Shown piece by piece: positions 1-64,000 of a stretch of DNA of 64,000 nucleotides; position 1 is the first letter of the stretch; each line of letters starts with the position of its first letter. The notes below the pieces were generated by a model. That model did no database searches. It saw only the letters and a program-made list of their open reading frames with translations, and was not told the origin of the DNA. The position numbers and the translations under genes were made by a program. Location of the stretch: assembly GCF_009914755.1 (NCBI RefSeq), contig NC_060925.1; one strand, written 5' to 3'. This DNA comes from the human T2T-CHM13v2.0 reference genome, Homo sapiens.

Positions 1-1467
1 AAACTCGTCTAAAATTCATATAGAAGCAAAAAGAGCACAAATAGCCAAAGCAATCTTAAGCAAAAAAGAATATAACCAGAGGTACCACATTACCCAATTT
101 CAAACTACACTACAAGTCTACAGTAACCAAAACAGCATGGTATTGGTACAAAAATAGACACATAGACCAATGGAACAGCATGGAGACCACTGAAATAAAA
201 CCACATACCTACAACCAACTGACCTTGAACAAGGCTGGCAAAAATAAACAATGGGGAAAGGAAATCTTATTCAATAAATGGTGCTGGGGAAACTGGCTAA
301 CCATATGCAGAAGAATGAAACTGGACCCTTACCTCTCACCACATACAAAAATTAACTCAAGATGGATTAAAGACTTAAATGTTAAGACCTTAAACTATTA
401 AAATCCTGGAAGAAAACCTAGGAAATACTCTTCTAGACATGTTCTAGGCAAAGAATTTATGGTTAAGTCCTCAAACGCAATGCAACAAAAACGAAAACTG
501 ATATGGGACCTAATTAAACTAAAAAGCTTCCACGCAGTGAAAGAAACTAATAACAGAGTAAACAGACAATCTACAGAATGGGAGGCAATATTCACAAACT
601 ATGCATCTGACAAAGGGCTAATACCCAGAATCTATAAGGAACTCAAACAACTTAACAAGAAGAAAACAAATAACCCCATTAAAAAGTGGGCATAGAACAT
701 GAACAGACATTTCTCAAAAAGAAACACAAGTAGCCAACAAACATGCAAAAACTAATCATCAGAGAGATGTGAATCAAAACCACAAGAAATATCATCTCAC
801 ATCAGTCAGGATGACTATTATTTAAAAGTCAAAAAAATAACAGTTGTTGGCAAGGTTGGAGAGAAAAAGGAATGATTATATACTGTTGGTAGAATGCAAA
901 TTAGTTCAGCATTTTGGAGATTTCTCAAAGAACTAAAAATAGAATTGCCATTCAACCCATCAATCCCGTTACTGAGTATATACCCAAAGGAAAAGACACC
1001 TGCACTAGTATGTTTATCAAAGCACTATTCACATTAGCAAAGACATGGAATCTACCCAGGTACCTATCAATGGTGGGTTGGATAAAGAAAATGTAGTACA
1101 TATATGTCATATATGTCAATACTATGAAGCATAAAAAAGAACACTATCATGTCCTTTGCAGCAACATGGATGCACCTGGAGGCCATTATGCTAAGTGAAT
1201 TAATGTAGAAACAGAAAACCAAATACCAGAATTTCTCACTTATATGTGAGAGCTAAACACTGAGTACACACAGACAAAAAGATGGGAGTGGTAGACACTG
1301 GGGATTCCAAAAGGAGGGAGGGCAGGAGGGGCACCAGGGTTGAAAAGTTACCTAACAGGTACTATGTTCACTATTTGGGCAATGAGATCATTCGCAGCCC
1401 AAGCCTCAGCATCATGCAATATACCCATGTAACAAACCTGCACATGTATATCCTGAATCTAAAATAA
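1..1467 (+). mobile_element. Old LINE-1 3' portion (ORF2 C-terminus plus 3'UTR), L1PB/L1MA-type, decayed
   Basis: ORF fragments such as [29 protein letters not shown] and WDLIKLKSF match L1 ORF2p. It ends in the typical 3'UTR tail (catgtaacaaacctgcacatgta...aaaataa). It is cut by the window start. Confidence 0.9.
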
Positions 1468-1479
1468 TTTTTTTTTTTT

Positions 1480-2450
1480 ACAAAAAGGCCAAAGAAGGAT
1501 CCTTCAGATGGCCTCACTGTTTGAAACCAACGGGCTGGGTCTGCCTGTGGATCCCTTCCCCTGTGTCTGTACAATCCCTGAGGTGTTTACTCAGGTACAG
1601 CAGGAGGTGTTGGCAACAACCAAAGGCCACTCTGCTCTGCCAGCAGATGATCAGAGGCTGTTCAGGTGTTCATCACCAGCTTAGTTAATGCATTCAGTGA
1701 GTCTCACTGGTCCTAAATAGTCCAGGTGGTAGCATTAGTTGTCACTGACGTAGTCAATGACAAGTTGGGTACCATTTTTCCCAGGGCATGTACACCTATG
1801 CCAAGTAGGAGGACACAGACAGCAAAATGGAATCAGCTATCAGAATGCCTTCCTGGCAGAGTATGTCAGGCAACCTTGCAATGTCAGAAGCCCTTCCAGC
1901 TTACGGTGTCATTTTGCACAAACACTTGAGGACCCCAAATTCCAAAACAGCATGCTCTATCTAAGGGTGACAGGTATTCTGCAGTATATCCCACAAAGGA
2001 ATATACTAGCCAGGGGAGCACGTGTAACTCCGGTCAGGGAACTGTCACTATAAAAGTCTCTAGTTGAAGTGTACAAAGCCTGTGTCAGATTTAGCCATGA
2101 GTTACATGGCAAGGTAAACTGCATGATGAGCCTGCTTTCCCATACCATTGACCATGTTTAAAATCTGTCTGATTTTATGTCTATGTTCTAGGTAACCTGC
2201 ATTGAGGCCATCACTCTCCAATCAGAACCACCGATGGCTGTTGGGGCCCCATTCAAATTGGCAACAGGCCACAGATTGACTATTCCAGCATGGAGATGCC
2301 CTGAGTACATGGGTGGCTGATTCAGCAGTGTTTTAGATCACAGGGGAATTTCCAAATCTAAGACTGGAAGGAAAGCTCCTCCGCCCAGGGAAGAAGACAG
2401 AATTGTTACTGGGGCAACCCCTAAGAGTTTAGGGCAATCAAAATGCCCAA
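1480..2450 (-). mobile_element. Degraded endogenous retrovirus env fragment (TM subunit)
   Basis: Manual minus-strand translation of about 1560-1790 gives KMVPNLSLTT...DSLNALTKLVMNT*TASDHLLAEQSG(fs)VVANTSCCT*VNTSGIVQTQ. This matches the immunosuppressive domain and CX6CC region of gamma-type env, with stops and a frameshift. Outer boundaries are approximate. Confidence 0.7.
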
Positions 2451-3407
2451 TCCTCTTGCTCTATACATAGGGAGATTATCTTTGCCTAGAGGATTGCTCA
2501 CACCAGGAAAAAACTACCAGTCCTTCAGGCCCTGAGGTGTGCCAGGTAAAGTCCTGGGCAAGGAAAAGTGGCCCAAGAAAGAAGCTCATCTGGTACCTCC
2601 TCTCCCTACTCCTCACTCTGGACAGCAGAGACCCTATAGGGGATGAGGAGAAAGAGGCCAGGCAGGCAGGCGAGGAATGGCTGTCCCATCCACACCCAGG
2701 GTGGAAAACGGCTACAAGAGAGCACCTTCATGTTTTAATTAGGGTCTCTTTCTTGGAGACAGTAGAGATCTGATTCTACCTCTGCCACTTGCCAGATTCA
2801 TAAGCTTTGTCAAGTTTCTGAGTCTACTCATGTACAAAATGGAAATAGTAGTTACCTCTCTCATAGGGTTGTTATGAGAAATGAGATAAGTTACCACAAT
2901 GTCTTGAGCTAAAAAGCGAAATCATTAACAAAATAATTGGCCTGTGTCAAAATTTTTGTTTCAATTCATTAATGAGAGAACCAGTGAGGAAGACTTTTTT
3001 GAACTGGTTTGAAAGATATTAAGAATATGAAAGACAGTTAGAAAGTAATGTCTAAGATTCTTAATTTAGACACAAGACTAGATACAAGTCTTTTGACTTT
3101 TCATAGGGTGACAAAAACAAACCATAACAGTTTTGGGTTTAATGTCTTGACCAGCCTATAAAGCCATATTGCCCTATCCATCAGAGGTAAACTGTCTACA
3201 TCATCTGTTATGAATTGCTATCAAACATGCTTTGCCGATCACTTTTCTCAAAAGTGTCAGATGAGGTCTAGTAGCAAGGACCTTCTTTTTTTCAGACAGA
3301 CTCTAGCATGAGATCAAAAATATAAGCAATCATCAGTTTGCCTTTTTCCAGGTTTGAGATGATTTTTTTTCTTTCACACTGACACATAGCTGGAGCCCAG
3401 TAAGTGT

Positions 3408-3590
3408 TGGTAGCTTTCCCTCCCCTCTTCAGCCCATTTCAATTTAGACTGAATTCCCCCAGGCAGGAGGGCAGAAAATGGGCTGGGTTCTGGACCCAAT
3501 CAAAATTGTTCTGGTTCCCAAGTGGAGGGATAAACAGGAAAATCTTTTCCATTGGAATAAGGCCTTTTGCTCAGCCACTGTAGACCGACT
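3408..3590 (+). repeat. Local direct repeat, copy 1 (about 180 bp; copy 2 at about 5367-5549)
   Basis: gtagcttt..cccctcttcagcccattt..aatttagactgaattccc...cagccactgta is near-identical at both positions. Confidence 0.9.
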
Positions 3591-4219
3591 GCCCAAGTCC
3601 AGATTCTCTCCATGCCCTTTAAGACTTTTGTCACAACCACCAGGAACACACCTGAAGTCAGGACACTTGGGCGAAGAACTTGGAAGGAAAAGCAAGACTT
3701 CAAACAGGTCATCCTTATAGGACCCAGAAATCATAGTTGCCAGATCTGCTTCAATTGGTGAGCCAAGCACTCCTTTGTGGGCTCAAATGTTGCATGCGAT
3801 TTCCTGCTAAACTACTTATTTCTAAACTTCCCACTCCCTTGTTCTTCTTTTGCAGCTGGGGAAACAGGAAACAAAGTCATCTTGCTCTGGGCCACAAGTC
3901 CTGTCTGATTCTGCCCAGTCAGTGTGGTTTCGGTAATGGGCACGGTCTTGTTTGTAAATCATCATCTCCAAGCCTGCGTCCTCTGGGAAGCTTCCAAGGC
4001 CTGCCTCTCTCACTTCTCTTCTCCAGATGGCCAGTGACAGCTGGGCCACCTCCCCTGCCCAACTGTGCACTCAAGAATCAACTGTCGACCCAATTCTTCA
4101 CAACCAGTACCCATCACTTATGGTGAAACTCCAAAGGGCACCGTGGGCCACCTTCCTCTTCTGGTAGGCTCAGAAAAAGAAGACTTATTGGACTTCCAAG
4201 TAATGGCAGACAACTGAGA

Positions 4220-4345
4220 ATAGTAACTCTCCCCAAAAGAATCCATTGACAGCAAGTCCAATAGTGCACTTTCAAGGGGAATCAAAGGCGCTGGGATAGG
4301 TTGCCCCTCACCACCCTGACACACACACACACCCCACCACCACCA
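4220..4345 (+). repeat. Local direct repeat, copy 1 (about 125 bp; copy 2 at about 5221-5360)
   Basis: tagtaactc...attgacagcaagtccaa.agtgcactt.caaggggaatcaaa.gc.ctgggataggttgc occurs at both sites. Confidence 0.9.
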
Positions 4346-5549
4346 CTGCCACCACCAATGTGGATAGCTGAAAGGCAGAATCAGGGTACTCGCTCCTTTT
4401 TTGTACTCCTGTTACTATCTTTTCTCTTGTGAGTTCCCCTAAATGTTGAGTTGACCTGAGATGTGGCTTGGTGAACCCTGGAACCTTTCCCACCTTTTTT
4501 AGCCTGGGCCACATTCAGGTCAGCTGCTCACCTTTGCACTATATATTGGAGAAAACTATAGCAAGATCACTGTGGTGTCTCTCAGAGCTCCATAATCTCC
4601 GTTTCTGCAATGCGGAGTGTATTCCACACTCCTGACTTAAGCAGAAGCACTGGCTTGGGAGGATGGATAGATATCCTTCAGCAAAACTGAGAAGAAAGTA
4701 ATTTAATGCCTAGGCCTTCCTCCTTGCCCCAGCAGAAGCCCATCTCCACATTCTGATGACTAAATTTTCCCATCCCATCTTAGATGCCAATCTTAACTTT
4801 CAGCTGGCTGCCAACCATTTTCACTAATATGTTAGCTGATAACACATAAAATTGACTGGTAATTAAAAATATTGGTGAATAAGGGCTTAAACTATTACCT
4901 TTCCCTGCTCATTTATATTTTATATGATTAAGGCCTACTACAAGAAAAAGCCCAGTGACCTGAACTGAGTAATCTTCAGCACTGGAAACCAGTTAATCTG
5001 AGTGGCATTTTGCTAATGGTAGGAAAAGGGTTTGCTCCTCCTGAAATCCTAGGGAATTGGTTACCTCCTCTTCTCCTCTTGAGCATGAAGCATGTCTAGC
5101 TTCTCCAAAGAACCCCTCCCCTCCACTATCCCAGAGTTAGCTTCCTCTCTTCAGCCCATGATCCTGGGGTTCCAAGCACAGTAATTATCCCAGAGAGGGT
5201 GGAAGGCTCCCTGCTGTATTTAGTAACTCGCCCCGCAAAGAATCAATTGACAGCAAGTCCAACAGTGCACTTCCAAGGGGAATCAAAAGCACTGGGATAG
5301 GTTGCACTCCCGCCCTGACATACACACACACGTGCACAGACCCCACCATACCCCACCATAAGTACTGGTAGCTTTTTCTCCCCTCTTCAGCCCATTTGAA
5401 TTTAGACTGAATTCCCCTAGGCAGGAGGGCAGAAAATGGGCTGGGTTCTGGACCCAATCAAAATTGTTCTGGTTCCCTAGTGGAGGAATAAACAGGAAAA
5501 TATTTTCCATTGAAATAAGGTCTTTTGTTCAGCCACTGTATACTGTACT

Positions 5550-6265
5550 TAGGCAATGGCTGGGGCCCTTGTGCGGTGCAGAGGGACACCAAGCAGCTTC
5601 CATCTTCCAGGCCGGGGTGTATCCTTAGCTTCACAGAGCAGGAAAGCTGTGGAGGACTGTGGGCAGCAGGGTAGGAACTGATTTAGCCCTTGGCAACAAC
5701 ACACGTCCCCACAAAGCATACACCCACCCACCCACCCAGCACAACAATAGCAATAAAAATACTCCAATCTTTGGCCAGGTGTGGTGTGGATCACACCTGT
5801 AATCTCAGCACTTTGGGAGGCCAAGGTAGGAGGATCGCTTGAGTCCAGGAGTTTGAGACTAGCCTGGGCAACATAGCAAGTTTCCATCTCTACAAAAAAA
5901 TAATTTAAAAATTAGCCAAGGGCAGTGGCTCATGCCTGTAGTCCCAGCTACTAAAGAGGCTGAGGTGGGAGGATTACTTGAGCCCAGGTGTTCGAGGCTA
6001 CAGTGAGCCATGATCATGCCATTGTACTCTAGTCCACGTGACAGAGCAAGACCCTGTGTCTCAAAAAAAAAAAAAAAAAAAGAGAGAGAGACAGAGAGAA
6101 ATACTCTGCCATTTGTTACTAAAAACCAGTAAGCAGGACAAGTGTTCTTAACCTTTTTGAGGTGTTGGGCCTTTTCGAGACTCTGATGGAAGCCGTGGAG
6201 GAATGTTCTCAGTGCGTCACTCAAAATGATGCACACAACTTCAACCCAATTTCAGAGATGTATAG
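5550..6265 (-). repeat. Inverted copy of the S100A8 upstream region 8640-9025, interrupted by an Alu
   Basis: 5550-5720 is the reverse complement of about 8855-9025. 6110-6265 is the reverse complement of about 8640-8800. Confidence 0.85.
5773..6095 (+). mobile_element. Alu (AluJ-like)
   Basis: Dimeric Alu, ggccaggtgtggtg...ctgtaatctcagcactttgggagg..., with an A/GA-rich tail. Confidence 0.9.
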
Positions 6266-6799
6266 ACAGACAAGTTAAGAACCCTGGTTTAGTGATTCTG
6301 GTGACAGCTTCCTACCTTTTTACCCATCACTAACACCACTGCCCCAGCACCTAAGTGAGGACAACAGAAAATTCCCCACACCACAGCATGAAAATCCAGT
6401 TTGGGGTGACATTCTTGTCAAAAGGTTCCCCTTCATTTTCTTCTTTTTTTAATGTCCACCTCAGAGAAGAACCACTCGTCTTCTGGCCTTCCCCTTGTAC
6501 CAGCCCTTGGGAAGTATTTTTTAGATAATTTTCTGATCACCAAAGCATAGAATCCCATAGGGCAGCGTATGAATAACCTATTCTTTGACTTAAGTTTTAC
6601 TAATTTATTTTCCTATTTGCCTATTCCTTTATCATTTAATTGAGTTGGGAGTTTGGGAGTGGAGAGGGAGGAAAAATTTTCAAAATCCCCAAGGACAAAC
6701 TACAGGTATGTGGACAGGTGTGAGGATTATCCTGTTAATGGAGGACTCTGAACATTGTCCACCTACATCACACCACACACACAATCAGCCTCTCCCCCC

Positions 6800-6877
6800 T
6801 TCCCTCTCTTGCTCTCTTTCTGTCTGTCTCTCTCTCACACACACACACACAGACACACACACACACACCCACACACT
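6800..6877. repeat. (TC)n(CA)n microsatellite
   Basis: Visible dinucleotide runs just 3' of S100A8. Confidence 0.9.
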
Positions 6878-7270
6878 TCTATGTAGCTATCACTCTAATT
6901 TCCCAAGAGCCACATCTAAGACATTTAGCTGGAAGCTAAAATTTAGCTTAGAGAACAGTATCAGTTGTTCTTATACTACCACCCTGTTCCCAAATCCCCG
7001 ACCCATTTCAGAACCACTAGTAAAATCATCAGCTATAGTGTCATGGACTTTTTGGAATCCTTAAGCCTCAAATCCAATGGCTCAAGATGGAGGGGCTGGA
7101 AGGGAATGTGGGGCAGAGGCCAGGTGAGGGGTAAAGCAGGAAAGGCTTGTGAGAGGTAGGGTGGGATAACATAGATTTCTTTTTCTTCCTTTGGGTTTTC
7201 CAACCCTCCCTCCACACCGAGGAACCTCATTCCACAAAAGCATAAGAGAGAGGCATGAGGTATTGATGAC

Positions 7271-7276
7271 TTTATT
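7271..7276 (-). terminator. S100A8: S100A8 poly(A) signal AATAAA
   Basis: tttatt on the + strand, about 50 nt past the stop codon. Confidence 0.9.
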
Positions 7277-7326
7277 ATTCTGCAGGTACATGTCCAGGGG
7301 CCCAGCCTCTGGGCCCAGTAACTCAG

Positions 7327-7759
<433 letters not shown>

Positions 7760-8264
7760 GATGCCCACGGACTTGCCCCACCTGAAAAACAGAACCTTCT
7801 GGGGAATCCCATGGCAGGGAATTTGCATCTGGCCAGGGCAGTACGCAGAGGATTCATGCCCCAAGCGATGGCCTTGTCCTGGCCTGCACTCTCCAAATAA
7901 CCAAACCAGCAGATGGCTATGGCTCTGGTGGGAAGGGTGGGATGATAGGGATACACGTGTGGGAAGGGGAAGGGTCCATTCACACAGAGACATGTGCACA
8001 CACACGGGGCCCGTAGACTTTCCTTACCACCCCACCCTCTGCTCAAGAAAAGTCCAGCCTAGGAGACAATGTGCCCTTACCCACTGGAAGGTGCTGGAGG
8101 ATACTCTCCTTCCTTATCCCTGCCTCACTCCCCACCTCCAGGAGTATCTTTGCTCCAGACCTCCCTGAGCTTTCTCTCTCCTCTCTCAGGAAGGCTGCTC
8201 CACTTCCCTGACCCTCCCCAAGAGAAGCCCAAAGTGCGGGGCCAACCCAGACAGTCCCACTTAC

Positions 8265-8297
8265 CAGGTCTTCTGAAAGACAGCTGACAAGAGACAT
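8265..8297 (-). other. S100A8: S100A8 exon 1 (5'UTR)
   Basis: Donor CTG|GTAAGT at 8264. The canonical exon-2 acceptor ttttcag|G is at 7781. Confidence 0.9.
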
Positions 8298-8318
8298 GCA
8301 GGGCTGAGAGGCAGCTCC

Positions 8319-8620
8319 TTTTTATAGCGGTTAGGCTTGGCCAGCTGCCCACAGCTTCAGGCCATCAGAGACAGCTTCTCCCTGCCAGAGTTGCTACAGT
8401 CTCTGGTTTCTCAACCAGGTGAATGTGGCAATCACTGTGCAGAATGAAAATTTTGGGTGGGGAGGTAGGAGAAGCGGAAAGAGGAAGGCATTTGCTGGGC
8501 AATAGTGCCCAGAAGGAAAAAGCAGGTAGGGGGGCTCTTTTTCTGGGCTGCTGGCATCCACTTGCTTGATCCAGCCAGATTCCCACTCCCATGCCCTCTC
8601 CACTATTGCGATTGCTAATC
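8319..8620 (-). promoter_or_regulatory. S100A8: S100A8 proximal promoter: TATAAAAA (8319-8326), ETS/PU.1-like AAAGAGGAAG (about 8478-8487), C/EBP-like motifs
   Basis: The TATA box lies about 25-30 nt upstream of exon 1. The other motifs were seen by eye and are not validated. Confidence 0.75.
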
Positions 8621-8854
8621 CCCTGCATTGGTGGTCAGGCCATACATCCCTGAAACTGAATTGAAGTTGAATGCATCATTTTGAGTGCATGCACTCAGTG
8701 AGAACATTCCTCCATGGCTTCTGTCAGAGTTTCAAAGGGTCCAAAGACCGCAAAAGGGTTGAGAACACGTGTCCTGGCTGATGGCTTTTAGTCATGAGAA
8801 CTATTGTTCTCATTACTAAAAACTAAAACTATCGTTGTTGTTCTTTTGGGTGGG

Positions 8855-9050
8855 TGCTTTGTGGGGAAATGTGTTGTTGCCAAGGGCTATATCCATTCCT
8901 ACCCTGCTGCCCACACTCCTCCACAGCTTTCCTGTTCTGTGAAGCTGGGGATGGACCATGCCCTGGGAGATGGAGGCTGCTTGGGGTCCCTCGGCACTTC
9001 ACAAGGGCCTGAGCCATTGCATAAACACAGCAGGGAGCCTTTCACCCTCT
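8855..9050 (+). repeat. Triplicated module of about 200 bp, copy B
   Basis: tttgtgggga.atgtgttgttgcc.agggcta.atccattcctaccctgctgcccacactcctccacagct...gagccattgcataaaca is shared with 9845-10037 and, inverted, with 5550-5720. Confidence 0.9.
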
Positions 9051-9295
9051 CTTGGTTAATTATTGTGTCTGGGACCCCAGGATCACTGGCTGAAGAGAGG
9101 AAGCTAACTCTGAGGTAGTGGAGGGGAAGAGTTCTTTGGAGAAGCCAGACGCGCTTCATGCCTAAGAGGAGAAGAGGAGGTGGCCAATTCCCCAGGATTT
9201 CAGGAGGAACAAATCCTCTCCCCACCACTAACAAAATGCTACTCAGATTAACTGGCTTCCAACCTTGAAGACTGTGGTGTGTTTCTGTTGTTACA

Positions 9296-9844
9296 AAGAA
9301 AATATTTGTAAAACAAATATCTGATAAGGGATTAATATCCAGAATATAAAAGAATCCCTACAACTCAACAACAAAAAACAAACAAACCAATCAAAAATTG
9401 GGGAAAAGACTCAAATAGACACTTCTCCGAAGAAGATATACAAATGGTCAATAAGCATATGAAAATTACTAATCTTTAGGAAAACATGAAGCAAAACGAC
9501 AATGAGATACCACCTGACACCTACAAGGATGACTACTACTTCTTTTAAAACCCAGAAAACAAGTGTTGGTGAGGGCATAGAGAATTGGAAGCCTAATGCA
9601 CTGTTAGTGGGAATGTAAAATAGTGCAGCTGTTATGGAAAACGGCAAGTTTGTTCCTCAAATAAATAAACACAGAATTACCATATGATCCATCATTCTGC
9701 TCCTGGGTATATATGCAAAAGAATTGAATGCAGGGATTCAAACAGATGTTTGTACATTCATGTTCATAGCAGCATTATTTACAAGAGCCAAAAGGTGGAA
9801 GCAACCCAAGTGTCCCTCAACACATGAATGGATGAAGAAAATGT
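9296..9844 (+). mobile_element. Old L1M fragment (ORF2 end/3'UTR)
   Basis: atctgataaggg.ttaatatccagaatata...FIAALFTRAKRWKQPKCPSTHEWMKKM. Confidence 0.85.
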
Positions 9845-10037
9845 TTTGTGGGGACATGTGTTGTTGCCGAGGGCTAAATCCATTCCTACCCTGCTGCCCA
9901 CACTCCTCCACAGCTCTCCTGTTCTGTGAAGCTGGGGATCCACCGTGCCCTGGGAGATGGAGGCTGCTTGGGGTCCCTCTGCATTGCACAAGGGCATGAG
10001 CCATTGCATAAACATAGCAGGGAGTCTTTCACCCTCC
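9845..10037 (+). repeat. Triplicated module of about 200 bp, copy C
   Basis: Direct repeat of 8855-9050, abutting the truncated L1M. Confidence 0.9.
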
Positions 10038-10149
10038 AAAATAAATCCAGCTCTCTCTGGATGTGAGCCATTGGGGACCCAGCACAGTGCCCAGCACACA
10101 CAATAACAGCAGCCACAATCACTGATCAGAGCAAATCATGACAAAATAC

Positions 10150-10330
10150 TAGTTCACACTCACTGAGCTTTTCCCATGTCCGGGAACTATTCTAAGTGCT
10201 GCTTTATTTGCATTGATCATTTAATTCTCACACTAATCCAATGACGTATGTACTATTATAATGCCCATTGTACAGATGAGGAAACTAAGCCCCACAGAGA
10301 GACATAGTAATTCAGCGTATCAAATGATTG
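10150..10330. mobile_element. MIR fragment
   Basis: Contains the MIR core tcatttaattctcaca...atgcccattgtacagatgaggaaactaagccc. Confidence 0.7.
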
Positions 10331-13264
10331 AGTGACTCATGATGTGATGTGACAGCATCCACTTCCTATTCCTGCCTGTAATGCCTTTTGTCCCTGTAAT
10401 GTCCTCCTCACCATTCCTGATCCAGCTCAGGCATCATCTGCTCCAAGTCCATCCCTGATCCACCTGCCCTCACCCCATCAAGGCAGAATTAGTTCTTCTC
10501 TCCTCCATGCTACCCAAATCCTTACCCATCACAGCATTTGCCCTGCTATGTTATGATTCACTTGTTTATTGTCTGTCTTTTCTTTGGGACCAGGAGACCA
10601 TTTAGAAAAGAAATCACATTTCTTTTCACAACCCTAGGGCCTGGCAGCTACTACATGTTCAATTAATACTTATTGAGGGATAAATGAATACAAAATTAAG
10701 TTTGACCCTTCCCTTATCCAAGGCAGAAATTCTCTTTATCACAATCAGCCATCTTAAATCATTTCTGGAAGAAGGCAGGGTATAAATTCATCAAACAAAT
10801 GCAGTCTGACTTCCTTGACAAAAGATGAATCAAGCTCCATCTAGGAAAACAACGCCATTTCTGACATGACAAGTTTTCAACCAAGGATCCACCCTTGGTT
10901 AATACCTATTATTCACCACGTACTATCCTATGTGACCAGCATAACAGCACCTGCCTCAAAGCACCATATCATATTTTCAAAGTATTTTGCATCCACTGAC
11001 TCATTTGATATTCCCAGCAACCTAGTGATGTGGACATTACAAGTATAATTATCCCTATTTGACAGATGGGGAAACTGAGGCACAGGGCATTACTTCAGGT
11101 CCTTCCCCTGGTCCAGTGAGGGAGTCCTGAGTGGTGACCTCCTTCCCACATCATGTACAGGCTGACCAGCAAGATCGTGAAATGTCGCCCCCTCCCCAGA
11201 AACTGCGCCCCTGGACAGCCTTGGGTGCTTTGGGGACAGCAGGAGCCAGGCTGAACTGACCTTGCAGCAAAAGGTATCAGGACTTGGGTAAGCACATCTG
11301 GGGAAAGGCAGAGGCTGTAAGCAGCCTAGCGGACATGGGGCAACCTAGAGGGAGCGGAACCTGGTCATGTTTACAGGAAAGGGCTCAGTCCCTGGGTGTG
11401 TCCCAACAGACCTGACAGGTCCATCCCTGAGGCCAAGGAAATGAGGACAGAGCAGGCAGAGCTGGTGAAGAAACCCCCAGAAGGGGGCAGGAGAGGGCAG
11501 GGAGGGCTCAGGCTGGGTGCCCCTGCTTCGTACTCAATGCCTGTGGAGCCCAGCACTTCTCAGGTGAGACAGGTATTTCTCCCCTGGGCCTGCAAGAAGA
11601 GTGGCCAAAGTAACTCAGGCGATGGTCTTCATGCCTCTAGACACAGCCAGGGGCCTGCAGGAAGGAGCACAGATCTAGGTCATCAATTCCAGCCCCACAG
11701 GCCCCAATTCTGCATTCCTTCCCCAAACACCTGCTGAGCGTTTATGGGGACACTGAGGTCCTGTCTCGGCGGAGAGTACAAAACAAGCACAGTGTGGCAG
11801 AAGATGCCCTTCCACAGGAAAGAATGCAAAGGGGAATGGGGTGCAGACATCTCCCAAGGAATGGAGGGCCCAGCTAGGTCCTGAAAGGCAAACTAAGCTG
11901 ATGGCAAGTGTGGGAGGGACAGCAGGCCAGGCCCGGAGCAGCAGGGGCAAATTCTGCCCCAGAGCCTGACTGATGAGAAACAAGGTCTCCAGCTCAGCTC
12001 CAGGGACAATCCACCATGTTTGGCGCAAAGGACCAGGTGGGGAGGGAACCAGACCAAGTTTCTTAAGTGACCCTGCAGTCCTGTGCGCAGGTGGTATATC
12101 ACCCCCCAACACTCTTTCAAAATCCATGATTTCTATCTCAGTAAGCTCAGGACACCGGTTCCCAGACCAACCCTCAGAAAAGACAACCCTCTAAAGTGGG
12201 CTCTGGCATTTCCTGAAGGCAGAGGAGACCCTCCCTAAGGGATTCTGCATTAGATCCCTAGAGTCCCAGGGGAGAGGAAAAGGAAAAAGAAACAGAGCAA
12301 GGGCAGGGACAGGTCTCAGGTGGGTGGGGTCAGGGATACCGGAGGACTCAGATCAGTGGTTCATGAATAGCCCTGGGTCAGGAGTAACCCTCACATCCAT
12401 CATCATGTTGTAGAAAAAAACAGACCCAACCCTTCTCTCCCTCAGGAAGCCTTCCTGGGTTGACTGTCACCCAGGTTCTACTCATTGCTCTTCCCTTAAC
12501 ATGTGTCTGTGGTTCTGCCAGGCTGGATTGTTGGCTCAGCTCCTGTCAGTGTCTGACTCAGCATGTGCAAACCCAGCACACAATATTCCCTGCAGACTGG
12601 CTCCCACCCAGGCACCGAGGTCCCATGCCAATCGCCAGCACCTGAAACCTCCACCTCATTCTGGATCCTCCTCTCCCTCAGTCTGCGCCCAGGTCTGGAC
12701 CTTGATGTTCTGCCTTTTCTGATGCCGCCTCCCTCCCTTCCGTCCCCATGAAGCTGTTTACCTCCTCGTCACAGCCTCTAGCCAGGCTGTGCAGGTCTGA
12801 TCTGTCTTCCTCCACCCCAAACCCCTACCACTAGTTTCCTAAAGCACAGAGCTGGTCCCAGGGCCCTCGCCCCTTCCCCACACTTAACAACTAAGGATCC
12901 CTTACCAAAAGGATAAAGTCCAAATTCCAATGCTCAGTTTTCAGGGACTTCCAGACTCTGGTCCTAACCCACCCATTCAAGCTGACTTCCTACTGTTTTC
13001 TCCATGAACACTAATTTCCAAGCAAAATTTCTGTTGCTCCTAGACATACTTTATGATTTTCTACTGTTGTTCCCTCTGCTAGAAATGCACCTGCCTCCCG
13101 ATCCTGGTCTCTTCCCAGGCTCAGCCCCACCCTTGTTCACTGATTCTTGGGGCTCTCTTTCAGAGCAGGGATGCTGTCGGAGCGGCATGTTAGTTCACCC
13201 CTACCCTCACCCCTGTGCTACCACCTGTGTGGTGGGTGAGTGAGTGACCACAAGCGAGGCCTCG

Positions 13265-13525
13265 CTATCTCCCCAAGAGAGGAGACTCTTCCTTCTCAGG
13301 CTGAACACTGCGGGTGGGGACTGTCTCCCTATCAGATAGGGCCCCCTGGAATCAGAGGTGGTGTCTCTCCCATCCAATATAAACTCCCTAGAGGAATAAG
13401 CTGTGTCTCCTCCTCAGACAGGGACTCCCTGGAGATAGGAGCTGTGTCTCCCCCTCAAAAAGGGGCTCCCTGGAGATAGAAGCTGTTTCTTCCCCTCAGA
13501 CAGGGGCTCCCTGGAGGCAAGGGCT
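13265..13525 (+). repeat. Degenerate minisatellite, period about 41 bp, about 5-6 units
   Basis: Units of ctgtgtctcctcctcagacagggactccctggagataggag start at 13401, 13442 and 13483, with more diverged units upstream. Confidence 0.75.
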
Positions 13526-13642
13526 ATTTCGTTGATCTAAAATGGATCTTTCCCAGCTTGGGACCGAAACTTCTTTTTCTGGATTGTAGGTGAAGCCCAG
13601 AACCATATACTGACAAATCCTTGGAAATATGTATGAAATTGC

Positions 13643-14333
13643 TTTATTCTCTCTCACATTGATGTCCTTTCCACAGACATGTACACACATGTGCACACAC
13701 ACACAGGGACACACACAGACACACACAGCTGTGTTCTCCATTCAGCTCCTGATATCCAGGTCACACCTCCTCCTGGGTCCGGCACCGGTGGGCAGGAGGC
13801 TGCCTGAGCTCCCTCTAGTAGAGGCTGTGTTGGGCACAGTAGCGGGCACACAGCTGCTGGTGGTAGTGCAGGTGGTAGTCCTTCACCAGCTTGCCCAAGA
13901 TGTAGAGGAACTCATCGAAGCAGATCTGGTTGTCCTTGTTCTTGTCTGCGGCCTGGAACAACTCTGTGATATAGTATGGCTCCTTCCGGCCCTGAGAAGT
14001 GGGCAGAGCATCAACAACCCACCCAGGCATACAGCCCACCTGCCAGGCTCCCCACTGCCCACTGGGAGGGGATGGGGTAACTGTGGCCTGGCCTTGCCTG
14101 CAAGGAAATGACTCCTCACTCCAATCGTCAGTGACTAGGACTCTGAATGCTGCAAAGAGACAGGGGCATAGTTGGTGCCCCTAGTTGGTGCCCCCATAAC
14201 CGAGCCTGGAGCTAGCTGCATGTGTGCAGACAAAGGAGGTAAACTGGGCACCATTGATGGTTTACTGTCTGCAGTGCCCGAGAAGCACTAGCATCCCAGA
14301 CGACTTCGCATCCACTGGCAGTAGCTGTTTATA
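13643..14333 (-). pseudogene. S100A15A: S100A15A pseudogene (orthologue of mouse S100a7a/S100A15). Last exon 13991..13815 is intact; the start-codon exon is absent
   Basis: Acceptor ttctcag|GGC at 13991. The exon encodes [58 protein letters not shown] with a canonical EF-hand. AATAAA at 13643-13648 and TATAAA at 14328-14333. No N-terminal S100 exon is visible between them. Confidence 0.9.
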
Positions 14334-15929
14334 CTTCTCTTCACAGCTGAACTGGAGGCTCCTCTGGAGAAACACCCCAGCCAGGGCTTCCTCAAGGCAG
14401 GGCAGTGCCTTCCTCCTCCACACTGGGAGCTCCCCAAGAGCAGAGTCGACCTGGCCCTCGAGTCTGCATCCCCAGCGCTGCTGCAAGGCTGGTGCCCAGG
14501 GGGTCAGAGGTTTGCATGCCTGTGCATTTGCCTGCATCAGGAGCAATTCCCAGGCAGATGGTCAGCATGCGAACCTCTGAACCCCTGGGTGCTGGGCCCA
14601 CATAGAGCGCAGAACAAGGGAAAGGACAAAGCCAGGAGCCCTGGAGCTGTCCAGGTTGTTCCGAGGCAGGCGGCCCAGATGTGACCCTGAGGGCTGAGAA
14701 ATGGGGATGGTAGGGGAGAGGAAAGAGGCATTTGAGGTGGAAGGAACAGCATGAAGAAAGTCAGGGGCCAGAGCACAGCACGGGGACAGAGTGGGAAGAG
14801 ACAAGGTGGGCATCGGGAGCACTGGGCAGGGCGGGTGAGGCAGCTTTCAGCAAGATTTGGCTGGTGGGCATGAGGACCAGTGTGAAGCCCTAGAAACCAT
14901 CTGGGGGAAGCAGCTGTGGACAGGTTTGCAGCCTCTCTCTCCCCTCAGGGCCCACCCCCACCACCTGTTCCTGTGATCTTAACTGTTCCACAAAGCTGGT
15001 TACCCAGAGAGGAGCTGGAGGCTTCCTGCCCGGGACAGGCTCTCCCAGCTTCCCTCACCTCGGCCCACCTTCCCCAGGGCCGCCTTCTGTGTCCAGGTTC
15101 TATCCCCGCAAGGGCCCCGTACCCAGGCGGGGCTGTGACCCCCATGAGTGCAGGGTCCGGGCCATCCTGGTACAGTTTGCCCTGGAAAGGACAAGGTTTC
15201 CTGGAAACAGGACCACCAACAATCACTTCCCCCTCACTCCGTCCCTCTCTACAACCCTCAGAGTAACACTCCAGTAAGCAGAGGCAAGGCTGGGGAGATG
15301 GGAAGTGACTGAAGAAGAGCCTTTTCCTGGATGGAGTGGCCTTGAGTCAGGATGGACCAGAAGTCCTCTGGAGATGACAGTCCAGACACCCCAGGGCATG
15401 GATAGACAGCAGCACCCCACAGACACCCTTGCAGGCCCCAAGGAGCCCAGTAATCATGGGTCTACGTTTGATGACAAAGAAGATGGGCAGGGCCTGAGGG
15501 CTGTCTAAGCCCGGATTTGGGTGCTGGGCCTGTCCAGGTCTGAGAGACTCTGGGGATAAGAGGTGGAAGGGGAAGTAATGTTTCCTAACCCCACCCCACC
15601 CTACTCCCACCCTGGTTAGGGGGGCCACCGCAGTCCCTGCTATCCTTCCCCCGGGCATGGATCCCACCTCTCTTCCTGCTGCCACCACACTGTGCCACCC
15701 TCTCCAGAGGGAGTCCCCATGCCATCAGCACCATCCCTTCAGCCCTCACATTCCCATGGCCCTCCCAGAGCCTCTGTGCAGCTCCTCTCTGGTGCTCTGA
15801 TGCCTGTGACCTCCCACTCCCCACTTCCTCTGGAGATGAGACAAGATCACCCTGTCAGATCAGCAGTGCTCCCTGGACTCTACAGATAGGAATCAGGACA
15901 ACTGCTGCTTCCACCGCTCATGGAGCCAG

Positions 15930-16150
15930 CCAGGCACCAGGTAAGCACTTTATACAAATTATCCCGTATCCCACGTAACCCTCACGTGGGCCATAGAAAG
16001 CAAGCATATTTACCCCCAGTTTCCTAAGGGGGAAATGAAACCCAGAGAGGATAAGTAATTTCCCCAAGATCACACAATGATCCACTTGGAGCTTCGTTCA
16101 AACCCATGTCTTTGGGAACAAGCCCAAAGGCATGCTTTCAGTTCCAGTCC
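15930..16150. mobile_element. MIR fragment
   Basis: aagcactttataca...ggaaatgaaacccagagaggataagtaatttccccaagatcacaca. Confidence 0.65.
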
Positions 16151-17244
16151 TACACCCGCCTTGGGCCACGATTGTGCTGTTGGGATGCCCATCCACACTG
16201 TACGTGTTCTCCAAACAGGTAAACTGTCCCCACCTCTGCTTTTTAGAACCTGCACAGATCCAACACAAACCCTCACCCCCACAATTCTCTTGGAAGAGGC
16301 ACTGACCTGTCACTGTTGGGGTGAGTATCCAAATCCACAGATCCAGCCTGTAGTTGATCCCAGAGATTCCCCAACGCTCAGGCAGGAGGCACCTGTGTGA
16401 GCCGCGAACCCACCACCAAGCCCCACATCCCACCCATCCTCAATGCCTCCAATTATGGCAGCCAGTGTTGTGATGCTTCACAGGTCCTTCAGGAGCAGGA
16501 CTGAGCCTTAATTGCATTCCTGAGGTGACATCACAACACTTAACTTGCTAAGATTAACTCAACCAGTTTCAGGGGCCCACATCCCTTGGAGCAGGATCTG
16601 AAGCATCTAAGAATCACAAAAGGTCCCATTATCTGTCTCCCTGCCTCAGAGCTTGTCCTCTCAGCTCCAGGGCTTGGGTGGGGTCAGACACACACTTAAC
16701 TACATCTCCCTGGGGTGTCCTCCCTCCATTAGTGAACCCCCAAACTCCACTGTCATGAAGCACATTCATTCCTTCATTCATTCAACGAATATTCTTGAGT
16801 ACCTACAGTGTGCCAGGCCTTCTGCTAGGCAATATGCATCAGATACAGGGCCAGCTCACAGGGTGGGGACATGTGAGGGGACAGTCACACACTGTCACTA
16901 GGCACATGGAAGCCAACTGAGTGACACAGACAGGTGCTCCAGGCACCCAGAAAGGGACACCTTCCACCTGGGGAGTTGGGGGGGACTTCCTTAGGGAGGC
17001 GATATTTCAGCTGCGACTTGAAGAGACATTTTGAGTTGCAAGGAGGAAAGGAGAACCAGGCACTCTAGACAGAGGATATGGCACAGGCAAAGGCCCGGGG
17101 CTGTAAAAGAGCGCGGCCCCCTCAGGGGATGGAGTCCACAGGGTGCACAATGAGAAGTTAGAAGAAACAAGGCTGGAGAGGCAGGAGGGAGACAAGACCG
17201 GAAGACCCTGTGCCAAGCTACAACTGTGACTTTATCCTATCCAG

Positions 17245-17385
17245 CTCATAGTCTGTCAGTGGAGGCAGACATCTAGCCAAAACTCCAAGGTACTGTACTT
17301 AGAAAAGCACCACAGACTTGGTGCCAAACACGCATCTCCCACCTCACAACCCCCACTACCCATGGCCAGGGCAAGACTGTGATAC
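17245..17385 (+). repeat. Old local direct repeat of about 140 bp (second copy at about 18610-18750)
   Basis: ctcatagtctgt...cagacat.t.gccaaaact.ca.g.tactgtacttagaaaag...catctccca...cccatggccagg at both sites. Confidence 0.8.
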
Positions 17386-19879
17386 ACAAACAAGAGAGGA
17401 AGCTAATAGAGGATTTTTTAAATCAGTTGGGTGATGGACGGGAGGTGAAAGAGAAGTGGTAGAACCAGATTTGTTTACTAGTAAATCACCGACTGCAATG
17501 TGGAAGTCACCCTACTCTGAGAGGGGCCAGACCTTCAGGCTCGACATCCCTACAGATGCTACCTGGGCCCCTGAGTGAGTGACAGGTGGGGTCCCCTCTG
17601 CCAACTCACCCCAACACAAGACTTCTCCCAGCCGGCCCCTTCTACTTGGCCCCATTTCACCCCACACAGCTCCCTTGGGAGGGCCTGCACAGGCTGATGA
17701 CTGAATCTTCCAGAATGGGGCGCCAAAGGGCAGGTCATCAAACCAGAGACTCCATCTATGCATCTCTGAAGGCTGGAGAGAAAATCATAGGTAGATACCG
17801 AAGCCAACAGCTTTTCCAGTTTGCTGGGTGAGCCTTCATCTACTCAACATAAAGATTTCCCCAGCAAACAAGTGGTTCATCAATACACTTTCCTGTTTCT
17901 AAACTAAAAACATGGCTTGAATTTCTCAGCATTGCCAAGCTAGAGCTACAAAAAATTGTATCGAATTCTTTGGTTCAGCCATCATTACCCTGGCAATTTC
18001 TCCCAAAACAATTAATTAAACAGATATTTTAAAAATCATCAGGAAAATGTCCACCATTGCAATATCCATAACCAAGAAACAAAAATAAAAGCAAAACCTT
18101 AAAACTATCTAATTAACAAATTTGGTATACCCATATGGCTTACTGTTGGACAATTGCTGGATAACAGCTTGTTGTTTAGAAGAAACTTCATTTCTGACCT
18201 ATGGCTGGGGATGGGGGGCAGACTGCACTCCTTTTCACCCTACCTTTTGTTCACTCTGGGACAAAACAGCCCCCTACGCCATGCCAATACCCAGTGATGA
18301 TCCCTTGCACAGCTGCGCTGTAACTGCACTTTTTGCTTAATGTTATGCTGTGGACATCTCACATGCTTAATCAATGCTAGCCTGATTTTTGGCGAGTACA
18401 TAGCGATCATCTGTTTGCATTTATCAAAATTTGTCTTATGAATCCATTATTGTTAGACATTAAATTACTTTTATTTATACATTTTAATGTCAACTCTTCC
18501 TTAATGTTTATCAGAATTTTGCCACGTGTTAGGTGCTAGGTGCACCTGTGCTAGGTGCTGTGGAGAAAGGGGGCGGAAATGAATTGAATAACATTCTGCC
18601 TTCCAGAAACTCATAGTCTGTAGGTGGAGACAGACATTTGGCCAAAACTTCAGGTTACTGTACTTAGAAAAGAACCATAAACATGGTGCCAAGCATGCAT
18701 CTCCCATGTCACAACCCAACCACCCATGGCCAGGACTAAGATTGTGATCTTGACAAACACAGTCTTCATGTCTTTCCAGTGTGCAGACCAGACACTGAAA
18801 ACAATGTCCCGTGACATCCAGAAGCCAGTACAGCAAAGGAGTAGCGCTTTCTGGTGAAATTGAGAAAGGAGGTTACCCGAAACTGGCCCTGAAGCACCCC
18901 CATCCCCGCTTCGGCCGCACCCAGGGTTTTAGACACCTCAAGAATTGGAAATACTTCAAGCAGGATAATATTCAATTTCTGACTAAGAGGGCGGTGAGGT
19001 GGTGGTGAAGAGGATCAAGTAATTACCTTAAAAATTAAAGAAATCTCATATGGTACTTGAGACGATGAATCGGGTTATACTGATGGAATATTTAGGGATT
19101 TTTGCCAGTTCTTACCAGTGTATATCTATTTTCTTTTTTCCAGACCTTTTTTATCTTTAGGATTAGAGCAACCTGATATCCCAGTCAACAGCCTCAAGAG
19201 TATCTGAAATGTGTGTTAGATGGGCTGTGCTTGAAGGGGGAGCTGCTAGATGCATTAGAATCCTCACAGAAAATGTGATAAAGAGAAAGAAAGGGTACAT
19301 TATTGCCGTGTAGAGAAAAAGAATAGGATTTGAGCATAGGGAGTCCCTAGGCTGCTTCTGTAGGACCAGGAGGCTGCTGGAGAGTGAGAAGATGATTAAC
19401 AGTATTAAGTTCTTCCTCTTTGCTGAGCACTGCTCCATGGGCTTTACATCCACCCATTCATCTCATCTTCTTAACAATTGCTGAAAAAGCCCAAGGAATG
19501 ACAATTACAGGAGCATGCTGGGGACACAGCTAGTAATGCAGAGGCACATTTCTAACCCAGGCCCATGGGCCCCACATACCTGTTCTCAACCACTACATTA
19601 CCTTGTCCCCGAATAACAGGAAATCCAACCTTAGGGAGAGCAGGAGAAGGGCCCCATGGTTAGAGGAAAGAGCTGGAACAGAGGTGCTCAGGTAGGAGCC
19701 AGCCTGGGCTGACAGAGGGGCAGAAAGAAGGGCTGGAGTGGTGTAAATGGAGCCCAGAAAGACAGGAGATGAGGTCTGAGGGGCAGGCAGAGGACAAGCC
19801 AACGAGGACTTTGCAAAATTTGGACTTTAAGCAGGATGGGAAGCCACTAAAAGTTTTTAGTAAGGGATATGCCATGTTC

Positions 19880-20630
19880 ATAGCAGCTTTACATGCTATT
19901 GTAAAGCTGATAGTTCTCCCAAACGTAACCTATAGATTCAGTGCAATCCCAGTCCCAAAGTCCTTGCTGGAATTTTTGTAGAAATTGACAAGTTAACTGT
20001 AAAAAGTATATAGACAGGCCAAGAATAGCCAAGGGAATCATGAAAAAGAAAAGACATGGGAGGATCTACAGTACTAGATGTTAAGATTTATCATAACAGC
20101 TCCGGTAACTAAGATACTGCCTGGCTGGTTCAAGGACAGTCACATAGATCAACAGAACTAAATAGAGGTCTGAGAAAAAGACACACACGTATGGTATATT
20201 TATTCTGTGACAAAAGTGGCACTGCTGAGCACAAGCTTTTCAATACATTTTACTGGATCAACTGGATGCTCATGCTCATGAAACTAGACCACACAAGCAG
20301 ACAAAATGACAATTCCAAGTGGATTGTAGGTCTAACTGTGGAAAGTAAAGTCATAAAGCCTCAGTAGCATATGCAAAGATATTCAAGACCTCAGTCTTGA
20401 AGATTTACTTCTATATTTTCTTCTAAGAGTTTTAGTTTTAGCTCTTATGTGTAGGGCTGTGACCTATTCTGAGTTAATTTGTGTGTATGAAGGAAGGAAG
20501 GGGTCCAGCTTCATTATTTTGCATGTGGCTGTCCACTTGTCCCAGCATCATGTGTTGGAAAGACTATTCTTTCTCCATTGAATTGGCTTGGCGGGCTTGT
20601 TGAAAATCAATTGACTGTGAATGTGAAGGC
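19880..20630. mobile_element. Two old L1M fragments in opposite orientation (junction at about 20400)
   Basis: tatagattcagtgcaatcccag... on the + strand, then tttcttctaagagttttag...ccacttgtcccagcatcatgtgttggaaagact on the - strand. Confidence 0.65.
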
Positions 20631-20969
20631 TGAGAACACTTTATCATGAACTGTTAGCTTCACCTATGTAAAGATATCTTCTCTCTGCTCTACCTCCTGT
20701 CGAAATCTGACACGACTCTTGCTCAAAACAAGCTTTGTTTCCTGAGTTCCGTGGCCTTGTCTCATGTGGAGCAATCATGTCACATTAACCCCCTCCCCAC
20801 CCCCACTCCACGTCCACCCTGTGGGCCACGGCCCTGCCCTTTCCCAGCTGTTTTATGATCTGCTTTTTCAATTAGGACTATGTTTAAAACATCTCCCCAG
20901 TTCTTAAATATTTTTGAGTGATTGATTCCAAATAGCTACATTATATGGAATTCCAGAACCATTCTGACT

Positions 20970-21800
20970 AACAACACTTTTGACGCCAAATGTGTGGGGG
21001 TTATATTTCCTTTTTTTAAAATCCCCACACCAACCAATTCTCCAACACTCTGAACACCATCGGGGTATCGTGCAATTCCGTTCTGATCCTAACTACCAAG
21101 AGTTAGCACAGACCCCACAAGGTGAAGGCTCAGCCCCACAACACTGCCCCCACTGCAGATGCCAATCGCAGCACCTGACCGCCCATACTTCTGACTGACT
21201 GGCTAAAATTGGAGGTTCCTACAAACCCCCTCCTCAGGTTAGATAATCTGCTACAAGAGTTCACAGGACTCAGGGAGGCACTTTACTCATGATTACTGGT
21301 TTATTACAAAGAGTACAACTCAGGAAAAGCCACGTGGAAGAGACACACAGGGCCATGTATGAGGGGCAGCATGGAGCTCCCAGGCCCACTCCAGGAGCCC
21401 ACCCTTCCGGCACCCCACCTGCTCAGCAGCCCTACAGTTCTCTGAACCCCATCGTTTGGGGTTTCTATGGCAGTCACTTCATTTAGGCATAGTTGATTAA
21501 ATAATTGGCCACTGGTGATTGAAGTCCTTCCCCAGCCGCTCTGTGGAGGCCCAGTGTGGGGCTGAAAGCTCCAGCCCTCTAATCACATGGTTGCTTCCTC
21601 TGGCAACCAGCCCCATCCTGAAGCTATCTAGGGGTCCACCAAGAGTCACCTCATTAGCACACACTCAGCATGACTGGAAGGGGATTGTTATGAATAACAA
21701 AAGATGCTCCCTCTCCCCTGTCATTCAGGAGATTCCAAGGATTTCAGACGCTCGGTGTCAGGAACAGGGACAAAGACCAAATGTCCATTTCGTATCATCA
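20970..21800 (-). mobile_element. LTR, MER21-like
   Basis: accaattctccaac...gagttagcacagaccccacaaggtgaaggctcagccccaca..actgcccccact matches recalled MER21 sequence. It ends in ...catcaca (TG on the minus strand). Confidence 0.65.
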
Positions 21801-22140
21801 CAGGGATTCCATGTGTATAGGCATCAAGATTTACTTAACCCACCATTACTAAAAATTTAATTATTTTTATCTCTTCCTGTTTCTACCACTTGATTAACAA
21901 TTGTGTCCCCAATATACTATTTTATGCAGTGTCCTCTGGTAAGCATTGGAGAGAGAAAAGAATACAAATTAAGTAAGAAAAGCCCTCTGCCTTTCAGAAG
22001 CTTTTGGTGAAGATCTCTTTTTTTAACAGGTGCAAGATTGGTGCCCGACGTGGGACTCACAACCTACAGAAGGGCGGGAACCACGAAGGACCCAGCCACG
22101 TGGTACTGCCTCCGGCGACAACCAGGGCGAGGTGGGTGCT

Positions 22141-22159
22141 CGGTGGCGCCACCGTGTGG
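22141..22159 (-). promoter_or_regulatory. Candidate CTCF site overlapping a 14-bp perfect palindrome
   Basis: The minus strand reads CCACACGGTGGCGCCA (22144-22159). CGGTGGCGCCACCG (22141-22154) is self-complementary. The surrounding sequence is locally CpG-rich. Confidence 0.5.
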
Positions 22160-22562
22160 AAGCTTGGGAAACAGAAAACCAATTCTCTGCACTCAGGGCC
22201 AGAGTTTTGTCCTGGGCCTCTGACTGGGGCCAACTGTAACAGGAACAGCCCTTACAGTGTAAGTCAGAATCCTACAGTCCTCCTTGGCCAAGGAGCCTTC
22301 CTGGAGTCCCCCCCACCCCGCACTGCTTTCTCCAGCTTGCCAGTTTTACCTACACGGCCCAGCCTCGTCTTAAAATTGGGCGAGATGAGGAATGATCATT
22401 GCCAACTTGAAATTTGGTTGAACAGATACATTTCTCAGGGTACGCTTGGGTCACTTCCTAGCACTGTCTGTGTATGCGGCCTCCGAGAAAGCAACCTCCC
22501 TTATCAGGCTAACAGAATTGACAGTAAATCCTCCCAGCAAACCCATTCGACAGGATGGTGGG

Positions 22563-23041
22563 TGTTAGTCCAAACTGCACCATTTTGTAAGCCCCCTGCC
22601 ATTTTGCGGACCCTGGTCAGAGTGAAACATTCCATGTGGATTCAGGCCGTGAGAAACATCCTGCCTAACCACCTGACCGCAAGGCACAAGAGCATCCTTA
22701 TCATACCCTGCTGGGCAAAGGCGCAACTGAAGGAACATCCCCATCATATCCTGCGGGGCAAAGGTCCAAGAAACAGCCTATCACATCCCGCTGGAAAAAG
22801 GTCCAAACCGCCTGATCACAGGAACATCTTATCAATATCCTCCCGGCGAGCTAGCCATACTGCCCAGACCCCCACCTAGACCTATAAATTACCCCAGCCT
22901 GTAAGCGGCAGGGGGCTCTGGCATTAAGCTTGTCCCCCACCTCCTCAGGTCTTGTGCTGGACATAAAACCTGCATTTCCATAGAGCCACCAACTCTCTCT
23001 GTGTCTTTTTTTAACCCTTGCCTTCCCTTCAAAACCTAACA
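22563..23041 (+). mobile_element. Solo ERV1 LTR (LTR9-like), 479 bp
   Basis: Termini TGTTAG...CTAACA, 5-bp TSD GTGGG (22558-22562 and 23042-23046), TATAAA at 22883-22888, and internal U3 sub-repeats. Confidence 0.85.
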
Positions 23042-24214
23042 GTGGGACCACAGGCTCTGGGCTGCAGCTGGGTGTTCTCATCCTCCAGTGTGGATGGCTC
23101 ACAGCAGAACTGAGTCCTAATAACCTCTTGTGAATGCTGCAGAACTCTCTCTCTGTCTCTCTGTCCCGCTCCCCCAACTGCTGCACGAGTCCAGAGATGC
23201 AGCTGGCCAGCACCACCCAGAAGGACCCCAAACAGAACAGCTGGCTGTCTTGGAACATTCCCGTGGCTCCCTCTGCCCTGTCCCTCTCACCGTGGCTCCT
23301 GGAAGTGCTCTATGGCCTATTGAAAGGATGCCCCTACAAAGCTTCCCCTGGTTCCCCCACCTGAAAAGTGATTTCTCCTCTTCCAAATTCCCACACACTT
23401 TATCTGAACCTTTTTGAAGACACCTGCCTCACTTGCTAGTTTGGCCAATGTTTATGGAGTTCTCTGCACTGGAGGCTGGGGGCACAATATAAGACATGGC
23501 TGGGCGGCAGCAAACATAGCATATGTGTGGCCAGGGCTGTCACTGAGACATGCAGGGACATGGGGATGATGGCTCTGCCTGGAGAAGGCTTCACAGAGAA
23601 AGTGACCACTGAACTGCCTGGGGACCTGGGGGCTTCCGGGCTCTGTCCCACTCTACTCTCTCACCACCCAGTGCCTTATATTGGAGTTCTCTCCTGGGGC
23701 CAGAGCATTGCTCAAAGCATGGTCCACATCCACTCCATCTCCCTGCCACCCTGACACCTGCACACCCAGAACAGAGTCAGCACTCACAGCATAAATGAAT
23801 GGATAAAATACAGCAAAAAGAACAAATTGCTTTCTGTCCTCTTCCCCCAGCAACTTGAGATCTTCTAGAGACCCAGGAGTATGTTGCTTCTACTTCAGGC
23901 TGGGGAGAGGCGAGCTCCCCAAAACGATAGAGGAGATGAAGATATCAACCAGCCAAATTCCTGTTCACAATCAGCCTGTTGTGAGCTCTCCTGGGGGATC
24001 AGCAGTGGCTGGGAGGTTGGATGTGTGATAGGATGGGGTGGGTTTATGGAGAGTGTTTGTTCCAGACATGACACAGGGGAAAGGCTCACAGGGTTCAACC
24101 TGATGAGCAGGTGCAAAAGATAAGGCCCCTATTAAAGCTAATTTGCTAAGATTTTGATTTTAGCAAAAACAAATGATCAGTTTTTTGGATGTCTCAAATA
24201 TGTTTGATATTTTT

Positions 24215-30362
<6,148 letters not shown>

Positions 30363-30843
30363 TTTTTGTAAAAACGTTAATTATCTAATACAGATTATAT
30401 AATTAATTTAATAAAGAACCTCAATACAAAAAAAGAAATTTATATGTATTCTCTATGGTCAGGCACAAATTTATGAATGCACGTGTATATAAATAAATTT
30501 AAGTGTGTCCTTCAAATATTTTGTATCAGGAATCAGCAAATTATGGTCTTAAAGCCAAATCCAGCTGGCCAACCAATTCTGGAGATTAGTGTTTACTAGA
30601 AACAGCTGTCTTCATCCACGGGGCCCTTATGTCCAGGGCTGCTTCTGGGCTGTGGCAGCATCTGCCCGCCCTGCTCTGCACCATTACTGGTGTTTTGTTA
30701 TCTGACGACTCTGTTGAGTTCCTGGGCAGACTCTGCCAGAAACTGCCAAGTGATATAAATTTGTCAGTTTTCATTAATTTATTTCAATGTTTGCTTTGTA
30801 TAATTCAATATTATGTTCTTGTGTATATAAGGATAAGACTATT

Positions 30844-31156
30844 GCCAGGTGCAGTGGCTCACAACTGTAATCCCAGCACTTTGGGAGGCCGAGATGAGTG
30901 GATCGCTTGAGGTCAGGAGTTCGAGACCAGCCCGGCCAACATGATGAAACCCCATTTCTATTAAAAATACAAAAATTAGCTGGATATAGTGGCAGGCGCC
31001 TATAATCCCAGCTACTCAGAAGGCCGAGGCAGGAGAATCGCTTGAACCTAGGAGGAGGAGATTGCAGCGAGCCAAGATGACACCACTGCACTCTAACCTG
31101 GGCTGCAAGAGCAAAAGTGTGTCTCATAAAAAAGAAAAAACAAGAAAGAAAAAAAA
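30844..31156 (+). mobile_element. Alu (AluS-like) with TSD gataagactatt
   Basis: Dimeric Alu. The TSD is at 30832-30843 and 31157-31168. Confidence 0.92.
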
Positions 31157-31329
31157 GATAAGACTATTGCATCTTGGTGACTTGCACACTAATCAATAGG
31201 AAATATTCTTCTTTTTCATTTAATCCCTTTTCTTAGAATTCTTTGTTGTCTTGTATTAATATTGTTGTCCCTGATTCCTTTTGTATTGCATTTCTTCTGT
31301 TCCTTTTTTTTATAAACAGTGATGATATG

Positions 31330-32360
31330 TAACTCAAAATGAATCATAGACCTACATGCAAAACATAATATTACAAAACTCCTAGATGGTAGCATAAGAG
31401 GAAATTTGATCATCTTGGTTTTGGTGATGACTTTTTAGATGCAACACCAAGGCACAATCCATGAAAGAAATAATTCATAAGCTGGACTTCTTTAAAATTT
31501 AACATTTCTGCTTTGTGAAAGATATTGTCAAGAGAATGAAAAGATAAGCCACAGACTGGGAGAAAATATTTACAAAAGACATATCAGACTTTGTATGTTA
31601 TCCAAAACGTACAAAGAACTCTTAAAACTCAGAGATAAGAACACAAACCAAACAATTAGAAAATGGGCCAAAGACCTTAACAGACATCTCATCAAAGAAG
31701 ATACAGAAGGTGACAAATAAGCATATCAGCTGATGCTCCACATCATATGTCCTCAAGGAAATGCAAATTAAAACAACAATGAGATACCAGTACACACTTA
31801 TGAGAATGCCCAAAATCTGGAACACTGACAGCACCAAATGCTAAAGAAGGATGTGGAGCAACAGGAACTCTCATTCATTGATGGCAGGAACACAAAATAG
31901 TACAGCCACTTGGGAAGACAGTTTGGTGCTTTCTTAAAAAACTAAACATACTCTTACCATAGGATCCAGAAATCACACTCTTCGGGATTTACCCAAAAGA
32001 ACTGAAAGCTTATGTCCACACAAAAACCTGCATACACATGTATATGAACACATTGCACAGTGGTGAAGTCCGGGCTTTTAATGCAGCCATCCTAAATAAC
32101 ACGCATTGTACCCACTAAGAAATGTCTCCTCCTTCACCCACCACCTGACCTCCTGCTCTTCACTGTCTCCAGTGTCTATGATTCTACTCTCTCTCTACCT
32201 CCATCTGTATGCATGATGTACCTCCCACTTACACATGAGGGTGCACAGTGTTTGACTTTCTTTTTCTGAGTAATTTCACTTAAGATAATAGCCTCCAGTT
32301 CCATCCATGTTGCTGCAAAAGTCATCATTTCATTCTTTTTATGGTTGAGTAGTATTCGTC
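31330..32360. mobile_element. L1M fragments (+ strand 31330-32040; - strand 3'UTR piece 32040-32360)
   Basis: gaaatgcaaattaaaacaacaatgagatacc on the + strand. The minus strand translates to FAATWMELEAIILSEITQ. Confidence 0.8.
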
Positions 32361-32428
32361 TGTGTGTGTGTGTATGTGTGCGTTTGTGTGTGTGTTTGTG
32401 TGTGTGTGCGTGTGTGTGTGTGTGTGTA
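32361..32428. repeat. (TG)n microsatellite
   Basis: Imperfect TG run about 1.3 kb upstream of S100A7A. Confidence 0.9.
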
Positions 32429-33715
32429 TCTTTTGCCGCTAAAAGTAATATTGCCGTCATATGGGAAACTGGGAGAGGGAGAAACAGGTCCCCCTGGTTA
32501 CATAAGAACTGACAGAGAAGGAAGTTGAAGAAAGATGATGGGTGGAGAAAATAGGTCCCACCTAGGGAGACATCACATCAGCTCTATGGAGCCCCAGAGT
32601 GCTTAAAGGGCTGGCACTAAATGAACCAGGACCTCTTGCGGCCTACAAGGAACATTGTAAGGGGGTAGCAGAAAAAGTCCATTTCAGTGATTCATCATCT
32701 CCTTTTCCTCACCATGCCCCAGGGACTCCTGTGCCTTCCCAACCCTCTTGCCCCTACCTGGTTCAGGCTTTCCACAGCAGGTTAGGGCACATTATAGCCA
32801 AGGGCACAACTCCCAACTCCTACACAGGCTGTTTTGCATAGGAGGAGGAAAAACACTGAAGACTTTCTGGGAAGTTAGTGCCATGGGGCAGGAAAGAACT
32901 TTTCCCACTCCCTACCTCCAGGCTCATTCCATGGGGCGGGGGGGGCGGGGGTCACTCCACCACTCAACCTAGATAGTGAGGCCCCTGACCCCAGTCCCCC
33001 CACCTAAATCCAGGGCTTCTGTGAGGGGCTGACCAATGGTTAGCAATGAAGTAATCCTGCTTCCCTCCCTGGACTTTGAGTTCCCATAGGGCAGACCCTG
33101 ATGCAACCCAAGACCTATAGCACAGGGGATAAGAGTAAGGATTTGATTCAGGCTTTTCTTTGTTCGTGTGATGATTTGTTGTGTTTACTAGCTGAGTAAA
33201 CTTGGGAACATCTCAACTTCTCCTTTCCTAAAATAGAGATTGCAGCACCTGCTTCTTAAGACTATGAGGGGAGGGTTGAGGAGGATGCAAGAGCAGCAGG
33301 TGTCTTGATGTCTAGACATTAAAACGCTCAGTAAGCGGTGGGGGTCATAGAACAGGCTGTCACAACAAATGTGTGGAAGTACTGGGGGAGGGAATAAACA
33401 AGACCATGCTGCCTTTGGGAGTCTGAAACTCCATTCTCTTTGGGTCCAGAGGCCCAGTGCTCTTTTCTCCCATTTCCTGACCTGTTACTACACATGTACC
33501 GCTGCCTTACCCTCAAATCAAGATTGAGCCAGAGAAGGCCCCAGGTGAGGTCTCTGGGGTGGGGTGGGACCTGGTGACCTGGGACCCTGGCCAGAAATCC
33601 TGAGCACAGCCTCCTGGGTGTGTCCCACACACCTGATATGGGACAAGCCTCCAAGAAACAGATGACAGAGGTGGCCCCAGGCCTCCCAACCCGTGGGAAG
33701 AGCCAGGCTGAGCCT

Positions 33716-33787
33716 TATAAAGGACTGCTCTTTGTCCAAACACACACATCTCACTCATCCTTCTACTCGTGACACTTCCCAGTTCTG
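33716..33787 (+). promoter_or_regulatory. S100A7A: S100A7A TATA box (33716-33721) and non-coding exon 1 (ends at 33787)
   Basis: TATAAA followed by donor CTG|GTAAGT. The arrangement is mirrored in S100A7L2 at 57160-57232. Confidence 0.9.
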
Positions 33788-35307
33788 GTAAGTCTCACCT
33801 GCCTCTTTGCATTTTCTAGAAGTGCCCAGTGCCCAGCCTGCCATGCTGCCTGTAGGAAGGGAAAGGGCTGTGGACAAAGTCTCAGAAGCCTGGGTCTAGG
33901 CCAGCTCTGCCATTAGCTGGGCTGTGTGACCTTCACTTGACCCCAAAAGCCCACGTCTGTACAACCAGGTGGCTGAACCAGACCTGTCCATTGCTCCTTT
34001 GGGATCTCCTGAGACAACTCCTGTGGAAATGTCCCCAGTGGGACCTGAGCACAGGACCCTCCCTTTCCTTCCTGTCTTCTTCCTCCCTGGATTCATTCTC
34101 CTTTTGGGATCCCAGTTGCTGAATCCCCTCCCCAGCTCTGCCCCCACAGAGGGAGGAGGGATAAGGATCCCCTGTGAATGCTTTGGAGGCTCTCCAAACC
34201 CCCAGGCCTTGGACCTGTAAATTCTCAGTCAATCTCTGGGCACAGGGCTTGGCCTCTGGCCTTGGCCTTGGCCTCAGATTCAGAAAGCTTTGAGTGGCTT
34301 CTCTTAGTCAGTTGCTGGCACGGAGCTTTCTCCTGCGTTGAGAGGTGTTGGGGGTTTATTGTCAGATGCCCACATGCGTTAGCCAAGGTCCTTTTCTGGT
34401 TCTTTGGAAAGTGTAGAAATGAGAGCTGCACTGTCTTATTTTTCAGGCTTGGGGTGCAGGGCAGCCCAGGCTGGCTACTGGCTGGAAGATCTGCTTTGGA
34501 AAGTCAGACATTTTTATTTAAACAGGGTCAACCCTTGGTGATTCAGAGGGTGCAGATATTTCCCAAGAGCAGACATGAAGCGACTCCCACCTCACTCCCA
34601 CCCCATCCAGCAGCTTAAGAACCAGGGAGTTATTTCTGTTCCTTGTAACAGAGGCAATTCTTGTTTCTCATTCCCAAGGGAATGTAGGAAGGGCCCCCTG
34701 TCCTCGGGAGAGGGCTGTGTTTCCTGCTCACACTCATGTCCACGCTCACATGTGCACCTGGAGCCTGCACACACCGTGTCATGCAGGGCTTGCACTTGAG
34801 TCAAGGTGGGGCCCACGGTGTCTGGTTCCTGAAGCAGCCGAGGAGGGTCAGACACCAGATCACCAAGGCCATTGTCCTGCCCCCGTGACTCTCACCCCGA
34901 CTGTGAAGCTGGAGGAGATGGATTTGGTGCTGTTTCAAGAGTGGGGTCCGCCATGTGCTGGTTGAGGCTGGGGGGTCCCAGCTTAGTTCTTCTATGTGTT
35001 GCTGGCCTCCGACTCTCCCTGCTTCTCCTTCTCTGAAGCACTGTCCACAGCTGGACTTCTGCCATCCACCTGCATCTCTTCTTGGCCCTGGCCAGGATGG
35101 GCCGGGTCTCAGACTTGGTCCTACCCTCTCATTTTTGAACAACTTATCCCATCACATTTAAAAAAAATCAAGTTCCTTCTGCTCCATCTTAGGGCTGTTT
35201 TTACTCTGTCCTCAGCCCTCCTTCTAACACCCCCACATAGAGACCTTAATTCAAACTAAGGTAAGAAATGATTGTCTTTATTTCCTGAAGGCTTTTTGAA
35301 AGCAAAG

Positions 35308-36534
35308 ATGAGCAACACTCAAGCTGAGAGGTCCATAATAGGCATGATCGACATGTTTCACAAATACACCGGACGTGATGGCAAGATTGAGAAGCCAAGC
35401 CTGCTGACGATGATGAAGGAGAACTTCCCCAATTTCCTCAGTGCCTGTGTGAGTTGGGGTCTAGCTTCTCAATGTTGGTTGGACCCTGGCATGGCTGAGG
35501 ATACATTTTGCTATGTGGCCTTGGACAGGTCACCCTCATCCTCTGATTAAAAAGTTTCCCATTTGCAAATAGGGCTTTATTGCTTGGATCATATGTGAAT
35601 CTAAGGATGGTAGGCGAAAAAGTATGAAAATGGGAAAGAGTTATACAGATATAAAGGAGGTTATTAGATGGTCAGCAAAGTGTGCAGCTTGAGGACAGTG
35701 CACAGTCCCCTCCCAGCGCTCACTGACCCTCTCTCTGTGAGACTGAAACTCACATGCTCAGGTCCTGCTTCCCAAAGGCCCCACATCAACATCCCTGAGA
35801 TTACTGGGAAAGCACTAGAAGTTCCATTGCTAGTAGAAATCAATAGCCCTCTTTGCAATAAAGAAAACTCATTGGCAAATCTGAAAAAACCTGTGGGCTA
35901 CTAGGTACCAAAGGGTCTAGATGACCAAGAGTAGGGAACCCAGAAGATGAGTTTGGTGGAAAAGGAGAAGAAAGGAGAGGAGGTCAGAGAAAGAAGAGAA
36001 CAAAGCATGAGGGCCAATTTTGAGGCCCTGGGGTAGAACTAAGGTAGGCAGTGCCCTTAAATGCTGGGAACAGGCAAGATTGAGGCTGGGGCAGGGGACT
36101 GCTCTCCCCAAGGTCACTTAACAGAGTGCCTCGGGACAGGACCTGCCTCCCATCCTGAGGTGTGAGACAAAAAGTCTCCTTAGAGAACTCCAGGGATAAC
36201 ACTCACGTCCTCACCCCAACTTCACCCACTCACCCTGTGCTCTCAGCCCCACGACCATGCCTGTGCAGATCTAGGTACTTGTCTGTATCTCTGCCTCCTC
36301 CTCTCCCCTCCCAGCCCAAAACTTGTTTGTGATTGAATTTTTCTATTTTGTATGTTTTTCTCTTCACAGGACAAAAAGGGCATACATTACCTCGCCACTG
36401 TCTTTGAGAAAAAGGACAAGAATGAGGATAAGAAGATTGATTTTTCTGAGTTTCTGTCCTTGCTGGGAGACATAGCCGCAGACTACCACAAGCAGAGCCA
36501 TGGAGCGGCGCCCTGTTCTGGGGGAAGCCAGTGA
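35308..36534 (+). CDS. S100A7A: S100 calcium-binding protein A7A (koebnerisin, hS100A15), 101 aa; join(35308..35448, 36370..36534)
   Basis: [47 protein letters not shown] + [54 protein letters not shown]. The GRDG and GIHYLATVF segments distinguish it from S100A7. The intron is canonical GT-AG. Confidence 0.98.
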
Positions 36535-39500
36535 TCCAGCCCCACCAAGGGGCCTCCAGAGACCCCAGGAACAATAAGTGTCTCCTCCCACCAGACACTT
36601 GCCTTATTTCTTCTTCTCTTTGGTGACCTACATTGTCAAAACTACCAATTCCAGGTTAACTTTGTTGGAGAATTTCCCCCACCCCCATCCAGTGGGTCAC
36701 CCAGGAGTAATGTCCCTCCAGCAACGTTCCCCCTATGGCCTCCAGCAGAGCTGATCTGCCTCTCACACAGGTCCTGGTGTCTGCCTCTGCACCGTTCCCT
36801 AAATGCAGCCACCTTGGCAGGTTCCAGGTGGAAGTTGGTAGAAGGCCCCTGCCAGGTCACAGCAATGCTCTCCTTGTCAAGGCATGGACCAGGGTCATTC
36901 AGACACATTCAGATACTGCACTGAGAAGGAGCTGGCATCTCTCAGTGTGCTCCTGCCCTCCCACTCCTGCCCCAGCTGTTCTCCAGGGCTTGGGGAAACA
37001 GAAACCACTCACATAGGGATTCCTGGATGGCTTCAGGTTCAGCGCCCTTGGGGCTATGAATGGGAGGCTCAGCAGTGCCCTGAGGATGGGCTTCCTTGTC
37101 CTGTGGCCTCTGCTCCAGGGGCAGTGTCCTTTCCCTGTGCTGTGTGCTTGTGTGCATGTGCCTATGTGGGTGACCCTGTGGAAGTGAGAAGGAGTCACTG
37201 TGATGCTTAGCTGTCCTAAATGATGGTTTGCTCAATGCCAGGACTGGGTTTCTGGTGATGAATGAATATTCCAGATTTTGAGGAGCTCTAAGTGGTCCAG
37301 GAGTCCAAGTAAGCAGTCTGGCTGGAATAAGGCAGCATCACGGAAATTCTGTAAGGACTGACACAGAGAGCTCATGCTGACTGTGATGAGAAATTGCAGC
37401 ACCTCTATCTCGCAGGTAATGGAGTAGTTTGTTATTGGTAGTCTACTCCAGGCCAGGCAGTGTGTTATGGGCTGAGGATGCAGAAACAGGCAGGACACAG
37501 TGCTGTCCTAGCAGTGCACTGGCGGGTCTCTCCATGCAGGCCACAACACAGGGTCAGTGTTCACCTGGTGTCACTTCCAGGCAATGTTCTGTGCAGCCGC
37601 TCTTAGTATTCTTCCTTGAGGCTCACATCATGTGTCCCTATCACTCTTACTACTCTGGTCAGTCTCCAGCTAACCTCTCAATCAGGCAAACATTCTTCTT
37701 GGAGGAATCAGGCAAACATCTCAAAAATTCTCTTTCCATCCTACCAGCAGCAGTGTGTAAGATGGGCTATTTGTTCTTTGGAATGACTGCTCCACTCCAC
37801 ACTCACACCTCTATTCACAGACCAGCATCTCCTCTCCTTATCAGGAACATTCCTTCCTGAACATATTCTGCACCTCGTCAGCCTTCAGGACTGATCTGCC
37901 ATTTTCACCTCTAAATCCCCATGTCTGACCATTAGTTTTCTTCTCTTTCCTTCTCTCCCTTTCTCATTCTCATTCCACCTGTTCTTGGAACTCACGGAGA
38001 CCTACAGTCCCTGGGCTTTCATTTTCTCCTCCCAGCCCCCTGCTGCCTTCTCTATGCAGCCTGCCCTCCATCATCCACCCCAGAATTGCTCTCTTTCCTC
38101 TCTTAGCTCTGTTGCCCACTTTCCTTGGGCCATACCTTCCCTGCAGATCTCCAGCCCAGAACCATCTTCCCCTGTTGTCCTCCTCTCTCCTCCACCGGGA
38201 CTGCTGGTCACTGCTTAGAACCGTCATGCCAGGGTCCCAAAAGTGTGGGTGCCTGACTTCCTCTCTGTGCAGCACTCTCTGAATCCCTCCTATTCACCTT
38301 GCTGCTGTTATTCCCCGAATGCGCAACATACCCCCCATCAATATATCTCAGTATTTCATGTCTCAATACCAATCTTTTAAACTACTGCCTCTACCAGAAA
38401 TGTCTTTTAATACTTCTTCTGTCTCATTAACATTACATTTCAAGGCTGAGCTTTAATGTCAGTGTCTCTTAGACATTCAGAGGGTGAACCACCATCCCTT
38501 CACCCCAAAGAAATGATCTCTGCTTCATTTGTGCCTCCCTCACCATGACCCCACTCTTACCATAGTGGCTACATTACTTCAGATTCCCCTAATGTCTTTC
38601 CAGCCAGACTTGGAATCATGGAGGGAAAACATTGTTACCTCGGATCTCCTGGTTACCCAGCACATAGTAGTACTGGATTCCAGCTCATAATAAGTACTCT
38701 ATATCATTTTTCAATATAAAATGTATTTGTGCAAATTCTAGTCAATACTACTTTATGTAAACAGCAGTGTAAAATCCAAAAACTTCCAGTCCTGGAGGCA
38801 GGTTGTGCAGCTTAGGGGAGGACCCCAGAATCTGGACCCCAGAGTCTGGAAGCAGGCCAGAAAGGATAAGGCAAATGACTGAACAGTTCCCTCAGGACTC
38901 ACGTACTGATCTCCCAAAAGAAGAGAGGGTCTCCCTGGGGTGGGGTTGCTGGACCTTCAATCCATCGCTACAGTCCAGAAGGCAATTGGCCACTCCTAAT
39001 GTGGGCCTGCCCTCCCTTTATTTTTCCAGTTCTTATTTCACCTGATAATATTCCGTCCAATTGGCAATGGCACATAAAAATTAGGATGGAGTGTGTGGAC
39101 AAATACTTCTTCATCTTCTTGTCTAGGTTTTAGAAATCACCTTCTCAAGGGAGCCTTGTCTAATGTTCCTGAGACTATTTCACACTCTCCATGCTTATGT
39201 CAATGCAGGACTCATCACATCTATTCGGATATTCTGTTTACACACCCATGTCATCCCAGAGAGGTGATCACAGGGCAGGGACACATGTGTGGCATACAGT
39301 TCCTAGTTAAGATCCCAAATCCTGAGATATTGCTGATTTGCTATGGCAGGTCGTCAAGAGAACTGTGTCATTCCAAACTCACCAAGGTGGCTTATAGAAC
39401 AGAAGCAGATGGATATGAAGAGGAGAGGGGACCAGACCATCTCCGCAACCACAGCCCAGAGCTCCAGTCACCAGATAGAAAATTGATTTGATTTCATCCA

Positions 39501-40447
39501 ATATTCCTTCGAAAGAGTGTCAAGGAATAGGGTGGGGCAATGTGTCATTCTGCATTGGAAGGAGGACATTTTAGAGCAAGGCCTAAGGGCACAGGTATTA
39601 GTGTCATATTGATCAGAATTCAACCTTTGTTCTAACACATACTAGAGCAAGAATTTACTTGATTTGGAATAATTAATAGCTACTGGACATTATATTGGTA
39701 CTAAAGAGAAAGAATACTTGACAGCTCTATGCCCACACTCACATTACAGCTGATGTGAAAGAGATTCTGGAAATCCAAATGTTCCCCAGAAATTCTGATA
39801 TCAAAACATTCCAATAACTTTTTTTTTTCAGGCGCAGTCTCACTCTGTCGCCCGGGCTGGAGTGCTGTGAGCTGTCCGTGGTGCTGAATTCACTGTGACG
39901 TCACTCCTGTCTCTCTTTGCTTTCTTCTGACTGACATTTATTCAGCCTTCTCTACAGGAATCTCTTATGTTCCCCCACATGCAGGTGGTTTTTCAGTAGG
40001 CTCCTGAAGAGTGATCTCAACTTTCCAGGAAGAAAAGAGGGCAAAGGGAACAATGTGAAAAGAAGCAGAAAATCATAAAAGACCATGTGTTTGATAAACA
40101 ACCAGATTGTTTCTGGTTCCCTGCCACTATAAAAACACCATGAGAGCATACTCATACATGTTCCCTTATAAATCTGCGAGGTAGTTTCTTTGGTATTCTT
40201 GCCCAGGAAATGGGTTGATTCATCACAGATTTTATATATATACTTTTTTTTAACTAAGTGTGAGATAATATCTTATTGTTTTTGTAACTTGCATTTTACA
40301 AGAGTTCTGACCAGCACCAGATAAGCTTCAGTGCTCTCCTTTCTTTGGCCTTAATATTATTGGATTAAAGAATTACTGCCTCTCACTAGGAGCATCATTT
40401 ATTTACCATTATTTTCAATTTCATATTAAAACTCAATTTCTAGTAGA
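36535..40447 (+). other. S100A7A: S100A7A long 3'UTR (proximal signal is AATAAG at 36573-36578; candidate distal ATTAAA at 40425-40430)
   Basis: The degenerate proximal hexamer is seen directly. The distal ATTAAA is followed by a U/GU-rich tract, which agrees with the known long transcript form. The end position is inferred. Confidence 0.65.
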
Positions 40448-41859
40448 GTCTTTGGTTTCCTTGGTTTATTTTTCTATTTAAATATTTTTTATCTTTTATT
40501 ATTCTTTACCATGTTTTGAAGTAAATTAAAGCAGTTAATATGAGCCAATCAACTTCTTTGGGAATTACATAGAAGAGCATGAGAGCCTTTATTTCAGGCA
40601 ATGCAACAACGTAACTTTAAAGAAATTTAAAGTGGAACTCCAACTCATATCCACATTGCTCTATGCACAGTTAGCATTATTACATCCGAGCTACATTTAC
40701 TTCATAATCTGCTGCCACAGTATTTGTCTACCCACTTCTCCACGAATACCTTCCCTAACCTCATATTGCCTCCCACTCCTTAACACCACAAACAATACTA
40801 TGGGGAACATCATTATATATATTTCCTTATGTATCTGTGTGAATATTTTTTGGAATATATATATATATATTCCAAAAAGTAGACTACCTGGGACACAGAC
40901 TCTATGTGCTCTTGGCTTGACTATTGTTTTCTTACCAACAGTACCAAGAGTTCCTATAGCTCAGCATTACTGCCAATATGTCTGCTTCTGGTTATGGAAT
41001 ACTTTCATAGCAGACTAATTATCCTAACAAAACATAGAAAACGTGGATGAAAATCAGAAAATTTTCTGCTTCAAAGCATCAAAAAGCTACCAAGTAACCA
41101 GGACTTGAAGGCTCTGGTTATCCAAGAGAAAGAAGACTCGATCAATGCACTCAAAATTAAAGCTGCTTCTCTTCCTGAGGAATTTATCATTTCTCAAGTA
41201 GTTTGTACAAAGAAGTTAAAAACCAAACAGAAAGTAACTTCTAAGAGACAAAGAAGATTATTTGCGACTTTAATAGTCATTCAGGGCTGGTGAGATTAAA
41301 ATCAGTGTTGAGGACTTCCAACACAGCCAGAACTTGAAAAGCCAAGAATTTAGATAAAAGAGAAGCAACAAATGGTGAGTTGATTACTCTAATTTTCTCC
41401 CTTTGAGGCATGCGTCTTTTCACAAGTTGCACAGGACAAGAGGTACAGACCATCAGAAAATCTTTGTTAAAAACCTAAATAGCTAGTAAGAGCCTTTAGG
41501 AGATAAACATCAAAGCTCAGAGGATTTCCAAGGTAGAGGTACCCTTCTAAACATTCCAGGATTTCAGTTAGAACACCTAAAGTGCTACTCCTAGGAATAA
41601 GTATATGGATCAGAAATATAAATCCTAAAATTTAGTTTTGAATCAACTTTATCCTAGATTGGATTTAAATGATCTGCTACTTGAATTCCTTTCCAGAAGC
41701 TAAAGAAAATTCTCTAGAGGGAGAGAAAATCATCCATATCCTGAAATAAAAAAAATTCATTTTTAATGTTCAGCATTCAAAAAAGCCAAGTACACCAACA
41801 GAGAAGATAAAAATAGGAAATGGAAATAAGAGAAGACAATAGAAGATGTAAACAAACCG

Positions 41860-42290
41860 AGAGATGATAAGCCAGGCACAGAAAGATAAATATCACATGT
41901 TTTCACTCATCTGTGGGAGCTAAAAAAAAAAAAAGTTGGTCTCATGGAGGTAGGGAGAATGATGGTTACTAGAGGCTGGGAAAGGTGAGTGGGTGGGGTG
42001 AAGGGAGATTGGCTAAACAAATAGAAACATCTAGCTATATAGAAGGAATAAGATCTAATGTTTTATGGCAGAATAGGGCAACTATAGTTAACAAGAGTGT
42101 ATTGTATATTTCAAAATAGCTAGAAGAGAAGATTTCATATGTTCTCACCACATAGAAATGATAAATACTTGAGGTGATTGATGCCCTAAATACCATGACT
42201 TGATCATTATACATTCTGTGCATGTAACAAAATGTCACCCATGTACCCCATAAGTATGTAACAATATTAGACATCCATAAAAATTTTTTA
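41860..42290 (+). mobile_element. L1MA-type 3'UTR fragment
   Basis: ataagccaggcacagaaagataaatatcacatgtt...atttcaaaatagctagaagaga. Confidence 0.8.
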
Positions 42291-43175
42291 AATACTGTAA
42301 ATGGAAGCAGAGAATTGAGAAGATTGCAGAGGAGAGTGAAGTCAAAATAATTATTTAAGGTCAGACAAATAACAGTGTATTTGTATAGAATGAAAAGACC
42401 AGAAAACAGAAAAAAAATGATGGTGCATAAGAAAAAGAGGAGAATTTCTGTAGAGGGTGTTTGAAAAAAGCAAGGAGGATGGGATGTAGTGAAAGAGGAT
42501 GGATAGACATCTGCTGGGAACATAAAAAGTTCATAGTAGTGGGGGGAAGGCAGAGTGTATGGCCACTGATTCTGATAAGAGGGTAGATGGGGTAATTGAA
42601 GTATGCAAATACTCTCTTATTTGTATTGAATGTGCAGTTGGATTAGTGGTCATGAATTTGAAGTGTGACCAGTCAACAAGGTAAGCACATTTTTCTCCAG
42701 ACTTGTTTATCTGCAGAAGTGTAGACAGAGTTGGATTTACCCAGTGTTGGCAATGATCATTCATAGCTGATACAGAAGAAAAAGACACCCAGACATGTAC
42801 TCTTGATAGTAGACAACCCCACATTTGAAGCAATCTGCTTTAAAAAACCTGAACCCTGAAGATGCTTAAGGCTCTAGATCTACCGAGTTACAAAGGGAAG
42901 AGAGAGGCTGAGTAATCTGTTCATTGACACCACATGGATGCAATCAGGAACTCCACACTGTAGGAAATTCTACAGGACAAATGACCCAGTTTCTACAACA
43001 ACAACATCAAAATGAAAGGAGAAAAAGAAGAAATTGAGAGTGAAGCTGCACATTTAAAAATCTTGGCTGAGTGCAGTGTCTCACGCCTGTAATCCCAGCA
43101 CTTTGGGAGACTGAGGCGGGTGGATCAAGTGGGTAATCCTAATTAAATATTTGTTAAATCAAAAATAATAATTCC

Positions 43176-43470
43176 TGGCCCTGCACAGTGGTTCACACCT
43201 CTAATCCTAGCACTTTGGGAGGCCAAGGTAGAGGATCCCTTCAGCCCAGCAGCTTGAGACTAACCAGGGCAACATAGTGAGACCTCCATCTCTACAAAAA
43301 ATAAAAAATTAGCCAGGCATGGTGGCATGTGCCTGGAATCCCAGTTACATAAGAGGCTGAATCAGAAGGATTACTTGAGCTAAGAAGGTCGAGGCTGCAG
43401 TGAGCCATGACCCTCAGCCTGCTGCACTCCAGCCTCAGCAACAGAGCATGACCCTGTCTCAAATAATAAT
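43176..43470 (+). mobile_element. Alu (AluJ-like), preceded by an Alu stub at about 43065-43130
   Basis: Dimeric Alu consensus. Confidence 0.88.
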
Positions 43471-43621
43471 AATCATTCCGAAATAAGGGACATAATTTTT
43501 AAGGAGAGTTAAAAGGCTGAAAAAATAATAGCATACAAGCCAGAATGGGAGTCTCTGAATTTAAAGTGAATTATTTACATTGTTTAGGAGGAGAATAGAG
43601 ATATTGATTAACTCTAGTCTA

Positions 43622-44074
<453 letters not shown>

Positions 44075-44153
44075 TCAAGAATCAACTGTGTTGCCAACAT
44101 GCATATTTAAAGAGAAAAAGGAAAAGAACCCAGCAACCAGAGCAGGGGACCAG

Positions 44154-46890
44154 TTTACTGGCTCTTGGTGTCTGCTGAGCCAGGGCCTGGGTGGACAGCC
44201 CATGGGCTGGGCTGGGCTGAGATGGGGCTGGGTCATCCATAACCTTTAGAACAGGGCTTCTGGCCATGGGACTGATGGTGTAATTCCTTAGCAACTGCAG
44301 CAACACTGGAGACAAACTCAGAAAAATTGATCTTCTCCTCATGATTCTTGTCCTTCTTAAACAACTTTTCCAAGAAATCTGGGCTCTTTTTTTTTTTCCT
44401 GTGGGGAGAAGATATCAAACAAAAGGAAGGTTATAACCTGGGGCTGGACTGGGATTGTGAGAAGGAGATGGCAGAAGCTAAGGGGAAATATGTAGCGGGT
44501 GAGGTGGGGGTTTTAGGAGGGTGGGGTTGGGACAGCCGTAATGGATGGGATGGGGAGCCCTAACCCTGGCGTTTTAATTGGTGACTCTTGGTTCAAATGA
44601 GAGCATGCATAGCAGATCCAAAAATTCTGAGGCCAGGTCTGTCTGTGCCCCTTGGAATGCCTGATATTCATTCTACATGGGCAAACACCCTTTGGACTCC
44701 AGTCTCAAAATTCCCTCCACTCCTCATCATCCCATCAAAATACACCAATTCTGAATCCCCTCCTTGTCGGAGCTCACTCTCTGTGATTCAATCTGTTGCA
44801 TTATTTGTGCCAGTGAGGTCAGTGGGTGCTAATGGTTTAATGGTGAAGTTAGATGTTATAGTGAGTGGAAATCAAAAACTCTCCAGGGTTTTAGGGCTGC
44901 CTCATTTCACTTGGCATTATGATTCTGTGGTGTCACTACTGCTCCCAGGGGTACATGAAAAGAAGCTTCCAGAAGGAGCAGACGAACCCAGAGTTGAATC
45001 TAAAGGGGGAAATTTTTTTACAGACAGAAGAGAGATACTTTAAGCCAGGAGACCTTCTCTCGACCCACAAGTCACATAGCCTGCTGACTGTCTAATAACA
45101 ATCGTTAACACCACTATCCCTCTTCCCATCTTACAAAACATCGCACATGTTTTACCTCATTTAAATGTTCATAACAATCCCAGGAAATAAGTGACATTGT
45201 CCCCATTTTTACATCTAAGGTAACTAACACTCCCTGAGTTGGTGTTTACGTATTTGTAACAATGAAATAAGTAAACAGCAGGGGCTGTGCAGGAAATCGG
45301 TTCTTCTCACCCCATCCTGGACTCTGTCTACTGCCCACCTTCCATTCAGGAGTAGAGGTGCAGGTGGCTGGGGGGAGGTGTGAGATGCTCGCCAGCCTGC
45401 CACATCGGTGCCTCTCCATGTGCTGGTTCTCAGGCCAGTCAGGGCCATGGGTGCCGTGCACTCCTGCCCCACTCCCACCCAGCCGCTGGGTCCCTGCTCA
45501 CAAGGCTGATAGGAAGGTGGGGGAAATGCATGACGTTGGACATCCAGATCTGCCCATGGCATCTGAATCTCGGGTGTATTTGTGACATAGGTTGAGCAAG
45601 CCCTTCAGCTGCTCCTCAGCTCCCATGTCCAGTAAGCTGCAGGAAAGGGCGCCGGTCGCCTGGCTTGCTTTCCAACGTCTAAGACTGTGGGGAACAGGGA
45701 TGAGAGGAGACAGGATAGGCAGGGAATGGAGTGAGGGCCGGTGCTGCAGGGAAGGTGAGAGGCAGCCCTGAGAAGGAGCAAAAGGAATCTGATAATCCTT
45801 CAGTCCAGGTGAAATCCAGAGGAGGGAATAAATGTTTGAGGAGAGGGAGGGGAAGTCATGGAAATTGTAAGACCCAGGGTGGGATGTGTGGGCAGAGGGA
45901 GGAGGGGGTCGGCTGCAGGAGTGGAAGAATGAGGTGGTAGCGTCTGAGGGATCCTGAATTTAAGGTGCTGGGGAAAGTAGGAGTCCGCCTAGGGATCTAT
46001 TACTGCTGAAATCAGCAGTGAGACCTTCCAGCAAAACACTGACATGAAGAAAGGCACGATCACCCCCTCGCTTTCCCAGAGCTCTGGGATCTCAGATAAA
46101 ATATAAAGAACCCAGGTGGTGCCCCGTCTGTGTGGAGCTACTGACAGGTCAGCAATCAACAGCCCAGGGGAGGCCTGAGCGACCCCACTCCATGTGTCTC
46201 CTGGACCTCTGGGCTCAAGTCCTCTTACGATGCTCCAGGGGGCACTGGAGGGCTCTGCCAATCCCTGCACATTTGTACCGTCCCTGTGCTCCCAACCCTG
46301 GGCCCAGGGCTGGGAGCAAGGGGGAATTAAGGGAACGGTACAAACATGAAGGATTCACTCTGGACCTCTCCAGTGCCTCAGAGCATCTTGAAGAGACCTG
46401 AGCCCAGGAAGCTGCGAAATGAACAAACCACTCAGTAGAAAGAAGGACTGCAGCAGGTAGAGGCGGTGCTGGGAATCCTGGACTTGGCTCTGGCCTCATG
46501 GGTCTACAGAGACATTCTCTGCAGTAGCTCTTCTGTGAAGCTCCTTGGTGTCACAAGACCACCAAAAGTCAGAACAGAAAGGATATAGATTATCTAGTCC
46601 AGCCCCTCACTGCCCAAAAGAAGATGCTGAGGCCTGGAGGGAGAGGATGAATGACTTCCCTGCAGGTTGCACAGGCCAGTCAGGGACAAGCTGTAACTTG
46701 AACCCAGGCATCCTGACTCCCAGCCCAGGGCCTTCCTCCTGACATAAATAGGCAGCAAGCAGGATGGAGCATTGTGCCTTAAACATAGAAGCACAAGGGC
46801 ACACGGGGACTCACCAGACCCTGCAGAGAAGGCCTAGAGGAGGGTAAATGGGAGAAGGGTGTCAGATGGAGAGCAGTGCCTTTGATGGTG
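44154..46890 (-). pseudogene. S100A7P1: S100A7-like three-exon locus (S100A7P1-type). The predicted spliced ORF join(complement 45502..45626, 44233..44398) is open, 96 aa
   Basis: An exon 1 homologue has donor CTG|GTGAGT at 46814 and a degenerate TATA (CATCAAAG, about 46880-46887). Exon 2 has acceptor cctgcag|C at 45636, ATG at 45626 and donor TT|GTGAGC at 45501. Exon 3 has acceptor cccacag|G at 44398, with AGTAAA at 44154-44159. Confidence 0.85.
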
Positions 46891-47229
46891 CTCAGATTTA
46901 GGCTGGGACCAGGACTGGGTGCCTGGGGCTTATTCCATCAGCTGCCTCAACAGGATGCTGGTCCGGGTGGGAACTCAGCCGACACTGCCCTGGGACTCAG
47001 TTGTGCCTGCCCAGCGAGGCCCCAGCAGAGTCCTCTTGCCTTTCTAAGTCCTATGGGGCTGGAACGGTGGGTGATGACAGAGGGAATGTGAGAGTGCTGC
47101 TGTGCCCCCAGGACATAGGGCATTTGGGGATTTGCAGGTGGAATCAGAGTCCCTGATTATGTATCCAATGAATCATTTGAGGAGCTTTCATTACCTGTCA
47201 GTAATGTAAACGCAGCTGTCATTTGTGAC

Positions 47230-47440
47230 AGGTTACCACATGCCAGGCAGTCTGCTAAGAGCTTTGCATGCATGGTCTCATTTAATTATCAGGAGAATCC
47301 TGTGTGATGGGTATTATTATCTCAGTTTACAGACGTGAACAGAGAGTTTAGCTAGATTTGCCAAGAGTACACCCTTAGAAAGTGGCAAAGCCAGGATTTG
47401 AACCCAAGTCCTACTGACTCCGAAGCCCAGCTTCTAGCCA
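47230..47440. mobile_element. MIR
   Basis: atgccaggca.tctgctaagagcttt...ggcaaagccaggatttgaacccaagtc. Confidence 0.7.
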
Positions 47441-48274
47441 TCTGTGGAAATCCAGGGTCTGTGCTGTCAGTCTTGGCTGAGCATGGAGTTACCCTGCCCC
47501 GCAGGAGCCACTGTCCAGTGCAGTGCACAGTAGAGGAACCAGGGCTCTGACCTGGACATGGCCCAGGGACCTTTGTCCAGGCTGTTCTGTGAGCTCTAGG
47601 CCCCAGATGGCAGGCAGGAAGCCTCTGTGTTCCCCAGAGCACACTCCTGCTGGCCACAGTGGCCTCCAGGTCACTCCAGAAGGGAAAGCTGCTGACTAAG
47701 ACCCTGTGCTTTCTAAGGAAAGCCACTTTTATTTGAGATGTCTTGCTGATCCTCCCAGGGCACCCAGGAAGACAACTGAGATTTTTATCTCATCTTACAG
47801 CTGAAGGAAAAAGGGTCACTGGCAGGTGGCTTGCACAAAGTCACAGAGCTGGGGAGGGGCAAACATGGGACCATGTCACAGAACTCTGTCTCCAATGAGC
47901 ACTCTTGCTGCATGATCTCAGAGCCCCACCAGGTTCCTGGACACACCAAGACAGCCATGGTCCATCCGCCACAGAAACCTCAGGGGCAGGGACAAGTCCT
48001 GCCAACTCACTGGGCTTACCATTGGCCTAGTATGTAATGCAAATTATTCCCCACTGGGAGAGGGGAGCCCGGATTAGTCAGTGGACATCCACTCAGGTAC
48101 GCTGGTGCTCCTCAAGGCTGCTTCTCATGTCTCCTTTGAATAGGGCCTGTTCATGGAGCCCTTCATATTCCCCCTACAGTGCTCCTCATGCTCCCAGGGT
48201 CTGTCAGGAGCACCAGTGGCCTTCCTGACATCAGGACTCCCTGGCTCTGCTATTCTCTCGATTGTCCCTCATCA

Positions 48275-48600
48275 CATGTGTGTGCACACGCACACACACA
48301 TGCATCTGTGCACACGCACACACACACGTGCATCTGCACACACAAACACACACACGTGCACCTGCACACATGCACACACAAGAACACGTGCATCTGCGCA
48401 CACACACATGAACACCTGCATCTGTGCACACACACACAAACACGTGCATCTGCGCACACACACACACGAACACGTGCATCTGTGCACACATGCACACACA
48501 CAAACACGTGCATCTGCGCGCACACACACATGAACACGTGCATCTGTGCACACATGCACACACACAAACACGTGCATCTGTGCACACACACACACACACG
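48275..48600. repeat. CA-rich minisatellite, unit about CACGTGCATCTG(T/C)GCACACA(n)
   Basis: About 10 variable units of roughly 26-34 bp. This repeat is the source of the HT/CV-rich ORFs in the track. Confidence 0.9.
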
Positions 48601-49689
48601 TTGGCACTGAATACATCTGCACTGGTGCCTTGGAACTGTATCCTCTGCACAGCTTCCCATCCACCCTCCTCCAGCCAGGCCCTCTTTCTGCAGAGTTTTC
48701 AAATGTGTTTATTCCAAGATATTTTCAGGAGTCAGAGATGTCAAACTGTAAAAAAGCACAGGAGCTTAGGGAAGGGATGGAGGTGAGGCTGTAGTCCCAA
48801 ATCACCTCCAAAGCCTTCCGGTTAAAAGCACGGGTTCCAGACACAGGCTGCCATACAACTTATTATCTCTGTGTGTCAGTGTCCTCATCAGTAAAAGTGG
48901 TGACAAAGATAGTAGATTCCTCCTAGGTTGTTGTGAAAATTAAACGAGTTAATATATGTGAAGGACTTGAGAGGGTAATCAACAAGTGGTATTTGCTAAA
49001 TATACTTACTATTATTATTATTCTGTCTATATTCAAGAAAGCAGCATAATGAGGTATTATTTGCACTACCTTTCCCCAGGGCAGGTGCAGGAGGGGGTAC
49101 TTGGAAGATGGTTTCATCTTGAGCAGAAAGGGCAGAACCTCGTTGCTTGTCTCAGAAATGCCGAGTTTTCTACCATCACCTGAGGGTCCCAGAATGAAAC
49201 TGTGTGTGCAGAAGACAGATCTGAGGATTAGCCAGCCTCTCTAGTGCTACCTATCCAGGTGTGGCTCCCTTCAGTTAGTATGGAGAGCTGAGACCTTACC
49301 TGAGGCATAAGTACAAATGCTTGCCCAACTAGTGGGGTTGGTTCCAGCCTGATCCCTGCAGGCAGTCTGTCTAAGACGGTGGTTTGCACAGTGTGCCATA
49401 GGGGCCCCCTTGGAAGAACACGTGATGAAATGAAGCAACTGGGGCTCAGGCAACAGCCCAGGAGTTAGGAGCACTGAATTCTTGTCTGGGTGGCTGCGGG
49501 TGAGGCCCTTACCTCCTTCTGTAGAGTTGTCTCATCTACTGAAGGATGAAAAGAACTCATTGCACAGAATTCTCCTGAGGTTCACAAGAGATAATGGGGA
49601 CAATGGTAATATATAAATATAAGGAGATGGCAGTTTTGTTTTTGTTGGGTTTTTTTTTGTAAACAATAGTGATTTTCTTTTCTTTTTTA

Positions 49690-50000
49690 ATTTAATTTTA
49701 TGGTTTTTTTTAAGTTCCGGGATACTTGCATAGGATGTGCAGGTTTGTTAGTTACATAGGTAAACATGTACCATGGTGGTTTGCTGCACCTATCAACCCA
49801 TCACCTAGGTATTAAGCCCCACTTGCATTAACTATGTATCCTGATGCTCTTCCTCCCCCCGCCAAAGTGACAGGTCCCAGTGTGTGTTGTTCCCCTCCCT
49901 GTGTCCATGTGTTCTCATTGTTCAGCTTCCACTTATAAGTGAGAACGTGCAGTGCTTGGGTTTCTGTTCCTGTGTTAGTTTGCTGATGATAATGGCTTCC
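49690..50000 (-). mobile_element. L1PA 3'-end fragment
   Basis: gtgcaggtttgtta..catagg...cccacttataagtgagaac...gataatggcttcc. Confidence 0.85.
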
Positions 50001-50369
50001 GGAGATGGCAGTTTTGAGAGACTTAGGGCCGATGGGGTTAATTGGAGCCAGGTCAGGTGGGGCAGCAAATTAAAACTAGCAAGAGAAAGTCCAACAAGGG
50101 GGTGACAGGTGCATCGAAATGAGAATCAGGCAACTTGCTCCTAACAAACCATGTGGCCAGCAGCGGGCACACCTCAGGCCTCTCTTTCTTCATCCATAAA
50201 ATCGTATGAAATCCTGTGTCATGAAGGAGTGCTCCCATATCAGCAACACACTCCCCCACCACCATTATAATGCACTCTCCTTGATTCAGCACCCTCCAGG
50301 ATCCCTTCTGAGACATACTCTCCTGGTTCCTCCTGCGTCCTTTGAAGGCAGGGGTTGGCCATTGGAGAT

Positions 50370-52410
50370 GCTGATACTGAACTAAGTACCCTGGCTTAAA
50401 TGAGAGTGACTGGATCCTACAGCAGTAGAGGCAGGTGACAGAACTTAACCATTAGAAGCAAGGTGGCCTCACAACATACCAGGCAGCAAGATTAGGCTGG
50501 CCGCAGGGGAGTGTGTCCCGCAGGGATCTACGGAGTTGGCTAAAGAGCATGGTGCTGATAGGAACAAGATATACAGGCATCTGTGTCAGAAGGAATTCAG
50601 CCTTGCCCACACAGAGGCCTGGCCTCTGCCCTGGGATTCTGGAGGTCATGTCTAAGCCCTGGAAATATCATCCCCAAGAAGCGTGTCCTTGTTTTCCTGG
50701 AAATTAGAACCACTCCAGAAAGCCTAACAATGTGATTGATGGTGGAGGCTTTGAGTCATGTCTTATCAGCTCAACTTCTGGAGGGCTGGAGACTGAGGTC
50801 AGTCACACAGGCAGTGCACCAAACGGTCCTCATAAAAACTCTGGTCACCAAAGCTCAGATAAGGTTCCCTGGTTGGCAAAGCCACAAGCTGTTGCCAGGA
50901 GCAGCACTGCCCATGACTGCACAGGGAGAGGATGACCGGATGCTCCTGCTTGGAGCTTTCCTGGACTCTGCCCCATGTGTCTCTTTCTTACATATTATAG
51001 TCTGTATCTTCTCCCTATAATCAACCACAACTATGAGTATAACCACTTTCAGTGAGTGCTGCAAGTTCTTCTGGAAAATTATCAAAACACAGGGTACTGC
51101 TAGAGACCCCTGAGCTTGTAATTGGTGTCAGCAGTGAGGGCTGTCTTGTGGACTGTGCTCCCTCCAACTCTAAAACAGCCAACAGGGTACAGCTTAATAT
51201 GATCAATAAAAAGAAACCAAGAATGAAAGCAGAAGGCTTAGATCAGTCACCAGATAGAAAAGTATTATCCTTTGTCAGGTCTCCACACCTGAGCCAGTTC
51301 TCAGACCCCGAACCCATCATTAGAAAGAGAAGCCTGGTCCCCACAGAGAGACCTTGTAATATCACAGCAAATGCATATAACAGCGATTTCTTCACCTTCA
51401 TCTAAGGTGCCTATGGCCAATTCCTCTGCTTGATCAGTTAGGCTCCTCGTGCCAGGACCCCAGTTGCCCCCAAAAAGGTGTAACTTCACAGGAAGGGTAA
51501 TTGATTCTGATCACCATGTGGGACTGCTCCTACATAATGGGGTAGGGAGCATACTTCTGGGACTCGGGTGATCCCCTGGGGTATCAATTATTATCCCTAC
51601 ATATAGTTTTAACAGTAAATGGGTAAGTACAGCAACCGAGGTCTGATAAGGGCATAGGAACCAGCAGCATGCAGCCCTCAGTGATGAGAGTCTGCGCCGC
51701 CCCACCAGGTAAGCCACCTAGACCAGCAGAGGTGCCAGCCACCAGGAGGGAAATCTATAATAAATCATAGAGGGGGGAGAGGATGTGCATCAGTTGTGAC
51801 CTCTAAAACAACCGCAGCAGGACAGCCTGTAGTAGCCCCCAACCCTTCTTTTGTAAAATTACCCAGAAATCAAAACCAGCTAGAACTGGAGAAGCAATCG
51901 CTGGATGGAATGAACCTGATGTGAGAAGCAAATAGATCTGAGTGGGCATAAGGTGTGGACTGCAGTAGATACTGTGATGCCCACCCTCATCCCTGTTACC
52001 TGATCCGTGTGCCCGTCTCCAGCTTCTGTTAATGTTGGCCACTAATAGGGCACGACTGCACCCTTCTCCTAAGAGCAGCCCCTGATCCAATGGAGCTCCC
52101 AGCCCGGAAATGCCTAAAAGGCTCTGCCTCTCCCTGGGGGTGGCCTATAGCCAGTGACAAATGGTGCAGGAATACACAAGGTGGGCCTCTTTGCCTCCAG
52201 GTGGGGTAACTCCATTCAGGCTGCAGAGCTCCCTGTGGGATGAGAACAAAGCTAGACTGAAGCTGAGCTCCTGTCTCCAATGAGCTTTTTCCCCGTCCAT
52301 GCTGTCACCCCCATGTCCTCCCAGGTTTCCCCTGACAGCACTCCCTGATAAACCATATCACTTGCAGGGGAATCCCCATCTTAGTCTCTACTTCTAGGAA
52401 ATCTTACTGT
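50370..52410 (+). mobile_element. Old ERVL-class remnants (MER21/MER77-like LTR at about 50555-51185; internal fragment; LTR16-like at about 51960-52410)
   Basis: Recalled similarity to ERVL LTR motifs only. Subfamily is uncertain. Confidence 0.45.
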
Positions 52411-52532
52411 GAACTTACCCCAAATAAGTTCTCCTGGTAAAATAGAAAGGGTGATGTCAGCCAAGTATTATCTGGTGGTGGGGCAATATCACGAGTGAGG
52501 AGAATGCAAGAATCCGATAAGAAAGGAGGATA

Positions 52533-53315
<783 letters not shown>

Positions 53316-54238
53316 TCAAAGATGGAGGAATTTACAGAGGTGTAAGGAATAATAGGGAAATTGGGGAAATGGTCTGAACATGGCCCTGGTGATTAAAATG
53401 AATGCTGATCCTACTGCCTGGCCCAAAGGGTTTGAAGGGCTTAAAACTGGGAAGAATTAGCAACACCCAGTGGAGAGGCCACAAGAAGATGGGCATCTTG
53501 TGGGGAGGAACAGCCATTGCATCATTTTTATTTCTGCATCTTCATTGTCTGGCAGAGTACAAGGCTCAGAGATAAGCATCGCTGTCTCCTCCCTGCCCTT
53601 CATCTGATGCTCCTTATCCAACAACGACCACCCCAAAAGCATGGACCTGAATCAGCTGGACTTGTAGCCAGTTTCATGTGTTTTGGAAGGATTCCCCCAC
53701 TGGCCCAAAACTGACTGTCTTGCCTTTGCATCCCCAGTGCCCAGCTGGATGCTGGCATTCAGCAAACCACATTTCTTAGAAAGACAACAATATCCACTCA
53801 CACTGATCCCAACAAGCAGACACAGGAGCAAGGCCAGAGCTGCAGGGGTCAGGCCAGAGGACAGGGGTCTAGTGCTCACTGCTGCTCCTCTCTACTCATG
53901 AGAGTGGTGCAGAGAGCAAGTGCCTATCTGGCCTCTGGCAAGGCCCCAGGCAAGGGTTCCAGTTTACACCCTGATCTAGGCTCACCAAGCTAGGTAGGTA
54001 GGATGCGTCCTCCCAGGTGTGTGAGCACAGGTGAATCTCAAAGCCCAACAACCAAAAAAGAAGAGTGACCAAATCAGGATTCAGGACACTGTGGGGAGCA
54101 CTCTGGAAGCAGACATTTGCTGGGGAGCATTTCTGTACCTAGTGGAGCATCTACAAAGCAGTTAACCAACAACTTCCTGTTCTGTCTAAGATACACACGG
54201 CCAAGGAAAAGGAGGAAGTATCTTGTGGGAGTAGATGC

Positions 54239-54244
54239 TTTATT
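54239..54244 (-). terminator. S100A7L2: S100A7L2 poly(A) signal AATAAA
   Basis: tttatt, 40 nt after the stop codon. Confidence 0.85.
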
Positions 54245-54283
54245 GTCCATGGGGGTCTCCAGAGGCCCCTGGGTAGGGTGGGA

Positions 54284-55555
54284 TCACTGGCTTCCCCCGG
54301 AACAGGGTGCCACTCCATGCATTATCTTGTGGTGGTCTATGGTTATATCCCCCAGCAAGGAAAGAAACTCAGAATAATTAACCTTCTTATCCTTATTATC
54401 ATCTTTTTTCTCAAGGGCATTGGACAAGTAATCCATGTCGCTTTTTTCCTGCATGGAGAGAAACACGCAAGAAAGAAAAATGATATTTGAATTGGAAAAA
54501 GAGGAAAGAGGTATCCTGTGGTGTGAACATGACAAGTGGGTAAGTGGGACAGGAGTGGGTGGAAGAGAGAGAGCAGCATTGCTGGGTTGTTCCTGAGGAG
54601 TTCTCCATTGAGTGACTCCATGAGGAAAACACAGAGATTGGTGTCAGGCTCCGCCAGGAACCACACTGGTAAGGAGTGAGGGGCCTTCATTGGCCACAGA
54701 CCCACAGACCCACCCACCTACCCACCTGTACAGGCGCTGTCTCCTTTCTCCCCAGGGGCCCAGCACAGGCTGACCGCCTTCCTTCTCTTACATGTTGACT
54801 CTTCTCCCATTCCATTTCTTTCCCATTCAAACTGTTAAGTGCCAGGTTCCCTTTCTTTAGGACCCAGTGCTCTATTCTCTCTTGTTATATTTTACTAATA
54901 AGAGTGATGCATTCTAACAGTGAAATAAAACCCAGTATATGAATAAGCTCTGCCAAATATAAAGGGTGGTGCTCATGTTATCAATATTCTGATTTCCATT
55001 GAGTTCCATCTTGACAAGCCTCCACTTGAACCTAGAGGAGTGACTCTCACAGAGGGACAAGGTTACGTTGGGCAGAAGAAACAAATGGCCAGAGCGTGTG
55101 TGTAACCTCTCCAGGTAACGTGGCAGGGGGCCCAGTGGCAGGACAGGAGCCCAGCATGTCTGATTCTCAGTTCCAGTCTCCATCTCTTGAATGGTTAGTC
55201 TCTCCACGGGGCTGGTCCTGCCTAAGGCTGGGACAGATGGATCAGTGAGGCATACCAGGCTCAGAATTACCCAATAAAAATAGTGAATTCAGCTCCCAGA
55301 GATGAGTCCTCAGACATGTCACAATGCACAGGACCTGTCCAAGAATCACTACTCCATTGCCCCGCACAAATATAAAAGCTCTCCCAGCCAAGGGCGGGCA
55401 GAGTCCCCACTCACACAGCCACTGAGGAAGTTGGGGAAGTTCTCCTTCATCAAGTTCACCAGACCTGGCATGTCCATCCTACCATCATCTCCACTGTATT
55501 GGCGAAACATCGCGACTATGTCCAACATGACTTTCTCACCTAGAGGGATATTCAT
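54284..55555 (-). CDS. S100A7L2: S100A7-like 2, 101 aa; join(complement 55415..55555, 54284..54448)
   Basis: [47 protein letters not shown] + [54 protein letters not shown]. Exon sizes (141 and 165 nt) equal those of S100A7A, and the intron is GT-AG. Confidence 0.95.
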
Positions 55556-57159
55556 CTTTGCTTTCAAAAAGACTTCAGGAAATAAAAACAATGATTGTTT
55601 TCCTTCTCTAGTGAATGACTGATATTAAGAAGATGAGAAGGGATTGAGGAGCAAATGAGGACGAGGCTAAGGTGGACCAGAGAAACCTGTGTTTCTCTGT
55701 GTGGTGGGATAAATTGCTTCCAAAGAGGAGGGTAGAGCCATACCTGGGATCTGGGCTCACACAGGCCGGGGAGCAACAGGAGAAGAGGAGACAAGCAGAA
55801 GCCCAGCTATGGGCCGTGCTTGTGAGAGGGAGAAGTAGGGAGAGATAGAGGCCAACAACACGTGGAAGAACTAAACCCTGAGCAGGGACCCCCAGCCACA
55901 GTCAGCACATGGCAGACTCCACTCCTCAAACAGCACCAAATCCATCTCCTCCAGCTTCACAGCCAGGGTGAGAGTCACGGGGGCAGGACAACGGCCTTGG
56001 TGATCTGGTGTCTGACCCTCCTGGGCTGCTTCAAGAACCAGACACCGTGGGCCCCACCTTGACTCAAGTGCAAGCCCTGCATGACACGGTGCATGCAGGC
56101 TCCAGGTGCACATATGAGCGTGGACATGAGTGTTAGCAGGAAACACAGCCCTGTCCCGAACACAGGGGGCCCTTCCTAGACCCTCACAGGAATGTGAAAG
56201 AGGCACGGGTGACCATAGCTAGCCTCTGTTAAAAAGAACAGAAATAACTCTCTGGTTCTTAAGCTGCTGGATGGGGTGGGAATGAGGTGGGGGTCCCTTC
56301 ATGTCTGCTCTTGGGAATTATCTGCACCCTTTAAATCACCAAGGCTGGATGTTATTTAAATAAAAAGTTCTGATTTCCCAAAGCAGATCCTCCAGCCAAT
56401 ACTCAGTCTGGGCTGGCCTGCACCCCAAGCCTGAAAAATAGGACAGTGCAGTTCCCACTTCCCACACTTTCCAAAGAACCAGAAAATGACATTTGCTCAT
56501 GCCTGTGGGCATCTGACAATAAACCCCTATCACCTCCCAAAGCAGGAGAAAGCTCTGTGCTGGCAACTCACTAAAAGGAGCCATCTAAAGCCTTTTTGAG
56601 TCTGAGGCCAAGGCCAAGGGCTGAGCCCTGTGCCCAGAGGGTGACTGAGAGTTTGCAGGTTGTAGTAGGGAGTGAGGGAGCTTTGGTTGCTCAATACCTT
56701 ACCCAGGTAGGGGCAGATCATCTCACCAGGGCTATGCTGTGTGGAGGTCCCAGGCCTGGGGGTTCAGCAAGCCTCCAAAGTATTCTTAGGGGACTCTTAG
56801 CCCTCTGTGGGGGCAGACTTGGGGAAGGGATTCAGTACCCCAGACCCCAACAGGAGGATGAATCCAGGAAGAAGACAGGGAGGGTCCTGTGCTCAGGTCC
56901 CACTGGGGACATTTCCACAGGAGTTGTCTCAGGAGATCCCAAAGGAGCAATGGACAGGTCTGGTTCAGCCACCTGGTTGTACAGATGTGGGCTCTCGGGC
57001 TCGAGTGAAGGTCACTCAGCCCGGCTGGTGGCAGAGCCGGGCCTAGACCCAGGCTCCTGAGTCATCATCCACAGCCCTCTTTCCTCCTATAGGAGAAAGT
57101 GAATGGTAGGCCAGACACTGGGCACTGCTAGAAAAGGCAAAGAGGCAGGTGAGACTTAC

Positions 57160-57232
57160 CAGAGCTGGGAAGCATCACGAGAAGAAGGATGAGTGAGATG
57201 TGTGTGTTTGGACAAAGAGCAGTCCCTTTATA
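57160..57232 (-). promoter_or_regulatory. S100A7L2: S100A7L2 TATA box (57227-57232) and exon 1 (donor at 57159)
   Basis: Reverse-complement homologue of 33716-33787. Confidence 0.88.
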
Positions 57233-57926
57233 AGGCTCGGCCTGGCTCTTCCCAGGGGCTGGAAGGCCTAGAGCCACCTCTCCCATCTGTTTTTTGGAGC
57301 TTTGTCCCACATCAGATGGGTGGGACACACCCAGGAGGCTGTGCTCAGGATTTCTGGCCAGAATCCCAGGTCACCTGGTCCTACACCACCCCCAGAGATC
57401 TCACCTGGAGCCTTCTCTGTTCCAACCTAATCCAGGTCTGGGGCAGCCAGTGGATGTGTCAGATTAGGACAAGGAATGGGGGAGAGAACACTGGGACTCT
57501 GGATCAAAAGAGGATGGAATTTCAGACTCTAGAAGGAAGCATGGTCTCTGTTCATACATTCAGTTCTTTTACCTTTGAGATACCTAGAACTCTCACCACC
57601 ACTTACCCAGCATTTTGATCTCCCCAGCCTCGAGATCCCTGCTGTACATGAGTTTCTCTTTAGTCCTCACAACCCTCTGAGGTAGGTGCTGCTATCCCCA
57701 ATTAAGGAAAGAGGGAATTGAGATGTTAAGATTAAAGAAACAACCCAAGTTTACTCAGCTAGGTTCCCTCAGCCATCCTGAGCTGAGACATGGACCCATT
57801 CACAATGAAGAGTAAAGCACTCACTTTGCTTTATGTTGAAGATATAACAGTACATTTTTTTAAAAAGGGGTGGGGGACTCAGCTCACCTCAGGATGCTCA
57901 CACTTTAGAAGAAAAGAAGAAACAGA

Positions 57927-58120
57927 GGCTGAGCAGGGTGACTCATGACTGTGGTCCCAGCTACTTGTGAGGCTGAGGCAGGAGGATCACTTGAGCCAGA
58001 AGTTTAAGGCTACTGTGAGCTATAATCATGCCACTGCACTCCAGCCTCAAGGAAAGAATGACAACCTGTCTCAAAAAAAAAAAAAAAAAGAAAGAAAGAA
58101 AAGAAAAAAGAAAGAAAGAA

Positions 58121-58180
<60 letters not shown>

Positions 58181-58185
58181 AAACA
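57927..58185 (+). mobile_element. Partial Alu with (AAAG)n microsatellite tail (about 58090-58181)
   Basis: Alu arm followed by an A run and a long AAAG tetranucleotide array. Confidence 0.88.
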
Positions 58186-59033
58186 TAGAAAAAGAATAAA
58201 ATAGAATCTGTAGCTGCTAAAAGATGTACAGTGAGGCTGTGTCGACCCCAAGAAGAGAGCAGCAACTCTGGGGAGGAGAGGTGGACAGAGGAAAATCCAG
58301 CTGGAGGTGGTGCCTGAGTGTAGGCTGACACCTCCTGATCATCAGCCAAAGGAAGTGAAAACCAACCCAGATCCCAGCCATGAACAAACGCTCAAGGGCA
58401 GAAAAACACATAATGTCAGGACTGAGACAACTGTAACTAAAAAAGAAAAGAAAATCATAAAAATTTAAAACCCATATTTCGTGCCTGGGTATGAGGAGAA
58501 GGATGCATGGGGCTGGCACTAATAATGTGGCCAACTCAGTACCCAGACCGTTTTCAGAGCTCAATGCTCCCCAGTTTTGCTTCAGTGTTTATACTGCCCA
58601 GGGCCAGGAGGTGAGTCCCGCATGGTCGGAGCCACTCCTGACAGTCCTGTTCCTGCTCTGCCTGCCTCCCTGGCAACTACGACTGATCGTGTGTCCCACT
58701 CAGTTCCAGCCAAGGAAACTAAGTTCTGCTGGGTAGGGCACCTGGGAACTCTGTTTTCCTGGCTGAAGGGGACTGGGGCAGTTGGGGACAGGAACAGCTG
58801 GCCTAGCCCTGTGCTCCTCCCCTGCCCCCATGGCAGGGACCCCGGTGCTGGGCATAGAGCAGTCTATCAGATATTATTAGCTCTGATCAAGTCCCTGTGC
58901 AAGCCCTGCATGTCACACGTGCATGCCCTGCATGTCACACGAGCCCTCCTCTGGCTCCTAGCCAAGAACAATAGCATTCATCTGGCCTTCACCCTGTCCT
59001 CTGCTCTGTCACCTGCTCCATGCAAGGATTCTT

Positions 59034-60641
<1,608 letters not shown>

Positions 60642-61885
60642 TGAGGGAGGGCCTGACCTGCCCTCCACCCCATCAGGACACAGCTCCAGGGGGACTGCCC
60701 CATAGTATGGAGGGGTGGTTCTCTCTTAACCTCTCACTTTCTAGGAGGACAAACAGCACAGGTGACCCTCAAATCCGGGGCATGTGTCTGACACCCTCTG
60801 GGTGGCCCCACCTCGGTATAAAGAACCATCCTATGGTAGAAGAGTCCTAGATCACTTCTCCCATGGCCTGTGGAGACACTTGAGTGGGTCAAGTACAGCA
60901 GGAAGCTGCTGGGTCTCTGGTCCTCACTTCTCTTCAGTAATAAGCACTTTCCTGGAGATGGGAGAAGAAAGCACCTGCAGGTTACCCTCCCTCTCCAGGG
61001 GAAGGAGGATGGTGCAGCGGCTCATCCTCTATTCAAGCCCAGGTTGGCTGCATGTGGGCTGGAGAGTAGTGGTGGATCCCAAGTGTCAACAGGGTGCCTG
61101 GGTCATAGAAGCTCAGGACCTCAAGGAAGCCTCGATAGGAGGGAACACAGATGGGCTAACTCCACGCAGAGCGAATTGGCAAGGAACAAACCAAGAACTG
61201 GCTCTTCTCTTAAAGCTCACCTAACACCTAAAAGGAGAGAGATTCCTGCAGTGAGCAGTGCTCTGACGTCCCAGAGCCCTGTGGCTCTGTCTATGGTTCC
61301 CCCCAGAGACATTGCCACCCATATGTCCCCAGTCTACAGACTCAGAGAGTCTTCAAAATTCAGAGCTAAATGTGATGGGAGATCATCCAATCCTGACCCT
61401 CATTGTACACGTGGAGATGCTGAGGCCCAGAGAGGGGTGTGTCTCGTCCAAGGTGACACAGCTTAGGGTGGCACAGCTTGGTCTAGACCTGATTCCCAGC
61501 CCGTGACTGTTCCTCCTGCATGAGTGGGCAGCACAGCAGGCTGGAGAGTGAGCACTACCCAGGAGGAAGTGAAGGCATGGACCCCAAATCGCTAGCCTGA
61601 CTCAGAGCCGTGGAGGAGGCAGAGGAAGACCTGTGTAAAGAGTAGATCTGGGCAAAGGAACAGGACCTCCAGTGAGTCTCAGACCTGGCTAGGAGCCTCA
61701 GGCTGTGAAGCCTGGCCGTGGTCCACCACCCTCCCAGAGCATGGTGGCCCTGCCCAGCAATTCCCACCAGATGCCCAGGTCCTGAAGGATCTGCCCCACC
61801 CAGACAACTCATCTGAACCTTCTGTCCCATCGCCAGCCACATGAGGCTGTGCAGTAAAAGTGATAGGACCAGGGGTTAAAATTTC

Positions 61886-64000
<2,115 letters not shown>

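What the first reader, a model, noticed from the sequence alone, without database searches (positions are those of the whole stretch)
44233..45626. The S100A7P1-type 'pseudogene' splices into an intact 96-aa S100 ORF: possible hidden or resurrected psoriasin paralogue
Seen: the ATG at 45626 is in strong context (GACATGG). Exon 2 gives 125 coding nt ending TT|GTGAGC (phase 2). Exon 3 starts G followed by A11, so the junction reads TTG AAA AAA AAA AAG AGC and stays open to TGA at 44233. The product is MGAEEQLKGLLNLCHKYTRDSDAMGRSGCPTSCISPTFLSALKKKKSPDFLEKLFKKDKNHEEKINFSEFVSSVAAVAKELHHQSHGQKPCSKGYG. An exon-1 donor, both acceptors and an AGTAAA signal are present. The sister copy has ACG, TAA and TAG instead. 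Caveats: the TATA is degenerate and helix II is scrambled (CPTSCIS, 2 codons short). The sister copy shares that lesion, so the open frame may be a secondary, chance restoration.
Basis: partly seen in the sequence, partly recalled or inferred. Interest (0 to 1): 0.8.

Follow-up and report, generated by a model that had tools for sequence, protein, structure and literature searches.

The report
Reopened reading frame in S100A7P1 pseudogene
The human pseudogene S100A7P1 really can be spliced on paper into a 96-residue open reading frame, but that frame is already in the databases, arose late in a long-dead gene, and is predicted not to fold like an S100 protein.

Summary
ATG 45626, exon 2 (125 nt), donor TT|GTGAGC and exon 3 (G+A11, 166 nt) give a 96-aa frame ending at TGA 44233. 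It is not hidden: it equals UniProt Q5M770, 'S100 calcium binding protein A7-like 3'.

S100A7P1 is not a recent psoriasin copy. It belongs to an old sister clade of S100A7 that is still intact in lemur, tree shrew, rabbit, squirrel, beaver, shrews and rhinoceros.

Compared with those orthologues, P1, its sister P2 and macaque share four lesions. These are loss of the ancestral Met, a 2-codon loss in helix II, a +4 nt insertion at the start of exon 3, and a 1-codon loss.

Two human-P1-only changes reopened the frame:
- ACG>ATG at a CpG on the ancestral Thr codon.
- A 1-nt deletion in the last codon of exon 2.

Further evidence against function:
- The TATA box is lost and the poly(A) signal is weakened.
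- The exons are no more conserved than the introns.
- AlphaFold2 gives pLDDT 65 with no S100 fold (best TM 0.41). The squirrel orthologue gives pLDDT 82 and TM 0.87 to psoriasin.

Verdict: an ordinary unprocessed pseudogene with a chance-reopened ORF. Transcription and ape or population states were not testable.

The parts
46879..46886 (-). Site homologous to the TATA box of S100A7, S100A7A and S100A7L2. It now reads ATCAAAGG, so the TATA is lost.
   Evidence: Local alignment, four-way alignment and coordinates.
46815..46859 (-). Relic of non-coding exon 1. The 5' end is approximate and is inferred from the S100A7A start site. The donor is CTG|GTGAGT at 46815/46814. There is no ATG in it.
45637..46814 (-). 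Intron 1. The homology to P2 starts at 45871, so P2 was duplicated without exon 1 or a promoter.
45502..45636 (-). Exon 2: 10 nt of 5'UTR plus 125 coding nt. Acceptor CCTGCAG|C, donor TT|GTGAGC.
45624..45626 (-). ATG in the context GACATGG. It lies on the ancestral Thr codon (ACG in P2). It is inferred to be a C>T change at a CpG in the human P1 lineage.
45519..45545 (-). Helix-II region. It reads GCPTSCISP where intact orthologues read GL.KMMKENFP, and it is two codons short. The lesion is shared with P2 and macaque.
45502..45503 (-). TT, the remainder of the conserved Cys codon TGT after a 1-nt deletion found only in human P1. This changes the intron from phase 0 to phase 2 and restores the frame.
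44399..45501 (-). Intron 2. A gene-conversion tract with P2 (2-6% divergence) ends near 44721. Beyond that point divergence is 10-18%.
44387..44398 (-). Start of exon 3: G followed by A11. Together with GAGCCCA there are 19 nt before GAT, where the intact EKKSPD reading implies 15 nt. This is a +4 nt insertion shared by P1, P2 and macaque. In a message it would be a poly(A) track.
44233..44398 (-). Coding part of exon 3 (166 nt), with stop TGA at 44235-44233. Its C-terminal half is still family-like, at 88 bits.
44317..44352 (-). Canonical EF-hand loop, DKNHEEKINFSE. Position 5 is Glu, where 12 of 13 intact proteins and macaque have Asp.
44154..44159 (-). AGTAAA, at the position homologous to the AATAAA of S100A7. 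It is a weakened poly(A) signal, shared with P2.
62132..63886 (+). Sister copy S100A7P2. It has ACG at the start, TAA in exon 2, an intact TGT, A12 with CCCGAT, TAG in exon 3 and an Alu in the intron. It has no exon 1.

Best explanation
S100A7P1 is an unprocessed, three-exon pseudogene. It is the catarrhine relic of an old S100A7-family paralogue that is still intact in many other mammals.

The gene was already disabled before the inverted duplication that produced the pairs S100A7A/P1 and S100A7/P2. By then it had lost its initiator Met, lost two codons in helix II, and gained a +4 nt insertion at the start of exon 3.

Later, and only in the human P1 lineage, two small neutral mutations reopened a 96-codon frame:
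- A CpG transition, ACG>ATG, on the old Thr codon.
- A 1-nt deletion in the last codon of exon 2, next to a slippage-prone A11 run.

The predicted product lacks the N-terminal S100 EF-hand and most likely does not fold as an S100 protein.

Shown: the lesions, their distribution among the copies, the phylogeny and the fold predictions. Inferred: the order and neutrality of the events, and the lack of expression.
For: 1. The ORF equals a deposited protein.

2. Phylogeny. P1 and the macaque model nest in a clade (UFboot 98, SH-aLRT 96; 15 rows) with 'protein S100-A7' of Sciurus, Marmota, Castor, Dipodomys, Prolemur, Tupaia, Oryctolagus, Diceros, Suncus and Sorex. This clade is sister to the clade holding human S100A7, S100A7A and S100A7L2 (85/96). 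The Homo+Macaca stem is 0.30 changes per site, against 0.14 for the lemur tip.

3. Shared lesions against the intact consensus MSNTEAEK...KMMKENFPTFLSAC|EKKSPDFLEKFFKK.DKN.

4. ATG against ACG in P2 and Thr in macaque. TGT is kept in P2, S100A7A and S100A7L2 but is TT in P1.

5. The duplication edge lies inside intron 1. The unit is 83-92% identical, but exon 2 plus the adjoining intron is 96% identical, which indicates later gene conversion.

6. No exon-specific conservation between P1 and P2. Exon 2 differs by 4.4%, its flanking introns by 3.7-6.0%. Exon 3 differs by 13.9%, its flanks by 10.5% and 15.8%. Polarised exon-3 changes are 6 on the P1 branch (4 non-synonymous, 2 synonymous) and 9 on the P2 branch, with 3 unresolved; the difference is not significant.

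7. Of 23 columns that are identical in at least 12 of 13 intact proteins, P1 differs at 8: L32C, K37I, E38S, N39del, F40del, C47L, D67E and L76V.

8. Leave-one-out family HMM. The N-half scores 29.0 bits, against 60.1-101.6 in 19 of 19 intact proteins. The C-half scores 88.1 bits, within the intact range of 65-108.

9. AlphaFold2 with the same 23-row alignment. P1 has mean pLDDT 64.9 and pTM 0.46, with no proper helix II. The squirrel orthologue has 82.3 and 0.67.

10. Foldseek against the PDB. P1 has 0 matches at E<=0.001; its top-ranked match is S100A12 2wc8 (TMq 0.39, rmsd 6.4 A) and the best S100A12 chains score TM about 0.4. The squirrel model has 77 such matches and matches psoriasin 1psr at TM 0.87, rmsd 1.6 A.

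11. The TATA is lost and AATAAA has become AGTAAA.

12. An A11 track in a coding region is of the kind reported to cut protein output by 40-60% in human cells (PMC7295572, introduction and results passages).

13. The reading frame that a -1 deletion would switch into is open from 45604 to the end of exon 2. About 100 positions, plus the A run, could therefore restore the frame. The neutral simulation gave 0.9-2.0%.
Against: - The frame is intact over 96 codons, with a strong Kozak context and all four splice sites. No upstream ATG occurs in the putative 5' leader.
- The C-terminal half is as family-like as in intact proteins. It keeps the four residues that align with the zinc ligands of psoriasin. 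The ligand identities are recalled; the alignment is.
- The P1 branch shows fewer and milder exon-3 changes than P2 (6 against 9), a trend in the direction of constraint, though not significant.
- A 96-aa open model also exists for macaque, and it appears to keep the frame by a different -1 shift. Its PPTCRPV matches the other frame of the human DNA. If real, that is a second independent restoration.
- Pfam S_100 also fails to hit the intact beaver protein, so that test alone is a weak discriminator.
- AlphaFold2 confidence is not a measurement of folding.
- Transcription and translation were not tested at all.
Confidence: 0.85

Rival explanations
1. Resurrected gene. The reopened frame is transcribed in epithelia and translated into a hominid-specific S100-like protein. 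This protein would use its preserved C-terminal EF-hand, helix IV and His/Asp metal site, perhaps as a partner or modifier of psoriasin.
For: - Complete ORF, strong Kozak context, intact splice sites and no upstream ATG.
- The C-half scores 88 bits, like intact proteins.
- The same ORF is found in two independent human sequences, T2T-CHM13 and the source of Q5M770.
- Fewer derived changes in exon 3 than in P2.
Against: - The TATA is lost and the poly(A) signal weakened.
- RefSeq gives no transcript (hub annotation).
- The four papers that name S100A7P1 use it only in gene lists or in naming the family. I read passages in two of them.
- No paper text contains three tryptic peptides of the product.
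- Helix II is destroyed and no S100 fold is predicted.
- EF-loop position 5 has changed from Asp to Glu in the human lineage.
- An A11 track lies in the coding sequence.
- The exons are not conserved above the introns.
Confidence: 0.06
2. The frame has been kept open by selection since the catarrhine ancestor. Human and macaque would each have compensated the +4 insertion independently because an open frame mattered.
For: The macaque model EGK_01323 is 96 aa and open. Its last six exon-2 residues match the shifted frame of the human DNA, which implies a different -1 event.
Against: - The macaque model starts with Thr and is labelled partial, so it has no initiator there.
- It is a homology-built gene model, and I could not see its DNA. 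The frame jump may be an artefact of the model.
- Conserved column L76 is Val in human and Phe in macaque, and D67 is changed in human only.
- The shifted frame is open over about 100 nt, so restoration is easy by chance.
Confidence: 0.03
3. The locus acts only as RNA or DNA, as a transcribed non-coding pseudogene or a regulatory relic within the epidermal differentiation complex. The ORF would be irrelevant.
For: Splice sites and a poly(A) signal variant survive. An exon-1 and promoter relic is still alignable.
Against: - No transcript in the RefSeq table.
- No Rfam family in 43500-47500.
- No conservation of exons above introns.
- Nothing here tests expression.
Confidence: 0.08

Closest known systems
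S100A7P1 / S100A7-like 3 (UniProt Q5M770), the annotated human pseudogene itself
   Same: The coordinates match the RefSeq pseudogene span. The spliced product is letter for letter the deposited 96-aa protein.
   Different: Nothing differs. The added points are the history of the frame and the fold prediction.
'Protein S100-A7' of non-anthropoid mammals: Sciurus P0129, Marmota P0008, Castor P0007, Dipodomys P0130, Prolemur P0131, Tupaia P0132, Oryctolagus P0134, Sorex P0133, Suncus P0009, Diceros P0135
   Same: Same clade. Identity is 62-63% overall to Sciurus, Tupaia and Prolemur, and 72-73% in the C-half. Shared motifs are YTRDSDAM, PTFLSA, SPDFLEK, NHDEKINFSEF and SSVA.VA.
   Different: Those proteins keep MSNT at the N-terminus, KMMKENF in helix II, Cys at the exon junction and a phase-0 EKK start of exon 3. 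The squirrel protein models as psoriasin at TM 0.87. P1 does none of this.
Human psoriasin S100A7 and S100A7A (koebnerisin), PDB 1psr and 4aqi
   Same: Same three-exon plan, same intron positions, same gene cluster. Best PDB sequence match: 66.6 bits, E 2e-17. The promoter and exon-1 relic is alignable.
   Different: Only 44-48% identity. DNA similarity is detectable over only 51 nt. It belongs to the sister clade rather than being a recent copy. The TATA, Met, helix II and Cys47 are lost.
S100A7P2, the sister pseudogene in this window
   Same: Same lineage and the same shared lesions. Identity is 96% over exon 2 plus the adjoining intron, and 88% over exon 3.
   Different: P2 lacks exon 1, keeps ACG and TGT, and has TAA, TAG, A12 with CCCGAT and an Alu insertion.

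Membership tests
S100 protein family (functional member) | N-terminal S100-type EF-hand: helix I, loop and helix II (Pfam S_100, PF01023) | tested here: not met
   There is no S_100 hit for exon 2 alone or for the whole product. S100A7A exon 2 scores 40.7 bits. The leave-one-out family HMM gives 29.0 bits for the N-half, against 60.1 or more in 19 of 19 intact proteins. The near-invariant L32 and K37-F40 are changed or deleted. Caveat: intact Castor P0007 also misses Pfam S_100.
S100 protein family (functional member) | C-terminal canonical 12-residue EF-hand loop with its acidic ligands | tested here: inconclusive
   The loop is DKNHEEKINFSE. Positions 1, 3 and 12 are kept. Position 5 is Glu, where 12 of 13 intact proteins have Asp. 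EF-hand_7 scores 21.1 bits, below the cut-off of 30, but S100A7A exon 3 is also below the cut-off.
S100 protein family (functional member) | Compact four-helix S100 fold | tested here: not met
   AlphaFold2 gives pLDDT 64.9 and pTM 0.46. Foldseek finds 0 matches at E<=0.001, and the best S100A12 matches have TM about 0.4. The control orthologue, run with the same alignment, gives pLDDT 82.3 and TM 0.87 to 1psr. This is a prediction only.
S100 protein family (functional member) | Three-exon gene in the 1q21 cluster, with the coding split after the hinge Cys codon | tested here: met
   The exon-1 relic, both introns and all splice sites are at homologous places. The intron phase has changed from 0 to 2.
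Protein-coding gene under selection | Ancestral initiation codon retained | tested here: not met
   The MSN(T) start of the intact orthologues is absent. The present ATG aligns to their Thr codon, to ACG in P2 and to Thr in macaque.
Protein-coding gene under selection | Exons more conserved than introns, with dN/dS below 1 | tested here: inconclusive
   Exon divergence between P1 and P2 is not below that of the flanks. The P1 branch has 4 non-synonymous and 2 synonymous changes in exon 3, which is too few to test.
Protein-coding gene under selection | Transcript, ribosome or peptide evidence | not testable with these tools
   No expression data are available here. RefSeq lists no exons or transcript. 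Full-text searches found only gene lists and no peptide strings.
Unprocessed (duplicated) pseudogene | Introns retained, homologous to intact genes, and carrying disabling lesions relative to them | tested here: met
   The introns and a promoter relic are retained. Loss of the Met, the +4 nt insertion and the helix-II deletion are shared with P2 and macaque.

The most novel reading that the evidence does not exclude
A gene that had been dead for tens of millions of years regained a start codon and its reading frame in the hominid lineage. It is now expressed in stressed epithelia as a short S100-derived protein. Its preserved C-terminal EF-hand, helix IV and His/Asp metal site would let it bind metal or pair with psoriasin or koebnerisin. 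That would make it a natural case of pseudogene resurrection within an innate-immunity cluster.
Probability: 0.05. Interest if true: 0.6.

Novelty: already known. Interest (0 to 1): 0.2.

Why it matters
As it stands, little changes. The pseudogene label is right, and the 96-aa frame is an old database entry.

Two modest points are worth keeping.

1. S100A7P1 and S100A7P2 are not decayed copies of psoriasin. They are the remains of a second, old S100A7-like lineage that lemurs, tree shrews, rabbits, several rodents, shrews and a rhinoceros still carry intact under the name 'S100-A7'. This affects orthology statements about psoriasin across mammals. My full-text searches found no description of it. 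Kulski et al. 2003 could not be read, so I cannot say what that paper states about these two copies.

2. The locus is a clear worked example of how a CpG change and an indel beside a homopolymer can reopen a frame by chance. It is a caution for ORF-based rescue of pseudogenes.

Tried and rejected
- Homodimer prediction. Complex prediction with two copies of the 96-aa product returned 'no answer' (score 0.02, mark 0.32). The partner's fold was uncertain, and my alignment was not used. I do not count it for or against anything.
- Kulski et al. 2003, the original description of S100A7a-e, is not held. [quoted passage not shown]
- Pfam S_100 as a yes/no test turned out weak. Intact Castor P0007 and P0006 also miss it, and P0005 passes by only 0.4 bits. 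I replaced it with a leave-one-out family HMM.
- A relative-rate comparison of the P1 and P2 branches in exon 3 (6 against 9 changes) is not significant.
- Indel parsimony between P1 and P2 alone could not tell whether their ancestor was in frame. It was settled only by the intact orthologues, whose EKKSPD reading shows that CCCAGAT is ancestral and the +4 insertion is shared.
- I considered that the ATG might be the ancestral start, with a 9-nt in-frame deletion after it. I rejected this because intact orthologues read N-T-E-A-E where P2 reads D-T-G-A-E and P1 reads D-M-G-A-E.
- I considered S100A15A as the parent and rejected it. PDB 8s9w matches exon 3 only at E 0.017, against 4.6e-11 for S100A7.
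- Rfam found nothing in 43500-47500. The tandem-repeat scan found only an A-rich array at 44025-44059, downstream of the gene.
Full report
**1. Observation**

On the minus strand, ATG lies at 45626-45624 in the context GACATGG. The frame runs 125 nt to ...GCCTT and is followed by GTGAGC. The next acceptor is ...CCCCACAG|G. Exon 3 begins with G at 44398 and eleven A at 44397-44387, and is open for 166 nt to TGA at 44235-44233.

The other statements also hold:
- The exon-2 acceptor is CCTGCAG|C at 45637/45636. The exon-2 donor matches the working genes from +1 to +5, GTGAG.
- AGTAAA at 44159-44154 sits where S100A7 has AATAAA.
- A local alignment of the S100A7A promoter and exon 1 with the P1 upstream DNA scores 19. 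In 100 shuffles the mean is 12.0, the s.d. 1.4 and the maximum 16.
- In the four-way alignment, S100A7A, S100A7 and S100A7L2 all read TATAAA where P1 reads ATCAAA.
- The sister copy P2 has ACG, TAA and TAG.

**2. The frame is not hidden**

A search of the large protein collection with the exon-3 peptide returned a 96-aa human entry: Q5M770_HUMAN, 'S100 calcium binding protein A7-like 3'. It is identical to the in-silico spliced product.

The name S100A7P1 occurs in four papers of the library. In the two whose passages I read, it appears only in a gene list (PMC7574992) and in a sentence naming the family (PMC2933911). The other two I saw only in the search listing. No paper contains S100A7L3, S100A7L4 or Q5M770, nor three tryptic peptides of the product. 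PMC6518696 cites Kulski et al. [quoted passage not shown] The 2003 paper itself is not held.

**3. What the locus is**

P1 is far from psoriasin at the DNA level. S100A7A exons with their flanks find only 51 nt of P1, at 82% identity. They find S100A7L2 at 78-86% and S100A7 at 95-98%. The T2T genome holds only two copies of this type, P1 and P2.

The stretch 32000-45871, holding S100A7A on the plus strand and P1 on the minus strand, is an inverted duplicate of 79547-61887, which holds S100A7 and P2. Identity along the unit is 83-92%, but it rises to 96% over P1 44715-45871. The homology ends 235 nt upstream of exon 2, so P2 was born without exon 1.

Divergence between P1 and P2, segment by segment:

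| Segment | Divergence |
|---|---|
| Intron-1 part | 6.0% |
| Exon 2 | 4.4% |
| Intron 2, 5' part | 3.7% |
| Intron 2, middle | 2.1% |
| Intron 2, 3' part | 10.5% |
| Exon 3 | 13.9% |
| 3' flank | 15.8% |

I read the low-divergence tract as later gene conversion. It ends at the site of the Alu insertion in P2.

Protein searches then found intact relatives. They are named 'protein S100-A7' or are unnamed, and come from Sciurus, Marmota, Castor, Dipodomys, Prolemur, Tupaia, Oryctolagus, Sorex, Suncus and Diceros.

In a maximum-likelihood tree of 34 rows, these proteins, human P1 and the macaque model form one clade (98/96). It is sister to a clade (85/96) holding human S100A7, S100A7A and S100A7L2, manatee and elephant shrew. 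A quick tree of 25 rows agrees. The rows were chosen by me from the search lists: long multi-domain and fragmentary hits were left out, and three were trimmed to the S100 part. The root is at the midpoint only.

Because the P clade holds both Euarchontoglires and Laurasiatheria, and human psoriasin lies outside it, I infer that the split is at least as old as their common ancestor.

**4. History of the frame**

The intact consensus reads MSNTEAEK..LFHKYT.DSDAMDKSGL.KMMKENFPTFLSAC, then the exon junction, then EKKSPDFLEKFFKK.DKNHDEKINFSEFLSS. Against it:

(a) P1, P2 and macaque lack the Met and the next three residues. tblastn aligns N-T-E-A-E of the orthologues with D-T-G-A-E of P2, and the P1 ATG lies on that Thr codon. 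ACG>ATG is a C>T change at a CpG.

(b) All three read GCPTSCIS-type sequence, two codons short, where KMMKENF should be.

(c) All three have 19 nt before GAT at the start of exon 3, where the EKKSPD reading implies 15 nt. This is a +4 insertion that shifts the frame. One codon further on is also lost.

(d) P2, S100A7A and S100A7L2 keep GCC TGT|GTGAG, while human P1 reads GCC TT|GTGAG. That single deletion compensates the +4 insertion.

The macaque model keeps the G of TGT. However, its last six exon-2 residues (PPTCRPV) match the other frame of the human DNA (PPSYRPV), which implies a different -1 shift or a jump made by the gene model. Its first residue is Thr and it is marked partial.

So the common ancestor of P1 and P2 already lacked a start and was out of frame. 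The human frame is secondary.

**5. Could chance do this?**

The frame that a -1 deletion switches into is open from 45604 to the end of exon 2 (ORF 45224..45604). About 100 positions, plus the A run, can therefore restore the reading.

I ran a simulation from the inferred earlier state, with 200,000 replicates per setting. The assumed parameters were 2-3% change per site in exon 2, 6-7% in exon 3, tenfold faster CpG transitions, and indels at one tenth of the substitution rate. An ATG appeared in the first 30 nt in 13-18% of replicates. An ORF of at least 85 codons appeared in 0.9-2.0%. These rates are my assumptions, so the figure is only an order of magnitude.

**6. Signs of constraint**

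There are none that are significant. The exons are not more alike than their flanks.

In 49 aligned exon-3 codons, P1 and P2 differ at 18 sites. Polarised with three outgroups, 9 changes fall on P2: 7 non-synonymous, including the stop, and 2 synonymous. Six fall on P1: 4 non-synonymous and 2 synonymous. Three are unresolved. The trend favours P1 but is far from significant.

The P1-derived changes include Asp>Glu at EF-loop position 5 and Leu>Val at a near-invariant column where macaque has Phe.

**7. The predicted protein**

- Of 23 columns identical in at least 12 of 13 intact proteins, P1 differs at 8, five of them in helix II.
- In the leave-one-out family HMM, the N-half scores 29.0 bits in human and 20.0 in macaque, against 60.1-101.6 in all 19 intact proteins. 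The C-half scores 88.1 and 88.0, within the intact range of 65-108.
- Against the PDB, the whole product scores 66.6 bits to psoriasin and the squirrel orthologue 103.3.
- AlphaFold2, using the same 23 sequences in a different order, gives P1 a mean pLDDT of 64.9 and pTM of 0.46, with no proper helix II. The squirrel protein gets 82.3 and 0.67, with the expected helices.
- Foldseek finds no PDB match at E<=0.001 for the P1 model. The top-ranked match is S100A12 2wc8 (TMq 0.39, rmsd 6.4 A), and the best S100A12 chains score TM about 0.4. For the control it finds 77 such matches, led by psoriasin 1psr at TM 0.87 and rmsd 1.6 A.
- The A11 run would be a coding poly(A) track. Passages of PMC7295572 report that such '12A-1' motifs lower protein output by 40-60% in human genes and cause stalling and frameshifting. 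They also report that only 77 human genes carry eleven consecutive A in coding sequence.

**8. Verdict**

This is an unprocessed pseudogene of an old S100A7-like lineage. Its reading frame was reopened late by two small mutations.

Three things remain open:
- whether the locus is transcribed;
- whether apes share the ATG and the deletion;
- whether the A run varies among people.

None of these could be examined here. Supplementary tables of expression or proteogenomic papers were not searched and might hold relevant rows.

Noticed in passing
window 54284-55555 (-), S100A7L2: The hub table lists S100A7L2 as a pseudogene. In this assembly, however, its two coding exons splice on paper into an intact 101-aa frame with a normal S100A7-type sequence. 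An orthologue-like protein (P0017) exists elsewhere.
   Followed up: partly
P0002 (Cercocebus atys LOC105593541, 272 aa): This gene model has a second S100 unit with an S100A7L2-like N-half and exon-3 start. It then switches to the P-type C-terminus (HDEKISFSEFLSSVAAVAKELHHQ...). That suggests either gene conversion between the two lineages in an Old World monkey or a chimeric model.
   Followed up: no
window 44715-45871 vs 61887-63046; Alu at 63049-63402: There is a gene-conversion tract between P1 and P2, with 2-6% divergence inside it and 10-18% outside. Its edge coincides with an Alu insertion in the P2 intron.
   Followed up: partly
window 36529-36645 (+), S100A7A 3' end: Where S100A7 has AATAAA, S100A7A reads AAT-AAG, so the proximal poly(A) signal is lost. 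This fits the roughly 4-kb last exon that RefSeq gives for S100A7A.
   Followed up: no
P0131 (Prolemur simus, 98 aa): The lemur model lacks the three EKK residues at the exon 2/3 junction (…SAC|SPDFLDK…). The A-rich start of exon 3 may therefore be unstable, or mis-modelled, in other primates too.
   Followed up: no
P0129, P0008, P0007, P0130 (squirrel, marmot, beaver, kangaroo rat): Several rodents carry an intact gene of the P1 type, annotated 'protein S100-A7'. PMC6518696 reports no functional S100A7 in mouse and rat. The rodent 'loss' may therefore concern muroids only, and orthology labels mix two lineages.
   Followed up: partly
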